A stretch of 64,000 nucleotides of DNA from a virus, in IMG/VR virus record IMGVR_UViG_3300025098_000014, one strand, 5' to 3'. The notes below the pieces were generated by a model. The model did no database searches, was not told where the DNA came from, and saw only the letters and a program-made list of their open reading frames with translations. Each line of letters starts with the position of its first letter. Position 1 is the stretch's first letter. Of the stretch, positions 1 to 64,000 are shown piece by piece. The translations under genes were made by a program, and so were the position numbers.

Positions 1-11
1 TTTAGTGTACG

Positions 12-146
12 TCATTGTGCTGTCTGTTCCATAGTTGTGTCGTAGTAGTTCATCATCTTGCTATCACGCTCCGCAAGGAATAGCAGGTAGCAAGTGAGAC
101 CCATGAAGACAAAGATGCCGCTTAGTAGATATTGTGTGATTTTCAT
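12..146 (-). CDS. small membrane peptide, 44 aa (paralogue of 1584..1715)
   Basis: Manual translation MKITQYLLSGIFVFMGLTCYLLFLAERDSKMMNYYDTTMEQTAQ; one hydrophobic helix; below the ORF-track cutoff. Confidence 0.7.
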   Translation of the reverse strand: MKITQYLLSGIFVFMGLTCYLLFLAERDSKMMNYYDTTMEQTAQ

Positions 147-151
147 AGTTA

Positions 152-319
152 TCAGAATACGTTGGTCCATGCTTGATGTTTAGCAGCACTAATCCTGCCA
201 TCTTGAAGTAATCCATCACAGACACGACAGAATACTTCAAACTTCTCCAATCGTGTCATGTTAGCATCAACACCAATTGCAGTTTCACCGACGACTTTGA
301 GAACTTGACCTTTGAGCAT
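152..319 (-). CDS. hypothetical protein, 55 aa
   Basis: Manual translation MLKGQVLK...VCDGLLQDGRISAAKHQAWTNVF; C-terminus resembles that of 381..569. Confidence 0.65.
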   Translation of the reverse strand: MLKGQVLKVVGETAIGVDANMTRLEKFEVFCRVCDGLLQDGRISAAKHQAWTNVF

Positions 320-342
320 GATGTAAAATAGAGGGATGAATG

Positions 343-374
343 ATGAAGCGATTAGAGTGAATTAATCGCTTCAT
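343..374 (-). terminator. stem-loop, repeated at 1741..1770
   Basis: ATGAAGCGATTA-N8-TAATCGCTTCAT inverted repeat just after the stop of 381..569; no U-tract in this copy. Confidence 0.55.
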
Positions 375-380
375 TTAAGA

Positions 381-569
381 TCAGAAAGGGTTAGACCATG
401 ACTCGTATTTCTTCATGGTGATGTAACCTTCCTTGCAAAGTGCATCAGTAAAGTATGACCACTGCAAACGCTTGGCAATTGCATCAGTCGCCATTTTTGT
501 GCCCTTAGTATCACATTTCCAGTTGTAACGGAATTGCTCTAGTGCTTGTGCTTTAGTGATGGATCGCAT
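381..569 (-). CDS. hypothetical early protein
   Basis: Likely start MRSITKAQ at 569, downstream of a promoter cassette. Confidence 0.7.
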   Translation of the reverse strand: MRSITKAQALEQFRYNWKCDTKGTKMATDAIAKRLQWSYFTDALCKEGYITMKKYESWSNPF

Positions 570-593
570 GGGGTGTTTTCCTTTGACTCTCTT

Positions 594-648
594 ATAATAC
601 ACGAAAACAGACCCCGCACAACCAGGGCTAGACCAGTTCCCCAACTGG
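594..648 (-). promoter_or_regulatory. early promoter cassette: -10 TATTAT plus upstream palindrome CCAGTT-N4-AACTGG
   Basis: -10 at 594-599, palindrome at 633-648; same 39-nt offset recurs at other sites. Confidence 0.75.
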
Positions 649-667
649 ATGGAAAAAACACTAAATG

Positions 668-868
668 TTATCCATGGTTCTCCATAAATTCATCGAGAGT
701 GTAACCTTCGCCTGTTGATGTTTCTTCAATTAATTGTTCTATTGTGTACGATTCCATCTCTTTACGATATTCTTCTGGTGTTGGATCTTGTGGATCGTAA
801 TCATCGTGGCAGAGGTAATCCCACTCATGAACAAGTGCATCAATCAATTGTTCTTTAGTGTAGTTCAT
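668..868 (-). CDS. hypothetical acidic protein
   Basis: 66-aa ORF, ATGA-coupled to the upstream gene. Confidence 0.7.
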   Translation of the reverse strand: MNYTKEQLIDALVHEWDYLCHDDYDPQDPTPEEYRKEMESYTIEQLIEETSTGEGYTLDEFMENHG

Positions 869-1200
869 ACAAAAAATGCCTCTAATCCTGTATAATTAAT
901 TTGCATCGAAGTGAAGGAAGTAGTATCCTTAATGCACACCTCCTTTCCTACCTTATTTGAGTTGATGGGGGAATGATAAGTGTGCGTAGTGCCTCTCTTT
1001 GCTGTTGTCTTTGTTTTACAGAATCCCCAGATTGTGCGAACACGATCAGTAGTGTAACTATAAACATCTGGATGAAGTAACCAAATACGAAGTAAGTTCT
1101 TCTTGTATTCTTCACATTCATATGAATATCCATCTGGGGCATTATGATAGAAACTCGGTGGTAGTTCCATCGGTTGGTTCATCATCAGAGGTGTCTTCAT
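865..1200 (-). CDS. hypothetical protein
   Basis: 111-aa ORF in a co-directional cluster. Confidence 0.65.
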   Translation of the reverse strand: MKTPLMMNQPMELPPSFYHNAPDGYSYECEEYKKNLLRIWLLHPDVYSYTTDRVRTIWGFCKTKTTAKRGTTHTYHSPINSNKVGKEVCIKDTTSFTSMQINYTGLEAFFV

Positions 1201-1583
1201 TATACCAGAAATCGTACCAATCGTGAGGTGAGTTTGTTACATCTTCAATGTTATTCATTTACAGTAAGATGGTTGAATTTGACACAATTTGTCGTTTCTC
1301 TTATCAACAACATTTTGCATATTGTCGGCAAGATCAATACAGAGCAATGCCCCGAAAAGACAAATAGAACAAACAAGAGTAACTCTTAAAACTATCACTG
1401 GACAATCTCCACTAGTTTATCCATAACTGGTTTAAGATCATGTTCTTCAGCGTCACTCAAATCAATATACATTTGTTCAATACACCATAGAATTACATCT
1501 GCTTGCGCTTTAGTAACTTCAATTGTACTGAATGTGGAGGTTGTCATTTTTTTGGAAATTGTGGTCTTTACTATTTAATGAGG

Positions 1584-1715
1584 TTAACGAACTCTCTCAA
1601 TTGTTGAGTCATAATAGTTCATCATCTTACTATCACGCTCCGCAAGGAATAGCAGGTAGCATGTGATAGTGACAAAGGCAATAATGCCACTTAGAAGAAA
1701 TTGTGTGCCTCTCAT
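1584..1715 (-). CDS. small membrane peptide, 43 aa (paralogue of 12..146)
   Basis: Manual translation MRGTQFLLSGIIAFVTITCYLLFLAERDSKMMNYYDSTIERVR. Confidence 0.7.
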   Translation of the reverse strand: MRGTQFLLSGIIAFVTITCYLLFLAERDSKMMNYYDSTIERVR

Positions 1716-1733
1716 TGTGTTAGATAGAAGGAT

Positions 1734-1770
1734 AAAAAAATGAAGCGATTAGAGTGAGTTAATCGCTTCA
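1734..1770 (-). terminator. rho-independent terminator
   Basis: TGAAGCGATTA-N8-TAATCGCTTCA followed by T7 on the minus strand, right after the stop of 1772..2026. Confidence 0.7.
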
Positions 1771-1771
1771 A

Positions 1772-2026
1772 TCACCAGCGAGTTTGAATTAGTGCAGAGT
1801 TGAAAAGTTGTGGTTCTGTATGCATATCAGTAACTTCATACTTATAACCCTCAACACGATTCTCAACCTCTTTCTCAAATGATTCTTTGTTGATATATGA
1901 CTTAGATTGCATTTTATCGCAGAATGTAACTGTCTTATACATTAGACGCTCGCTGATAGTTCCATCAGCATACTTGACGGGATAGAAGTCAACTACCATG
2001 TGAGCGCCGTTTGCTGTGAGTTGCAT
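1772..2026 (-). CDS. hypothetical early protein
   Basis: 84-aa ORF between a promoter cassette and a terminator. Confidence 0.75.
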   Translation of the reverse strand: MQLTANGAHMVVDFYPVKYADGTISERLMYKTVTFCDKMQSKSYINKESFEKEVENRVEGYKYEVTDMHTEPQLFNSALIQTRW

Positions 2027-2055
2027 GCTGTGAGGTGTGTTCCTTTGACTCTCTT

Positions 2056-2110
2056 ATAATACACGAGATCGGGGACCGATCAACCGGGGCTATGCCACTT
2101 CGGGAAGTGG
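2056..2110 (-). promoter_or_regulatory. early promoter cassette
   Basis: -10 TATTAT at 2056-2061, TTGATC at 2078-2083, palindrome CCACTT-N4-AAGTGG at 2095-2110; 2040-2066 is identical to 578-604. Confidence 0.75.
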
Positions 2111-2596
2111 TTGGATAATGGAGAACCGTGATTGATAATTATATGCGAACCGAGTACGATTGCCATGGATACCCCACCCCAACCAATTATATGCATGTTT
2201 CATATAGAAATCTACTGATTGATCCTCACTCCTAAGATAAAGTTCATAACGATTCCATTGAGGTTCGTTTACCATGTAACGCAATTGGGTTTCAATACTA
2301 TCAACATTTCCACCAAACTTAGCAGCAAAAGATCCTAATCCATAATAACGATTGGGAGAGGTCCACTGAATTAAACCAAATCCACCTGATTTACATCCAT
2401 GATATCCAGTCATTGCGCCACCCTCACAAACTAGCGTCTCAAACTTAGACTCTTGTTTAATATTGCCCAACACGACAGCAAGTGCATTTTGATTGCGAAT
2501 TCCTCGCTTCTGGAGAAACTCAAGTGTTTTTTGTTCGTTTGTTGTACAATCAAAGCAAACTATAATTGGTGCGGGAGGTTGATTGTAAGTAATCAT
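2090..2596 (-). CDS. phage tail lysozyme-like (Phage_lysozyme2) cell-wall hydrolase
   Basis: GNIKQES, GFGLIQWT..R and TQLRY motifs. Confidence 0.75.
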   Translation of the reverse strand: MITYNQPPAPIIVCFDCTTNEQKTLEFLQKRGIRNQNALAVVLGNIKQESKFETLVCEGGAMTGYHGCKSGGFGLIQWTSPNRYYGLGSFAAKFGGNVDSIETQLRYMVNEPQWNRYELYLRSEDQSVDFYMKHAYNWLGWGIHGNRTRFAYNYQSRFSIIQPLPEVA

Positions 2597-2805
2597 AAGA
2601 ATAATTTAGAAGAAGAAATAAAGAGTAGAAATGATAACATAAGAACTACATCCCATGACTTAGTTCTTACAAAGTACGGCACTGATATTAAATCAGCAAC
2701 CAACATCATCATAGCACCTAGAGTTGAACTTACATGAAGAACAATGAAGTATGAGATGATAGAAAGGACACTACCAATAATTCTGGCAGTGACATCAATT
2801 TTCAT
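2593..2805 (-). CDS. small membrane protein
   Basis: 70 aa with 2-3 hydrophobic segments; coupled to neighbours by 4-nt overlaps. Confidence 0.65.
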   Translation of the reverse strand: MKIDVTARIIGSVLSIISYFIVLHVSSTLGAMMMLVADLISVPYFVRTKSWDVVLMLSFLLFISSSKLFL

Positions 2806-2990
2806 GTTGCTGTCTCTCGTTTGATATTTTTTTCGATCTCTTTCAGATATCTTGCCTTGCCTGGTGTCATCGATGTAACAACAACAGCACCATTAGGACC
2901 GTGCCAAGTGTAGTGTTTGCCGATTCGATACAAGATGAAATCATAAGATTTCATTAATTTTCGCAGTTCTTTGGGGATCTTGGTACTCAT
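2802..2990 (-). CDS. HicA-like (dsRBD-fold) protein
   Basis: KEL.KLM..Y.F...R.GKH..W..P.G..V..S.TP pattern; 62 aa, basic. Confidence 0.55.
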   Translation of the reverse strand: MSTKIPKELRKLMKSYDFILYRIGKHYTWHGPNGAVVVTSMTPGKARYLKEIEKNIKRETAT

Positions 2991-3011
2991 GGAGGTGTCT
3001 TAACCTTACAT

Positions 3012-3066
3012 ATTCTAGCACCCCACCACTAGAGTGGCAAGGTAGCGGGTCCGGTTCGTGAACTGG
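3012..3066 (-). promoter_or_regulatory. early promoter cassette
   Basis: TTGCCA(3035-3040)-N17-TAGAAT(3012-3017); palindrome CCAGTT-N4-AACCGG at 3051-3066. Confidence 0.8.
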
Positions 3067-3280
3067 TTGATTTCTCTAACCTTTTGCAGAGATTTAAGGC
3101 AGACTGATAGTTACGGCAGACCTTATATTGTCTGCCCTGATGTATAACTACGAATTTTTTGCTATTTACAAGCGGGACCGCTGCCACTAACCCGTTTTTG
3201 CTCACATATCCAGAATATCTTAGTTGTGCATCAAGGATGTGAGTATTTGTATGATAGAAGGAACGATAGTTATCAGACAT
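3029..3280 (-). CDS. hypothetical protein
   Basis: 83-aa ORF whose 3' end runs into the promoter cassette. Confidence 0.6.
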   Translation of the reverse strand: MSDNYRSFYHTNTHILDAQLRYSGYVSKNGLVAAVPLVNSKKFVVIHQGRQYKVCRNYQSALNLCKRLEKSTSSRTGPATLPL

Positions 3281-3448
3281 TCATATTAACACGCATGATT
3301 TGCACATTACCATACTGAGATTCAACGAGTTGTTCTGCACCTTGTTGATCTTGGCACTGAACATTGACAGTTTGCATTCCAGTCCTAGCAGAGTAGAATG
3401 TGACTTCAGCAGAGCGATTGTTGTTTCCGAACATAATAAAAGAGAGAA

Positions 3449-4717
3449 TTAGGCGAATGAGTGAGCAGGGAGACCGTCAACAAAGATGAGATCGATGACT
3501 CTTTGCAAACGATTGCGTGTTGCTTGTGATGCTTTGCCACACAGAGGGACAGTCACAACACCGTGAGATTTACGGTAATCTGATAATTTGCCAGGGATGA
3601 TTCTACCCTCTGCAATATCCTTTGCATCATCTTTGTGTAGACGGATGACACGACCGATAGTCTGTGCCATCTCAATCACGGGCAGATTACGCAGTAGAAT
3701 AGTATGAGTCAAACCAGGGACATTGATACCCTCAGACAGAATGGAGTAGTGAAAGACGATAAACTTTTTGTCATCATCTTTACCCCACTCAGTGAGGGTT
3801 TCAAAGAACTTATCACGACCAACTTTCTGACGATTGACATATGCACCATGCTTTGATGTAATATGTAAGATGTCATATCCCATCTCATTGAGTGAATCAA
3901 GGATATCTGTGCGTGATAGCATAGCCCACAATATGCGAGTATTGGGAGCAGCAACTAGAATCTTTGCAGAACTCTCATCACCAAGATCATCGATGATATC
4001 TAACACCATCTCACGATCTACATCATGTGCATTATGCTTGTTACGCACAAGTTCTGTCTCATGGACAACTAACTCTGGAGGAATGATGCTGCCATTGTTG
4101 ATAAGTTCGGGGGCAGGTACACTCTCCAGAGTATCACCGAAGACGACTTTATTGTTCATCCCAGCAGCATACGGATTGCGTGAGTATTTGGGAGTTGCAG
4201 TAAAGAAATAAGCATTAGATGCTAGTTGTGAAGTAGCAGCAACACCAACAAAGTGATTCTTTTGAGTTGCATTGTGTGCTTCATCACAATACAAAACATC
4301 GACTTTGATGCCACTGTCAACAATCTTGTGTAAACTGTGGTAGGTAGTGAAGATCAGTTGATGGACAACTGCATTCATACAAACATCATCATGACGCTGA
4401 ATCTCAGCGACTTTAGTAGTCTTGAAATGAGAAGTCTCACCACTGTGAATATGCATCACAGTATAGTTGTTGTTGTACTCATATCCATCAATACCGTCAA
4501 GATATTGCATGAACTCACTACAAAGTTGTGAAGCGAGGAGAATACGAGGAGCAACAACAACTACAGTGAGAGGATTGACTGCACTGTCAAGTTTACGAAC
4601 ACAATCTTCCATCATGATGACGGTCTTGCCGCCACCAGTAGGAACATAGACACACCCTTTAGTTGCGTTTTGAATAGCATCAAGAGCGCGTTTCTGGTGA
4701 GGTCGGAGTTGCATCAA
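3449..4717 (-). CDS. SF2 DEAD/DEAH-box helicase (ResIII-like)
   Basis: LRPHQ, PTGGGKT, DEAH, TAT and QTIGRVIR motifs. Confidence 0.9.
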   Translation of the reverse strand: MMQLRPHQKRALDAIQNATKGCVYVPTGGGKTVIMMEDCVRKLDSAVNPLTVVVVAPRILLASQLCSEFMQYLDGIDGYEYNNNYTVMHIHSGETSHFKTTKVAEIQRHDDVCMNAVVHQLIFTTYHSLHKIVDSGIKVDVLYCDEAHNATQKNHFVGVAATSQLASNAYFFTATPKYSRNPYAAGMNNKVVFGDTLESVPAPELINNGSIIPPELVVHETELVRNKHNAHDVDREMVLDIIDDLGDESSAKILVAAPNTRILWAMLSRTDILDSLNEMGYDILHITSKHGAYVNRQKVGRDKFFETLTEWGKDDDKKFIVFHYSILSEGINVPGLTHTILLRNLPVIEMAQTIGRVIRLHKDDAKDIAEGRIIPGKLSDYRKSHGVVTVPLCGKASQATRNRLQRVIDLIFVDGLPAHSFA

Positions 4718-4740
4718 GTGCGTTGCTTGCTTATGGGTTA

Positions 4741-4795
4741 ATTATAGCAGATCCATATCCTTGCGTCTATGACCACCAGACGGTTCATCAACTGT
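4741..4795 (-). promoter_or_regulatory. early promoter cassette
   Basis: TAGACG-N17-TATAAT(4741-4746); palindrome ACAGTT-N4-AACCGT at 4780-4795. Confidence 0.8.
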
Positions 4796-4895
4796 CCTAG
4801 TATACTCGTACCATGGATGAGTATACTCTTGTTGCATATTATTCTCTACCCATTTCTTCAGAGATTCGTATCTCGCTTTCCAAATTAACGCTTCT

Positions 4896-5096
4896 TCAGT
4901 CATTTTTGTCTAATACTTCAATGTGTGATAGAAATTGTGCAGGTGCTTGAAACCATAACATTTGTGCATGTTCCCAATTGTCAACAACTACAGATTGTTT
5001 ATTTGAATAAACAATTTTGTAATCATGTCTCTCATAAGACTCGCTAGAAGTTTCTGTGAAATAACGCGGATCGTTACGGTCAATCAATTGGGACAT
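4896..5096 (-). CDS. hypothetical protein
   Basis: 66-aa ORF. Confidence 0.6.
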   Translation of the reverse strand: MSQLIDRNDPRYFTETSSESYERHDYKIVYSNKQSVVVDNWEHAQMLWFQAPAQFLSHIEVLDKND

Positions 5097-5237
5097 TCTG
5101 GTTTGAGTCGATGTCCATATTCTATCACAACTTCATCGTGTTCTGCGAGGTCAGTTGTGACAGTTCTTCGAGTGATTTTATACTTATCACCAAGCATTTT
5201 AGCAGCAGTATGCAAAGCCCATGCTAATTCATTGTCT

Positions 5238-5435
5238 TTAGACATTTTTCTCCGCTCGTATTTGCTTGAAGTATAGTTTATAATAGTTTTTCTTTATAGA
5301 TTCAATCTTGAGCATATCTTCTTCAAATCCTAAGAATTTAAGCATCTGATATGACCCCTCTAACTCACTAATTAACCTTGCATAATTAGCAGAACATCTC
5401 TCCTGTCCACCAAATTCATACTTACTCAACGCCAT
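5238..5435 (-). CDS. hypothetical protein
   Basis: ORF, probable start MALSKYEF. Confidence 0.6.
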   Translation of the reverse strand: MALSKYEFGGQERCSANYARLISELEGSYQMLKFLGFEEDMLKIESIKKNYYKLYFKQIRAEKNV

Positions 5436-5769
5436 ATAATACTCCACCTTTGAATGTTAAATATCGTCGCGGAAGTGCTGCATAGTGCGCGTTCCACTGC
5501 GCTGGATATACTTCTATCTCCTTATCTATGAATACGGGACTAACTTTACCATGACAACCATTTGGAACTGGTTTTACTTTCTCCCATATATTCTCTGCTT
5601 TCTCATTGATAATAAGATCTTGTGTTCCTTGATAATTGATATCCCACAATCTACCTAGAGGATCTATCCAATAATGATACATGCAACACTCTAAGTCCTT
5701 GGTCTGCAATTCTTTAGTAAACCCAGCACCAAGATCATAAGAAGATCTTAGAGTATCAAACATGCCCAT
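5422..5769 (-). CDS. hypothetical protein (MGMFD N-terminus)
   Basis: 115-aa ORF with MGMFD...QTKDL motif. Confidence 0.7.
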   Translation of the reverse strand: MGMFDTLRSSYDLGAGFTKELQTKDLECCMYHYWIDPLGRLWDINYQGTQDLIINEKAENIWEKVKPVPNGCHGKVSPVFIDKEIEVYPAQWNAHYAALPRRYLTFKGGVLYGVE

Positions 5770-5770
5770 G

Positions 5771-6475
5771 TTATTGATAGATGTGAAACATCATACCGTG
5801 GTATCCAGAGTTATACTTTTTGCCTGATCCTTTCATCTGAAGATGGAACAGTTTAACTCCACTAGCGGTACGAAAATGTAATGTCGTATTATTTAGAGTC
5901 CACTCTCCATCCTCACATAACTCTCTAAGATATGCAACATCGATGAAGCGCATTTCATCAGTTTTCTTATTACGCCATATCATTTGACTCACAGGATATC
6001 CATCATTAAGACCATGACGCACTATCACATCAAAAATTGCCATCTTATTGGCGTTCATGAAGGTCATGAAGGCGTCTTTAATACCCTGAGGGATATTGTC
6101 AGCGTACACACGATTTTGACGGATCTCAGCGTCACTCAGAACGAGATCCTTATGGCGTAAACAAACAGTAGACATACCAAAGTTATTAGGAACACCAAAG
6201 AACAACCTAATAAACAGAGCTGGAAAAGTCTCTTGAAGTCCAAAATACTCAATGAATTTACGAGAGGATAATAATGCTACTTGAGTATGGTTCTTACTTA
6301 CATTCTTGACAGAGTATGCAATACCAGAATCGTTGTCATAAACATCGACTTTAGTATCTGGGCGACCATTAACAACATGATCACCACCAAATACCTCATT
6401 TAAATATGCGGGAAGATCATGCTCATATGCGTGACCCTCAAATTTGGCGAGTCGTCCTGCTTCAGTAGCGTTCAT
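5771..6475 (-). CDS. PD-(D/E)xK endonuclease, HinP1I/MspI-like
   Basis: G..YE, KVDV...SVK, TQV and LQMKG spacing as in MspI/HinP1I-type enzymes. Confidence 0.6.
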   Translation of the reverse strand: MNATEAGRLAKFEGHAYEHDLPAYLNEVFGGDHVVNGRPDTKVDVYDNDSGIAYSVKNVSKNHTQVALLSSRKFIEYFGLQETFPALFIRLFFGVPNNFGMSTVCLRHKDLVLSDAEIRQNRVYADNIPQGIKDAFMTFMNANKMAIFDVIVRHGLNDGYPVSQMIWRNKKTDEMRFIDVAYLRELCEDGEWTLNNTTLHFRTASGVKLFHLQMKGSGKKYNSGYHGMMFHIYQ

Positions 6476-6496
6476 GGTTCCCTGTCTTATGTCTAT

Positions 6497-6551
6497 ATTA
6501 TAGCAACTAGAACCGGATCATGACTTCTTTTTGGTCCGCTTCTTAAAGTGT
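6497..6551 (-). promoter_or_regulatory. early promoter cassette inside the 3' end of the halogenase-like gene
   Basis: TATAAT at 6497-6502; palindrome ACACTT-N4-AAGCGG at 6536-6551. Confidence 0.7.
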
Positions 6552-7933
6552 CCATCCATCATGGAGTCTAACACAATTTCACCAAATTTCTCACTAGGTT
6601 CCCACAATGGTGACATGAGAGGATATTTATCTGCATATGGAGCACCTAAACCATATACTGCTTGACAGAAACTTTGGTAGGGACCTAACATTCTATATGG
6701 TTCATCTGACTCATCTGTCATTCTTTGACGCAGATAAGTTTTATCCTCTGATTGTGCTTGATGTCTAAAATAATCAAGTCTAATGTTCTCTTCAACAGGA
6801 ACTTCTTCCATCTTCTCATATACTAATCTACGCTCAGTTGAGTGTAGATCTTTATCCTCAAGCAACCTACATGCCGTTTCTCTAGCGTTAATCCAGAAAT
6901 CAGATTGACGATACTGTGTACCAAATTGTAGATAGAATGCCATAAAAGCAGCAGCATCGATCTGGTGATCTCTCCACCTATCTTCAATTTCTAGACGCTG
7001 TAAGTTATTGCATGGACTATCATTATCACCAAATATAAATTCTCCTAATGCTTCGCCAACATCAGTCTCAACATAACTATTAAACCCAATTAAATCATCG
7101 TTCATACCTAGAGCACGACCACATCTTGCATACATTTTATTACTATGAATGCAATACTCAGATACTTTATGATCAGAATCAGTCTTCTTATATGAGCAAT
7201 GCTTTTTAACAGCGCAATGCTTATTAAAATCTTCTACTGCCTCTTCTTCAGTTGTAATCTCATGATCATATGAATAGATCCATGTTTGTGCATCTTGTGT
7301 AGGAATACCAGTCAAATATCCATGCTCACATGCAATAAATGCGCTGTAGTCCCAGTCACCAGGAATCTTACGATTAACAGTTAATTTTGTATCAGATGGA
7401 TTGAATAGTGCATCTTTAAATGAAGTCTTATCCCACAGTCCACCTCTTACACAGTCAACGACGAAATCAAACTCCTCACCGTCGATATATGCACTATCCT
7501 CATCAAATGTAACATCTTTAACTCTCTTATCAACTAAGTTAAGGTTAAAGTGTTGATTTCGTACATTATCCCAAAAGAAGTCAACAAACTTACCTTCATC
7601 AATATGCATTGATACCTCAGTAGGATCAAACATAACGAAGAAGTTTTTATCAGTACGATTACCAAACCCAATAAACTTTAACCCAAGTTTTTGAGTCGCA
7701 TCAAATCTTTTATGAAAGTCGAGTGTACTAATTGTGGTGTTGGTAGCAATAACAGTAAGCCAAAGTGTATTGACTTGCACTCCGAAGTTGTCAATTTTAT
7801 GCGAGCAATCCCGTATCCATGTAATTTCGTCATCCTGAAAAATGCTATCTGAATTATCTCTACGAGCAATGAGTTGTGTAACAGTCGCTACAGCATCTGC
7901 ACCTGCACCGATAACAGCGATTTTCCTACTCAT
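6518..7933 (-). CDS. tryptophan-halogenase-like flavoprotein (diverged)
   Basis: KIAVIGAG, DATQKLGLKF, DFVVDC, HGY..GIP and YLQFG....SDFW motifs. Confidence 0.75.
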   Translation of the reverse strand: MSRKIAVIGAGADAVATVTQLIARRDNSDSIFQDDEITWIRDCSHKIDNFGVQVNTLWLTVIATNTTISTLDFHKRFDATQKLGLKFIGFGNRTDKNFFVMFDPTEVSMHIDEGKFVDFFWDNVRNQHFNLNLVDKRVKDVTFDEDSAYIDGEEFDFVVDCVRGGLWDKTSFKDALFNPSDTKLTVNRKIPGDWDYSAFIACEHGYLTGIPTQDAQTWIYSYDHEITTEEEAVEDFNKHCAVKKHCSYKKTDSDHKVSEYCIHSNKMYARCGRALGMNDDLIGFNSYVETDVGEALGEFIFGDNDSPCNNLQRLEIEDRWRDHQIDAAAFMAFYLQFGTQYRQSDFWINARETACRLLEDKDLHSTERRLVYEKMEEVPVEENIRLDYFRHQAQSEDKTYLRQRMTDESDEPYRMLGPYQSFCQAVYGLGAPYADKYPLMSPLWEPSEKFGEIVLDSMMDGHFKKRTKKKS

Positions 7934-7956
7934 GCGTCTAGAATTATATCTTCGTC

Positions 7957-7963
7957 TATTTAG
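7957..7963 (-). promoter_or_regulatory. T4-type late promoter
   Basis: CTAAATA 24 nt upstream of the halogenase start. Confidence 0.55.
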
Positions 7964-8121
7964 TTAAGAACCGGTAGAATATCATAGTCTTCAATTCCTT
8001 GCTCTTTTAGCACATTAATGTACCAGATTACATCTTCTTGTCTGTAGAATACTGCCTTTTGAAATGAAGAGTATCCTTTCTTTGGACGCTTCCAACAGAG
8101 AGCGAATTTCATTGAACTCAT
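7960..8121 (-). CDS. hypothetical protein
   Basis: ORF, probable start MSSMKFAL. Confidence 0.5.
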   Translation of the reverse strand: MSSMKFALCWKRPKKGYSSFQKAVFYRQEDVIWYINVLKEQGIEDYDILPVLN

Positions 8122-8155
8122 AGCTATAGTTGTGCTGAACTTCGACAAAGTTAGT

Positions 8156-9334
8156 CTACTTGGTTGCCCAGGTCTTGTCAACCGTAATGTTGGCAAGACG
8201 AAACTCATCGTCAACAAACTTCATCATAGATTTATCGTTGTGGACAACATAACCCTCTGGATTTGTAGGAGTTTGACCGATGAATGTCTTGATAGTACCG
8301 ACTTTGTTGAGTTGATCGATAACCATCTTCTTAGCACTACGAATAGAAATATATGCAGCAACTAGAAAATAGAACTCACGACGGTGATGTGCAATAAACA
8401 TAAGACCATCAGATTCCATGTTGTCATACTTTTTCTGAGTGGCAGCAGTCTTCTTCTTACCTTTCTCAGTTTGAATAGCAACTCTGTAGAATTGTGCAAA
8501 CTCAGCAACCATTGTCTTTGCATTGACAATGCCACGACCAGCACGAATGCGCTGATTGAAGAACTTCTTAATGAGAAGGTGCATCATTAGATTAGATCTA
8601 CCTTGACCTTGTAAGATGTCAAGAAACTTAGAAGATTGCTTTAGCGCACCTTGTGCGCGATTGATGTGAGCATTGAAAGTATACAGATCTCCTTGATCAA
8701 ACAAAGAAGAACCAGTGGCATCAATAAAATTCGCACTGGCAACAAAAACATCTTCAGTAGAATGATACTTAGGGGCTTTCTTGAGAGGTACAACTTCCGC
8801 AGTCTGTAGAGTATCGCCCTTGTATTTTGTATGAAATACGATTCCAAGTTTGGAAAGATGAACGACAGAACCTGTACGGGAATTACGATCAACAGCGTAA
8901 GTAATAGTATTAGGAGTGAAACAAATAACTCTGTTTCCACCGATAATGCCGCTTCTCTTATCTTCCGCAGTGAATAATAAGTCACCTTGAACGATACCTG
9001 AGATATTGAGTTGAGGAAGATACTGCAAGCAATCTTTGAGTTTGGATGCAAGTTGACCAGTATAGAAACGATCTACATCAGTGTCATCAAAACAGATCTT
9101 TGGATTGACTTTGTTGAATACTGATTTAGTACCAACAAAGAAACGACCACTGACAGGTTCTGTGCCACAAATGATAGCTGGAGCACCATCCCACTTCGTG
9201 GTGATATTTAAGTCACTAGACTTGCCAGACAACATGTCACTGAACTGACGCAAAAATGTGATGACATTGAAACCACCAGCGGTGCCGCTGTTCAGGATCT
9301 CGTCTTCTAGGTGCTCAAGGTGTGTGTTCTTCAT
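8156..9334 (-). CDS. conserved cyanophage protein with ligase-like KxDG motif (DUF6267-like)
   Basis: NTHLEHLED, TKWDGAPA, QGDLLF, EGYV and K.V...F motifs. Confidence 0.7.
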   Translation of the reverse strand: MKNTHLEHLEDEILNSGTAGGFNVITFLRQFSDMLSGKSSDLNITTKWDGAPAIICGTEPVSGRFFVGTKSVFNKVNPKICFDDTDVDRFYTGQLASKLKDCLQYLPQLNISGIVQGDLLFTAEDKRSGIIGGNRVICFTPNTITYAVDRNSRTGSVVHLSKLGIVFHTKYKGDTLQTAEVVPLKKAPKYHSTEDVFVASANFIDATGSSLFDQGDLYTFNAHINRAQGALKQSSKFLDILQGQGRSNLMMHLLIKKFFNQRIRAGRGIVNAKTMVAEFAQFYRVAIQTEKGKKKTAATQKKYDNMESDGLMFIAHHRREFYFLVAAYISIRSAKKMVIDQLNKVGTIKTFIGQTPTNPEGYVVHNDKSMMKFVDDEFRLANITVDKTWATK

Positions 9335-9340
9335 GTCTGT

Positions 9341-9394
9341 ATTATAGCGCCTACACTGCGTTGTGGGCGGTTTAGTGGACAGTTCTTCATCTGA
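9341..9394 (-). promoter_or_regulatory. early promoter cassette (degenerate palindrome)
   Basis: TATAAT at 9341-9346; half-site AACTGT at 9379-9384. Confidence 0.55.
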
Positions 9395-9989
9395 ACCCAG
9401 GACCGTTTGCCCAGACCACTAGAGAGCGTCTAGTGCCCCTTGTGACAGGTGTCACACGATGAACCACATAGCTAGGAAACATCGTAACTATGCCTCTATC
9501 ATCTGCTGCTGTTTGAATGACACCATTATGTAACTGCAACTCACCACCATCATAATCATCAGGATCAGATAGTTGCACCGACATACTTAACTTTCTGGGT
9601 GGCATTTCACCCAGAACCATATTATCTACATGCCAACGATAAAATGAATCATTATCATTGTAAACAGTATATTGTAGATGTTCATGAAATCCATGAATAT
9701 CAAATCTCCAATGCATACCATTCATACATCTAAGAATATTACCCAGTCTGTCATATATCCACTCAGTATCATCATTCAACTCAATCCATGAGTTCTTTGA
9801 CTTTCTAATACTTGTTTCTATTTCGTGCGATTCTTCATCCTGCCCTACAACTGAGTCATGAGGATTTAATGACTCTCCATAAGTAATAATCTTATCACAT
9901 TCTTCAGATGTAAATCCATCTTCCCAAGACTCATATAATATTTCCCCCGTACCAAAGTTTGGTGAGGGAGATATGCGATAAATTGACAT
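9387..9989 (-). CDS. 2OG-Fe(II) oxygenase, prolyl-4-hydroxylase-like
   Basis: WHVD, RKLS, YDGGEL and HRVTPVTRGTRRSLV motifs. Confidence 0.9.
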   Translation of the reverse strand: MSIYRISPSPNFGTGEILYESWEDGFTSEECDKIITYGESLNPHDSVVGQDEESHEIETSIRKSKNSWIELNDDTEWIYDRLGNILRCMNGMHWRFDIHGFHEHLQYTVYNDNDSFYRWHVDNMVLGEMPPRKLSMSVQLSDPDDYDGGELQLHNGVIQTAADDRGIVTMFPSYVVHRVTPVTRGTRRSLVVWANGPGFR

Positions 9990-9996
9990 AATAAAA

Positions 9997-11637
9997 TCAG
10001 TAAACTACTTTAATATCCCCATTATTAGGAATCACTTCATATTTGCTACCCTTAACAGCGCGACCACCTTGACCACCAGCAGCGCCACCAAATGCAGGTT
10101 GACCCCAATCACCACCGGATCCACCGGGTTGACCGGGTTGGCCACCTTGTCCAGGAGTACCAGCTCTTCCAGGGGTTCCAGGTTGACCGGGTTGACCAGG
10201 TTGACCGCTACCACCGGGTGTTCCACGACCACCACGACCACCAGGGGTTCCAGGAGTTCCAGGAGTACCAGCACCACATGATGCACCACCACCACGGCCA
10301 CCAGGAGTTCCACTAGATCCAGGAGATCCACTACCACCAGGTTGACCGCCTCCGCCGCCACCACCTGATCCACCGGGACCGCCACCACCACCAGGGGTGC
10401 CAGGTTGTCCAGGAGTGCCAGGTTGTCCAGTGATATTGCCCGTCTTATAGTTCCAACCGCGACCGGGAGCACCTACCCCACGATAGCCGCCGCCACCGCC
10501 AGTTCCATTGTATCCTGAAGGACCACCTGAACCACCGCCACCACCTGAACCACCGCCGCCGCCACCGCCGCCGGATCCACCGCCACCGCCTGATCCACCG
10601 CCACCACCGGATCCACCGGAGCAATGATGCCGATGTCTCATACTGTTTCTTGCCTGAAATGTATTTCTGCTCTGATAACCTTGCCTCTCCTGTTTTGGTC
10701 CCCTTCTACTACGGGGCCAACCACCATACCGTTTTCTTCTAGATCTTCTATCTCTGTTACTATTTCTATTTTGCTTACCGGATCTTTGCTGATACCCATG
10801 TCTCTGCTGACCGCCACTACCGGGTGATCCAGGACTACCATTTCCACCACGACCACCGGGTGATCCACTACCACCTGAACCACCGGGTGATCCAGGACTA
10901 CCAGGAGATCCAGAAGATGCACCGGATCCATTAGATCCAGGAGATCCGTTAGATCCAGTTTTGCCACCACCACCACCAGCATAAATGCGAGAGTCTGATC
11001 CTTCGCATTCTACAAATACTTTACGAATTGCAGGAGCACCAGGATTAGATATTTCAATCGCATGACCGCCAGGTTGTCCCTGTGCATTTCCCCCGGCAGA
11101 ATAAACACCATATGATGGTGGTGCATTATTTACATAGATGTTTAGATTTGATGATGCATCATTAGCAACAACAGCAGGAGATGCAACACTGGTACTAACA
11201 ATTCTACCTTTTATCCTTAGATACTTTGATATATTTCTGTTAAGATTTCCATTCCATTGTGCATTGATACTAGGAGTTGATGGACTATTTAAATCAGTAA
11301 CACTAAAGTTTTCTTCTTCAGAGTTAGCTGCCTGCTCAATTACATATTCATCAATAATACCTCTAAGATCTTGAGGTGTGATAGCTCCACTCGTACCAAC
11401 ACCTACATTTTCAGTTGCATCCAACACATATGGTAGATGAGGAGAAGATGATGTGGCATATTTGCCTGTATTGAAATCATATGGTGCATCAAGATCTGTG
11501 ACTCGATGCATCTCAGATGCAGAAATTGAGGCGGAAGTATTACCTACTGCCGCCCTAACATCACCATAAGAAATCTGTGTTCCTGGTGTACCTGTGAGGA
11601 GTTGTTGAGTTTTTGTGCTCCAATCTCCGTAAGCCAT
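9997..11637 (-). CDS. glycine-rich tail-fibre tip adhesin (T-even gp38-like polyglycine II)
   Basis: GGHAI, IYAGGGGG, GG.GG.WG and GG.AV.G...G.I motifs; long G-X-X tracts; follows the fibre genes. Confidence 0.65.
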   Translation of the reverse strand: MAYGDWSTKTQQLLTGTPGTQISYGDVRAAVGNTSASISASEMHRVTDLDAPYDFNTGKYATSSSPHLPYVLDATENVGVGTSGAITPQDLRGIIDEYVIEQAANSEEENFSVTDLNSPSTPSINAQWNGNLNRNISKYLRIKGRIVSTSVASPAVVANDASSNLNIYVNNAPPSYGVYSAGGNAQGQPGGHAIEISNPGAPAIRKVFVECEGSDSRIYAGGGGGKTGSNGSPGSNGSGASSGSPGSPGSPGGSGGSGSPGGRGGNGSPGSPGSGGQQRHGYQQRSGKQNRNSNRDRRSRRKRYGGWPRSRRGPKQERQGYQSRNTFQARNSMRHRHHCSGGSGGGGGSGGGGGSGGGGGGGGSGGGGGSGGPSGYNGTGGGGGYRGVGAPGRGWNYKTGNITGQPGTPGQPGTPGGGGGPGGSGGGGGGGQPGGSGSPGSSGTPGGRGGGASCGAGTPGTPGTPGGRGGRGTPGGSGQPGQPGQPGTPGRAGTPGQGGQPGQPGGSGGDWGQPAFGGAAGGQGGRAVKGSKYEVIPNNGDIKVVY

Positions 11638-11647
11638 ATATCAATCC

Positions 11648-14374
11648 TTATGAAAGCGTGAATGTTACTGAACCAATACCCGCAACCGAGATATAAATTT
11701 TAGTCGGATCTGATGCGTCCTGCTCAATATTTAGGGCTGAAGTTCCAGATGAAACATATGATCTGAAGATGCTAGCATCTGTTGCACTCGAACCTTGAGT
11801 GGTTGCATATTGGTGCTTATTATATGCCTTGTTATAGGTCATATGTGCAGTACCAAAACCAACAGGAGTTACACCGAACTCAGCACCAGGTTGAACAGCA
11901 TTGTCAACATTAGCCAGGATTTTAGCAGAACGATCAGCATCGCTATCAACAATACCACCAATATATCCAATTTCTTGAATATATTCAATAGGATCGTGAT
12001 ACTCACTTAGAACTGTTTTAATACCAACTGCATCAGGACCATTACCTTGGAAAAATAGGTTGTTAACATCAGAATTAGCATCAAACCAAAGACATCCAGC
12101 TTTAGATCCAACTGGTGTTCCATCATCTGTATTGCAGAGAATAAGACTACCAACAGATTGTGATATATCAATTGTCGAAGAAGGGGATAATGTATCGAAT
12201 CCAACTCTAACAAAACTCCCGGTATCAGTACCACCAAGACCAGTATGATTACTGTAGAACTTGGCATTTTTATAAACTTCTACGGCATTAGAGTCATTTA
12301 GACTAACCTTAGTACCGATACCAACACCACCCTCAAAGATTGATTCTCCACCAACAAATTCCTGAGATGCATTTCTTCTCAGTCCAACATAGAAATCAAC
12401 ATCATCTTGACGCTTACCTGATGTAGTACCAATACCAATACCACCATATCCAATTACAGCAATTTCAGCATTGTCATCCATGCTGATTCCTTCTTCTACT
12501 CTAATACCACCAAGTGTAGTATTAAATCCAACCTTCTTAATTAGTAAGTTAGTGTTATTTCCGTCAGTAATGTCAAGGTCAGCAACAGATGTAACACCGA
12601 CAGATCCAATCATGAACTGACAACTAACCGCTCCTCCTACAACAACACTTGTACCACTAATTTCTCCAGTACCACCATCTAACCGAATAGATCCAAATGT
12701 ACTAATACCACCACCATTATAAACAAATGTACTCTGAAGAGTCAAAGACTCTGCGAAAAGTGATGTTGTAGTAATAATACCACTCAAGTTAGCAAATACT
12801 GTACCAGATGCAGAAACTTGTGTTGATAGATCCCCAAAGACTAAGGTATCTGTAAGAATTCTACATGTGCCACCAATATTGACTTGCTTGAATGTTGCAG
12901 AGTCTCCACCAGTTTGAGTAATATCCCCGGTAATTGTTGTGTCATCAAGAGTTGCACTAGATCCTGGTACACAAGAGACAATGCCAAGTACAACTAACTC
13001 AGTAGCAGTAACATCAGAAATATTTACAGATCCGCCAAATGTACCACCGATTGAAAGATCACCACCAATAGTAACATCACCACCAAATGTACCATCTCCT
13101 GAGAAATCAGCACCACCAATAACACCCAATCCCCTACCAAGTGCAGAGGATGTACTACCTACACCAACAAAATTGGATACGATTACCTCACCACCAAATG
13201 TAGATATGCCAGTGTTTCTAATAAAGATGCTGTTAATTCCAAGAGAATCAATCTGATCAACACTAATATCAGGTACGCCAGTTAATCCTTGTGCCAAACC
13301 TGCGACACCAGTAATATCACCGATAACATCGCCAATGAATCCACCAGCAGCGCCAACCGAACCGCTAAATGTACCTGTTCCGACCACATCGAGATCATAA
13401 TCGGGGTCAACTCTAGATTTACCAACACCAATCTTACCTTCACTAGTAACAACTACACGAGGCTTATTCTTAATAGCATCTGGATCTAAATCATCTTGCC
13501 CCCAGAACTCAACTTGTCCGATAGGGGTATTACCTACACCAGTTACGGCACCGTTGAAAAGAATTGCTTGTCTTGGAATAGCACCACTAGTTTCAATAAA
13601 CCTAATGCCATGACGACTGTCTGCGTTAGATACAGTTCCAATGAAAGTAATACTATTCTCATCATTAGTGAATGTCAATCCACGATCAGTGCCAATCATG
13701 GCACCTGATGCCATATTTAATCCACCAACAAATGAACCGATACCAGTCAGTTCAATATTACCACTACCACTGACAGTTTGAACGCCAACAATATCACCAA
13801 CCAGGTTGATGTTACCTTGCTGTGCATTACCAGTAAGTGTAATATTTTTTGCACTCAGTCCTTCAAATGTACCAACACCACTAATAGCATCAACTCCAAC
13901 AAGATCACCAACAGCAAAAGATGCCTGTGGGAATGTTACAGATACACCAACAGGTCTAAATGCATATATTGTTGATCCTACTCCAGGTGTATCATTATCC
14001 CATACAGATGTTGGAAGGTTGGTTAATTGAGATCCATCACCCTCAAACTTGACAGCTCTTACTGTACCCCCAGTGGATATAGTAACACCCGTTGTTCCTA
14101 CACCAACTTGAAATACTGCTTCAGGTACTGTTGTTCCAATTCCAACTGAATATCCTACAGCAACATTAACATTGCCATAATGTGTTTGATATCCAATTAC
14201 ATTGACATCTCTAAAGTTAGCTTGATTTTCTACAATCAAGTTACCCCGAATATCAAGTTCCTCTCTAGGAATAGTCGTGCCGATTCCGACTAGACCATTA
14301 CTAGAGATTAGATCATCTGCATCAACCTGAATGCCATCTCTAAAGTTGATGATTGTCTTGTAATTATTAGGCAT
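11648..14374 (-). CDS. tail fibre protein
   Basis: Repeated VGIGT/GIST motifs and F.GDGS.LT; 908 aa. Confidence 0.8.
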   Translation of the reverse strand: MPNNYKTIINFRDGIQVDADDLISSNGLVGIGTTIPREELDIRGNLIVENQANFRDVNVIGYQTHYGNVNVAVGYSVGIGTTVPEAVFQVGVGTTGVTISTGGTVRAVKFEGDGSQLTNLPTSVWDNDTPGVGSTIYAFRPVGVSVTFPQASFAVGDLVGVDAISGVGTFEGLSAKNITLTGNAQQGNINLVGDIVGVQTVSGSGNIELTGIGSFVGGLNMASGAMIGTDRGLTFTNDENSITFIGTVSNADSRHGIRFIETSGAIPRQAILFNGAVTGVGNTPIGQVEFWGQDDLDPDAIKNKPRVVVTSEGKIGVGKSRVDPDYDLDVVGTGTFSGSVGAAGGFIGDVIGDITGVAGLAQGLTGVPDISVDQIDSLGINSIFIRNTGISTFGGEVIVSNFVGVGSTSSALGRGLGVIGGADFSGDGTFGGDVTIGGDLSIGGTFGGSVNISDVTATELVVLGIVSCVPGSSATLDDTTITGDITQTGGDSATFKQVNIGGTCRILTDTLVFGDLSTQVSASGTVFANLSGIITTTSLFAESLTLQSTFVYNGGGISTFGSIRLDGGTGEISGTSVVVGGAVSCQFMIGSVGVTSVADLDITDGNNTNLLIKKVGFNTTLGGIRVEEGISMDDNAEIAVIGYGGIGIGTTSGKRQDDVDFYVGLRRNASQEFVGGESIFEGGVGIGTKVSLNDSNAVEVYKNAKFYSNHTGLGGTDTGSFVRVGFDTLSPSSTIDISQSVGSLILCNTDDGTPVGSKAGCLWFDANSDVNNLFFQGNGPDAVGIKTVLSEYHDPIEYIQEIGYIGGIVDSDADRSAKILANVDNAVQPGAEFGVTPVGFGTAHMTYNKAYNKHQYATTQGSSATDASIFRSYVSSGTSALNIEQDASDPTKIYISVAGIGSVTFTLS

Positions 14375-14401
14375 TATCTTTTAGTGGCAAGACCTTTTTA
14401 C

Positions 14402-17400
14402 TTATTTATCCTTTAGTTCATCAACCTGTGAACTCAGGTCTTTGACTGCTTCAATAAGGAGAGGAATTAGTTTGTTATAGTGGACACCTTTAGTGCCATC
14501 AGGTTTGGTAGATACTGCCTCAGGGAGAACTTTTTCTACATCTTGAGCGATAACGCCAACATCGTGACCTGTATAGCTCTTGTTACCTTCCTTCCAATCG
14601 TATTCAGTACCACGAATCTGCATAACCTTAGCGAGAGGATTATCAAGTGTGGAAACATTTTCCTTCATAGCAAGGTCAGATGTCTGACCATAGAAAGCAA
14701 CAATGTCATCACATACATGGAGTGGACCACCACAATATGTAAATCCTGCACCACTCATGAATACATCACCAGAGAATGTGGTGAAACCATTGAAGTTAAC
14801 CTGCTTCTCAAATGTTACAGATGCTGTGTACCTAGTATCAGTTGCGATAGCAACAGCGAATCCAGTTGCAGCATTAAGAACAAGATCACCAGATCCAGCA
14901 ACTGTTCTAATTTCTGTCTGTTGAGTACCAACACCAACCAGAACATTGTTTAACTTAGCACCATTCGGGAAGTTTCCAACAATTTCAAGACTTCCACCAA
15001 GTTCAACAGTACCACTAGTAATTAAGTCATCAGTGAAGTTAACATCGTTGGAGAATGTGACAGGACCATCAAACTGAGATAGGATATTCTGTTGAGGACC
15101 ACCTTCAACAATGATTCTTTGTCTAACAATAACTTCATCAAATACAACAGAGTTACTAGATGCAGATTCACCTGTTACAGTAGGAATAGGAATACCGAAG
15201 GATGATTCTTCACCACTAGAAGAAGAGATTCTCTTGTTACCAATGTAGAAGTCACCTTCATTATTCAGACCAGTATATACAATTGCACCTGCTGATCTTT
15301 CTTGTGCCTGTGACAAATACTCTTCATCATCAGTCAGTGTTCTGTTTTGTACTTGGGGAAGACCTGTTGAATAGTTACCAGGACCATATCCAAGATATTC
15401 AAATGTGTGTCCAGATGCACGAAGAATCGATGGACGACGCATTTCAATAGCTAAAGGATCGACTTTTCTGATCAATGATCCTACATAATGTTCTGCCGGT
15501 AGTGTACCAAGCGCACCTCGAATAACACGAAGACCATCATTACCACCACCAATCAAACCTTTTTCAGATACTCTCATGATCTCAGCATCAACCTCAACAT
15601 AATCACCAAGTTGGAATCTTAAATCAGTACCAATACCAGCATTGGGAAGTTGTAGTCTAAGTGTTGTTGATGTTGCATCTAGTGCATCTTTAGCAGTTGC
15701 ATGCTCGCCACCATATAGATTGGTATATCTCGATCCAATAGCTTCACTAAGTGGAACTGTCTGATTATTACCATTGAATGCAGTTTTATACAGTCTATAT
15801 CCAGCACTATAATTGATATCATTTACTGTTGTAGTAGTAAATGTGTTAATACCTGCAACTGTATTAACCGTAAATTCTCCAAGATTGTTGCTACTAGCAT
15901 CTACAATCTTGAATCTAGATCCTTTACGGAGTCCGTGAGGATAAGATGTTGTGACAGTTGTCAATCCTAATGTGCTATCAAAATGAGTTGATGCTAGAGA
16001 GACAGAAGGTGTAACTCTGTAAGCATATTGACCTTCAATAACAATAGGATCGCCAGATGTTACTGCAATAGCAATACTATTCTTATCTGGTACACTAGTA
16101 ATTCGGAATAATCCATCACTAGTTGTGCCAATACCAGTAATTGATACTACATCACCAATACATGATGAAATACCAGAAGTGGGAACACCAATAGAAGATC
16201 CGGGATAATTCTCAATTGTTAATGTTTCTCCACCAGAGAAACCAGAACCAGGAGCAAATACTTCAAATCCAGTAATGGTAGTAGAACCAACACCTACAGT
16301 AACTGTAGCTGTGGCACCATTCCAAACACTACCATTTAGTAGTCTTATATTATGTTGTGTAGTTACAGCATATCCCGTAGAAGATACCAAATTCTCGTGA
16401 ATCTTAAGTCCACCTAAATCATGTTGGTTTTCAAAGGTAACTGTACAGACACCAGCAGAAATACCAGTAACACTGGATACTGCATAACCAACATTAAATG
16501 TAGTTAAGAACTTATCAACAGTTTCTCTGGTCAAAGAGTTCTTAAGATCATTTACATCAACTTTACCCAAAGGTGAGCGTCTTGCAAATGATTTTGCAGC
16601 TGGTGGGTTAATTAGAACATTATCTCTATCCTGTTGTGGATAGTAAAAAGTAACATTCTGCTCATATTTCTTAGGAGTAAACTCCTGAGGTGGTGAATAG
16701 TCAGCAGAAAGAAGTTCTAAGATGTAAACACCATCCTCCTGTCCAGCGAGATATTTTTCAACAACGGTACTACGATATACTGAGAAGTTTTTCTTATTAT
16801 TGTTAATTGCAAATCTAGGCAGGAATAAATTTCTGCTGTTGACAGTAGAGACAAAATTACCAGTGTTTCTTTCTACACCACCATTGTCAGTATTGCCATA
16901 ATTAAATTGATATGCATCAATTAATCCACTAACAGTAAAATATCCATTGTATCCTTTGTTAGCAAGTCCACCAGTATTATTAGAGTCTTGAACATTCTCT
17001 ACGAAGATGATATCTCCAACCTCAACCATGTGAGGTAATTCAGTTCTAACAGTAACAACAGATCCTGTTTCACTGATATCAGCAATAAACTGATGATTTC
17101 TCTTAAAGTTGTTATCGTCAAGAGAAATTGTAGTTGATGACGGATCACTAGTCTTAGCAAATCCAGTGAGGCTAGAGTTTTGGATGATGAAACCATTTAC
17201 AGGGTCTCTAGAGTTTCCTGCCTCTTTAGGAATAACATATCTTACCTTATACAACTTATCTTCAATACTTCTCTTATCTTCAAATCTTCTGATGAAACCA
17301 ATGTTAGTTCCAGCTCCAGCGTCTAAATTGATATTTGTTTGAATCTGAGGATAGATTGTATTACCATCCTCTACATGCAAGAACCATTGTTCCTGGTTAA

Positions 17401-19636
17401 TATCCCATTGAATTGGATGACCAATATCACCAGTTTGCTTATCAGATACTGTACTTTGAACTCTTAATGATGAACCACCAAATAATTCAATGGGGATACC
17501 ATTAATAGCATTGGAGAATGTAGTTGCTACTTTTAGTTCGGTTGGAGAATCTACGATAGCATAATATATTCTATTAAATTGAAGACCTTCTGGGAGATCA
17601 CCATCATCACTGAAGATTCTAATCTTCTCACCTGTTACCAAACCAATAGCAGTATTGGTCATTGCAAACTGACTATTTGGAACAGTTAGACTGCTATTTT
17701 TAGACCCAGTTTGATCACCAAGGATTGCTGTCGCAACACCAGACAGAACATTCTCTGACATACGAACATCAGCATTATATTCTGTACCACCAATAGAGAC
17801 ATATAATTTTTCTGTATTATTGGCACCAATTCTAAAACCCTGAGAGAGTGATAGAGGTGGTTCATCCTGACGATCAAACCCGAAGATATACAGGTGACTG
17901 GATAAACCAACATTTTTGGTCTTACTTACATCTAACTGGTAGAAACTTACAGTATCAATTTTAGATGCTGATGTATCTACATGCTGAGGTGTGGTGATAT
18001 GTGTAATATATCCTTGATCATCTCTTGGGAATGCTGCATCTCTAAATCCATCTGCTAATAGAGCAAATTGACCAAAGTTAGAGTTTGAGTTAGTAATAGA
18101 TGCGTCAGCACCACTTTCACCAACAAAGTGAGCATTGTAACCAATAGCAAAAACAGAAACGACTTGAACAACAGCGTTTTCTGAGATCTTGATATGAGAT
18201 TGTTCCCATCCTTGTCTATAAACTGCACCAGAGTCTAGGTGATAAACAGTGGTGGCATCAGTAGATGAAGATTCTGCTGAAAGCGTAGATCCAGATACTT
18301 TTTGATATGCAATACCTTCGTAGAGTCTAGATTGTGAGTTGTACTTAACAAATGCACGGTCATCTTTTTGTAGACTAATTCCAGTGAATTGAGCCACAAC
18401 CATTGAACGGAAACCAGTAGCTTTACTACCATCCGTATGCATCCCATTCATGCCAAAGACAGAACGCAATGAGATATTAAAGATATATGGAGATGCGCCA
18501 GTTACCGTATCAGATTCAATAGTAACAACAGCACTTGTAATGTTAGAAGGTGTTGCTGGTAAATTATTTGGAAAGGTTGCAAGGCTATATGTAAATGTAG
18601 TAGCATCTACAATAGATTGAACAATTGTTGAGATATTGTATTGTGATACATTTACACCACTAATCTTAATAGGAGTACCGGCACTTAATCCGTGCTCCAG
18701 TTGTGTCGTAACAGTGATCTGAGATGTAGGACTTAAACCATCACCAGAGATGATACTTGCAATCTCTAGAGGGTCAGTACCAAGAGCACCAACGATCTCA
18801 TTTTCTTGACGAACTGCTTCAAAGTCACCTTGATTTTCAGGCCATTCGTATGAAATAGCACGACCAGATGCTTCTTGGAAAGCATATGTCAGCTTGTAAT
18901 AATACATGCTGAGGTCAGTGATACCATAACCTTTGACATCATTCTTACCATCAGCATACTCAAAACAAGTAAGTTTGTGGTGAGAAAATGCTGGAAATGA
19001 TCTATTGTCGTCATTAAATTGCTGGTGATCAGTAAATACTAATCGATCACCCACTCCATCGAAGAAAGAGAATTGCCAGAAGTAACAGTTACCAGTAATT
19101 CTGAAAATACTACTTGCAGGAACATCATCATCTGTAGGATTAGGTACATACAGAGGACGAAGTTTAGTCTTTCTAAGATCAAGTCCAACAACGGAAGTAC
19201 CACGAGGTACAATTACACCACCGTTGACGGAGTTGAATCTATATAATTGATTGTTTTCTACGGTTAGATCAAATTCACTTGTCAATGACAAAGAAAATTC
19301 AGTTGTGCCTAATGTTTCTGCACCGATTGGAGATACGCCAACCGCCCTAGTCGGATCACTGGGATCTTTTTTAATAGCAAAACCAGGACGATTGTCGATG
19401 AAGTGATCACCGGGAAACAAGAGAATAGTTGTCTTGTCAGTAATATCGTTATCGAATCCAGTTTGATACGAGAATCGTGCAGATTCTAATAATGCTCGCT
19501 GAATAGTTTTGAAGGGTTTTGTTAAGGAGTTACCCTGGTTCGTGATACTATCAGTGGCATCAAGATCGTTAGGGTTAACATAAAGAATTTTACCTTCAGT
19601 ATTCTTGATGAAATTCTCTAGCTTATTAAGTGGCAT
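14402..19636 (-). CDS. long tail fibre with C-terminal intramolecular chaperone (peptidase S74)
   Basis: N-terminal PFKTIQRAL; C-terminal SD..MKENV...GVIAQDVEKVLPEAV...V.Y..L.PLLIEAVKDL. Confidence 0.85.
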   Translation of the reverse strand: MPLNKLENFIKNTEGKILYVNPNDLDATDSITNQGNSLTKPFKTIQRALLESARFSYQTGFDNDITDKTTILLFPGDHFIDNRPGFAIKKDPSDPTRAVGVSPIGAETLGTTEFSLSLTSEFDLTVENNQLYRFNSVNGGVIVPRGTSVVGLDLRKTKLRPLYVPNPTDDDVPASSIFRITGNCYFWQFSFFDGVGDRLVFTDHQQFNDDNRSFPAFSHHKLTCFEYADGKNDVKGYGITDLSMYYYKLTYAFQEASGRAISYEWPENQGDFEAVRQENEIVGALGTDPLEIASIISGDGLSPTSQITVTTQLEHGLSAGTPIKISGVNVSQYNISTIVQSIVDATTFTYSLATFPNNLPATPSNITSAVVTIESDTVTGASPYIFNISLRSVFGMNGMHTDGSKATGFRSMVVAQFTGISLQKDDRAFVKYNSQSRLYEGIAYQKVSGSTLSAESSSTDATTVYHLDSGAVYRQGWEQSHIKISENAVVQVVSVFAIGYNAHFVGESGADASITNSNSNFGQFALLADGFRDAAFPRDDQGYITHITTPQHVDTSASKIDTVSFYQLDVSKTKNVGLSSHLYIFGFDRQDEPPLSLSQGFRIGANNTEKLYVSIGGTEYNADVRMSENVLSGVATAILGDQTGSKNSSLTVPNSQFAMTNTAIGLVTGEKIRIFSDDGDLPEGLQFNRIYYAIVDSPTELKVATTFSNAINGIPIELFGGSSLRVQSTVSDKQTGDIGHPIQWDINQEQWFLHVEDGNTIYPQIQTNINLDAGAGTNIGFIRRFEDKRSIEDKLYKVRYVIPKEAGNSRDPVNGFIIQNSSLTGFAKTSDPSSTTISLDDNNFKRNHQFIADISETGSVVTVRTELPHMVEVGDIIFVENVQDSNNTGGLANKGYNGYFTVSGLIDAYQFNYGNTDNGGVERNTGNFVSTVNSRNLFLPRFAINNNKKNFSVYRSTVVEKYLAGQEDGVYILELLSADYSPPQEFTPKKYEQNVTFYYPQQDRDNVLINPPAAKSFARRSPLGKVDVNDLKNSLTRETVDKFLTTFNVGYAVSSVTGISAGVCTVTFENQHDLGGLKIHENLVSSTGYAVTTQHNIRLLNGSVWNGATATVTVGVGSTTITGFEVFAPGSGFSGGETLTIENYPGSSIGVPTSGISSCIGDVVSITGIGTTSDGLFRITSVPDKNSIAIAVTSGDPIVIEGQYAYRVTPSVSLASTHFDSTLGLTTVTTSYPHGLRKGSRFKIVDASSNNLGEFTVNTVAGINTFTTTTVNDINYSAGYRLYKTAFNGNNQTVPLSEAIGSRYTNLYGGEHATAKDALDATSTTLRLQLPNAGIGTDLRFQLGDYVEVDAEIMRVSEKGLIGGGNDGLRVIRGALGTLPAEHYVGSLIRKVDPLAIEMRRPSILRASGHTFEYLGYGPGNYSTGLPQVQNRTLTDDEEYLSQAQERSAGAIVYTGLNNEGDFYIGNKRISSSSGEESSFGIPIPTVTGESASSNSVVFDEVIVRQRIIVEGGPQQNILSQFDGPVTFSNDVNFTDDLITSGTVELGGSLEIVGNFPNGAKLNNVLVGVGTQQTEIRTVAGSGDLVLNAATGFAVAIATDTRYTASVTFEKQVNFNGFTTFSGDVFMSGAGFTYCGGPLHVCDDIVAFYGQTSDLAMKENVSTLDNPLAKVMQIRGTEYDWKEGNKSYTGHDVGVIAQDVEKVLPEAVSTKPDGTKGVHYNKLIPLLIEAVKDLSSQVDELKDK

Positions 19637-19668
19637 CTCTCTTCAGACTGAGAACTGTGTGCTCTGAC

Positions 19669-19683
19669 TATTTAGACTAAATA
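19669..19683. promoter_or_regulatory. back-to-back late promoters
   Basis: TATTTAG-A-CTAAATA palindrome between divergent genes. Confidence 0.7.
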
Positions 19684-19709
19684 AGCAGTGATCTCTGCGG
19701 CTAATTTTC

Positions 19710-20288
19710 ATGTCTGATATTAGACCGATTAAATGGGTAGCAATTGGCACGGGCACATTGTTTGCTATAGCGCACATTGGTGTTCTTGGACATTTAATCA
19801 ATACAACAAAAACGCCAGAAGTTCCAATTATTAATTTACCCAGAGGAGATTATTCTTCTTACAAAATTGAAGCAAGTAAAGACGGATATAGTATAGAGTA
19901 TAAAGCGAACGATCCTGCTGTTCTTAATTCTGAAAGATCTCTTGACTTAGATAAAAATAAGAATGGATTCTTTGGTGGTAATAGTAATGAAAGGAGAACT
20001 GAATATCGCCGTGATGAATACACAATGGACGGCACTCGTAACTTAGGAGGTGCTGGATTAGACAGCGAGGGAAAGTCTGCAAAAGAAGTAGAGTGTTTGA
20101 TCGCGGACGCTGGAGCACGATCACAAGGTGCAATGGCAGGAACTAGCATTGCTGCCGGTATTGGTGTTCCTGCTGTGATTGGTATTCCATATGTTGGATG
20201 GTTAGCAGCTGGATGGATTTCACTTTTGGGTGGTAAGATTGGATCCGAGGCAGGATCTACAGTTGGATCCGTATTTAATGATTGCTGA
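19710..20288 (+). CDS. hypothetical membrane protein
   Basis: N-terminal TM segment and C-terminal glycine-zipper-like hydrophobic region. Confidence 0.8.
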   Translation: MSDIRPIKWVAIGTGTLFAIAHIGVLGHLINTTKTPEVPIINLPRGDYSSYKIEASKDGYSIEYKANDPAVLNSERSLDLDKNKNGFFGGNSNERRTEYRRDEYTMDGTRNLGGAGLDSEGKSAKEVECLIADAGARSQGAMAGTSIAAGIGVPAVIGIPYVGWLAAGWISLLGGKIGSEAGSTVGSVFNDC

Positions 20289-21091
20289 TGGCCGAAATAC
20301 CTAACATTGATCTTTCAGTTCGGCAAATTAATATTAACTCACTAGGTATACCTGATGTGCCTAAATGGTTGACATCTGAACCACCTCAGGCTATACCAAT
20401 CTATCCACCAGTTACTTCACAAATTGGCACACCTATTATAAACATGCCAGGATGTGTTGAGTCTCATAGAGATAGTGGTGAGAATCAAACACTCAAGGAA
20501 GAAGATAAAGATGGTGTCCAGATATTTTGTGATGCAGGAACACCTAGTTTTAACCCAATAGATTATGATCCAAATAAGTTGGAGATAACAACAGAGTCTC
20601 CACCACCTCCACCCATTACACCTCCTGAGAAAGAAGATACTAAAACAGATACCGAAGCACCACCACCTCCTCCACCGCCTGCAAAGGCAGAGTGTCCTAC
20701 AAGAGAGCAGCAGTTAAAGAACCCTGTAGGAAAAGTATTACAAAATGATAAAAAAATTACTAGGTATGAGACAGTAGGAAAAGAATGTCTCCCCGTATTT
20801 GAGAATTTAAATATACCAGATCAGATTATTGCTAACCTACCATCTCCAGGTGCTGTAACTGTTACCGCCTCAATTGCTGTAGTCGCGACGACATCTGCAC
20901 TGCTTGCAAAGCCTCTTGCTGATCTTTTGTTAAAGGTTGTGAAACCGACTGTGAAGAAGGTAATGAAGAAGATTGCGACCTTACGGGGTAAGACGCCCCC
21001 GGTACTGTCTGCGTCTGAGAGGAAGGCTGAGCAACGGGATCGGAACCGGGCGATAAAGATTTTACGGTCGGCACTGAAACCGAAGGGATAG
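20288..21091 (+). CDS. hypothetical Pro-rich membrane-anchored protein
   Basis: TGATG-coupled start; poly-Pro tracts, 4 Cys, C-terminal TM segment and basic tail. Confidence 0.8.
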   Translation: MAEIPNIDLSVRQININSLGIPDVPKWLTSEPPQAIPIYPPVTSQIGTPIINMPGCVESHRDSGENQTLKEEDKDGVQIFCDAGTPSFNPIDYDPNKLEITTESPPPPPITPPEKEDTKTDTEAPPPPPPPAKAECPTREQQLKNPVGKVLQNDKKITRYETVGKECLPVFENLNIPDQIIANLPSPGAVTVTASIAVVATTSALLAKPLADLLLKVVKPTVKKVMKKIATLRGKTPPVLSASERKAEQRDRNRAIKILRSALKPKG

Positions 21092-21900
21092 TGTGACGAT
21101 GTTGCTTAATACTATTAACATTGTTAACTACGACATCCGCACATATTTTTCTATAGGGGCTGCGTGGGTGGAAACTAATTCCTGCCTTCATTAATTCTCC
21201 ACAATTCTTAAGTCTGGCTAGCTCAAAGTCTAACCTCTTATTGGCAAGCATTTGACCTTGAAGTGCATTTTGAGTATCTGCTGCTGCCTTACATCGTTCC
21301 TGTAACCCACCATCAAGTGGGAAAGAAATTGTTGCAGATAAACCAATACTGGTACTATAGTTTCTAGTATCGCCAGTTCTCACTGGTTTCTTCCAAAGTT
21401 CACGACCTGGATTATCAGGAACACCGTCTCCAGCCATTTCCATGGTGGTGATAGTCATGTCTGCACCATCTTCAAATGCACGAACAGTCTCACCATCTGA
21501 GTTGGTATATGTTCTATCATCATACCAAGATTCCCATGGCCAGTTCTTGACATTTTTTTGAGTCTCTACCATCTGACCTTCAAAATCTCTATTGTCATAC
21601 TGAGGTTCCATATAATATGTGGAGAATGGATCCTTCTCATTACGAGCATGAGTAATGAATGGTGTGATATTAGCAGTCGGTCCTTGACATGCAATACCCC
21701 CACCATATTGGTTGGTTATATATGGTCCTTGTAATACCTGAATAGCTTGGTTCGTAACTGAGCCTGAGCTATTTGCGATTGGGTTTGCTGTTGCACTTAC
21801 ACCCCCTACATCCGCTGCATGAGCAGGGGCAGCTACAACCACAGTCAGAACAGATAGACATAAGGTTTTTACTGGGTAAAGATACTTGTTGTGTCGGTTA
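20862..21900 (-). CDS. hypothetical exported protein (start uncertain)
   Basis: Long ORF with a signal-peptide-like LCLSVLTVVVAAPAHA segment; no ATG next to it. Confidence 0.7.
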
Positions 21901-22312
21901 CGCTTGTGACCTCGGTCAACCTTTGGATCACAGTTTGATTTGAAACCCCTGGACCGCTGTAAGTTTGAGTAAACTGAAAAGCCGCACCCGGATTTGTTAT
22001 CTTGAAGTTTTGATTGGACATACTCAATGCTGAGTTGTTGCTCGTTATCTGCCCTTCTGTACCCCCAAGAGGATTTACTATCACAGAGTTTGTTGTTTGT
22101 GATGGAGTCAATGATTGTCCACCATTGTCCACATTTGTTCCGCTTACTGAATACTGCCATCCTGTTGCATAATCTATGGAATTAATCGTTTCAGTCACCT
22201 TCGATGTTGTCTCAGTGTGACTAGACATACTACCCTGAGTAAAATTTGGGACCACAGGGACCGCCATTACTGGAGATCCCATTAGTATGGTCAAGAGAAA
22301 TATCTTCCTCAT
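21869..22312 (-). CDS. hypothetical exported S/T/N/Q-rich protein
   Basis: Signal peptide MRKIFLLTILMGSPVMA. Confidence 0.8.
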   Translation of the reverse strand: MRKIFLLTILMGSPVMAVPVVPNFTQGSMSSHTETTSKVTETINSIDYATGWQYSVSGTNVDNGGQSLTPSQTTNSVIVNPLGGTEGQITSNNSALSMSNQNFKITNPGAAFQFTQTYSGPGVSNQTVIQRLTEVTSVTDTTSIFTQ

Positions 22313-22320
22313 GATAAACC

Positions 22321-22818
22321 TCAGTCAATTACAGTGATTTCACTTACAAATTGACCAATTGCTGTACTACCAGCTCCGCCAGCCGTCACCGTAAGAGCAC
22401 CAGTAGTGCTAACAGTACCTGCTAGACTACCAGCAGTTCCTGCAGTGTAAGAAGTTACATTAGAGAAGTTTGGAGTTGTTCCTGTTGTTACTGCTGCAGT
22501 TGGGACTGCATCACCTTGAAGGTAGGAAGTACTGAAAGAGAATGCCTCTCCTGCAGTTGCTTGAGTTGCAGAAATATTTCCAGGAGAATATATTCCACTC
22601 GAAATTGTTCCAGCAGAAACAGCACCTGCCGTAGTTCCGTCTGTAGTATTTACATTGGAACCAGAGATACTATACTGGGACCCTAATCTTGTTGCTGAAC
22701 TTCTAGCAGAGTCCACAGTCAGTTGGACACTAGAAGACATTTTATGAACTAATCCGCCAGCGTTTGCTACACTAGCGGTCATCAATAACATTCCAAAAGC
22801 TAGTAAAGCTTTCTTCAT
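22321..22818 (-). CDS. hypothetical exported G/S/T/A-rich protein
   Basis: Signal peptide MKKALLAFGMLLMTASVANA. Confidence 0.8.
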   Translation of the reverse strand: MKKALLAFGMLLMTASVANAGGLVHKMSSSVQLTVDSARSSATRLGSQYSISGSNVNTTDGTTAGAVSAGTISSGIYSPGNISATQATAGEAFSFSTSYLQGDAVPTAAVTTGTTPNFSNVTSYTAGTAGSLAGTVSTTGALTVTAGGAGSTAIGQFVSEITVID

Positions 22819-22850
22819 TTTTATTTGATTGTAGGAGAACCTACATTATA

Positions 22851-22934
22851 TAGGAGTAGGGAGACTTGAACTCCCACGAGATTACTCTCAACAGATTTTA
22901 AGTCTGGTGCGTCTACCTATTCCGCCATACTCCC
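22851..22934 (-). tRNA. tRNA-Leu(UAA)
   Basis: GGGAGTATGGCGGAATAGGTAGACGCACCAGACTTAAAATCTG...GTTCAAGTC...TACTCCTA; cloverleaf with long variable arm; CCA not encoded. Confidence 0.95.
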
Positions 22935-23411
22935 AAACCAATTGAAATTAATAACAAGTCTATGGTCATCTGTAGATGTAGTACCACTATGCATGGTATT
23001 TACTGGAAAAATGACCATACGATTTGCTACACTTGAAACTTTTTCTCCATCCTCAAAATAAGTATATCCATTATTTGAATTGATATAGTAGACAGCTGTC
23101 CATTGATCTGGAAGAGTGGTTACCCTATCAATATGAAGAGCATTTTCTAAAAATATATCTCTCTTTGGACTAAAATTAGCTTTAATTCTAGTCCAATTAT
23201 ATGGGTTGATATATTTTGTGAATATATTAGTAACTTCCCTATTATAATTAGAACCGTATTGATATATGCATGTCACCATAGCATATAGGTTTGGATCTTC
23301 TTCACCCTCATACACTACATTTTTATTATAGAACCAATTGATATCCTTGAAGATATTAATTATTGTTTGGTGATCTTCTTCAGATAAAAAATTATCAAGA
23401 ACCTTCATCAT
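22917..23411 (-). CDS. 2OG-Fe(II) oxygenase
   Basis: HID, YYIN.NNGYT.F and H.G...R.VIN motifs. Confidence 0.85.
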   Translation of the reverse strand: MMKVLDNFLSEEDHQTIINIFKDINWFYNKNVVYEGEEDPNLYAMVTCIYQYGSNYNREVTNIFTKYINPYNWTRIKANFSPKRDIFLENALHIDRVTTLPDQWTAVYYINSNNGYTYFEDGEKVSSVANRMVIFPVNTMHSGTTSTDDHRLVINFNWFGSMAE

Positions 23412-23500
23412 GATTAGTGTACATTTCTTCTAGATCATCATCTTCAGGAAACTCAAAGACTCCTGTTGCGTCATCTGTAGGTGGAATTTCTTTTTTCTCT

Positions 23501-24154
23501 TCAGGTTCTTGCACTTTGCACAGCCTCCCAGTCTTTGTCAAAAATTTCTAGACCGTTATCAGTCAGAATATGATTATACATCTTTTCAAAGATTGTCGGT
23601 GGCATTGTTACAATTTCTGCACCATTATACCAAGACCGAACTGCTCTCTGCACACTACGAATGGAAGCAGAAAGAACTTTAGTTTCCATCCTATACATAC
23701 GATATAGTTCAGAAATAGAACGAACTACTTCTAAACCAGCAATAGATTGATCGTCAAGACGACCAACAAAAGGTGAAACATATGTAGCACCAGCTTTAGC
23801 TGCAAGGACTGCTTGAGCAGCACTAAAGATCAATGTTACATTTGTCCTGATACCTTTACCAGAAAGATAATTACAAATTAAAAGACCCTCTGGAGTACAT
23901 GGTAGTTTAATAGTGCAACAATCACCAAACTTTTGAGAAAGACGCAGTGCCTCAGAAGTCATCTCTTCTTGAGTACCAACAACCTCCATACTGATATCTT
24001 TGATACCAATGTTACGGAGTTCTTCGTAAACCTTTTCAGGGTCGCGACCACTCTTCATAATCAAAGATGGATTAGTTGTTACACCATCGATTAGACCAGT
24101 AAGGTAGTGCTTTTGAATTACCTTTGTGTCAGCTGTGTCAAGAAAGATCTTCAT
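23501..24154 (-). CDS. talC: transaldolase (TalC/FSA family)
   Basis: MKIFLDTA, GVTTNPSL, IKLP, NVTLIFS and YVSPFVGRLDD motifs. Confidence 0.97.
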   Translation of the reverse strand: MKIFLDTADTKVIQKHYLTGLIDGVTTNPSLIMKSGRDPEKVYEELRNIGIKDISMEVVGTQEEMTSEALRLSQKFGDCCTIKLPCTPEGLLICNYLSGKGIRTNVTLIFSAAQAVLAAKAGATYVSPFVGRLDDQSIAGLEVVRSISELYRMYRMETKVLSASIRSVQRAVRSWYNGAEIVTMPPTIFEKMYNHILTDNGLEIFDKDWEAVQSART

Positions 24155-24172
24155 AATCTAATTAATACCGAT

Positions 24173-24415
24173 TTATTTAGTAGTAGCAACGATAGGATCT
24201 ACCCAAAGAACTGCTTCTTCTGGAAGAAATGCTTGGCACATTTCAAGCACACGAATGAACTCATCAGGAGTGTTACACTCTAAGGTTTTTATAGTGTTCG
24301 TATCTGAGACACAAGCAAACCTCCTCTTACACATATCTACAACAACACACTCAAGATACTCACCCTCTGCAGTCTCAAATGTAGAGTCTGCAAAACTGTA
24401 CTCGTCGTCGTTCAT
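24173..24415 (-). CDS. hypothetical protein
   Basis: 80-aa ORF with its own sigma70 promoter. Confidence 0.7.
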   Translation of the reverse strand: MNDDEYSFADSTFETAEGEYLECVVVDMCKRRFACVSDTNTIKTLECNTPDEFIRVLEMCQAFLPEEAVLWVDPIVATTK

Positions 24416-24438
24416 GAGGTTTTTTTATTTACCTGCCC

Positions 24439-24468
24439 ATTATAGGGCACTCAGACACCCCGTGTCAA
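24439..24468 (-). promoter_or_regulatory. sigma70-type promoter
   Basis: TTGACA-N18-TATAAT. Confidence 0.8.
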
Positions 24469-25232
24469 CCCCCTCTCTTGTCATAATCATACCCAGAGAT
24501 TGAGAATTGCTTATCATCTCCAGGATACTCTGCTGGAGTTTCTCCTTCATACTCAACAATCAATGGATCTCCATCAATTCTAGACGCCCATACATGATAG
24601 AAACAATCGACTGGTTTATCATCCGAATCTTTTACGACTATCTTCTCTTTATCAATCTCCATTACATTTAGATGGTAATGTCTCTCACCGATAGGTTGTA
24701 ATTGAACAGTGATACTATCATAATCCACCAGACCATTCCAGTATTCAGGTAATTGAATTGTATTACTATCTTTAAGTCTACCTCTGATATAAACTCCTGC
24801 CTCTGGACCTTCAGCACAAATGTGTCTCAGTCTATGATTCTCTTTATTAGGATGCTTAATATCAAATCCTTTCCAAGATTGGACATTAATATTCCCTGCA
24901 AATGTAGGAGCAGTTACAGTACCAGATACATTAAGTACTCCAGTAATTTGAGTCGCCCCAGTAATACTTGTGGCAGCAGTAATAGTAACTACTCCATTGA
25001 GTGTAGTTGCACCAGCAACAGTCAATGTTCCTGAAGGTTTTATTGCATCAGGTAAAGGGTCAGGAACAATTGCAACATTGCCTGTGATTAAAATCTCACT
25101 TTTTCCTAAAATTGGACCGGTAACTACTGCTCCTGTTTGACAGTCAATAGGTGCTGCAAAAGCTGTTGGTAGTCCGTAATAATTACCTGGAGACCCAGTT
25201 CTCAGCGATGAGGTTATTGAATTATTTGTCAT
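24465..25232 (-). CDS. baseplate hub/spike-associated protein
   Basis: Beta-helix-like repeats followed by FDIKHP...LRH.C.EGPE.GVY.RG; lies in the gp5 cluster. Confidence 0.6.
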   Translation of the reverse strand: MTNNSITSSLRTGSPGNYYGLPTAFAAPIDCQTGAVVTGPILGKSEILITGNVAIVPDPLPDAIKPSGTLTVAGATTLNGVVTITAATSITGATQITGVLNVSGTVTAPTFAGNINVQSWKGFDIKHPNKENHRLRHICAEGPEAGVYIRGRLKDSNTIQLPEYWNGLVDYDSITVQLQPIGERHYHLNVMEIDKEKIVVKDSDDKPVDCFYHVWASRIDGDPLIVEYEGETPAEYPGDDKQFSISGYDYDKRGG

Positions 25233-26065
25233 TATGGAAGAAATCCTCCGAGAGTAGATTTAATAGCACTATTAGCGACTCCGCCAATACCTGTTTTAGA
25301 GATTACACTATCGGCAACAAATCCACCTAGACCACCACCACCTGTGACAGCATCAACTGCTCCAGAAGCTAATGAACCCAGTCCACCGCCCCCTGTAACG
25401 GCACCTATTGCTCCAGAGGCTAATCCACCTAGACCACCACCACCAGTAACGGCACCGAGTGCTCCAGAGGCTAATCCACCTAGACCACCTCCGGTAACAG
25501 CACTTAGTGCTCCACCGGCTACTCCAAGTAGAGTTGGAGATGCAAATGGTCCTACGAAAGATTCAACTATATCTCCAGGAACAAATGACCCGTCGAACAT
25601 ACCCATACCAAAAGTCTTTGCGACAGCATTACCTCGCTTACCTGTTGTAGCTACAGTATTTGCCTTCATAGAGATTCTTTGACCAGCAGTAATATTTACA
25701 TTTCTTCCTCCATGAATATCAATATCTTGACTTGACTGTAGCATGATATTCTTAGCATTGACCCTTACAGATCCATGATCCGCAGTAATAGTAATATCAC
25801 CATTAGCAGCACTGATTCTAATATCAATAATCCCCGGAGAGTTTTTATCACCGGCACGAACTTCTAAAGTTTTTTCTTGAGCAATTCTAGCTAACCCACC
25901 TTGAGTATGGGCGATTAGAAAAGTATCGTCATTATCATTAACAGAATATACCTTACATACTTCAGGACCCGTCGCCCCTTCGGTAGGATTACCAGTATCA
26001 ATCCTAAAGTGAGCTCCTCTAGAATCAATAACTCTTCTTTTATGATTCTTTGGTTTACTTGCCAT
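25232..26065 (-). CDS. gp5 C-terminal-like beta-helix protein with Gly-rich repeats
   Basis: ANGDITITA..G.V...A.NI repeats, directly after gp5. Confidence 0.6.
   Translation of the reverse strand: MASKPKNHKRRVIDSRGAHFRIDTGNPTEGATGPEVCKVYSVNDNDDTFLIAHTQGGLARIAQEKTLEVRAGDKNSPGIIDIRISAANGDITITADHGSVRVNAKNIMLQSSQDIDIHGGRNVNITAGQRISMKANTVATTGKRGNAVAKTFGMGMFDGSFVPGDIVESFVGPFASPTLLGVAGGALSAVTGGGLGGLASGALGAVTGGGGLGGLASGAIGAVTGGGGLGSLASGAVDAVTGGGGLGGFVADSVISKTGIGGVANSAIKSTLGGFLP
25320..25515 (-). repeat. 51-nt (17-aa) tandem repeat, about 4 copies
   Basis: GGGGLGGLASGA(L/I/V)(G/D)AVT; CTCCAGAGGCTAATCCACCTAGACCACC recurs at 25411 and 25462. Confidence 0.9.
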
Positions 26066-28203
26066 TACACACCCTCACTAGATGGAATTGAACGAACACA
26101 ATCGATTGCAGAAATAATTCCGACTTGACCAGTTCCTGTTGGAATTTTTCCAAATCCTGCTTTAAGAATTGCTCCAGATCCAGTTTCACTTAAAATTCTG
26201 AATTCTGGTAAGGTTTCATCAAATCTTAAAATATTTAGAACCTTAACTTCAAGTATACCACCATTATCATCAGTAACAATATCATAAATTGGTGATGGAG
26301 TTCCAATTCCAATAGGAGTATCTTTACCATCTTCAAAAGTATACTCTGGTCCCTCAGGAAGATTGATGAATACTAGTCCATCATCAGATACACCAGGAAT
26401 TGTAACTCGGTCTCTTCCTGGTACATATCCAGATCCAGGATTGGTAACAATAACCCTAGTGATTCCATCATTATTTGGATTATCTTCAGTTGGTCTTTCT
26501 GGATATGACTCTCCAGTTGTAAGCATGACAATTTCAATAACTTGATCATTATTTTCTCCACCAAGAATGGCTTGTCCTACTGCACCATATCCAAGATTAC
26601 ATTTATCTCTGAAGTTGACAATAGGCGGGAATCGATATCCAGACCCAGTATTCTTCATCTTAGCACCAATAATACTACCAGTTCTTTGAACACCAGCAAG
26701 AACTCCACCGAGTCCGGCATTTTCTACAAAATATCCCATAACAACTTCCGCAGCTGCACCAACACCACCACCGCCAAAGATTTCGACATAAGGTCCAGTA
26801 CAGTTTCTAGGAGGACCACCATAACATCCACCAGGAATAACACTGTTAGCAGCAGTTTCGCCTAGTAATTCACCGTCACCAAAGATATCCCATTTACCCC
26901 ATTTTCGTTCAAAATCATTAGTAAGATTTGCTGCACCTTTAGAAATTTTCAGCGCATCCATTACATATTCAAAAGGATCCTCTCCCTTTTCCTTACTAGT
27001 ACCGCCAACGACATATTCTTTATCTTGCGGACACTTGCCTTTATTTGATTGATTACAATCAAGGAATGATGCAACAGTATTGAGATTACTAGCTGCACTG
27101 GATAAGAAATCTGCAATTTGGAATCCAGGAGCAATAATTTTAGCAACACCTTCAAGAGGACCTACCATCAAATCTGCAATTTGATCAATTATTGCACCAA
27201 CAAATGCACCAGTAAACTGTGCTCCCTGACATCCAGCATATTCCCTTCCACTATTAATCATATCCATCAAAAGATCTTCAATAGTGCCAGACAGAGCTTC
27301 TACAGCTTTATTTGCAACACAACCAATTGCTTCTTGTAAGAATTTTGATGGACCAAGCATTGCTGTCTGTGCAGCAACACCAGCAAGGTGTGCAATGGTA
27401 GCAGATCCAGTTGATGCTAATACTTTAGAAAAAACCGCTGCATATAAAGCCTTCAATCCAGTTTGACCTAATGTTTCTAGTTTATCAAATAACTTTTCAA
27501 TCATTGTACCAACAAATCTGTTGGCCTGAACTTCAATAATATCTGCTGCTAACCTAACTTCATTAGCAAGATTAGTGCCAGCAAGTGTGAGATTTTCTAC
27601 TTTACTTGCTAAGTTCTCAACAACATTTGCCATCTCACTAATAGGATTAGTTTGGCAAGTATCAGCAGTTAATACTTTAGTCCCATTACCAGCATTATCT
27701 GGTTTTTTTGTTTTTGTTGAAGTATTAGGTGTTGGTTGAGTTGCTTTGTTTTGTTCGTTAGTTTCATCCTTTGGAACTCTGGCACTTTCAGGTGTATTAG
27801 AGCCATATGAACCATATGGTGCGAAAGGTGATTTATACTCTCCACTTTCTACAAAAGATGTTCTAGGAAAAGTTCCTAAAATCAAGGGTTGTTGTCCTTC
27901 CTCATCCAGAAAGAATCCAAAAACAACATCTCCCTGTTGAACTAGGGTTGATTGTGCATAATTTGCCCCACCTGCACCAGAAGTTGTTGGGAGAGCAAGT
28001 ATAGCATAAGGTAGATTTTTATTATCAATATCTTCGTTATATGGGTGACAACCCATGATACGAACTTTGCACCTGTTACCCCACCCTTCACCCTTTACAA
28101 GCTGTTCTTCCTGTGCATCATCAGGAGCAACTTGTCCGATAAAGGCTCTAAGTGTACCTAGTCCAAAATAACTAGTAAGTGGGAAATCAGGAATTTTTGA
28201 CAT
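26065..28203 (-). CDS. gp5: baseplate hub protein with gp5-like N-terminal OB-fold
   Basis: RCKVRIMG.H...LP.A...P...V.GFFLD...QQP.I.G motif. Confidence 0.8.
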   Translation of the reverse strand: MSKIPDFPLTSYFGLGTLRAFIGQVAPDDAQEEQLVKGEGWGNRCKVRIMGCHPYNEDIDNKNLPYAILALPTTSGAGGANYAQSTLVQQGDVVFGFFLDEEGQQPLILGTFPRTSFVESGEYKSPFAPYGSYGSNTPESARVPKDETNEQNKATQPTPNTSTKTKKPDNAGNGTKVLTADTCQTNPISEMANVVENLASKVENLTLAGTNLANEVRLAADIIEVQANRFVGTMIEKLFDKLETLGQTGLKALYAAVFSKVLASTGSATIAHLAGVAAQTAMLGPSKFLQEAIGCVANKAVEALSGTIEDLLMDMINSGREYAGCQGAQFTGAFVGAIIDQIADLMVGPLEGVAKIIAPGFQIADFLSSAASNLNTVASFLDCNQSNKGKCPQDKEYVVGGTSKEKGEDPFEYVMDALKISKGAANLTNDFERKWGKWDIFGDGELLGETAANSVIPGGCYGGPPRNCTGPYVEIFGGGGVGAAAEVVMGYFVENAGLGGVLAGVQRTGSIIGAKMKNTGSGYRFPPIVNFRDKCNLGYGAVGQAILGGENNDQVIEIVMLTTGESYPERPTEDNPNNDGITRVIVTNPGSGYVPGRDRVTIPGVSDDGLVFINLPEGPEYTFEDGKDTPIGIGTPSPIYDIVTDDNGGILEVKVLNILRFDETLPEFRILSETGSGAILKAGFGKIPTGTGQVGIISAIDCVRSIPSSEGV

Positions 28204-28430
28204 TAGTCTTCATATACTCTACATTCATCTGCTTCAGGTTCCATCTCACAATAGAGTTCTAATGCTGTGGGATCATGATGATCACCTGCTTCAATATCTT
28301 TTTCGTGATTTTTAGCATAAAATTCTAATTCTTGAAGTTCTCCTTCAATATGACGCCGCTGTTGTGGAGATGTGGATGAATCATCCAAAATCTCTTTATC
28401 TTTTTGGATGTGAGCTTCGATACTTTCCAT
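28203..28430 (-). CDS. cp12: CP12 Calvin-cycle inhibitor
   Basis: C-terminal LELYCEMEPEADECRVYED; HIQKDKEIL...SPQQRRH N-terminus typical of phage CP12. Confidence 0.9.
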   Translation of the reverse strand: MESIEAHIQKDKEILDDSSTSPQQRRHIEGELQELEFYAKNHEKDIEAGDHHDPTALELYCEMEPEADECRVYED

Positions 28431-29750
28431 TTAACTTTTTGTTTTAATTCCGTGTGAGTCTCTTACTACCCTCATAGAGGTGTATGATTTTGTGGGAAGA
28501 AACTTATGAGTAATTTCCCTAATAATATATAGACCACTTATTTTACGGTCTATTTCAGGAGTTTCCCTGAAATCGTTAACTTTAGGAAATTCTAGATATA
28601 CTGGATCTCCAGCACATAAATTTGTATTAACTGGAACTAAAATATTGAGATCTATGTTAGTGAAAGAACTATATCTAGCTGCTGATTGTGCCTGATCCTG
28701 ATATGGATTGTAATTGAACTCTGTGGAGACACCAACATCTAGAGTACCAACATTAGCCACTCCAGAAAGAACTCTAGGAGCCCATTGTGTTGCATTAATA
28801 TTTTCTGGATCTGCAACAGCAGCTGGTTTTTCTACTTCTCCTAGTAGATTTTTAAAATCAGGTGTAAATAATGACTCGTTTGGTTGAGTGAAAGAAAAAT
28901 CTAGTGGATTAAAGAAAATTCGATACGATGATTTCTCTCCTTCATTAAGAGACCTACGAAGATCAGCACTTTTATTTACTTGGACAGTTAAAATAGTTGT
29001 AGCACTTTCTCCCTGATTTTCATATGGGTTACTCATCGTCTCCCTATAATAATATTTTTGTGCAGACTTTTCACTCTCCTTAGCAAATTTTATTAATCCA
29101 TCAATTGATTTAAAAACAAATCCTCGTTTTGTTTGCCAAAAGAAAAATCCTGCAGATTTACTTTTAGCTCCAACTGGAACTGCATGTTTTGATAATAACA
29201 CAGCCCATGTTAATGGGTGTTTCATATTACCGGTAAATGGAAATGCGTTCTCAGTTTTTTCTAAGTCAACAGGTTGTAAAGGTTCCAAAAGACCTATAAT
29301 CTGTTCAATAGTTTTATCGATGGTTGGATCAGTATACTTACGGGAAATTCTAGTTTGCTCATTTGTAATACCTTCTCTTGATACTAAATGTAGTATAAAA
29401 TGCTCTGATCTTTTGTCAGTAGCATAACTTAGTATTTTATCAACATACATTACATAATCAAAAGGTTCAGATTTTCCTGCAAAGTTATCGAATGGGGTTT
29501 TAATTTGGAAGTGGATTCTTTCTCCACCACGAATTGGTAATCCATTAAAGACTCCTTGAAGATCACCATCCGGTCCTTTGACAGTATTTCCAGTATTAGC
29601 AACTTCAATTATTGCCGTTGTTATTGGCGAATATAAGTTTTCAAAATATTGAAAATCAATAACACCACCAATAATAGATACGGTCTTTTTTCCGTCTTTT
29701 GAGGTAATATTAAATTTTGTATAAACTGATGGTCCAGTTAAAGCAGACAT
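28431..29750 (-). CDS. baseplate hub protein (gp27-like position)
   Basis: YFENLYSP, GFFFWQT.RGF.FKSID and SG.YII..ITH.F motifs; baseplate context. Confidence 0.6.
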   Translation of the reverse strand: MSALTGPSVYTKFNITSKDGKKTVSIIGGVIDFQYFENLYSPITTAIIEVANTGNTVKGPDGDLQGVFNGLPIRGGERIHFQIKTPFDNFAGKSEPFDYVMYVDKILSYATDKRSEHFILHLVSREGITNEQTRISRKYTDPTIDKTIEQIIGLLEPLQPVDLEKTENAFPFTGNMKHPLTWAVLLSKHAVPVGAKSKSAGFFFWQTKRGFVFKSIDGLIKFAKESEKSAQKYYYRETMSNPYENQGESATTILTVQVNKSADLRRSLNEGEKSSYRIFFNPLDFSFTQPNESLFTPDFKNLLGEVEKPAAVADPENINATQWAPRVLSGVANVGTLDVGVSTEFNYNPYQDQAQSAARYSSFTNIDLNILVPVNTNLCAGDPVYLEFPKVNDFRETPEIDRKISGLYIIREITHKFLPTKSYTSMRVVRDSHGIKTKS

Positions 29751-31315
29751 TATGAATACCTATACTTTAGATCTTTCATAATATCAATATAATCTCCACC
29801 ACCTGACTCGTATACATTACTGCCCATGTTTTGATTATCTTCAGATTCGCTATTTACAGATGATGATCCACCCTTAATATTTAGAGATGCAACTGAGAAT
29901 GGAACCATTATTGGTTCTGATTGCACAGTTTCATAAGATGGCATTACTGATGGTATTTTTTGCATACCATCTAAAGATGAGACAAGCCTCTTAGGAGGAG
30001 CAACAACTTCTCCAGTAAAGGGGGCAGTGCCAGGGAATCCATATTCCATGGGATTAATTGCATTCTTTCTAGGATATCCAGTAATACCTTCTGCTTTACC
30101 AAGTTCCCAATGCAAGTGTGGTCCACTAGATCTTCCAGTTGATCCTACTCTACCAATAATATCGCCTGGTTTTACTTTATCATTCTTCTGATATGGAGAC
30201 TGTTCCAACATGTGTCCATAAAAATGCTCCAGTCCATTTGCATCCACGAACACAACATAGTTACCATAGCTCTTTTCAAACCCCTTATCAGTGATAGTAG
30301 AATCTGAGGGAACCGTGAGCGCAGAACCAGACTCCGCAGGAATATCTAATCCCATATGACCTCGCCCAGCACCAATACCATCTCCTAGAGCATATCCAGG
30401 AGGTTTTTTCCCAGTATCTTGAAATATTAATCCAGATGTTTGTGGTTGTACTCCAGGAGAAGGTTGTTGGCGAGTTGTTGGTGCCTGTCTTGTCTCAGCA
30501 GGAGGTGAAGGAGGAAGAGTAGTTGGAGGCTGCATAATAGTCTCTACTTGCTGATTGTACTCTTGTTGAGTAATTTCTCCCCTATCTAGTTTTTCCTTAG
30601 CTTCTGCAATTTGAGACTGTTGATTAACACTTCGTCCAGTAGGTATTGCAGGTGTTGTTGGCATAGGATCTAATCCTAGTTTTTGTCTAGCATCAGCAAT
30701 TTCTCTTTCACTCTGTGATTTTAAATCCTCAAAATCTCTAATAGTATCATTAAATGTTTTGTCAACATCTAGTTGAAGTTGTGAGAAATCTTTAGTTAAC
30801 TCTTCAAACTCTCGTGTAACTTCCCGTTCACTTGTAAATATTTTTCCAGATATTAAATCTCTGCTTAGTGCAGCAGCCGTATCCTTAAGACTTTGTAAGA
30901 CATTTCCAATGCTACTGACGACTGTAACAATATTATCATACAAATTAGTAACGAACTGAGTTACATCCTCAACAATTACAATAATTTTTGGGAGATTTGC
31001 TAATAACCAATCAAGAAGAATCCAACCAGCTGCTTTCAGTAACCCAGAAAATATACTCTTAGATCCTTTGATGGCAGAAGAAATTCCACCTTTAATAAAA
31101 TTCTGAGGTTTTTTTGCCTCTACAATTTTCTCTGCATCTTTTGTTCTTGCAGTATCAACTTCTAATCTGTCAAGACTTAACTTAGTCGTTTCTCTTTGTT
31201 TATCTTTTCTAATCTCCTTACCTAAAGACTTCCTAAGACCTTGAGTGGTCTGCCTAATAGAAAGCAGACCTACATCAACAATATTTAATGCCTCATTAGT
31301 AGGAATTAATTTCAT
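29750..31315 (-). CDS. tail/baseplate protein with M23 peptidase domain
   Basis: HMGLD, YGNYV, YGHM and GSTGRSSGPHLH motifs. Confidence 0.85.
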   Translation of the reverse strand: MKLIPTNEALNIVDVGLLSIRQTTQGLRKSLGKEIRKDKQRETTKLSLDRLEVDTARTKDAEKIVEAKKPQNFIKGGISSAIKGSKSIFSGLLKAAGWILLDWLLANLPKIIVIVEDVTQFVTNLYDNIVTVVSSIGNVLQSLKDTAAALSRDLISGKIFTSEREVTREFEELTKDFSQLQLDVDKTFNDTIRDFEDLKSQSEREIADARQKLGLDPMPTTPAIPTGRSVNQQSQIAEAKEKLDRGEITQQEYNQQVETIMQPPTTLPPSPPAETRQAPTTRQQPSPGVQPQTSGLIFQDTGKKPPGYALGDGIGAGRGHMGLDIPAESGSALTVPSDSTITDKGFEKSYGNYVVFVDANGLEHFYGHMLEQSPYQKNDKVKPGDIIGRVGSTGRSSGPHLHWELGKAEGITGYPRKNAINPMEYGFPGTAPFTGEVVAPPKRLVSSLDGMQKIPSVMPSYETVQSEPIMVPFSVASLNIKGGSSSVNSESEDNQNMGSNVYESGGGDYIDIMKDLKYRYS

Positions 31316-32985
31316 TATCCGTATGTTATTTTAGTAAAACCAAGATGATCATTAAGAGGATCAGATGTAACTATAGAAGGATATGCTGTGGCAGTTGGTG
31401 TCGATGGATTTAGTTCTTCTCCCTCAGAACCACGATCATCGATTGGCATAACAACAACATTAGGTACAGATGTTATCTGCCCCTCTACATTAAATGGAGC
31501 CCTACTAACTGGCTCAAGTGTATAAGGTGTATTATTTAATGGTATAACTTGCGGTTTTGTTATATTTGTTGGTTGATTCGATTGTGGCATCTGTTGCACA
31601 GGAGGAGCAACAGTAGATGCAGGAGGAGCACTACTAGTAGGTGGAGAAGGTGGTGTGTATTTACCTAAAGACATATCCAACATCTGTTTAATAGCGTCCA
31701 GTCCCTTTAATCTTTCAGGATCTGGGGGTCCCTGTCTAAGAGCTCCAGTATTTCTAAACATATCATGATCTACTCGCGATATTCTTGCATCAAGATAAGA
31801 TCTCGCATCATTATCCAAACCATTTCGCAGATTTTGGATATACTTCATACTTTTCGTCATTCTTGAATGAAGATCATCCACATTATCTTCTAAAGCATCA
31901 TACTTTAACTTATCTTCCGCAGATAATTCTCCATATAACTTACCACCACGAAGCATCATATCAAGTTTTCTCTGTCCTATTTCATGTTCCTTTTGATAAC
32001 CTGACAATGTGCCAAGAGCAGCAGAAACATTGTTCATAACCTTCTTCTCTGCATCAGAGAGAGATTCTGCAGTATACTTGTCAAATTCTCCGTCTTCAAT
32101 TGACTTTATATTTTGCTCAATTTCATTAAGTTCCGATCCTACATTAGAGAAAGTTCTAGCAATTATGTTATTCTCCAATCCAGGATTTTTTTCTAGTAAC
32201 TTTTCTCTCCTTCTTCGGTACTCTTCAAGAGCTGCGTCTTTACCTTTATCCGAAACTTTATCAATAACTCCCTGAGTGTACTCCTCATAACTACCACGAC
32301 CAGTACCATCTGGACCAGATCTATCAAGAATATCGTAAAGTTTCATCCCAAGTCCTGCCGCCACGGCACCTAGCAGTAGATATGGGTTTGACAATAATCC
32401 CAAAATCTTTGGAATATTTAACAGCATTGATGTAAGAACACCACTAATTACCCCAGTGATTGCACCAATACCACCATTCAAAGCAAGTGCAATACCACCA
32501 GCAATTGCTAATCCTTTGATAATATCATTCTTTATCTTTTCAAAAGCATCATTATCACCTTCTGACCATGCTTCTAAAGCATCTAATCCTTTTATTCCTA
32601 ACCACCCTAAAAACAATGTCTCAAGGGCTTTCATAAATCCACCAAAAGGACCCATTGCTTTTTTCTTTAAAGCCTGAATTGGTTTAACTAAACCAGCCTT
32701 AATAGAAGACTCAATAAAATTTTCTTTTGTACCTTTTTTAAGACTATCTGCAGATTCTCTCTTTTGCTTTATCTCTCTCTTATCTTCCTGAGCATCTTGA
32801 GCGTTTCTACCACCAATTAAATCTGCAATTGCACCCAAATTTCTTTGGATTGCGAAAATATTTTTATTTAATGAATTATATTGCTTGACAGTCAGATTCC
32901 CTTCAGGAACTCCAGGATTATCTACCCTACCTTCTGGAGTTCCTTCTTTTCCTGGTGGAAGTAATTTAGTGGGATCAATAACCAT
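31315..32985 (-). CDS. baseplate hub / tail-length determinant-like protein
   Basis: Helical coiled-coil and hydrophobic segments; follows gp51 and gp26. Confidence 0.55.
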   Translation of the reverse strand: MVIDPTKLLPPGKEGTPEGRVDNPGVPEGNLTVKQYNSLNKNIFAIQRNLGAIADLIGGRNAQDAQEDKREIKQKRESADSLKKGTKENFIESSIKAGLVKPIQALKKKAMGPFGGFMKALETLFLGWLGIKGLDALEAWSEGDNDAFEKIKNDIIKGLAIAGGIALALNGGIGAITGVISGVLTSMLLNIPKILGLLSNPYLLLGAVAAGLGMKLYDILDRSGPDGTGRGSYEEYTQGVIDKVSDKGKDAALEEYRRRREKLLEKNPGLENNIIARTFSNVGSELNEIEQNIKSIEDGEFDKYTAESLSDAEKKVMNNVSAALGTLSGYQKEHEIGQRKLDMMLRGGKLYGELSAEDKLKYDALEDNVDDLHSRMTKSMKYIQNLRNGLDNDARSYLDARISRVDHDMFRNTGALRQGPPDPERLKGLDAIKQMLDMSLGKYTPPSPPTSSAPPASTVAPPVQQMPQSNQPTNITKPQVIPLNNTPYTLEPVSRAPFNVEGQITSVPNVVVMPIDDRGSEGEELNPSTPTATAYPSIVTSDPLNDHLGFTKITYG

Positions 32986-33154
32986 TAGATTGCTGTGCCT
33001 TTAAATTTTGTTCCTCAATAAATGATTCTAACAAACTAAGGTAAATGTCCCTTTCCCAAGGGATCATATTTTCAATATCACTCAAGGAGTATTTATGATG
33101 CTGCATGAGGGCAAAGTTTATCTTGTAATAAGCAACGATATCCTCATGCAACAT
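32975..33154 (-). CDS. gp51: baseplate hub assembly catalyst
   Basis: Manual translation MLHEDIVAYYKINFALMQHHKYSLSDIENMIPWERDIY...; not in the ORF track. Confidence 0.85.
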   Translation of the reverse strand: MLHEDIVAYYKINFALMQHHKYSLSDIENMIPWERDIYLSLLESFIEEQNLKAQQSNGY

Positions 33155-33156
33155 CG

Positions 33157-33870
33157 CTAGCTGAAAAAAGAGGCTAATCCCTCAAGTACAATCTCATTCT
33201 CTACACCAGTTTCAGGATTTTCAAACTTAACCGTATGAGAAAGTTTTGGCATTGTATTAAAGAAAGTTTCAATCTCTTTGAATTGAGAAGAACTTAACTG
33301 ATCAACAAACTCAAGCCACTCTTTCTTAGAAGAGTCTTTAGATTCCCAAGTTTCTTCATCAGAGTAAATCATCTCAATACATGATGCAATAACATCAAAT
33401 GATTTTTGAAGATCAACTCCATCACCAAAGTTTTGAGAGATAAACTCACTAAGTGATGGATACTTCAACCTAAGAGTCAATACATCATCAAGTTTAACAT
33501 CACGCTTGTGATCTGGATCATCAATAACTTTAATTTCATCGATAAAGACTGTCAGAGGTACTTTAGTTTTACCATCGTCTTGACATGTCACAAGAACATC
33601 AATAGATTCTCCTACAGACTTACCCCGAACATTGAGGAAAAGATATTCAATATCAAATGTAGCAAGTTCCTCTACCTTTACTCCACGGGTGATAATACAT
33701 GCACTAAGAACATCTTTAATTGCTCTTGCAATCTGTTCAATTTCTTCACTCTCCATAGCTAGAACAAGAACTTTTTCTTCTTTAACTAGAAATGGACGAT
33801 ACTTGATTTTTTTCTTTGTGGACGGAATAACCAACTCAAATGTCGGAGTTGCAATTTTTGGTAAAGACAT
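33157..33870 (-). CDS. gp26: baseplate hub subunit
   Basis: MSLPK..P, YRPFLVKEEK.L, FD.EY.FL..R..SVGE and LEGL..FF motifs. Confidence 0.92.
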   Translation of the reverse strand: MSLPKIATPTFELVIPSTKKKIKYRPFLVKEEKVLVLAMESEEIEQIARAIKDVLSACIITRGVKVEELATFDIEYLFLNVRGKSVGESIDVLVTCQDDGKTKVPLTVFIDEIKVIDDPDHKRDVKLDDVLTLRLKYPSLSEFISQNFGDGVDLQKSFDVIASCIEMIYSDEETWESKDSSKKEWLEFVDQLSSSQFKEIETFFNTMPKLSHTVKFENPETGVENEIVLEGLASFFS

Positions 33871-33889
33871 AATGTTTTATCAGTAAATT

Positions 33890-33896
33890 TATTTAG
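33890..33896 (-). promoter_or_regulatory. late promoter
   Basis: CTAAATA upstream of gp26. Confidence 0.6.
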
Positions 33897-34765
33897 ATGG
33901 GTACACCTGTGGCAGAATCACGAGGTACAAAGTCACTGCCTGGTCCATAGGTGTTCCCAAAATTGCTGTTGGTGCCATTTCCACCATTTTCAAATTGTGG
34001 AAAAGTCCACTGTTCTTGGCGTGGAGGTGGGTTGTTAGTCGCAGGTGGGATGGGCCCTGTTTTTTCAATTGTTTGTCCATCCCCTCGTGGCCTTGAACTA
34101 TACTCTCTGTTTCCAGATGCAGGTTGGTCACTCTTGGTAGTCCTCTCTAAACTTCTAATACTGCCAAGAACATAACGATCATATGCGAATGTAACAGAAA
34201 TTTCTAATACTCGATTATTAGCATAATCTACTGCACTAGGAACGATATTAACAGGAAATGCATTAATAAAGGTATACTCAAGTTTTTGAAAATGATCTTT
34301 ATCAAATTTAGTCAGACCCATTTGACTACACTTATATGTGTCTGGGTATAGCATCCTATTATAAAATGCCTTTTTATCTTGACTCACTTCGCCACCACTT
34401 GCAATAAATTCTTGCCATAATTGGAAAAATTTCATTACTTTATATCCTTTATCCACAATAAATGTGAATGTAGTATCAGTAAAAATTCTTGTATGAGCAT
34501 ACTTCTGGACAACGCCCATGTAGTTGCCCTTTATTTGTGCAGTAGCAAAAGTAGCACCAGGAAGTTCTGCACCCTTACACAAAAGATTCAGTTCTCTAGT
34601 TAGAAAATATGTTGATAATAATGGTTCTCTTTTTTGAACAAAATCTATTAAAGAACCAGGAAAAGCCAGGAGTTGAAACTCAAAATGATTAGTTGTCGCA
34701 ACATTTGTGAACAACGATCTAATATCTTCAGTAGCTCTCTTCCTGGGGTAATTTCTTCGTGGCAC
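33893..34765 (-). CDS. tail tube-like / baseplate tail-tube initiator (gp19/gp54 family)
   Basis: C..AELPG, F..WQ, Y...NAFP and V.F.Y motifs. Confidence 0.7.
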   Translation of the reverse strand: MPRRNYPRKRATEDIRSLFTNVATTNHFEFQLLAFPGSLIDFVQKREPLLSTYFLTRELNLLCKGAELPGATFATAQIKGNYMGVVQKYAHTRIFTDTTFTFIVDKGYKVMKFFQLWQEFIASGGEVSQDKKAFYNRMLYPDTYKCSQMGLTKFDKDHFQKLEYTFINAFPVNIVPSAVDYANNRVLEISVTFAYDRYVLGSIRSLERTTKSDQPASGNREYSSRPRGDGQTIEKTGPIPPATNNPPPRQEQWTFPQFENGGNGTNSNFGNTYGPGSDFVPRDSATGVPI

Positions 34766-34766
34766 G

Positions 34767-34773
34767 CTAAATA
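34767..34773 (+). promoter_or_regulatory. late promoter
   Basis: CTAAATA upstream of gp4. Confidence 0.6.
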
Positions 34774-34794
34774 CCTTAGGTTAAATTTTTTATA

Positions 34795-35229
34795 ATGGCA
34801 TATAAAGGTAGATTTCAACCTAGCAATATTGAAAAATATCGAGGAGACCATCGCAGTATTATTTATCGCAGTTTATGGGAACGAAAGTTCATGGTTTACT
34901 GTGATAGAAATGAAAACATCCTTGAGTGGGGTAGTGAAGAAATCATTATACCATACAGATCCCCATTAGATGGTAGAATCCACAGATACTTTCCTGACTT
35001 CTATATTAAAGTTCGTGAGGACAACGGAAGTATTCAAAGATATATTATAGAAGTAAAACCAAAGAAGCAGTGTATTGAACCAAAGGTACAAAAGCAACGA
35101 ACTAAGACTTATATCCGTGAAGTTGCTGAGTATGCTAAGAACCAAGCGAAGTGGAAAGCTGCTAGTGAATATTGTAAAGATAGATTATTTCAATTTAAAA
35201 TTTTAACGGAAGACAATCTAGGTGTATGA
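34795..35229 (+). CDS. gp4: head completion nuclease
   Basis: YKG.F.P.N..KY.GD, YRSLWE, HRYFPDF, EVKP and N.AKW.AA motifs. Confidence 0.93.
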   Translation: MAYKGRFQPSNIEKYRGDHRSIIYRSLWERKFMVYCDRNENILEWGSEEIIIPYRSPLDGRIHRYFPDFYIKVREDNGSIQRYIIEVKPKKQCIEPKVQKQRTKTYIREVAEYAKNQAKWKAASEYCKDRLFQFKILTEDNLGV

Positions 35230-35573
35230 GTAGGTTACAACCAATTGTAGATAGCTTCACTGGTGTTGAAAGCCCTGATAGTATTTTTGAACAATTGATG
35301 GAAGTTCTAGATAATCTAGAAATTATTCCAGAAGGAGGAAAGTTCTATACTTTTATATACAAAGCAAAAACACCAAATATAAGATACGATGAGTTTCCAC
35401 TAATTGCTTGTACTAGCATAGACAAATGGGGATTCACTGGATTTAACTTTCATTGGAATCTAACAAGAAACTATACTTGGCAAGAGTGTCAAAGTCAGTT
35501 ATATGTTATTGAGGCTAATGAACTTGAAGATGCCAGGTCTTTATCATATGCAAAATTCAAAATGTCCTCATAA
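35226..35573 (+). CDS. gp2: DNA end protector-like protein
   Basis: YTF.Y.AKT..YD.FPL..GF.G.NFH motif; follows gp4. Confidence 0.7.
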   Translation: MSRLQPIVDSFTGVESPDSIFEQLMEVLDNLEIIPEGGKFYTFIYKAKTPNIRYDEFPLIACTSIDKWGFTGFNFHWNLTRNYTWQECQSQLYVIEANELEDARSLSYAKFKMSS

Positions 35574-35591
35574 ATAGGAAATAAAAGAAGG

Positions 35592-36476
35592 ATGGCTACT
35601 CCCAAGTTACTAAGATATCCTCTCGATATTATCGATGCTACAACAGATTATATGTATGTTGAAATATTGAAATATGTTGCTGGTGGTCTTCCAGATTTAG
35701 AGAAGCAGGGCAGTGGCAATTTGAGTACAAAAGGTACTAAAGCAACACAAAGTATAATTTTGCCTATGCCTAATTCTATTGCATCTGTCAATAGAACTGG
35801 ATGGGGTGAATCTAATATGTCTGCACTTGCTGGTGCCGGACTTAAAGTAGCAGGTATAGCTTTAGATGGTGTTACTGGTAGTGATGTAAAAGACAATAAA
35901 GCTGCTGCTACTGAAGAGATAGGAAAGTTTATGACACGCCAAGGGCGGGGACTTGTTAATTCTGGTGCTAGAGAGTTTTTAAGAGCTAGAATCCAAGCAA
36001 GTTTAGTTAATGCAGTAGCAGGAAGTTCTATTAGCACAAACGATGTCTTCGGAAGAGCTGAAGGTCAGATTGTTAATCAAAATGTCGAACTCTTATTTAA
36101 TAGTGTAAGTATCAGACCATTTGGATTTAATTGGGACTTTACTCCTAGAAATCATGACGAATCTGCTGCTGTTCTGCAAATCATAAAGTCTCTTAAAAGA
36201 GCAGCGGCCCCGAAGAGAACCGTAGGACAGAATGGATTCTTGGAAGCGCCAGATGTTTTTAGACTTACTTATAAACGAGGAACTGATGGCCAAAGATTTC
36301 TAAATAAATTTAAGATATGTGCTCTAACAAGTGTTGGAGTAGATTATACTGGATCAGGAATATATGCGACTTATCATGATGGAACTCCCGTTCATTATAG
36401 GTTGAATTTATCATTCACTGAACTCGAACCAATATATTCTGAAGATTACACCGACGCTCTCGAAGCAGGATTCTAA
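35592..36476 (+). CDS. gp48: baseplate tail-tube cap
   Basis: LRYP, I.LPMP, N.ELLF...R.F.F.W.F.PR and L.F.ELEP motifs; late promoter ATAAATA at 35570-35576. Confidence 0.88.
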   Translation: MATPKLLRYPLDIIDATTDYMYVEILKYVAGGLPDLEKQGSGNLSTKGTKATQSIILPMPNSIASVNRTGWGESNMSALAGAGLKVAGIALDGVTGSDVKDNKAAATEEIGKFMTRQGRGLVNSGAREFLRARIQASLVNAVAGSSISTNDVFGRAEGQIVNQNVELLFNSVSIRPFGFNWDFTPRNHDESAAVLQIIKSLKRAAAPKRTVGQNGFLEAPDVFRLTYKRGTDGQRFLNKFKICALTSVGVDYTGSGIYATYHDGTPVHYRLNLSFTELEPIYSEDYTDALEAGF

Positions 36477-37123
36477 TGGCTAGTAACTCATACTTCAGTC
36501 TTCTACCCAACTTCCAGTATATCAATCCAATCCAGGTTGGTGGAAAAAAGAAGCAATATGTAGAAGCAAAAAATCTTTTTCTTAGATTAAAACTAAGAGA
36601 TGCGGTATCTCCATTAGCAACTAATTTTCAAAAATATAATATAAGAGATGATCAAAGACCTGATAGTATTGCTGAAGAGTTGTACGGTGATCCAAATTTT
36701 GATTGGGTAATATTAATTACTGCAAACATCATTAATGTTAAAGATGAATGGCCTCTGTCTAGTAGATTGTTATATGAGGTTATGCTTGATAAGTATCAAG
36801 AGAATCTAAACTCAGTTCGTCACTACGAAACAAAAGAGATTAGAGATAGTAAAGATAGGCTCTTATTACCTGGTGGTAAAGTCGTTGATTCTACTTTTAG
36901 AATCCCAAATCCAGACTCTCCTGGGCAAGAAATTAACCCAACTGTAGCAGTATCTAACTGGTTAGTTGAAGTAAGAAAAAACAATGAAAAACGAACGATC
37001 AAAGTACTTAAAAAAGCGTACTTGACATCGTTCGTTAATGAGGCTAGAGATTTCTTACAGTATCAAGAATCTTCTCAGTATGATCGTCAAACTGGACTTA
37101 AAGTCGCTTTTGACAATTTCTAG
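36476..37123 (+). CDS. gp53: baseplate wedge subunit
   Basis: YF..LP, RPD.IA..LYG....WVIL..NI...EWP, HYET and NNEKR.I motifs. Confidence 0.9.
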   Translation: MASNSYFSLLPNFQYINPIQVGGKKKQYVEAKNLFLRLKLRDAVSPLATNFQKYNIRDDQRPDSIAEELYGDPNFDWVILITANIINVKDEWPLSSRLLYEVMLDKYQENLNSVRHYETKEIRDSKDRLLLPGGKVVDSTFRIPNPDSPGQEINPTVAVSNWLVEVRKNNEKRTIKVLKKAYLTSFVNEARDFLQYQESSQYDRQTGLKVAFDNF

Positions 37124-37524
37124 AGAAGACCTAATAATCCACTAACACTTGTTTCAGATGTGATTGTAGAATAAGGAACTGAAGGATTATCGATAAGACT
37201 AGGAGACTCGCCTCTCATGTTGGCTACTCTCGTTATCTCCTCGTTTTCCTTCTCGTTTGCTAGATAACGACTTTCCAGAATCTGTGTCGTTATTACCTTT
37301 GCACTTGCAATCTCCACATCCACAGTTGAACTTGAGTGGTTGTATTTCCATGCGTTCCTGAATAATGTAGTGGGCAACTCTGTATGAGAAATTAATGCAT
37401 ACTCTGCTGTAGGAACATCTTTAGAGATGATATCTACATCGGAAAGAACGCATTGATCTGATGGAATGACGACATTACAGAATCCGTCATCACCATTGTA
37501 AACAATTACTTGGGTGCGTGACAT
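37120..37524 (-). CDS. hypothetical protein, possibly tail-fibre assembly
   Basis: I..KDVP....Y..I....LP...FRNAW motif. Confidence 0.65.
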   Translation of the reverse strand: MSRTQVIVYNGDDGFCNVVIPSDQCVLSDVDIISKDVPTAEYALISHTELPTTLFRNAWKYNHSSSTVDVEIASAKVITTQILESRYLANEKENEEITRVANMRGESPSLIDNPSVPYSTITSETSVSGLLGLL

Positions 37525-37527
37525 TTA

Positions 37528-37686
37528 TCAAGCAGCAGCGACTACAACATTTTGAGCAGAAGGGAAGAGATGCTTTACTCTTGCTTCTGCCATATCTGCA
37601 GTTTCAGCAACTACTTCAAGTCTTTGAGTATTAGTATTGTCACCATCATCGTATGTGACAACATATCTAGTGCCAGAGAAAGCCAT
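37528..37686 (-). CDS. hypothetical late protein
   Basis: Start MAFSGTRY; TATAAATA at 37730-37737. Confidence 0.6.
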   Translation of the reverse strand: MAFSGTRYVVTYDDGDNTNTQRLEVVAETADMAEARVKHLFPSAQNVVVAAA

Positions 37687-37707
37687 TGTTGAAATGTAAA
37701 AACTACG

Positions 37708-37726
37708 AAAGGGAGGTTGCCCTCCC
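37708..37726 (-). terminator. hairpin after gp32
   Basis: GGGAGG-GCAA-CCTCCC-TTT. Confidence 0.65.
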
Positions 37727-37737
37727 ATATATTTATA

Positions 37738-38622
37738 TTATTCTTCTGCAAGACGCTGGAAGTAAGACAGAGCATCATCTTCACTCTCTTGAGGAGACAT
37801 TTGCTTTGTAGAAGATGCCATAATGTCAGGAGAGTTGAAGTTAGTCTCTTCATCAATAACTTCAGGATCAGGAGCCTTAGGAGTAGAAGCTCCTAGAACA
37901 TAGTTCAGACGAGTCTTCAGTTCATCATAAGATTTAAACTGAGAAGGGTCAACTAATTCTGCAAGAGAATATTCCTTCTTCCAGATTGCTTCCATAGCAT
38001 CATCGTCATCCAGAAGTGGTGCTTGACGAGCAAACTCAGAAGAATCATAGTTCCAGTATCCTGCAACTTTCTTGATCTTGATCTTAAAGTCAGCACCCTG
38101 CCAGAAATCAAAAGGATTGATTGGCTCTTCATCTTCAAACTCTGGTTGCATGGAAGACATAACCTTATCAAAGATTTTCTTACCAAACTTATACAAGAAT
38201 ACACGACCCTCGTTATCAGGATTAGCAGGATCCTTTACCACATAGATGTTTGAGTAGTATGACAATTTACGCTTTTGATCACGGGCAATTGCTTTATCAG
38301 ATTCTACACCACTATTCCAAAGACTGGTATTAAGTTCAGAAACAGGATCTTTACTACCATTAGTAGTCAAAGAGTTTTCAATATACCAACCACCAGGACC
38401 TTTAAATGCATGTGAATACATTTTTGCCCATGGGAGATCTTCTCCATCAGGAGCGGGGAGGAAACGGACAACAGCATATCCGTTACCAGCTTTATCGACT
38501 TCTGGTTTCCAGAGACGCTCGTCAGCTGAGTTACCACCCTTATTGGTTTTCTCTACTTCCTTAACTAATTTCGCTGTTAAGGCACCAAGGGATGACTGCT
38601 TTTTAAGTGATGCAAATGACAT
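37738..38622 (-). CDS. gp32: single-stranded DNA-binding protein
   Basis: DERLWKP..DK.GNG.AV.RFLP, WYIENSLTT, YKFGKKIFDK and acidic tail ...YFQRLAEE. Confidence 0.97.
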   Translation of the reverse strand: MSFASLKKQSSLGALTAKLVKEVEKTNKGGNSADERLWKPEVDKAGNGYAVVRFLPAPDGEDLPWAKMYSHAFKGPGGWYIENSLTTNGSKDPVSELNTSLWNSGVESDKAIARDQKRKLSYYSNIYVVKDPANPDNEGRVFLYKFGKKIFDKVMSSMQPEFEDEEPINPFDFWQGADFKIKIKKVAGYWNYDSSEFARQAPLLDDDDAMEAIWKKEYSLAELVDPSQFKSYDELKTRLNYVLGASTPKAPDPEVIDEETNFNSPDIMASSTKQMSPQESEDDALSYFQRLAEE

Positions 38623-38663
38623 TAGATTTGGCCTGTAATTGGATTTGGCTTGTATACTGGTCT

Positions 38664-38693
38664 ATTATAGGGCGACAGTGCTCCCATTGTCAA
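38664..38693 (-). promoter_or_regulatory. sigma70-type promoter for gp32
   Basis: TTGACA-N18-TATAAT. Confidence 0.8.
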
Positions 38694-39019
38694 GAGATTT
38701 GTGCTCTGACTTTTGTGAGGGTCTTCTGCATATTAGCAAAAAGAACCCCACAGTCAACATCTTGAGGGAAACCCATCAAAATTGCTGATTTACGAACGCT
38801 TTCGCGCATTTCTTGTGCGCGAGGATCATCGGAAAGTGCCATTCTTGTATAAAGATTCCTCTGCTTTTCAAGCAAAAGATCTAGCTTATCAATGTGCTCA
38901 ATTTTTTCTTCACGATCTAATTTTTCAAACGAAAACACTTCAGTATAGATTTCTTCCTGAAGTTCGTTAATTTCATGAATTGCTTCTTGAACAAATTCAG
39001 AATCAAAGAAATCTGACAT
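38690..39019 (-). CDS. DUF1825 family protein
   Basis: MSDFFDSE.VQE...R..LSDDP.A motif. Confidence 0.85.
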   Translation of the reverse strand: MSDFFDSEFVQEAIHEINELQEEIYTEVFSFEKLDREEKIEHIDKLDLLLEKQRNLYTRMALSDDPRAQEMRESVRKSAILMGFPQDVDCGVLFANMQKTLTKVRAQIS

Positions 39020-39042
39020 TTTTACTCTCGTTCTTGGATTAT

Positions 39043-39297
39043 TTAGAGCGGTAATCTTGCTCTGGTGGTCTTTTTCATAAAGTTGAGATCCTGAGCATCA
39101 CGCTTCAGTTTCTCTTTTAATGGTTTTGAGATTAATTTACTGATAGAATCTACTTCTATACTATTTTCTTCACAAAAAAGCACAATAGCTTCAATGTAAT
39201 TCATTTTTTCTTTCAATACAAGAGTCTCAATCTCTAGAGAGAATTTTGTGGCATTCATGAACTTTTTGCCCAGTGCCTTTGTTAATTCATTTTCCAT
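39043..39297 (-). CDS. gp33: late transcription co-activator
   Basis: F..EIE..V...MNYIEAI..FCEEN.IE...LKEK...DA..LN motif. Confidence 0.9.
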   Translation of the reverse strand: MENELTKALGKKFMNATKFSLEIETLVLKEKMNYIEAIVLFCEENSIEVDSISKLISKPLKEKLKRDAQDLNFMKKTTRARLPL

Positions 39298-39946
39298 TTA
39301 AGTGATACTCCGCGAAGTTTCTGATGTATTTGGTAAGTAACTTCATGTACTTAAGTTTATCATACTCTTGGTATACTTTGCAAGACCCATCTTCACAGGC
39401 CATGATAATGACAAACTTTTTGACAGGTGTGCCAGTCAGTTCATAGTACATACAAGCATAAGCAGCACATTGGACAAGATAACCTTCAATCCACTTGTAT
39501 GGTTTAGGTTTTGCCGATGTTTTGAAATCAATAACTGCTAATTCTCCATCATACTCAGCGATACAATCTACAGTTCCAGCAACTCCTAATTGCTCACTGT
39601 ACAAAGATCCTTCTAGAGTATGAATATTACTAATCCGATTTAGATCAGGTTTGGCAATTTTAAACAAAAATTCAGGAAGAGGTTTTACCTTAGGGAGAGT
39701 ATCATTCTTTAGATAATGCTCTGTGAGAGTGTGCATATCTGTACCACGACTCGTAGAGAGTCTAGTCTTTAGATTTGCTGCTTCTTCTCCAACTCTTTTC
39801 CTCCATTTGATGAAAATTTCTCTATTATAAAAACTGATAATAGAGGTAATGGATACCATCTTTGTGTCAGGTGTTTCATAATATCGTACACCATCAATGG
39901 TGTTCCTCTCTAACCGAGGAAGTTCAATTTCAAGATGATTAAACAT
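39287..39946 (-). CDS. exonuclease (PD-(D/E)xK, Cas4-like)
   Basis: RYY.TP, RGT.MH and AGTVDCIAEYDGEL.VIDFKTS motifs. Confidence 0.9.
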   Translation of the reverse strand: MFNHLEIELPRLERNTIDGVRYYETPDTKMVSITSIISFYNREIFIKWRKRVGEEAANLKTRLSTSRGTDMHTLTEHYLKNDTLPKVKPLPEFLFKIAKPDLNRISNIHTLEGSLYSEQLGVAGTVDCIAEYDGELAVIDFKTSAKPKPYKWIEGYLVQCAAYACMYYELTGTPVKKFVIIMACEDGSCKVYQEYDKLKYMKLLTKYIRNFAEYHLNGK

Positions 39947-40698
39947 TACATACCGAGTGCCAATTTAGTAGAAAGATATTCTTTACAGAGACCAGAACGA
40001 ACAATATCATCAACACCAAATTCAATTGATGCGAATGATGGCATTTGCTCTAGAATCTTCATAAAGTCTAGGATGCCATTTTTTTCGTAAGTCTTAGTCA
40101 AATCAGTCTGGGTAGCATCACCACAGAAATGAATTTTAGAATTCTCACCAACTCTAGTAATTATACTATCAAGTTCATGAAAATTCAAGTTTTGACATTC
40201 ATCTACAATGACAATTGCGTCATCGAGAGTAGTTCCACGAATGAATGATGTAGACCAGAAAGAAATAGTCTCTTGCTGCTTCAGATTACCATACAGCATC
40301 TCAAAGTCAGAGTCAGTAGGCATCTCAAACATATATTTTACCATATTCTTATAGGGAATTTGGTAAAGAGCTGACTTATCCTCATGATCTCCAGGAAGAA
40401 AACCAATCTCCCTAGTAGATACTAAAGAACGGACAATATAGATTTTTTGATAAGGAGAATATTCGTCAAGAACATCTTTAATAGCATTATACAGCACGAT
40501 AAAGGTTTTGCCCGTACCAGCTGCTCCATAAGCAAAGATATTTTTTCCCTGAGAATAGTCCTTGAATAGGGTTTCTTGATTATCTGTTAACGGATGAATA
40601 TCAACCAGGAAGTCCGTATTAATAGGTTTCTTCCTTCTCATCTGCTTGCTGGTCATTCCAGCGCCAGCACTTGGATCGGACTTTCTCTTCCTAGGCAT
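39946..40698 (-). CDS. phoH: PhoH family ATPase
   Basis: GAAGTGKT, IGFLPG, RGTT, DECQN and FCGD..Q.DL motifs. Confidence 0.96.
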   Translation of the reverse strand: MPRKRKSDPSAGAGMTSKQMRRKKPINTDFLVDIHPLTDNQETLFKDYSQGKNIFAYGAAGTGKTFIVLYNAIKDVLDEYSPYQKIYIVRSLVSTREIGFLPGDHEDKSALYQIPYKNMVKYMFEMPTDSDFEMLYGNLKQQETISFWSTSFIRGTTLDDAIVIVDECQNLNFHELDSIITRVGENSKIHFCGDATQTDLTKTYEKNGILDFMKILEQMPSFASIEFGVDDIVRSGLCKEYLSTKLALGM

Positions 40699-40701
40699 AA
40701 T

Positions 40702-40956
40702 TTAGTCTAAAGTAAGTTTTTGGCAGTTTTTACCAGTTTTTTGTGCGTTAGCTAATACTTCATTCCAACCGGGTTTAGATTTAAGAAGTTTATCTTTCCA
40801 TTCACCAACTTCACCTACACCAGGCATGGTTGATGGGTCAGAATAATCACGAATCCAATCTGGGTTAGATTCTGTCCAAGAAACCCAGTCATGAACACTC
40901 ATAACTACTTCTTTTTGTTCACCAGTTTCTTTGTTTACTACGGGATAAGTTGCCAT
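40702..40956 (-). CDS. conserved cyanophage hypothetical protein
   Basis: MATYPV.NK.TGEQKE motif; upstream of phoH. Confidence 0.75.
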   Translation of the reverse strand: MATYPVVNKETGEQKEVVMSVHDWVSWTESNPDWIRDYSDPSTMPGVGEVGEWKDKLLKSKPGWNEVLANAQKTGKNCQKLTLD

Positions 40957-40978
40957 AAGAATAATGTTGTAGTTTTAT

Positions 40979-41650
40979 TTAGAGATCGATAAGATTGTCT
41001 GCATCAACATGCCGAATTATATCCTCCGTATTATAAACGATATCAAAGGCAATTGTAATCCTCGGTTCATCATGTTCATGTTTACTTGTACCATGAACTA
41101 ACCATGTTGGGAATAAAGTTATCTCACCTGGGATATTTTGCATCACAATTTCTTCATCGGCACTATTAATATAAGGTGGATAATAAATTGTAGCGGTATC
41201 TTCAGCTTTCACACAAAAGTGACCACTGAGATATGTATGAGGATGTATAGAGTGATTATGATTAGCAATCTTTTCTCCCTTCCTGAGAACATTTGCCCAA
41301 CACCTAACTTTCATTTTCGGCGGTGTATATTCAGGAGCAACATTAGTATGATAGATCTCATGAAATTCTGCAATTTCATCCAACAACTTTTTACACTCAG
41401 GATGATCCCATTTTAATACATTGAAGTATTTAAATCTAGCTGTAAGACTATCATCCCCTAGACTAGTCATTCCATCACTAAGATCCTCTTTATACTCAGA
41501 TATAATCTCCTTTTCTTTTACTAAGATATACTCAGCAAGAGATTCTAAATCAATATCTGATGTTGTTTGAGCAATCGTATAGTCCCAAACAGGAGCAAAT
41601 GGTGTGAAAGGAGGTTCGCATACAAACCTAGTCGCTTTAATTGAGCTCAT
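40979..41650 (-). CDS. putative 2OG-Fe(II) oxygenase (TIGR02466-like)
   Basis: WAN, H.H, LSG, LFP.WL.H and RITIAF motifs. Confidence 0.85.
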   Translation of the reverse strand: MSSIKATRFVCEPPFTPFAPVWDYTIAQTTSDIDLESLAEYILVKEKEIISEYKEDLSDGMTSLGDDSLTARFKYFNVLKWDHPECKKLLDEIAEFHEIYHTNVAPEYTPPKMKVRCWANVLRKGEKIANHNHSIHPHTYLSGHFCVKAEDTATIYYPPYINSADEEIVMQNIPGEITLFPTWLVHGTSKHEHDEPRITIAFDIVYNTEDIIRHVDADNLIDL

Positions 41651-42285
41651 GACCAATTAAGTGCCTTACCTACGGTAGGGTACTGTTCGCAGAAAATGCT
41701 CTTAGCCTGAACTGCGATATCCATGTGCTCTTTCTGAGTGCCATGAGCACTTCTAAGATCGATATAATGGACCCATGAGCGACATGAGCCTGTCATGTAG
41801 ATTTTTGTGGGAGTTGCTAAGGGAAGCACCATTCTAGCGCACTCCTTGGCGATTCCAGCGTCTAGCATGGTCTGATATAGATCCATACCTTCAGTAAAGT
41901 ATTTCTGTATAGCAATCTCAAAAGTTTGCTTTTTGAATGCATCAACATTATCAAGACTATTTTGACGATTCTTATAATCTTGACCACGCAATTCGGGAAT
42001 AGGAATACTACTAGATAACATAGAACTGTCAGCATACCGTTGAGAAAACTCTTGGAATGTGAAACTCCTATGACGAAGCACTTGAGCTGCGATTGCCCTA
42101 GAAGTTTCAATTTCTAAAGTCATGTATGCTTGCTCAAACACAGACCAATGTCCATGATTAATGCAATACTTCAAGAGACCTTCAAAGCTAGGATTATCCT
42201 GATTATTAGGATTTGAAACCCTTGCTATGTACGCCATCGTCTCCTCTGGATTCGGAGTCGATTGAACTAGTCTCACTTTTTCCAT
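41647..42285 (-). CDS. thyX: flavin-dependent thymidylate synthase
   Basis: HWSVFE, RHRSFTFQEFSQRY and KECAR motifs. Confidence 0.97.
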   Translation of the reverse strand: MEKVRLVQSTPNPEETMAYIARVSNPNNQDNPSFEGLLKYCINHGHWSVFEQAYMTLEIETSRAIAAQVLRHRSFTFQEFSQRYADSSMLSSSIPIPELRGQDYKNRQNSLDNVDAFKKQTFEIAIQKYFTEGMDLYQTMLDAGIAKECARMVLPLATPTKIYMTGSCRSWVHYIDLRSAHGTQKEHMDIAVQAKSIFCEQYPTVGKALNWS

Positions 42286-42427
42286 GATTTCCTTTCAGTT
42301 GTTTTAATTTTAAACCTTTTTTAGCAACTTTCTTTGCTTTCTTCATATACAAAAGTTCCTCTTCAGTATATAACCAAGGATTCTTAAGAGCTTCCTTGGT
42401 TAACCGAATTGTATCCTTCATCCGCAT
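42206..42427 (-). CDS. hypothetical basic protein
   Basis: K.ALKNP.LYTEEEL.YM motif; overlaps the thyX start. Confidence 0.55.
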   Translation of the reverse strand: MRMKDTIRLTKEALKNPWLYTEEELLYMKKAKKVAKKGLKLKQLKGNHGKSETSSIDSESRGDDGVHSKGFKS

Positions 42428-42656
42428 AATAGACCTCGTAATACTTGATAATTCCGTGGGTGATCATATTACCTTGTGACACCCAATCATGGGCACACTC
42501 ATAAATGGACCTGTTACTATATTTAGGTTGACCACTGGGATCTAACTCCCTTCCAAATCTTTCAAGTAGAGTGTTGAGAGCACTAGCCCTCACTTGCATC
42601 TTATCTGGCGTATACCGCCAATCAGTCGGGATATCCGTCATCGTCTCCATCAGCAA
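42384..42656 (-). CDS. hypothetical protein
   Basis: DWRY and IYECAHDWVSQG motifs. Confidence 0.65.
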   Translation of the reverse strand: MLMETMTDIPTDWRYTPDKMQVRASALNTLLERFGRELDPSGQPKYSNRSIYECAHDWVSQGNMITHGIIKYYEVYYADEGYNSVNQGSS

Positions 42657-42792
42657 AGTACTCTACTGGATCATCAAGATTTTCTCGCGTATCTTGTTGA
42701 TATGCTTCTTTATTGGAAAATACTTCAGATTCCAATTCCTGAACGAGGGCTTTCATGGTTAAGACTAGACCCTTTAAAACTTGTCTATCCAT
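42622..42792 (-). CDS. hypothetical acidic protein
   Basis: MDRQVLK...LESEV.S...DDDGYPD. Confidence 0.7.
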   Translation of the reverse strand: MDRQVLKGLVLTMKALVQELESEVFSNKEAYQQDTRENLDDPVEYFADGDDDGYPD

Positions 42793-42813
42793 CAGAATAA
42801 TAAGGTTTTGTCT

Positions 42814-42852
42814 ATTATACACAAAAAAGGGGTCCCCGTCAAGGAACCCCTT
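42814..42852 (-). terminator. terminator overlapping a sigma70 promoter
   Basis: GGGGTTCC-TTGACG-GGGACCCC-TTTTTT, with TTGACG-N17-TATAAT running through the hairpin. Confidence 0.75.
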
Positions 42853-42869
42853 TATCTATGTAAGCGTGA

Positions 42870-43037
42870 TCACTTGCTATAAGTTCTACCGCGATAGCAG
42901 AAAGTCCCGTGAGACTCTTTACTTTCTACACAACGGGTAGAATACTCAACACCACGATATGAAGTGTGGGTAATCTGTGCGTCATGCAAAGCAGATGCTT
43001 TTTGAATCTGCTTGCGAATGAGATTAAGTGTGTTCAT
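42870..43037 (-). CDS. DUF4278-like small protein
   Basis: Start MNTLNLI after AGGAG; two YRG motifs (YRGVEY, YRGRTY). Confidence 0.8.
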   Translation of the reverse strand: MNTLNLIRKQIQKASALHDAQITHTSYRGVEYSTRCVESKESHGTFCYRGRTYSK

Positions 43038-43069
43038 GTTGTTACTCCTGAAGTTAGGGTGGTTTAATC

Positions 43070-43301
43070 CCCGTTCCTTCAGTCGTTTGCGTCCCAATAC
43101 CACTGACATTCTGGTGCTGAGTCCTTAAGGGTCTCAACTAACTCAACCTTAAGTGAATTACTAAGGTTAGTATTGTTCTCAATCTTCAACATAATAGCAT
43201 CAGTTTGAGTGCAACTGAGTGTTGTATAGAATAACAGTTCTAGCATGGGATGAACGGCTCCGTTCCGCGACTTACTTGCGTCCCACAGAGTGGGATGAAC
43301 G
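43070..43301 (-). ncRNA. double glutamine-riboswitch-like RNA (glnA / Downstream-peptide class)
   Basis: Two CGUUCAUCCCA...UGGGACGCAA...GGAACGG units; E-loop AGUA/GAA; sigma70 promoter directly upstream and DUF4278 gene downstream. Confidence 0.8.
43079..43246 (-). CDS. 55-aa ORF nested in the riboswitch loop
   Basis: Manual translation MLELLFYTTLSCTQTDAIMLKIENNTNLSNSLKVELVETLKDSAPECQWYWDAND; GGAG 11 nt upstream. Confidence 0.7.
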   Translation of the reverse strand: MLELLFYTTLSCTQTDAIMLKIENNTNLSNSLKVELVETLKDSAPECQWYWDAND

Positions 43302-43309
43302 ACAGGTCT

Positions 43310-43338
43310 ATTATAGACCTCATACTGTATTTAGTCAA
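43310..43338 (-). promoter_or_regulatory. sigma70 promoter for the riboswitch transcript
   Basis: TTGACT-N17-TATAAT, with an overlapping late-type CTAAATA; +1 predicted near 43303. Confidence 0.75.
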
Positions 43339-43349
43339 CCCTATAGAGC

Positions 43350-43378
43350 AAAAAAAACCCGGAGATTTTTTCCCCGGA
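43350..43378 (-). terminator. rho-independent terminator
   Basis: CCGGGGA-AAAAA-TCTCCGG-G followed by T8. Confidence 0.75.
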
Positions 43379-43399
43379 TTCTTGAAATTAAAAGTTGAA

Positions 43400-43696
43400 T
43401 TACTTTTTGGATTCTTTAACCTTACTTTTGTACCCATACATTTTTGGATTGATTCTACCCTCAGTTTGAATCCACCCCTTAAATCCTTTTTTATACTTAT
43501 CGTAATAAAAATCAAAAAGATCTACTTGCTTATAAGCTGAGGAAATATCATATTTTTTATTTCCCTCTGAATCATAGTATTCCACTAAAAAAGCAGAATT
43601 TGGCAAACTTTTATCATTTGCCAATTCAGGATCACAATCCTCATGTAGGATACTTACTCTGTCATTGCTCAATTTACTCAACGCCGTCCACCCCAC
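43400..43696 (-). CDS. hypothetical protein
   Basis: Conserved-looking DCDP.LA.DK.LP...FD.YYD...TEGR.NP pattern. Confidence 0.7.
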   Translation of the reverse strand: MGWTALSKLSNDRVSILHEDCDPELANDKSLPNSAFLVEYYDSEGNKKYDISSAYKQVDLFDFYYDKYKKGFKGWIQTEGRINPKMYGYKSKVKESKK

Positions 43697-44130
43697 TCAA
43701 CATCTGGATAAGCCTCTTTTACTACATTATGAGTAATGCGGTATTTTTTACTCAGATTCTTATCCTTAACCAGACAGACAATTTCTGCCTCATCAGGGTG
43801 CAGAGACTCTAACAACTCAATGAATAGAGACTCTCTACGAGTACGCTTAAGACTATCGTTACCACCCTTTACATAGTTATAGAGGGTTCTATACGAACTA
43901 GCTAACTTACTTTGACTATCTACAGTAGGAGATTCATTTGGTTTGTATGGGACTTCACCGTCAGGAATAGCACTTTCAATACTCTCATCGAAATTCCACA
44001 CAAAAAGGGATACTAGTGCTGGAGATCTATGCTCCTTAAGCAAATTAATTTTTGCTGATTTTGTTTTAGCACTAGATACCGCTTGCAAAATTTCAGATTG
44101 GAGCGGATGTGGAGGTAATTTTGTGGCCAT
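43678..44130 (-). CDS. conserved T4-like hypothetical protein (DUF6433-like)
   Basis: RRE..FI.LLE.LHP.EA motif. Confidence 0.8.
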   Translation of the reverse strand: MATKLPPHPLQSEILQAVSSAKTKSAKINLLKEHRSPALVSLFVWNFDESIESAIPDGEVPYKPNESPTVDSQSKLASSYRTLYNYVKGGNDSLKRTRRESLFIELLESLHPDEAEIVCLVKDKNLSKKYRITHNVVKEAYPDVEWGGRR

Positions 44131-44146
44131 AATTTTAAATTAATAA

Positions 44147-44368
44147 TTAGTCTTCGTCTTCTTCGTTCTCGTTGAAGCGAAAAGCGATTAGTGAATCGGG
44201 GAGGACATTGCCATATTCATCGTACATTTCTGGATGAAGGACTTGCTGTTGCTCTGGACGATCATGATTATACATCATATACTCTCTAAGTACCCATCCT
44301 AACATACAACCAACGATTAAAGCACCTAGGACTAAGAATGATCCTACGACTAAACTGACTGCTAGCAT
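44147..44368 (-). CDS. small membrane protein
   Basis: N-terminal TM segment; HPEMYDE.G motif. Confidence 0.7.
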   Translation of the reverse strand: MLAVSLVVGSFLVLGALIVGCMLGWVLREYMMYNHDRPEQQQVLHPEMYDEYGNVLPDSLIAFRFNENEEDED

Positions 44369-44372
44369 TTTC

Positions 44373-44570
44373 CTATTCTCCTTTTGGAATATCTTTTTTG
44401 ATATCCAGATTAATTTCTAGATAAAAATGGAATTCTCTCTTAAAAAACCGGATCATATTTCCAAAAATTACTTGGAAAGTTTTCGGTTTTTCTTTCTCTT
44501 TTCCTCCGCTGAGAATAAATTCAATCCCACGATTTGGGTTGATATCATTATTTAGTTCTGGTTCAGACAA
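44373..44570 (-). CDS. hypothetical protein
   Basis: 65-aa ORF in the operon. Confidence 0.6.
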   Translation of the reverse strand: MSEPELNNDINPNRGIEFILSGGKEKEKPKTFQVIFGNMIRFFKREFHFYLEINLDIKKDIPKGE

Positions 44571-44793
44571 GATTCTGCTCTTTAAAATACCTCACTGTGT
44601 CGGCAGCTCCTCCAACAACTGTATCATTGTGGACTACCTGAGGAAAGTACTGGGTCTTGAATTCGTTTTCAAATTCTTCAATAGTAAAATCTTGATTCAG
44701 AGTGTAAACCACATGCTTTTGCTCTGTGATTTCCATGAGCTGTTTTACCTGACGGCAGTGTCCGCAACCAGGCATTGAGTAGATTGTAAACAT
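44563..44793 (-). CDS. nrdC: glutaredoxin
   Basis: CGHC, FPQV and GG motifs. Confidence 0.88.
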   Translation of the reverse strand: MFTIYSMPGCGHCRQVKQLMEITEQKHVVYTLNQDFTIEEFENEFKTQYFPQVVHNDTVVGGAADTVRYFKEQNLV

Positions 44794-44829
44794 AATCGAT
44801 TTCTACCTACAAATAGATTTATAAAAAAA

Positions 44830-45384
44830 TTAAATTGCCCTACTATATCCCCGAAGCTGTGGGGAAACATGATCAATATTTGCAGAAATAACTATTCTTC
44901 TTCCCTCATGATCATCAGGAACCCAATGGGGTAAACTAGCGTCAAACGCTAAAACTAGTCCATTTTCTACAGATCTACATGTGTTTCCAAAACAAATAGG
45001 TGCAGAGTTTTCCTCCACATCAATATAAAAAACCAAAGACAACGCTGAGGGAAAGTGACTATGAAATTTTGTCCCTTCATTTGGACCATAATCCATAGCC
45101 CATAGATTAATTACCTCATATATGCCGTTAGTAGAAAAATATTGTTTGCCAATAGAGTTTGCAACCCCTTCAAAGTAATTTACAATTGGAGAAAATCTAG
45201 AATCAACCTCATGAAGATTCCAAGCAGATCTCCAGTTAGCATTGACATTGCTGTCCTTACATGTGTCTGGATTTTCTTTTTTATGATCAAGAATAATTTG
45301 CTTGAACTCATCCAACCTTTCAGTCCATTTAGACTCAAAAATTGGCATTTCAACCTGAACTTTTGACAGTGTTATGGCAGACAT
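44830..45384 (-). CDS. putative 2OG-Fe(II) oxygenase
   Basis: W, HSH, S.V.Y, H.V and R..ISAN motifs. Confidence 0.85.
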   Translation of the reverse strand: MSAITLSKVQVEMPIFESKWTERLDEFKQIILDHKKENPDTCKDSNVNANWRSAWNLHEVDSRFSPIVNYFEGVANSIGKQYFSTNGIYEVINLWAMDYGPNEGTKFHSHFPSALSLVFYIDVEENSAPICFGNTCRSVENGLVLAFDASLPHWVPDDHEGRRIVISANIDHVSPQLRGYSRAI

Positions 45385-45932
45385 ACTTTATCGATATTCA
45401 TGGCGATTGCTATTCTTCTCCCCTTAGTTGGTGGAACAAGATGTGTAAGTAGTCCAGGGAATAAGACCATCATACCATTTTTAACATGCACTTCCTTGTC
45501 TTCTAAAAAGATAGGAGCAACATCTTCTTCAACATCTATGTAGTAGACGCATGACCATGCTGCAGAAAGGTGATCATGGGGAAGAGCTTGGTCACCCTTT
45601 TCCATGACAACTGCCCATAAGGACACCACTTTATAATCTGCATGAGTGTCAAAGACATGCTTCATGATGTATTTTAGCACATGCAAAGCATAATCGCCAA
45701 CAGGGAGAAATCTTTCGTCAGTTTCGCATGTGTCCCATTTGGTCAACCAGGCTTTAACAGAATGGCCTGCTGTCTCGTTAGTATCCAGATACTCTGGATC
45801 TTTCTCTCTTTTTTCTAAAATTATATCTTTGAATTTATTAAATTCTTCAGGACCATCTTCAATGACGAAGGTGGGCAGCTGACTGACCACCTTGTCGTAA
45901 TGAATAGTCTTAGATGTAGGTCCGTTCTCCAT
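45372..45932 (-). CDS. putative 2OG-Fe(II) oxygenase
   Basis: HDH, WSCVYY, FPG.L.H.V and RIAIAMN motifs. Confidence 0.85.
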   Translation of the reverse strand: MENGPTSKTIHYDKVVSQLPTFVIEDGPEEFNKFKDIILEKREKDPEYLDTNETAGHSVKAWLTKWDTCETDERFLPVGDYALHVLKYIMKHVFDTHADYKVVSLWAVVMEKGDQALPHDHLSAAWSCVYYIDVEEDVAPIFLEDKEVHVKNGMMVLFPGLLTHLVPPTKGRRIAIAMNIDKVCLP

Positions 45933-48900
45933 CCTGTCCACCAAGCGTCATGATACTGAGTTCGCCCAAGTCTTCAAGGGCAGGGATTCCATTATACACC
46001 CTAACGGTATATCCGTTAACTGTTCTGTCAGAAATTCGTAAATTAACGATACCACCTGGGAAAGCATTTGTACCACTTGCGATACCAATGACAGCATAGT
46101 CAGTATCATTCATTGCATCAGCAAAGTTCACAGTGTATGTTCCTGTTGCAGTTTGTAAAATAGAACTTACATTGTGTGAACGATCTCCAGGGACATAATC
46201 ACTATTACCAACGCCCAGATTGCTGTTCATGTACCAGGAGGTAGCACGACCCTCATAGAACTGGGTGTAAGTAGCAGTCTTGAGACCTACAAGGTTCTTA
46301 AACTCCCCAACTCTGCTGACCTTATGGAAATCATTATTGAACACTTGGATGGAGTTACCCATGTTTCCAAATTGTGTTCCAACACCAGCACCATAGTAAA
46401 GTTGCTGTGGAGTGTTCTCGTCAATGAGAATTTCAGTATAAGTTCCAGTCTCAGTTACATTATCAGAGAACTGGTTCGGAGTTGTTGTACCAAATCCTAC
46501 TGCAGAACCATCTGGAGCATAGTAGAACCTGATCGGATAGTTTGCCTGCTGTGCTGCATTGGTAAAGCGATAGGTTTGACCTACTTCAAATCTCAGATAA
46601 GGTGATTCATAACCCTGAACATTGATAGAACGATCGGATCCAATACCAAAGTATCTGTGATCTGCTGTCTTTGTACCAATAGTAGTAGGTAGAGGCTTGA
46701 ATGTACCCTCAAACTCCGTGTAAAGGTTCTTAGCGGTGTCTGCAGCACCCGTTAAGGTGGAGAAACTAGAACTATTAGCAAAGAGTGCATTGTTTGCCTG
46801 AGAGGCGAGTCCAGCGAGCGTAGCGTAGGTAGCAATGCCAGCAATGATTGCTTCAGACGCAATGCCTGCAAGTGTAGCACGAGGTGCCTCGTTAATCGTT
46901 ACTGTAACGATACCAGCAGAGACTGGACTTACATCAAGACCAGCATTAAAGTTAACCGTTCCTGCTGTACCAACTGCGGATCCAGAATCTTGAACGATGA
47001 CACCAGAACCAGAAGCAACAATATTAGTTAACTGAGATCCGTCACCGATGAATCTCGGTGCAGTGATGTCATTACTAGATGTGATTGTAGCAGCAGAGTC
47101 TAATTGAGAAGCTGTTACTGCAGTTAATGCACTGTCAGCAGTAGTTGCCGAGGTTGCTGTAGTTGCTTGAGTAGCAATTCCGGCAACAGTTGCAAAGTCT
47201 GCTTGAGTTGCTTTCGGAACAGAAACACCAGCAGCAAGACTATTAGCAGTTTGTGCAATACTTACAGTATCCGCAGCAGTAATAGTGACAATACCAGCAG
47301 AGATAGGAGATACTGTCAGGTTTTGAGCGAAGTTAATAGTAGCAGCAGTGCCAACAGGACTATCATTGTCCTTAATAATAACACCTGCACCAACACCAGT
47401 TACACCAGTGATGCCGGAACCGTCACCAAAGAACGAATTTGCAGTGATATTACCAGTAGTATTAACATTAATATTTGTACCAATACCAGAAGGACCAGGA
47501 TCCTGAGGTACAGAGTGAGCAACAAATGTTAGGTTGGGTCTAGAACCACGAACAATTAGACTCTGACCTTTAGCAAGAGCAAGGTTATCAATCTGAACAT
47601 CTTGTAGAGGAGCCAGTCTTAGACCAAATACTAAGTAGTCAGACTCTTGGAACTCAGCGATACCGCCAGATGACAGACCGACTGACATACCAACAGTAGA
47701 ATCAGAGTTCTGGTTTGTAGCGTGAACTGTGACTAGACTATCTTCTTGTGCTGTAAAAAACTCAAGGTTAGTATTGATCTGGAAAGGAGGTTTAAATCCA
47801 AGAGTACCAGATCTTCTTCTGCCATGAACCAGAGCAGAGTCAGGACCTAACTTATCAAACTTTCTAGTAGCAAAGGCAAGGAAAGAGATGTTAGGGTCGA
47901 AAGAAGATACGAAAATTTTATCTCCAGGTTTAATACCAACTTTCTCAATCAGTCTCGTACCACCTCTTTCTAGAGGAATACCATAAGTGATAAAGTCACT
48001 CTGCTTAAATCCTGGTGTACTAGAGATACCAATAGAGAATGTAGAGCGGAAGTCATTCTGGTTTGCAACACTGATACTAACCTCAAGGAGGTTATCTGAC
48101 TCATACAACTGAACGGGCTCAACAACACCATTCGTCAGTGTTGTTTTAATAGAAGCAAGTCTACCTACCTCGGCAAGAGCGGCACCAGGAGTGGTGAATG
48201 TGACGACTGCTGAGAAAGGAGATGCATGTGCAACACCAGATGTGCCATCAGCATTAGATAGATGACGACATCTTACATAGAAAGTATGACTAGAGTTAAG
48301 TCCATCAGGAATTATTTGAGATAGAGAAGTATTATTATCACCAACACTAGTAAATACTATGGTAGTAAATCCACTATCTTCAGCAACTTCAAATTCAACT
48401 GCTTTTAAAGTACCAGATACTGCTTCACTATCAATAGAAACAAATGCACTGGATACAAGAGCAATACCAAATCTCTGATTTAGAGTAGTTCCACTAATAG
48501 GTGATGTAATAGTAGGTGCTTGAACACCAGGAGCATTACCTAAGGTAGAGAATGAAACAATACCTACAGAATAATCAGATGTATAAGAAGTGAATGCGGT
48601 GCCATCATCGTTAGATAAATGTCTGACACGGGCATAGTGTGTAGTGAAACCTGCTAACTGAACATCAACTGTTTGAATTACATTAGTATCATTATCTCCA
48701 GTAGATTCCCAAACAATAGAACTAAAGTCAGATGCGACTGAGAGTTGCATCTCAATTGCTTTTAGAGTACCAGATACGGTAGTGTCTCCAATAGCAACAT
48801 ATTGACTAGATCTTAATTGTAGTCCTTCAGTACTAATACCAATATCATTATTAACTGGAGATTCAACAGAGGGTTCTGTAATACCACCAAATTCTGTTAA

Positions 48901-50859
48901 GATACCTGCGCTGACATCCAAGTAAGCAATTTGGACTAGACCATCTCCAGTGGCAGTTCTTTGATTAAACTGTCCAGTCCACCATCGGTAATCAGAGACA
49001 CCATAGTCAACAGTAGAGAACTGATCGAATAGTAAGTCAGTACCGGTACTAGTACTACCATAAGAAATGAGATTACTAGTACCACCATAACCTGCAGTAC
49101 CCTTACCAACACCTTGTCCACAATCGTTTAATAACCACTTCCTCAAATCTTCAGATGTAGCACCGGGGTTTCTCTGTAGGTATAAAGCAATCAGTCCAGT
49201 AACTACAGGAGCAGCAGCAGATGTACCGTTGAAGTTGGCATCGAAATGAGTAGGGTTATCATATCTCTGGAAGTCTGCATAAGTTCCGCTAGGAAGACCA
49301 GCAGCTAGAGTATCCTCGGCAGGTGCATAAATGTCAACACCAGGACCACTGTTAGAATATTGTGCTTTTCTTTCTTTAAAATTAGATTCTACAAAGTCAT
49401 CAAGAGCACCCACATTAATAACAGGATGGTATCCAGTAAACTCATTAAATCCAATACCCTGAGGGTTCATCCAATCTCTATGAGATGTTGGTGTTCTCTG
49501 TCCACCAAACTCAGTCCTTGGATCATTAACACCGAATCTTAAATCCTCAACTCCATTAAGTCTATGAGGATCCGTAAATCCAAGACCAATATACTGGTTG
49601 TTATTACCAGCAGCAGCGACCATAATGACACCGGCTTCCATCATCTCATCGCCAGCAGTATTAGTGGCGTTAGATCTAGATGAAGAAGACCAGGATTTAT
49701 AAGCACCAAGCACTTGATTATTGAAACCAATAATCATATCCTCAACGCCAGATGGATCTCCAGCAGAGAGAGTTGATACATCAATGGTGCTAGAAATACC
49801 AGTAAATTTATATCTTGCAACTCCTGTTGCGTTGACAGCAGCCTGATAACCCCAAGAACCATTAACAACCGTAGGATTTCTTACACCAGTTTGCGTATTT
49901 ACTGGTTTATATAAGTGGAAGAACTTAATGAGATCATAAGATGTCTCAATGTCCATACCAACATTATCAGACACACAAGGCATTGCCCAGATGTTTGACT
50001 TAAATGCCAGACCAAAGTTTTTACCAGCAGCAAGAGATGCAGTTGCAGTACCGTGACCATCGCCTAAGTCGTTGCTACCTGATGTGCCAATACCAATAGC
50101 ACCATTCCTATTGTATCCAGAAGGAATAGAAACTTCAGGAAGAAGAACAAACTCAGAAGATCTAGCGTTGTTATCTTCCCACCATGCTTCTGCTCTGCTG
50201 GTATCAATACCAATAGATCCATCTTCTAATGTAAAAGTAAACCCGTTAACAGCAAAATATCCAGGATCAAGATAATATGGGAAGTCAAGAACGAGATCAA
50301 GCACCCTACTTGTTCCGTCATCGTTCAAGAATTCTGGGTGTGATTGCAGAGTACCAGAGTCTTGAACAACAATATCTACATTTCTACCATCATATAAGAA
50401 CTCAAAGTTACCTTGCTTAGGTGCAATATCACCAACTACACCAGCCCAAAACTCTCCATTGGTTGTAATACCAGAAAGTCTAGGAAGTGCCCAGTTCGTT
50501 CTATTTAATTCTGCAGAGGTTGGATTTGTGGCTGGTGGGCCATTACTATCTAAGTCCCTGTAAATTTTTACATCACCAGAAAATCTGTTGGGCATCACCA
50601 GAGATGGATCTGGAAAGCTTTCTCTATTATCTTTTAGTGAAAGTTCAATCCACTTGACATAAGGATGACGACCAATCTCTTGAGCCTCATCATCCGTTAA
50701 CTCATAAGTACCACGAACCGCACTGATTGAGTGCGAGTCGGTACAAGTTATTTGTCTGTCTGGAATTCCATCTTGGTTTGAGTCAATGGTGAGAGCACCA
50801 TGAATATCATTCCAATGTTCTGCACTGGTAACTGCCAGGGTATATCTTTTAAGAGTCAT
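45910..50859 (-). CDS. large virion protein: S8 subtilase domain plus repeat and fibre domains
   Basis: VQDSG, GHGTATAS, AAAGN and NGTSAAAPVV catalytic motifs; F.GDGS fibre motifs; late promoter at 50892-50898. Confidence 0.88.
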   Translation of the reverse strand: MTLKRYTLAVTSAEHWNDIHGALTIDSNQDGIPDRQITCTDSHSISAVRGTYELTDDEAQEIGRHPYVKWIELSLKDNRESFPDPSLVMPNRFSGDVKIYRDLDSNGPPATNPTSAELNRTNWALPRLSGITTNGEFWAGVVGDIAPKQGNFEFLYDGRNVDIVVQDSGTLQSHPEFLNDDGTSRVLDLVLDFPYYLDPGYFAVNGFTFTLEDGSIGIDTSRAEAWWEDNNARSSEFVLLPEVSIPSGYNRNGAIGIGTSGSNDLGDGHGTATASLAAGKNFGLAFKSNIWAMPCVSDNVGMDIETSYDLIKFFHLYKPVNTQTGVRNPTVVNGSWGYQAAVNATGVARYKFTGISSTIDVSTLSAGDPSGVEDMIIGFNNQVLGAYKSWSSSSRSNATNTAGDEMMEAGVIMVAAAGNNNQYIGLGFTDPHRLNGVEDLRFGVNDPRTEFGGQRTPTSHRDWMNPQGIGFNEFTGYHPVINVGALDDFVESNFKERKAQYSNSGPGVDIYAPAEDTLAAGLPSGTYADFQRYDNPTHFDANFNGTSAAAPVVTGLIALYLQRNPGATSEDLRKWLLNDCGQGVGKGTAGYGGTSNLISYGSTSTGTDLLFDQFSTVDYGVSDYRWWTGQFNQRTATGDGLVQIAYLDVSAGILTEFGGITEPSVESPVNNDIGISTEGLQLRSSQYVAIGDTTVSGTLKAIEMQLSVASDFSSIVWESTGDNDTNVIQTVDVQLAGFTTHYARVRHLSNDDGTAFTSYTSDYSVGIVSFSTLGNAPGVQAPTITSPISGTTLNQRFGIALVSSAFVSIDSEAVSGTLKAVEFEVAEDSGFTTIVFTSVGDNNTSLSQIIPDGLNSSHTFYVRCRHLSNADGTSGVAHASPFSAVVTFTTPGAALAEVGRLASIKTTLTNGVVEPVQLYESDNLLEVSISVANQNDFRSTFSIGISSTPGFKQSDFITYGIPLERGGTRLIEKVGIKPGDKIFVSSFDPNISFLAFATRKFDKLGPDSALVHGRRRSGTLGFKPPFQINTNLEFFTAQEDSLVTVHATNQNSDSTVGMSVGLSSGGIAEFQESDYLVFGLRLAPLQDVQIDNLALAKGQSLIVRGSRPNLTFVAHSVPQDPGPSGIGTNINVNTTGNITANSFFGDGSGITGVTGVGAGVIIKDNDSPVGTAATINFAQNLTVSPISAGIVTITAADTVSIAQTANSLAAGVSVPKATQADFATVAGIATQATTATSATTADSALTAVTASQLDSAATITSSNDITAPRFIGDGSQLTNIVASGSGVIVQDSGSAVGTAGTVNFNAGLDVSPVSAGIVTVTINEAPRATLAGIASEAIIAGIATYATLAGLASQANNALFANSSSFSTLTGAADTAKNLYTEFEGTFKPLPTTIGTKTADHRYFGIGSDRSINVQGYESPYLRFEVGQTYRFTNAAQQANYPIRFYYAPDGSAVGFGTTTPNQFSDNVTETGTYTEILIDENTPQQLYYGAGVGTQFGNMGNSIQVFNNDFHKVSRVGEFKNLVGLKTATYTQFYEGRATSWYMNSNLGVGNSDYVPGDRSHNVSSILQTATGTYTVNFADAMNDTDYAVIGIASGTNAFPGGIVNLRISDRTVNGYTVRVYNGIPALEDLGELSIMTLGGQDGERTYI

Positions 50860-50932
50860 GCCTCAAAATCTATCGGTGAGCACCTTTTTTATATTTAGGT
50901 ATGGTAGAATATATATTATAAAGAGTCTTACT

Positions 50933-51727
50933 ATGAATATTGTTACTGGAGCAAAAGGTTTCATCGGTAGTCATTTTGCTAAGACCATGAATGATGTACT
51001 TGAAATTGATATTGATAACTGCTTTGATCTTCTGAACAAATTTAATCGTTGGGACGAAGTAGATATGATTATTCATATGGGTGCTCGTTCCTTTACAACA
51101 GATAAGGATGTTGACCTAGTTTATAAGTATAATATTGATTATAGTATAAAATTATTTGAGAAAGCCATTGAGCATGGAATTCCAGTAAAGTATGCATCCT
51201 CAGCATCTACTTATGGAAAATGTGATTCTGGTCCCATCATCAATCCTCTAAATTACTACGCACTATCTAAAGCAACTGTTGATTACTGGGTGCAAGACAA
51301 TATGCACAGATTCTCCCATATCCAGGGGTTTAAGTTCTTTAATGTATACGGTAGCGGTGAGGTTCACAAAGGAGAGCAGGCAAGTCTTGTAAGTAAGTTC
51401 AAGTGGCAATCTGCTACAGGCAAAGTTCACCCCTTTGAAGGATCAAATAAGGTACATAGAGATTATATCTGGGTGGGTGACATTGTAAGTGTTGTTCTCA
51501 CTAATAGTGCAGGCAGTGGCATATACGATCTAGGAACTGGTGCCGCAATTACTATTCAAGAGGTGGCAGATTTAGTCGCACAAAAAACCGAGGCTGTGGT
51601 AGAGGAAGTTCCCTTCCCACCAAACCTCGTTGGTAAGTATCAATATAATACTCAAGCAGATATGAATTGGTTAACTTATAAGTTTAAAACCGTCGCAGAT
51701 TATGTCAATCACCACGATGAATTCTAA
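50933..51727 (+). CDS. hldD: ADP-L-glycero-D-manno-heptose 6-epimerase-like SDR
   Basis: VTGAKGFIGS, YASSASTYG, PLNYYALSK, FNVYG.GE.HKG..AS and YQ..TQAD motifs. Confidence 0.85.
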   Translation: MNIVTGAKGFIGSHFAKTMNDVLEIDIDNCFDLLNKFNRWDEVDMIIHMGARSFTTDKDVDLVYKYNIDYSIKLFEKAIEHGIPVKYASSASTYGKCDSGPIINPLNYYALSKATVDYWVQDNMHRFSHIQGFKFFNVYGSGEVHKGEQASLVSKFKWQSATGKVHPFEGSNKVHRDYIWVGDIVSVVLTNSAGSGIYDLGTGAAITIQEVADLVAQKTEAVVEEVPFPPNLVGKYQYNTQADMNWLTYKFKTVADYVNHHDEF

Positions 51728-52067
51728 TTGAATCAGAGTCAAAGTGTTGCGTTGAAAACTCAAACAGTTCAGAGTCATCCAACGCAATCATCTGATGCTT
51801 TAGTCCAGTAGGAACATAGAACTTATCTCCAGGCTCTAAGACTGTGAGTTCTGCTTTACTAAGATCGTCATCCCACCCATAATATAATGAGATGAGTCCA
51901 CTCTGTAAGTAGAAGGTCTCATCTTTTATTTCATGGTAATGCCAAGAGCATCTCTTATTCTTTTCAATGAATAAGAGTTTACCACAATACATTTCATTAT
52001 TTACAATCCACTTTTCATGACCCCATCCTTTGGGTACGATTTTAATGTCTGAAGAAGTCTTTGTCAT
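51705..52067 (-). CDS. cupin, sugar-isomerase-like
   Basis: KGWG.E.W, S.HYH..KDE.F, H and E.ST.H motifs. Confidence 0.8.
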   Translation of the reverse strand: MTKTSSDIKIVPKGWGHEKWIVNNEMYCGKLLFIEKNKRCSWHYHEIKDETFYLQSGLISLYYGWDDDLSKAELTVLEPGDKFYVPTGLKHQMIALDDSELFEFSTQHFDSDSIRIHRGD

Positions 52068-52368
52068 TGATTCCTTTGTCGTCTATGTAGTAATCAGCTG
52101 AAGGTTTTCCTAAGTATAGATTATGAAACTTACATCCCCATGACTCTATTTGACTCTTAGTAAACTCATAAAACTCTTTCTCAGATAGATCTCTATCATT
52201 ATTATATCTACCCATACCTCTAGCAGTAAGATAGGTAATGATATGACCTTCATCATAGAGTTTATTTATTGTTTGTATGCGATCCCACATGGGTGTTGCA
52301 TGGGTATATCTGTGTTCTCCTTGTCCAGGAAAACAAATAGTACCATCAATATCAACAGTATATCTCAT
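52042..52368 (-). CDS. small HAD-family phosphatase
   Basis: DIDGT, TARG and GKP.AD.YIDDK motifs. Confidence 0.85.
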   Translation of the reverse strand: MRYTVDIDGTICFPGQGEHRYTHATPMWDRIQTINKLYDEGHIITYLTARGMGRYNNDRDLSEKEFYEFTKSQIESWGCKFHNLYLGKPSADYYIDDKGINDKDFFRH

Positions 52369-52934
52369 TCAAAAAAAGTGCAAGTAACATTAAAAGAAAT
52401 AGTAATCCTATTATCTTGTGCAGGTTCAGTACAATGATACAAATCAGAAGGAAATACTAGTACGCTACCTTCACTGATATGTTTAGTATCATAAGAAAAG
52501 TTTTGATATGCCGTGTTAGATGTTCCTGCACCAAAAAATATTGTGTTGTTCTCTTCTCCTACATGAAGAAGATATACTCCAGAGAAAGTAGCGTCAGCAT
52601 GAACATGAGGACCATGCGATTCACCTACCTTATAGTTATTATACCAGATATGTTGTAAGTTTATGTCATCTACATCAGGAATGTTAAAAGGTAGAGACTC
52701 TATGCAAGATGCGACTGGATCAAATACAATTTCAGAAAATAAATCATGAAGTTCAAGGTAGTCTCCAAACTTACCAGACTTATCATTGAAATTATCGTAA
52801 CATGATTCAACTGGTCGTTGCGTTATCCAAGGAAGTAATTTTTCTTTGATCTCATCATGACTCTGCAATTTCTTTTTATAAAGAAAAGGACCAGGAAATA
52901 AAACTAGATCAGATGTTGAGGATTCTATCGACAT
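52365..52934 (-). CDS. putative 2OG-Fe(II) oxygenase
   Basis: WYN, HVH, SGVY, FPS.L.H and RITISFN motifs. Confidence 0.85.
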   Translation of the reverse strand: MSIESSTSDLVLFPGPFLYKKKLQSHDEIKEKLLPWITQRPVESCYDNFNDKSGKFGDYLELHDLFSEIVFDPVASCIESLPFNIPDVDDINLQHIWYNNYKVGESHGPHVHADATFSGVYLLHVGEENNTIFFGAGTSNTAYQNFSYDTKHISEGSVLVFPSDLYHCTEPAQDNRITISFNVTCTFFE

Positions 52935-53703
52935 TATCCATTGTTAGAGTGTAAGTACCAGGATTCTGTACTGCAATAGCAGCCGCCTTATTAGCAAAAC
53001 AAATTGCTTCATCCATTGACGGAAGTTGAATATAATAGAAGACTAAAGCTGCGAGGAAAGTATCTCCAGCTCCAGTTACATCAAATGTCCGAACAAGATC
53101 TACACATGGAAACTTTTTTTTATTCCATGCAGCACCATCAGATCCCATAGTAACAATCATATTAGCAGAGTTAGGAATATGATCTGGATCTAAACCTTCA
53201 AACTCTTTCTTGTTAATTTTGTAGATGACATTATTATACTCAGTAGGTAAGACAGTTTTTTTCGTATCCACAAATATCTTAGTATTAGGATACCTACCAG
53301 CAATGTCACTGATTGTTTTTGCGTCGGGAATATATCCTTTGTCATAGTCCGAAATAACAATAGCATCATATGTTTCATGCAATAAAGCCATCTGCAATTC
53401 AGATGGATGTAAGGGTCTTACATCGGGTTCATTATCTACTCGGACAATCTGTTGGTTAGATCTACTATCAATGTATCTCGTCTTAGTGAGAGGTTCCTTA
53501 TTAGTAAGAAAGGTTACATTAATACCAAGAGACTCTAGATTGGCATGAACATTAGCAGCCATGCCAGGTGCCTGTTCTTTTTCGCTTTGGATCAATATAG
53601 GAACTGGTGCCTCTGGGCTTAGTCTATTGCATGGACCATAGACCCATTCATCAGTACAACTATCCCCGATCAATAATACTTTGTATGGTCTTGCTAGTTG
53701 CAT
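52909..53703 (-). CDS. heptose-7-phosphate kinase (HldE/RfaE domain I, PfkB)
   Basis: RLSPEAPVP, PG.AANV, KTR, ISDYDKG and DVTGAGDTF motifs. Confidence 0.92.
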   Translation of the reverse strand: MQLARPYKVLLIGDSCTDEWVYGPCNRLSPEAPVPILIQSEKEQAPGMAANVHANLESLGINVTFLTNKEPLTKTRYIDSRSNQQIVRVDNEPDVRPLHPSELQMALLHETYDAIVISDYDKGYIPDAKTISDIAGRYPNTKIFVDTKKTVLPTEYNNVIYKINKKEFEGLDPDHIPNSANMIVTMGSDGAAWNKKKFPCVDLVRTFDVTGAGDTFLAALVFYYIQLPSMDEAICFANKAAAIAVQNPGTYTLTMDNVDRILNI

Positions 53704-54064
53704 AATCTTCTAACCTAGGGAAAAAATGTAATTCAGTAGCGTACATAGATCCAATGACTGACTTTCCTTCCCAGTCAGACCCCACTACCATTATATCAGG
53801 TGCAGTAACAGCTATGCACTTTTCTAGTTCCTCATCAGAACCAAATAGAACTACATGATCTACAGTCTTAAGACTTTGTAGCATGTATGCTCTATCTTCG
53901 GCGTTATTTATTGGGCGAGAAGGACCTTTCTTTTCCCTTACCCGCTCATCACTATCAATACCAACAACTACCACATCACCCATAGATTTTGCATACTCTA
54001 AGAGTTGCAAATGTCCAGAGTGAAGGATATCGAAGGTTCCATTTACAAAAACTTTTTTAGTCAT
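53660..54064 (-). CDS. heptose-1-phosphate adenylyltransferase (HldE/RfaE domain II)
   Basis: NGTFDILHSGH, DSD..V...KG..RPIN and G.DW motifs. Confidence 0.88.
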   Translation of the reverse strand: MTKKVFVNGTFDILHSGHLQLLEYAKSMGDVVVVGIDSDERVREKKGPSRPINNAEDRAYMLQSLKTVDHVVLFGSDEELEKCIAVTAPDIMVVGSDWEGKSVIGSMYATELHFFPRLEDYATSKTIQSIIDRG

Positions 54065-55850
54065 TAGATACCTTGATCATCTTACCATGTTCAGGAAGAT
54101 AAAGATACTCGATGTCAGAGTTAGCAAGAGTACGACAAGCGTCGTCCAGGGTCTCCACCAAAGGTTCTCCACCAAGATTAAAAGAGGTATTAAACAAAAT
54201 CGGACAACCCGTAGCATCATAGAAGGCTTTGATGAGGTCATAGTAGTTCTTATTCTGTTCTTCAGTAACAGTTTGAATACGACATGTTCCATCAACATGA
54301 ATAATAGCTGGAATTTTTTCTTCGATACCAGGTTGACACTTAACGGCATACATCATGAAAGGAGTATCTTCCATCCCACGCAAATCAAACCATTCGTCTG
54401 CATGTTCAGCAAGAATAGATCCAGCAAAGGGACGGAAGTACTCACGATTCTTCACTAAATTAACAAAATCTTTTCCATCAGGATCACGAGGATCATACAT
54501 GATAGATCTATTACCCAATGCACGAGGACCTGCTTCTGATTTTCCTTGGAAAAGAGAAACAATATTCTCATTAGAGATCAAATCAATAACATCTTTATTC
54601 TCAGCGTCAGTTACCGTACCACTATACTTATCAGCAATGTCAATGATCTGTTCAATAGTATAGTTATAGTCTGGACCATAATATAAATCAGTAATTCTAG
54701 GAGGAACTGCTGGTTCTTCATCCTTTAAAGATTGATAATACACTAACAATGCAGCCCCAATAGCAGTTCCACCATCATTACTGACAGGTTCAACAAAGAG
54801 ATTGATACCATCATCTTTCAACTTATCAAGATACCAATAATTTGCTACACAATTCAATCCATATCCACCAGAAAGAACAACATTCTTTTTACCACTTACC
54901 TCTACAGCCTTATAGATTAATTTAAGAACTGCTTCTTGAGTTTCAGTTTGTACTGCATATGCAAGGTCTCTACGATTCTTAAGTTTAGTTAGATCGTCAG
55001 AATCATGATTATTTAAGAAAGGATATTCTTGAACATTGACATGCCCAGCATTAGGATAAGTAGGAATAATAACATTCCTATCTACTGTTCCACTCTTCTT
55101 AAATAAAGTAGGAACCTCATCATTAGGTTCTCCATATGGGAATAATCCCATAGTTTTACCAGCCTCAATAGCATGCCAACCACAATACTGTGTCGCAGCT
55201 TCATATGCTTTTACAATACCTGCAGTTTCATCAAGAGTGTATGTGAAAGATCCAGTCTCACCAGGATAAGCCATTGCTGCTTCCATTTCAGCAACATAGT
55301 TTGTGGTACAAGGTCCACGAGATCCAAGATGTTTATATAAGGTATTAATCTCACTTGGGAACTTACAATCAAAAATAGTTTCAGTTTCCCATACAGTTTC
55401 AGTCTGCCCCATTACATCAAACTGAATGAAGGTTCCAGCTCCATCAACTACTAGGGCAGCTGCTTCTTCAAATCCAGACCGATAAAAAGCAGCAGCAGCG
55501 TGAAGTTTATGATGAACATTACCAACATCAACAACCTGAGGATGCCTCTTTTCTGGATCTGGTTCGACATCTTTAATCAAACCCAGTTTTCTTGCCATCC
55601 CAACATAAATTGGTTCATTACTATACTCAAGATGACCACAATCTCTTTCCATCAATTGAGTATGACCAACAACAAGAAAATCAAGCTTATCGGTATACTT
55701 TTTTATCTCCAATAGTGAAGCAATAGGTCCACCATCATATTTACGGCGAGATAATCTCTCTTCTTCAACAGCAAAAACAATCTCACCATCCTTTAGAAGA
55801 CATACTCCAGCGTTGTGTCCGCGAGTAATACCAGCAATCCACTGAGTCAT
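54057..55850 (-). CDS. carbamoyltransferase (NodU/CmcH/TobZ family)
   Basis: EEER.SR.K, HH..HA, DG.G, GK.MGL, E.GPRALGNRS, K.RE.FRPFA, HVDGT.R.QT and NTSFN motifs. Confidence 0.95.
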   Translation of the reverse strand: MTQWIAGITRGHNAGVCLLKDGEIVFAVEEERLSRRKYDGGPIASLLEIKKYTDKLDFLVVGHTQLMERDCGHLEYSNEPIYVGMARKLGLIKDVEPDPEKRHPQVVDVGNVHHKLHAAAAFYRSGFEEAAALVVDGAGTFIQFDVMGQTETVWETETIFDCKFPSEINTLYKHLGSRGPCTTNYVAEMEAAMAYPGETGSFTYTLDETAGIVKAYEAATQYCGWHAIEAGKTMGLFPYGEPNDEVPTLFKKSGTVDRNVIIPTYPNAGHVNVQEYPFLNNHDSDDLTKLKNRRDLAYAVQTETQEAVLKLIYKAVEVSGKKNVVLSGGYGLNCVANYWYLDKLKDDGINLFVEPVSNDGGTAIGAALLVYYQSLKDEEPAVPPRITDLYYGPDYNYTIEQIIDIADKYSGTVTDAENKDVIDLISNENIVSLFQGKSEAGPRALGNRSIMYDPRDPDGKDFVNLVKNREYFRPFAGSILAEHADEWFDLRGMEDTPFMMYAVKCQPGIEEKIPAIIHVDGTCRIQTVTEEQNKNYYDLIKAFYDATGCPILFNTSFNLGGEPLVETLDDACRTLANSDIEYLYLPEHGKMIKVSND

Positions 55851-56827
55851 TTACCAAATCCTTTTGTAGGGGTTTCTGTTGTCTCTTTTTTCTTTACAGG
55901 TTTTCCAAGTCTATCTCTACAAGACTTTAACACACTTGCAATATCATCTTCTGACATTGCCATACACTCATCATTCTGCATATCCGCATAGTCTTCCATT
56001 GTCAATCTAATAGGAGAGAATGTTCTTTTATCTTCTCCCAAATCAATTATATCAAATTGATTATCATTTGGATAGCTAATATTAATAGGATATGTTGATC
56101 CAATCACTGCTGTTACACTAGTATCAGTTGCAGCTGCAATGTGTTGACCAACAGAATCGCAACCTAAGAAATGATCTGCCCTATTAATAATAGATGTCCA
56201 GATACGGACATCGGGAATTTGAGGTAGAATAAATGGGTACTTAGATTCTCCCTCCTCTGTCTGAAATGGGAACTCAGACATTATAATTACACAATAATCT
56301 TTCTTGAGATCATTAACTATCTTACTGATATCTCCAAGACTGAAACTTCTAGATGTTGGGTCAAAAATATATCCACCCTCATCCATTACACCTCTACCAA
56401 AAGGTTGAATTACAACAACTTTTTCTTTACCAGTAACTTTAATTGCTTCATCGACTAGCTGAAGACCTTGAATACCCTCATGCTTTGCTAGTTTAATTGT
56501 AGGTTTAGGAAGATCCCTAGGTTCTTCTGTACCATTAATTTCCATATCAAATGCTTGAGCAATACTACATTTTTGATTGTAGTAATGCCAACGACGATAT
56601 GGTTCAGGTGTAACACAATCTCTGTCTTTGATCTTATCTTCAAAAAGATCTTTATGCCAGTTGTCGTATGCGTATTTGTGAAGGACTGGATGGGACTTAT
56701 AGAAATTCATCCCACCTTCACACACAATGATAAAATCATCATGTGTCTCTGCATATTTTTCAAAGGCAGGGATGGAGGTGATAACTCTACCAGCTCCTCC
56801 ATTAATGAAGAATGCTTTTGATCTCAT
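55847..56827 (-). CDS. GT-B glycosyltransferase, GT9 heptosyltransferase-like
   Basis: N-terminal GG.G.VI...PA and C-terminal FLGCDSVGQHIAAA (GT9 DS...H.A.A motif). Confidence 0.65.
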   Translation of the reverse strand: MRSKAFFINGGAGRVITSIPAFEKYAETHDDFIIVCEGGMNFYKSHPVLHKYAYDNWHKDLFEDKIKDRDCVTPEPYRRWHYYNQKCSIAQAFDMEINGTEEPRDLPKPTIKLAKHEGIQGLQLVDEAIKVTGKEKVVVIQPFGRGVMDEGGYIFDPTSRSFSLGDISKIVNDLKKDYCVIIMSEFPFQTEEGESKYPFILPQIPDVRIWTSIINRADHFLGCDSVGQHIAAATDTSVTAVIGSTYPINISYPNDNQFDIIDLGEDKRTFSPIRLTMEDYADMQNDECMAMSEDDIASVLKSCRDRLGKPVKKKETTETPTKGFGK

Positions 56828-56853
56828 ACTAATTTGGTCAACAAAGTATATAG

Positions 56854-57591
56854 TTATAAAAAGAAAACCTGATTCACTCGATCATGTTCGGTGAACATCC
56901 CATGATCAATGTTCTGCGAGTGCATCACATCAGCTTCATAAAAGATACATCTATTATACACCATTTCAGCCTCATATTCAACTCTCCACTCCCTATCACC
57001 ATACAACCACTTTCTAATGTATGGAAAACACTGTTCAGGTCTTGTAACCTCATCATCAAATCCCTCGGGTTTGTCAATATATTCTATTACCTTATATGGA
57101 AGAGACATCTGCCCTTTATACGAATATAAATTTGTACCACCTTGGCATTCTTCTGGAGTATTCAAATAGATCACCACTCCAAACTGATTAAAGTCTGTGG
57201 TAATGTCATTCATATAAGCATCTTGATGGGGAATACTACACCAAGGTGCATGAAATACACTATGATAATTCAAAATATTGCACATGAATCCAACAGCATC
57301 CCATTGAAATTCATACATTTTTTGGTGAATATGCTTGCTCCACAAAGAATTGTCTAAGCAATACTTATCAAAGAATGGTTTGAGTTTATCTTTTACTTCT
57401 GATGTTTCTTGGAATACTCTCTGTCCAGGAAGACCCTTGATTAAATTCTTATCATCTTTCTTTTCAGATCTTAATGCAAGTTCTCTTACTTCATCTGGAT
57501 TTTTATAAAAATTATCAACAGTTATAATCGTTCTATTTTGTGGTCCTACTCTCTTAATACTAACATCAAGATTTTCATTTAGTTCAAACAT
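56854..57591 (-). CDS. 2OG-Fe(II) oxygenase (DUF6445-like)
   Basis: VDNFY.NPDEVR.LA, PHQD, IYLN....GGT, YNR..Y....H and R.NQVFF motifs. Confidence 0.8.
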   Translation of the reverse strand: MFELNENLDVSIKRVGPQNRTIITVDNFYKNPDEVRELALRSEKKDDKNLIKGLPGQRVFQETSEVKDKLKPFFDKYCLDNSLWSKHIHQKMYEFQWDAVGFMCNILNYHSVFHAPWCSIPHQDAYMNDITTDFNQFGVVIYLNTPEECQGGTNLYSYKGQMSLPYKVIEYIDKPEGFDDEVTRPEQCFPYIRKWLYGDREWRVEYEAEMVYNRCIFYEADVMHSQNIDHGMFTEHDRVNQVFFL

Positions 57592-57611
57592 TTTATAAAA
57601 TCCTAAAAATC

Positions 57612-57640
57612 AAAAAAAATTCCGGGGAAAATTTCCCCGA
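57612..57640 (-). terminator. rho-independent terminator
   Basis: CGGGGAAA-T-TTTCCCCG-GAA followed by T8. Confidence 0.75.
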
Positions 57641-57682
57641 AATTATGGAATTAAAAAGTCAATTTCGTTTCAGGATCAATTA

Positions 57683-58423
57683 TTATTCTTCAGTAGTAAT
57701 ATCAGTTGAGTTCAGTCCAGTCTCAGGAGACTCTCCTGTAAATCCATCAACATCACCAGGCTCTCTAGGCCATACGATCAGATAAGTATTGTTACCAACA
57801 CTACTCCAAGTATCGGGCAGCTCCCTCAACTTTTGACGATACGCTGTCCATTCACTAACATAACCTGCTGGAGCATCTGCAGGAATTTTATTATCAGATT
57901 GTGAAAGTAGCATATCTCTTGTTTTTCTTACTTCTTCCCACCCAAAGGACTGACTATCAGTTTCATCTCCAAACTCAAATTCTGTATGGGGACCAGAGAA
58001 TCTACCTGTATTCCAAAGACTAGTCTCAAAATTATAACCAAACGAGCACATATCATATACTTCATTGAAGTAAAGATAGTTAGGAAGAATTGGGTTAGGT
58101 TCTGAGTCAGGACCAGCAGGAGTTTCAATCAGTTCTGGAGGAAGAATGCCTCCAAACATTGCAACTGCATTCATAGGATGAGTATCAGCATTAAGCTCGA
58201 CAACTCTTGTCCCAACTGGAGGATCTCTGTCTTCACCAGGATCAGATGGGAAAGAATGCTCTACTTCCCAATTAGGATCAGCATCTGTTCCAGTATTTGT
58301 ATACCAGAAAGTAATCTTATCTGGTCCAGTATATGTACAGATACCACTTCTATTTGTGTCCTGAGTATCTCCATACCATTCAGTGGGTACAGGATAAACA
58401 ATTGTTTTAGTAATTTGCGCCAT
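57683..58423 (-). CDS. tail fibre assembly chaperone-like protein
   Basis: R..RD.LL..SD...W..YRQ.LR.LP...WP motif; late promoter at 58449-58455. Confidence 0.8.
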   Translation of the reverse strand: MAQITKTIVYPVPTEWYGDTQDTNRSGICTYTGPDKITFWYTNTGTDADPNWEVEHSFPSDPGEDRDPPVGTRVVELNADTHPMNAVAMFGGILPPELIETPAGPDSEPNPILPNYLYFNEVYDMCSFGYNFETSLWNTGRFSGPHTEFEFGDETDSQSFGWEEVRKTRDMLLSQSDNKIPADAPAGYVSEWTAYRQKLRELPDTWSSVGNNTYLIVWPREPGDVDGFTGESPETGLNSTDITTEE

Positions 58424-58454
58424 TGCTAAAAATGTACTCCGTTATAAGTATTTA

Positions 58455-59333
58455 TCAGGACCAAGTTGTAACAACTACGAGGCCACCACCGCCCCAATCA
58501 CCCCAGCATTGACTGCCTTGAGTAGAACCAGAGAATCCACCACCACCAGGGAACAGCGAAGGTGCAGAACAACATCCTCTAGTATTACCATAAGCACAAC
58601 GGTTTGTACCGAAGTTTCTTTGGGTCTGCCAAGGACCAACTGGAGAAGATGCGACTGCCCATGCTCCTGAGTGACAGTCCACATGCTTCAGTTCACCACC
58701 AGACAAACCACAAATATAGAATTCGTTTTCTGGGTTTGCTGAATCAGGCTTAGATTGTCCATCAGGCCAAGCAGCGGAACATGCATTGAAACAGTTAGTT
58801 CTTTGTGCTACTTTCAGACAAGTATAGCAACTATTAGTACATCTTTGCGTTGCATAAGATCCACCTTGCATACAGAAGGTTCCTAATCCACCACCTAAGA
58901 CGAAAGAAGGACATCCATAGAATCCACAACCGGTTCTACCGTGGCAACAACCACAGCAGGAACATCTGCTAGTGGAACCAGAGCAAATGGTAAACTGAGT
59001 AGATCCTGCAGTGAAGTGACCGCAGTTAGCGTATTGCATTTTAGTAGCGTAACCGCCACCACCGCCGCCCATACCAGGTCCATTGCCACAGCAGCGACCA
59101 CCTGAACCTGATCCACCACCAGATACAATTTCAAATTGAATCGTGGTTACTTTTTCTGGTACAGTCCAGAGATGGCAGCAACCACCATTACATGGGGTAT
59201 TATGGCAACAGTTAAAATAAAAGCTTCTACAAACATTACCTGTAGATACACCTGTTACTTTACCGGGTCCAACGGTTCCATCGATAATTGCATCAGAGGC
59301 ATCGATTTTTTTATAGGTTTGATAGTCAGCCAT
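58455..59333 (-). CDS. Cys/Gly-rich virion fibre-tip protein
   Basis: WTVP.....FE..SGGG.G, GGGGGGY and PGGGG...G.GG.V.V motifs; 29 Cys; late promoter at 59367-59373. Confidence 0.75.
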   Translation of the reverse strand: MADYQTYKKIDASDAIIDGTVGPGKVTGVSTGNVCRSFYFNCCHNTPCNGGCCHLWTVPEKVTTIQFEIVSGGGSGSGGRCCGNGPGMGGGGGGYATKMQYANCGHFTAGSTQFTICSGSTSRCSCCGCCHGRTGCGFYGCPSFVLGGGLGTFCMQGGSYATQRCTNSCYTCLKVAQRTNCFNACSAAWPDGQSKPDSANPENEFYICGLSGGELKHVDCHSGAWAVASSPVGPWQTQRNFGTNRCAYGNTRGCCSAPSLFPGGGGFSGSTQGSQCWGDWGGGGLVVVTTWS

Positions 59334-59384
59334 TGTTTATATTCTTAATGGTGAAATTCGTAATAGTATTTATGAAATCATAAT

Positions 59385-59410
59385 AAAAAGAAGGGAGATT
59401 GCTCTCCCCT
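59385..59410 (-). terminator. rho-independent terminator
   Basis: AGGGGAGA-GCAA-TCTCCCTT-CTTTTT. Confidence 0.75.
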
Positions 59411-59420
59411 GAAGTACGAA

Positions 59421-62400
59421 TCAGATAGTGATGATTCTCCATCCTTGTGATCCATCATAGTAGACCAATTCAAATGCCGCACCTTCAGTAGATACAACCA
59501 AGTCAGAAGAGTCACCCATGATTGGTTGACTATTTCTACCAATCGTAAGGTTATTAGAGTCAAATGTCTTGGCAACATCGAAGATTCTAATAGAATCACC
59601 CTTAACAGGAGATGCAGGAAGAGTAACAGTGAATGCACCGCCACTAGTATTACACCAGGCTTGCTGTCTGTTTGCTAATGTGGTTCCATTACCACTGACA
59701 TCTACATTAGCGTAGGCACCTAGAGGTAACCAACCAGAACCGTTATAGAATTCAAATCCATCAGCGTCGGTATCGTAGCGGAGACCACCTTCGATCAGAT
59801 CAATACCAGTAGGTCTAGTTGCCTGAGTACCACGAGGTGGAACAATAATACCAGAAGTGGTATCCATCTTACCGCGAGTGAGGAAGCCACGAACTGCTTT
59901 CTCAGTAGGACATGCTTGGTTAGAGTCGCCAGATAGGAATTCATCAGAAGAGAATTCGTTAACTGCTTCACCAATCTGACCGCCAATGGCACCCAGTCTC
60001 AGTTCAGAAAGACCTGATAGGTTGAATGCGGAAGCATCCAGGGTAGCAGCACCAGTCAACTGGTTAACAGAGAAGTATTCACCAACTCTGAAGTTACCAC
60101 CTTGGTCAGTAGAGACGAAGAAGATCTTACCAGTATTCAGTACAGTTGTCTCGTTACCCTGAGAAGCTGTGTTCTCATCAACATTTGGATAATTAGTTTG
60201 TGAAGTGTTGCCTGTACCAATCAGCAGGAAGTCATGACCCGTGAGACGAACCTTGGAGAACTTAGATCTCATCAAGAACTCTTGATCATCGAAGGAAGAA
60301 GGAGAAGCTCCTTTAACTGGTGCAATGTTAATCGTTGCACGACCAGATGCAAAGTCATATGCAGAAACTGTTCTGATAATGTAACTAATTGAATCGGAGA
60401 ATCCCATTCCAACTGTAGTGAATCCAATCGCATCACCAACAAGTGGTGCTGTGCTTAGTCCGACTACCTCAAATAGTCCATCCTTCTGTCCACCAACAGC
60501 GTTAGATGCAGATGCAATCTTAACATATCCTGTAGCAGCAGCACCAACGCTATCAAACTCAATGAATTCACCAGGTGTGAAGACAGTAGTACCAACACCA
60601 ACAGCACCGTTAGCACCATCAGCGTTACCAAATCCACTATTGTACTTAAAGTACAGTTGATCACCGGAGATCTGATTGTTTGTAACTACAGCGCGAGCTC
60701 CTGATACAGTACCACGCATCGTAGCACCAACAGAGATAGTACCAGCAGCAGTACCAACTTGGGTAGACATCTTGTCACCGAAGAGGCGACCAGAACGAGC
60801 AACTTCTAGTGTGGAGAATCCAACAGCCAATGCACCGTATGTACCGTAGGAGTTGTTACCTGAGAGAGATCTGATCTCAGATCCGTCATCAGAAACATAA
60901 CCGAAAGCACAGTAGTAAGTGAAGGAAGAAACAATTTCAGCAAGAGCATCATCTTCAAGCCAGAAACCTACACCACCGGAGTGAATGTTAGTAAAGGCGT
61001 CGAAGACCATCGACTTACCACCTCTACCCTCAGGTTTACCCTCGTGTACACCACCCTCAATAAAGATACCGATAGCACCACCATGACCAGTACCATCAGT
61101 ACATACATTAGAGAATGCGGTACAATCTTTAATGTAAGGTGAACGCTCAAGAATAGGAGTATCAGGATTAAGTCTGAAGTAAACACCGCAAGTTGTAGTA
61201 CCTACACCAACTTTATTCTGCCACTTATCAGTATTGAAAGGATCATTAGTATCATAATCAAATCCTTGCAGACCCTTCATCGTGATCGCCTGAACCGTAG
61301 TAGAGTCAGAGACGAAGAACATCGTCTGACGACTATTAGGAACAAGACCGTCAGTAGAAACACCAGAAGCTGGTTGAACAGTCGTACCTCTCAGAACATC
61401 ACCAGCAATGGAGAAGTTCTTAGGTAGAGTAATAGGAAGTTGCTCACTGAATACACCAGCAGACAACTTAAGAATGATAGGAGATACATCAGTAACCTCA
61501 CCACCACTCACATAAGTATGAGCAATTGTAGAGATACCAACATTGGTAGAGAATGTGTTGGAGTCAACTACAGAGTCAACTTTGAAGAAGAATCCTTGTG
61601 TACCATCGGGGAAGATAGTAGTTGTGACACCAGCATGAGCTACGGCACAAGTGAATCCAATACCCTGAAGTTTAACCTGACCCTGAGGGAACAAACCATG
61701 AGCGGCAGCAGTAATTGTTGCAATACCGCTAGACTCATCATAAACGAAGTTGGTAACATCTCTTCTAATCTGACCAGCAGTAGAAGCATAAGCAATATTG
61801 GCCCAAGCATTATCTGGGGTAAGACCTGTATTATCGTTATTACCCTGTTGAGCGTCAACATAGTATACCTTGGTGCGAAGACCAGGATACTGCCACTCAA
61901 TCTCATCGCTAGAAGAGACTCTTAGATATGTACCTTGCGTACCAATACCCTGTCTCGTAGGGCCAGTACCATCTCTGGTGAGCAAGTCACCTTTGGTTGT
62001 CAGCAGTGCTGCGCTATCACCGATAGCAAACGCTGCCCACATGGTAACAGCAGTACCAGGTTGGACATTAATGTTCGATGAAGCTACTGAGATGTAAGCA
62101 GAAGATGAGAACTCAGCAACATCACCGATCTCGTATACACCAGAACCACTCCAGGTACTTCTCCAGTTAAATCCTCTGGTCAACAGAGACCAACCATTAG
62201 TACCAGTATCAATGGTAGTAATAGCAGTACCGACAGGTCGGTTGTCTGCAACAATCTTAACTTGGTCAGCAATATAAGTGTTACCACCAAGGGTTACAAT
62301 CTCACCACGAGCATAGATTTGACCAGGATCGTAGGTAGAACCTGCTCCAGTACCAATACCACCAACAAGAACTGACCAGTCAGCAGCATTTTCGTTAGGT

Positions 62401-63083
62401 TGAGAACCTTTAGGGTTAGTACCGATAGCAACATAAGATGCACCGATATACTCTACAATATCCCCCCTTTCATAGCGGGTATTTGCATCGTAGAGACCTT
62501 CATTAGTGAAGGCTTTGTTAAAGTCTGTAAAATTAGATGCTGGAGGATAGAAACCGTCCGAACCTACTCCAGTAGGATCATGGAAACTAGTAGAAACCCC
62601 CTGCATTGTAAAGTCGCTAGCGACTTGGAAGGGAACAGTTGTACGATATTCTTGTCCACCATACTTAACAACATCATTGATGCCATAATAAGTAGCGGTT
62701 GTGAAAGCACCTCGGAAGTTCAGTCCCTCAGCATAGAGATCCCAATATTGTGGGAAGTCGGAACTGTACCAGTTGCTTTGTACACCAACTGATACATGTT
62801 GTGCCGTACAGATATATTGATTACCGCCTTCCTTGACGATATCGTTTACAACATATCCAGTACCAACTGTCCACTCGCCAGCAAAGTTCTGACCCTCTGT
62901 GTGGAGGTCCCAGTTGGCACTGTCGTTGGGGAAGCCAGTAGCACCTGCGTCCGATGTGTGGTTGGTAGTACAAACATAAGAGCTGGCACCGTATCTAACG
63001 ATGTCATCAATAATGAATGCGGTAGAAGCTGTCCAGGCACCACGCCAGTTAAATTTCAGTCTACCTAGTCTAAATTCTGCCAT
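59421..63083 (-). CDS. virion structural/fibre protein with carbohydrate-binding-like repeats
   Basis: Six W/Y....Y...D.V.Y.G..Y repeats; C-terminal NTSGGAFTVTLPASP..GD.I.I.D (gp9/gp10-like) domain. Confidence 0.8.
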   Translation of the reverse strand: MAEFRLGRLKFNWRGAWTASTAFIIDDIVRYGASSYVCTTNHTSDAGATGFPNDSANWDLHTEGQNFAGEWTVGTGYVVNDIVKEGGNQYICTAQHVSVGVQSNWYSSDFPQYWDLYAEGLNFRGAFTTATYYGINDVVKYGGQEYRTTVPFQVASDFTMQGVSTSFHDPTGVGSDGFYPPASNFTDFNKAFTNEGLYDANTRYERGDIVEYIGASYVAIGTNPKGSQPNENAADWSVLVGGIGTGAGSTYDPGQIYARGEIVTLGGNTYIADQVKIVADNRPVGTAITTIDTGTNGWSLLTRGFNWRSTWSGSGVYEIGDVAEFSSSAYISVASSNINVQPGTAVTMWAAFAIGDSAALLTTKGDLLTRDGTGPTRQGIGTQGTYLRVSSSDEIEWQYPGLRTKVYYVDAQQGNNDNTGLTPDNAWANIAYASTAGQIRRDVTNFVYDESSGIATITAAAHGLFPQGQVKLQGIGFTCAVAHAGVTTTIFPDGTQGFFFKVDSVVDSNTFSTNVGISTIAHTYVSGGEVTDVSPIILKLSAGVFSEQLPITLPKNFSIAGDVLRGTTVQPASGVSTDGLVPNSRQTMFFVSDSTTVQAITMKGLQGFDYDTNDPFNTDKWQNKVGVGTTTCGVYFRLNPDTPILERSPYIKDCTAFSNVCTDGTGHGGAIGIFIEGGVHEGKPEGRGGKSMVFDAFTNIHSGGVGFWLEDDALAEIVSSFTYYCAFGYVSDDGSEIRSLSGNNSYGTYGALAVGFSTLEVARSGRLFGDKMSTQVGTAAGTISVGATMRGTVSGARAVVTNNQISGDQLYFKYNSGFGNADGANGAVGVGTTVFTPGEFIEFDSVGAAATGYVKIASASNAVGGQKDGLFEVVGLSTAPLVGDAIGFTTVGMGFSDSISYIIRTVSAYDFASGRATINIAPVKGASPSSFDDQEFLMRSKFSKVRLTGHDFLLIGTGNTSQTNYPNVDENTASQGNETTVLNTGKIFFVSTDQGGNFRVGEYFSVNQLTGAATLDASAFNLSGLSELRLGAIGGQIGEAVNEFSSDEFLSGDSNQACPTEKAVRGFLTRGKMDTTSGIIVPPRGTQATRPTGIDLIEGGLRYDTDADGFEFYNGSGWLPLGAYANVDVSGNGTTLANRQQAWCNTSGGAFTVTLPASPVKGDSIRIFDVAKTFDSNNLTIGRNSQPIMGDSSDLVVSTEGAAFELVYYDGSQGWRIITI

Positions 63084-63095
63084 TGTAGATTCTCG

Positions 63096-63446
63096 TTAAA
63101 CAGGTTCAGAGTATGAGTGGGTTCCATTGACCTGAAGGACGATGTATCCGTCAGTGTCTAAGTAATAAAAAAGGTTTCGCCTATCAAAGCGTATCTGTTG
63201 ATATTTATCTTGCGGGTTATTGGCAAGTGCCTTTTGTTCAGTGGTTTCTTCAACATAATCGTTGTAGTCACCGAATTCTTCAACCTGCGTACCATCTAAA
63301 CGATGGGGATCAAGTGTTTCAGTTGTAGATGCAGTGCTTACCTTACTAAAGTAAAGCATATCATCAGCATCTCTCCTTAGAGCATAGACATAGTAACCGG
63401 TCGAATCCTTAGGTTGGAAATGAGCATTACTTAAAGTTAAAGCCAT
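63096..63446 (-). CDS. hypothetical virion protein
   Basis: YALRRD and YQQ.RFD...L.YY.D.DG motifs; structural operon. Confidence 0.7.
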   Translation of the reverse strand: MALTLSNAHFQPKDSTGYYVYALRRDADDMLYFSKVSTASTTETLDPHRLDGTQVEEFGDYNDYVEETTEQKALANNPQDKYQQIRFDRRNLFYYLDTDGYIVLQVNGTHSYSEPV

Positions 63447-63916
63447 TAGCTAATGATTCTCCAATAACTACCAGTCCATAAAAACATAACAGTCACTCCC
63501 GAAACATCTAAGTTCACGGGACCATCATCAATATTTCCAATCGCATCTTTAAATTGATGCAAAGATGAGCTCAATATAACATTATTTATATTCCAATTTT
63601 GTGCGCCATCAGCGATCTCAATACTGTCACCAATAGACAGGTTGACCACGGGCATTGTTGCATTGATAGCACCAGCAGTTGTGTTGGCAAGATACCTTTT
63701 ATTCACAACTAACTGTGTTGTGATCGGACCAGTAAGATCGGTATAAACAGGAGTAGCACCAGTTGCTGCTTGAGCAACAGTTTCTACATTGTTTCCTGAT
63801 CGGATGTAGATTTTCTGGTCAACTATATTAATAGCCATCTCGCCATCTTCGAGGTCAACTAGACCAGGAATTTGACCTTGCGTGGTACTTCTTTTTGGTT
63901 TAATGCGTGTAGGCAT
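63446..63916 (-). CDS. fibre-associated structural protein
   Basis: KRS....P..L..GE.AIN..D.K.Y N-terminus plus gp9/gp10-like C-domain; ATAAATA at 63945-63951. Confidence 0.75.
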   Translation of the reverse strand: MPTRIKPKRSTTQGQIPGLVDLEDGEMAINIVDQKIYIRSGNNVETVAQAATGATPVYTDLTGPITTQLVVNKRYLANTTAGAINATMPVVNLSIGDSIEIADGAQNWNINNVILSSSLHQFKDAIGNIDDGPVNLDVSGVTVMFLWTGSYWRIIS

Positions 63917-63950
63917 TACTTCAAAATAGATGTGTGACTCATAGTATTTA

Positions 63951-64000
63951 TCAGAAGTAACTTACCGATAATACAACTCTAACTTTTTGATCGGTACATG
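63951..64000 (-). CDS. 3' end of a probable further 2OG-Fe(II) oxygenase (truncated by the window)
   Basis: ...CTDQKVRVVLSVSYF* resembles the C-termini of cyanophage 2OG oxygenases. Confidence 0.45.
   Translation of the reverse strand, partial: CTDQKVRVVLSVSYF

What the first reader, a model, noticed from the sequence alone, without database searches (positions are those of the whole stretch)
43070..43301. Double glutamine-riboswitch-like RNA that wraps a whole protein-coding gene inside an aptamer loop
Seen (minus strand): unit 1 is CGUUCAUCCCAC-UCU-GUGGGACGCAAGUA-AGUCG-CGGAACG. Unit 2 is CCGUUCAUCCCA-[~150 nt]-UGGGACGCAAA-CGACU-GAAGGAACGG. The ~150-nt loop is almost the whole of an intact 55-aa ORF (43246..43079) missing from the ORF track. 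Its AUG lies in the 5' strand of unit 2's P2 stem and can pair with the ORF's own W-Y-W codons (AUGCUA/UGGUAU). Its UGA lies in CGAC-UGA-AG, and its GGAG Shine-Dalgarno lies between the units. Neither unit has a local P3, but AGUCG (43268-72) and CGACU (43081-85) are complementary. An outer glnA-type aptamer can therefore form from the 5' half of unit 1 and the 3' half of unit 2 (E-loop AGUA/GAA, shared P3). It would enclose a second, circularly permuted aptamer (GAACG-GAGC-CGUUC) that holds the SD. Established: glnA and Downstream-peptide RNAs bind L-glutamine in cyanobacteria, can occur in tandem, and are linked to gifB or DUF4278 genes. Inference: ligand binding and translation of the nested ORF are mutually exclusive, making a nitrogen-sensing switch between two phage peptides.
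Basis: partly seen in the sequence, partly recalled or inferred. Interest (0 to 1): 0.9.

Follow-up and report, generated by a model that had tools for sequence, protein, structure and literature searches.

The report
Gene inside interlocked glutamine riboswitch
A marine cyanobacterial virus carries a glutamine-sensor-type RNA made of two sensor cores folded one inside the other, and one stem closes around a complete, conserved 55-codon gene, so folding the sensor and translating that gene must compete on the same RNA; I found no published description of this layout.

Summary
Observation confirmed. The window is a T4-like cyanophage. The element heads a roughly 470-nt unit: sigma-70-like promoter, double RNA, 55-aa ORF, DUF4278-like ORF, terminator.

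All 70 variants that flip the inner P1 pair break both local P1s. In 41 variants the long-range tertiary pair flips across units. The shared P3 also covaries.

The nested ORF is a real gene (phrog_504, dN/dS 0.27). Its synonymous variation collapses where it encodes the RNA core. It is optional: 72 of 356 lack it, 69 carry an ORF in the other P2 loop, and an ORF-less copy passes Rfam's glnA cut-off.

The best-supported output is a covarying helix over the DUF4278 ribosome-binding site (glutamine ON). NtcA boxes in homologous promoters (57/149 versus 6/399 in controls) support nitrogen control.

Not shown: glutamine binding, translation, and whether glutamine switches the nested gene off. The GGAG site and the extended start-codon pairing are not general. 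The original 2010 glnA alignment holds such sequences, but as separate local units. This scan found the same system earlier in at least ten other windows. New variant of a known kind.

The parts
43353..43383 (-). Intrinsic-terminator-like hairpin closing the upstream operon
43310..43338 (-). Sigma-70-like promoter (TTGACT-17-TATAAT, 11/12); a T4-late-like CTAAATA lies inside it at 43334-43328; no NtcA box in this copy
43304..43320 (-). Inverted repeat spanning the -10 box (7 bp stem); a hairpin folds here in 306/326 homologous regions versus about 32 in shuffles
43297..43301 (-). Outer P1, 5' strand (CGUUC), pairs with 43076-43072
43281..43295 (-). P2 hairpin of unit 1 (6 bp); variable, covarying; holds an ORF in 69/356 homologues
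43273..43280 (-). Outer J2/3 CGCA plus E-loop 5' strand AGUA; C43278 makes the long-range pair with G43071
   Evidence: pair defined in PMC6698751
43268..43272 (-). Shared P3, 5' strand (AGUCG)
43252..43265 (-). Inner, circularly permuted P1' hairpin GAACG-GAGC-CGUUC; G43260 pairs long-range with C43089; contains the GGAG candidate SD (43261-43258)
43246..43250 (-). P2' 5' strand (UCCCA), ending in the A of the nested start codon
43079..43246 (-). Nested ORF, 55 aa, phrog_504; predicted helical hairpin with a hydrophobic N-terminus and two invariant Cys; dN/dS 0.27
43086..43096 (-). P2' 3' strand (UGGGA) and inner J2/3 (CGCAAA), encoded by codons W-D-A-N
43071..43085 (-). Shared P3 3' strand CGACU, E-loop 3' strand GAA overlapping the stop codon, outer P1 3' strand GAACG and G43071; CUGAAG (43082-43077) doubles as the anti-SD strand
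43045..43053 (-). CUUCAG (partner of the anti-SD strand) overlapping the AGGAG Shine-Dalgarno of the DUF4278-like gene
42870..43037 (-). DUF4278-like (IF17 N-terminus-like) ORF, 55 aa, two YRG motifs; Pfam 21.8 bits (cut-off 25.3), phrog_545
42826..42853 (-). Intrinsic-terminator-like hairpin ending the unit; overlaps the next promoter (42842-42814)

Best explanation
A cyanophage-borne, two-site glutamine riboswitch with interlocked cores. An outer type-I (glnA) aptamer is built from the 5' half of unit 1 and the 3' half of unit 2, and its P3 helix is shared with an inner, circularly permuted core. This fold is shown by covariation. The inner P2' stem closes around the 55-codon gene. Inferred mechanism: at low glutamine the outer P1 and P3 stay open, CUGAAG pairs over the DUF4278 ribosome-binding site, and ribosomes load on the nested ORF before P2' can close, so mainly the nested peptide is made. 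At high glutamine (with Mg2+), both cores close on any transcript momentarily free of ribosomes. This buries the nested start and stop regions and frees the DUF4278 site. My odds: crosswise fold about 0.95; glutamine is the ligand about 0.8; DUF4278 ON with glutamine about 0.7; nested ORF turned down by glutamine about 0.5.
For: P1 position 5/55: 286 elements read C,G,C,G and 70 read C,C,G,G, so the crosswise pairs hold in 356/356 and the local pairs in 286. Long-range pair: 41 elements have G in unit 1 with C after unit 2, and C in unit 2 with G after unit 1. In 52 natural ORF-less copies this pair is 100% paired crosswise (17 double changes) versus 69% locally. Cross P3 has 6 of 8 pairs with double changes; the local P3s have none. 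An ORF-less copy (ACG-2014f) scores 41.1 bits against RF01739 (cut-off 35), with the inner unit as a 41-nt P3 insert. The nucleotides equivalent to the glutamine contacts C1, G18, C39, G40, the C19:G41 pair and the G35 triple of PMC6698751 are present in both cores of the window. A two-piece, strand-swapped type-II aptamer binds glutamine. Anti-SD helix: CUAAAG goes with CUUUAG in 70/70 cases and never with CUUCAG; CUGAAG goes with CUUCAG 46 or CUUUAG 76. The predicted ligand-free state has anti-SD 0.999, outer P1 about 0 and P3 about 0. SD-region pairing drops from 0.78 to 0.41 in the window when the core is withheld, and from a median of about 0.76 to 0.52 in homologues. A YRG peptide follows in 337/356. 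NtcA boxes occur in 57/149 element promoters versus 6/399 other promoters. The ORF has dN/dS 0.27, and pS falls from 0.49 to 0.014 in the last five codons. 282/284 long P2' loops and 69/69 long P2 loops hold an ORF of 40 aa or more with its start in the 5' stem strand. Host gifB and DUF4278 riboswitches are ON switches (PMC6212724; PMC6698751).
Against: No binding, probing or translation data. The inner core lacks the E-loop and joins its ends by a 3-7 nt loop, an untested topology. Equilibrium folding puts P1' (0.99) and P2' (0.87-0.96) in place even without ligand, so repression of the nested ORF may not need glutamine. The nested stop codon lies inside the anti-SD helix, so terminating ribosomes should open the DUF4278 site, which blurs a clean either/or switch. 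The GGAG site is not general and not tied to the ORF on a tree. Anti-SD covariation is only suggestive after kinship correction (about 5 pairs same way, 0 opposite, median p 0.06). The window's own promoter has no NtcA box. The inner P1' flip positions are about 12 nt apart, so its 37 tree changes may be recombination of one block, and the outer long-range pair has only 2 well-supported independent pairs.
Confidence: 0.6

Rival explanations
1. Translational coupling. The riboswitch controls only DUF4278, and the nested gene is a constitutively translated passenger. Its ribosomes keep the aptamer open and, stopping at the UGA inside the anti-SD helix, themselves expose the DUF4278 site. The ORF then tunes or bypasses the switch rather than being switched off.
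For: 268/282 nested ORFs stop at the codon inside the anti-SD strand. The RNA also occurs without any ORF. ORF presence changes at least 42 times on the DUF4278 tree. P2' cannot close until about 150 nt after the start codon are transcribed.
Against: Every contact nucleotide and the P2' pairs stay under strong constraint across the ORF (pS 0.014; P2' of at least 4 bp in 278/282), so the folded state must form often enough to be selected. Start codons sit in the stem strand in all ORF families and in both loops.
Confidence: 0.25
2. The fold is as described, but the ligand is not glutamine, or only the outer core binds and the inner core is a structural scaffold.
For: The inner core has no E-loop and CG in place of GAAG before its P1 strand. 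The window scores below both Rfam cut-offs. About 28% of copies have AAA for the E-loop GAA.
Against: The inner core keeps the contact nucleotides and a covarying long-range pair. Type II binds glutamine without an E-loop. NtcA boxes and YRG peptides point to nitrogen.
Confidence: 0.12
3. Two ordinary tandem aptamers that each fold locally, with the ORF simply inserted in unit 2. This is how the 2010 glnA alignment treats such sequences.
For: In 286/356 copies local and crosswise P1 are interchangeable. The Weinberg 2010 alignment lists these units separately.
Against: 70 copies would have C-C and G-G in both local P1s, and 41 would break both local tertiary pairs. The local P3s show no double change. 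Predicted local P1 probability is about 0.
Confidence: 0.03

Closest known systems
Glutamine-I riboswitch (glnA RNA, Rfam RF01739), e.g. the Synechocystis gifB/IF17 leader (PMC6212724)
   Same: Outer core: P1 CGUUC/GAACG, P2, E-loop AGUA/GAA, P3 and the long-range pair. It lies upstream of a DUF4278-like gene with a competing helix over the RBS, and NtcA boxes are frequent in homologous promoters. An ORF-less natural copy passes the Rfam cut-off.
   Different: P3 is not a hairpin but a helix shared with a second, permuted core. The halves of the outer aptamer are about 190 nt apart. A whole gene lies inside the ligand-binding domain. It is phage-encoded; the window copy scores below cut-off.
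Glutamine-II riboswitch (Downstream-peptide RNA, RF01704; structure 6QN3, PMC6698751)
   Same: CGCA linker with a C:G long-range pair, no E-loop (inner core), YRG peptide downstream. It crystallised as a strand-swapped dimer and works as a two-piece RNA.
   Different: No 3' tail helix closing the type-II pseudoknot. The strand before the inner GAACG pairs with the strand after the inner CGCA. The strand swap here is intramolecular and genetically fixed.
Tandem glnA RNAs (Weinberg 2010, PMC2864571) and phage glnA annotations (S-CREM1, PMC9964418; Melnitz, PMC9004378)
   Same: Two units in a row. Members of this very family are in the 2010 glnA alignment, and S-CREM1's 99-nt glnA hit has the length of an ORF-less double element (an inference from length only).
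   Different: They are treated as independent local units or as single hits. The passages I could search mention no interlocked fold and no gene inside a P2 loop.
Leader-peptide attenuators and uORF-coupled switches (own knowledge)
   Same: A ribosome on a short ORF competes with RNA structure that gates a downstream gene.
   Different: Here the ORF is a conserved 55-aa folded-protein gene inside a metabolite aptamer, not a sensing peptide upstream of a terminator.

Membership tests
Glutamine-I riboswitch (RF01739) | Score at or above Rfam gathering cut-off (35 bits) | tested here: inconclusive
   Window copy 24.7 bits, unit 1 only. The natural ORF-less homologue L081 scores 41.1 bits over the outer fold. 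I could not scan the window with its ORF removed.
Glutamine-I riboswitch (RF01739) | Three-way junction P1/P2/P3 with E-loop | tested here: met
   Outer core: P1 356/356, AAGUA in all parsed elements, GAA 257 or AAA 98, P2 and cross P3 covary. The parser required most of these letters.
Glutamine-I riboswitch (RF01739) | Long-range pair between J2/3 and the base after P1 | tested here: met
   Outer pair C-G 309+, G-C 41+; 52/52 paired with 17 double changes.
Glutamine-I riboswitch (RF01739) | Sits 5' of a DUF4278/IF17-like or other nitrogen gene | tested here: met
   DUF4278 E 2.5e-4, below Pfam cut-off; YRG peptide after 337/356 elements.
Glutamine-I riboswitch (RF01739) | Binds L-glutamine selectively and changes expression | not testable with these tools
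   Needs probing, ITC and reporters.
Glutamine-II riboswitch (RF01704) | Score at or above gathering cut-off (33 bits) | tested here: not met
   24.8 bits in the window; 24.6-32.1 in homologues.
Glutamine-II riboswitch (RF01704) | 3' tail after GAACGG pairs back to close the pseudoknot | tested here: not met
   Rfam alignment shows broken pairs there; the strand in question covaries with the unit-2 strand instead.
Glutamine-II riboswitch (RF01704) | Ligand-contact nucleotides C1, G18, C39, G40, pair C19:G41, G35 triple | tested here: met
   Present in both cores of the window; inner pair C-G in 352/356 with 2 G-C flips.
IF17-like GS-inactivating factors (downstream ORF) | Inhibits glutamine synthetase through the IF17 C-terminal part | not tested
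   Only the DUF4278 (N-terminal) likeness is seen. PMC6212724 notes that picocyanobacterial IF17-like proteins lack the GS-binding C-terminus.

The most novel reading that the evidence does not exclude
A natural two-site riboswitch whose ligand-binding domain contains a whole protein-coding gene and acts as a reciprocal translational toggle: glutamine closes both interlocked cores, silencing the nested gene and freeing the next one. Its P2 loops serve as exchangeable slots for a family of small phage genes, letting a lytic phage choose which peptides to make according to host nitrogen status.
Probability: 0.4. Interest if true: 0.87.

Novelty: new variant of a known kind. Interest (0 to 1): 0.72.

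Why it matters
Riboswitch aptamers are assumed to be compact and to lie outside the genes they control. Here the aptamer halves are about 190 nt apart, contain a naturally circularly permuted second core, and enclose a gene under purifying selection. That explains why Rfam scans miss most copies, and it suggests other riboswitches may be hidden the same way. The element is widespread in T4-like cyanophages (439 phage records with a match, 276 over at least 80% of the query). It gives a concrete, testable handle on whether lytic cyanophages read host nitrogen status, an idea so far resting on NtcA boxes (PMC3037559). Natural ORF-less, one-ORF and two-ORF versions are ready-made controls.

Tried and rejected
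Scan of genome contigs with a 14-base junction pattern: the listed hits were scattered over unrelated taxa, consistent with chance; I excluded them without inspecting each. A loose pattern in the host family was uninformative.

A strict pattern in 401 genomes of the family of a Cyanobium MAG gave 9 hits, below the reversed-pattern control. The one with the exact phage-type junction lies on a 194-kb contig that matches cyanophage genomes; the other eight were not inspected. The double element was therefore not found on a host chromosome among those searched, while RF01704 was found in 39/61.

RNA runs: only relatives' contigs at small word shares. They cover mostly 42790-43285 but cannot show strand, start or expression, so they are not used as evidence.

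Function of the nested protein: no Pfam, NCBIfam or PDB sequence hit. The AlphaFold model (pLDDT 81) is a small helical hairpin with only generic matches (best Z 5.3; only uncharacterised phage proteins near the top). The Atlas gave unnamed clusters. I ran no complex prediction because there was no specific binding claim.

GGAG as a general SD: rejected as a family feature. Extended AUG/W-Y-W helix as a selected feature: not supported.

Ren 2015 and Ames and Breaker 2011 were not held, so the type-I numbering 23/60 is from memory and I could not check those texts for a remark on interlocked tandems. Ten paper searches found no description of the layout. (dN/dS part) and 92 failed and were rerun.

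Full report
Setting. The window lies in a 112-kb virus record. The region's closest records are cyanophages S-RIM44 and Syn1 (Kyanoviridae) at about 88% identity. The element opens a self-contained minus-strand unit: terminator 43383-43353, sigma-70-like promoter 43338-43310 (11/12 matches), the double RNA 43301-43071, the 55-aa ORF 43246-43079, a DUF4278-like ORF 43037-42870, and terminator 42853-42826. A search of the record with RF01739 found only this place.

Observation. The two-unit pattern never arose in 200 shuffles of the window. Rfam sees unit 1 weakly and below cut-off with both glutamine models.

Family. From IMG/VR scans and phage records I parsed 356 distinct elements. The sample is enriched by targeted searches, so frequencies are not population frequencies. 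The searches that fetched the variants did not specify the partner bases tested below. P2 loops hold an ORF in unit 2 only (235), both units (49), unit 1 only (20) or neither (52). ORF-less copies include ACG-2014f, Bellamy and S-PM2; P-RSM4 and P-SSM3 carry two ORFs.

The fold is crosswise. (1) At the variable P1 pair, 286 elements read C,G,C,G (unit 1 5', unit 1 3', unit 2 5', unit 2 3') and 70 read C,C,G,G. Crosswise pairing holds in all 356; local pairing would give C-C and G-G in 70. (2) The long-range pair (C19:G41 in PMC6698751; 23-60 in type-I numbering, from memory) flips across units in 41 elements: G in unit 1 with C after unit 2, while unit 2's C keeps the G after unit 1. (3) The shared P3 is 5-10 bp long and covaries, for example AGUCG/CGACU, AUUCG/CGAAU, AGUCA/UGACU and GGACGG/CCGCCC. 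On 52 natural ORF-less copies the crosswise structure has 15 pairs with double changes, a 100% paired outer tertiary pair and 6/8 covarying P3 pairs. The local alternative has tertiary pairs only 69% paired and no covarying P3. The ORF-less ACG-2014f copy passes the RF01739 cut-off (41.1 versus 35) with the inner unit read as a P3 insert. Caveats: on a tree of the downstream gene the inner flip agrees in 11/11 independent pairs, but its two bases are close and may travel as one recombining block; the outer pair agrees in 318/318 rows but in only 2 well-supported independent pairs. The argument rests mainly on the local fold being broken in these variants.

Both cores keep the pocket. The nucleotides that contact glutamine or build the site in the type-II structure (C1, G18, C39, G40, C19:G41, G35 triple) have equivalents in both cores of the window. 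The inner core has no E-loop and closes with a short loop whose first base is the long-range G (G in 352/356, with 2 G-C flips). The type-II RNA crystallised strand-swapped and binds glutamine as two pieces, so a swap is chemically tolerated. Binding here is inferred, not shown.

The nested ORF is a gene. It matches phrog_504 at E 2e-25, has 105 homologous clusters and is annotated in relatives. Over 74 distinct 55-codon sequences dN/dS is 0.27. Synonymous divergence is 0.49 in the middle but 0.014 in the last five codons, which encode the P2' strand, J2/3 and P3; GAC and GCA are fixed in 74/74. Protein and RNA are thus both selected on the same bases. 282/284 long P2' loops and 69/69 long P2 loops contain an ORF of 40 aa or more that starts in the 5' stem strand, and 268/282 unit-2 ORFs stop at the UGA/UAA of the E-loop strand. 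Most nested families are linked by profile comparison into one superfamily; one unit-1 family is not clearly linked. The window protein models as a helical hairpin with invariant Cys12 and Cys47 near its open end and a hydrophobic N-terminus. A disulfide-closed, membrane-targeted peptide is my guess; no named family or fold match supports it.

Output. The hexamer spanning P3 and the E-loop pairs with the hexamer overlapping the DUF4278 SD. UAA copies always have CUUUAG (70/70); UGA copies have CUUCAG (46) or CUUUAG (76) (Fisher p 2e-11 uncorrected; about 5 same-way versus 0 opposite independent pairs, p about 0.06). ViennaRNA puts the ligand-free window RNA in anti-SD (0.999) plus inner P1' (0.99) and P2' (0.87), with outer P1 and P3 absent; the crosswise fold is 8.6 kcal/mol higher, a gap that ligand, Mg2+ and tertiary contacts would have to pay. 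Withholding the core lowers SD-region pairing from 0.78 to 0.41. This matches the ON logic proposed for gifB (PMC6212724). I noted this helix, before seeing the scan's note e1-5643968.

Nitrogen context. A YRG peptide follows 337/356 elements, the signature of Downstream-peptide genes. GTA-N8-TAC occurs in 162/326 upstream regions versus 5 in shuffles, and in 57/149 element promoters versus 6/399 other promoters in the same loci. Most boxes end 8 nt before the -35 box and a minority overlap the start, so the sign is unclear. NtcA represses host gif genes (PMC6316151), and NtcA boxes in cyanophages are known (PMC3037559). The window copy has no box.

GGAG is present in 132/282 ORF-bearing and 0/74 ORF-less copies, but almost only in the short-P3 lineage, and the link is lost on the tree. 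The AUG is only partly paired in most copies (one base in 159/282, all three in 67). The stop codon sits in the anti-SD helix, so ribosomes finishing the nested ORF should themselves expose the DUF4278 site. Mutual exclusion of the folded aptamer and a translating ribosome follows from geometry; which side wins, and whether glutamine sets it, does not.

Known versus new. It works like a type-I glutamine riboswitch and its outer core meets the structural tests. It is not a type-II member. Tandem glnA RNAs and phage glnA hits are published, and the 2010 glnA alignment contains members of this family aligned as separate local units, with the ORF-bearing unit left in the flank (only part of that file is held). 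I found no text on the interlocked fold or on genes in P2 loops, within a library that lacks Ames and Breaker 2011 and Ren 2015. Earlier agents of this scan reached the same reading on other genomes; that is not independent evidence and my score rests on the tests above.

Verdict. Real, conserved, a new variant of a known kind. Fold about 0.95; full mechanism about 0.6; interest 0.72.

Noticed in passing
window 43320-43304 (-): Inverted repeat spanning the -10 box, kept as a hairpin in 306/326 homologous regions with varied sequence (about 32 expected). A T4-late-like TAAATA lies 25-27 nt before the element in 142/326, so a late transcript would begin with this hairpin while an early one would start just after it.
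   Followed up: partly
L082:660-690, L083:851-870, L086:851-864, L087:478-492: NtcA-type boxes (GTA-N8-TAC) in homologous promoters, either just upstream of the -35 box or over the start site; absent in the window copy.
   Followed up: partly
L082 (P-RSM4) and L087 (P-SSM3): Both P2 loops hold a gene; in P-SSM3 the unit-1 start codon pairs with the CAU next to its own stop codon.
   Followed up: yes
L005, L085 and others, just after the element: An extra GNRA-capped hairpin insert lies between the outer P1 and the DUF4278 start, which may be a different expression platform.
   Followed up: no
L069, about 30 nt after the nested stop: A repeated CUGAAGGAA stretch, a TAAATA and a further CGUUCAUCCC follow the element: possibly a third unit or a duplicated cassette.
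   Followed up: no
L034:1460-1500: The nested gene and unit 2 are present but unit 1 is missing: a single, locally closable unit around the ORF.
   Followed up: no
L087:222-406: A manA RNA (193 bits) lies about 85 nt upstream of the element in P-SSM3.
   Followed up: no
L757 / L789 (G383 contig 1, 193,981 bases): A cyanophage-like contig of whole-genome size inside a cyanobacterial genome assembly; it carries the element.
   Followed up: partly
P0173, P0179, P0183, P0198, P0199 and similar: Distant homologues of the nested protein lack the WDAND end, so the family may also occur outside the riboswitch; their genomic context was not fetched.
   Followed up: no
window 42853-42814 (-): The terminator of this unit overlaps a second near-consensus sigma-70 promoter (11/12) for the next small genes.
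   Followed up: no
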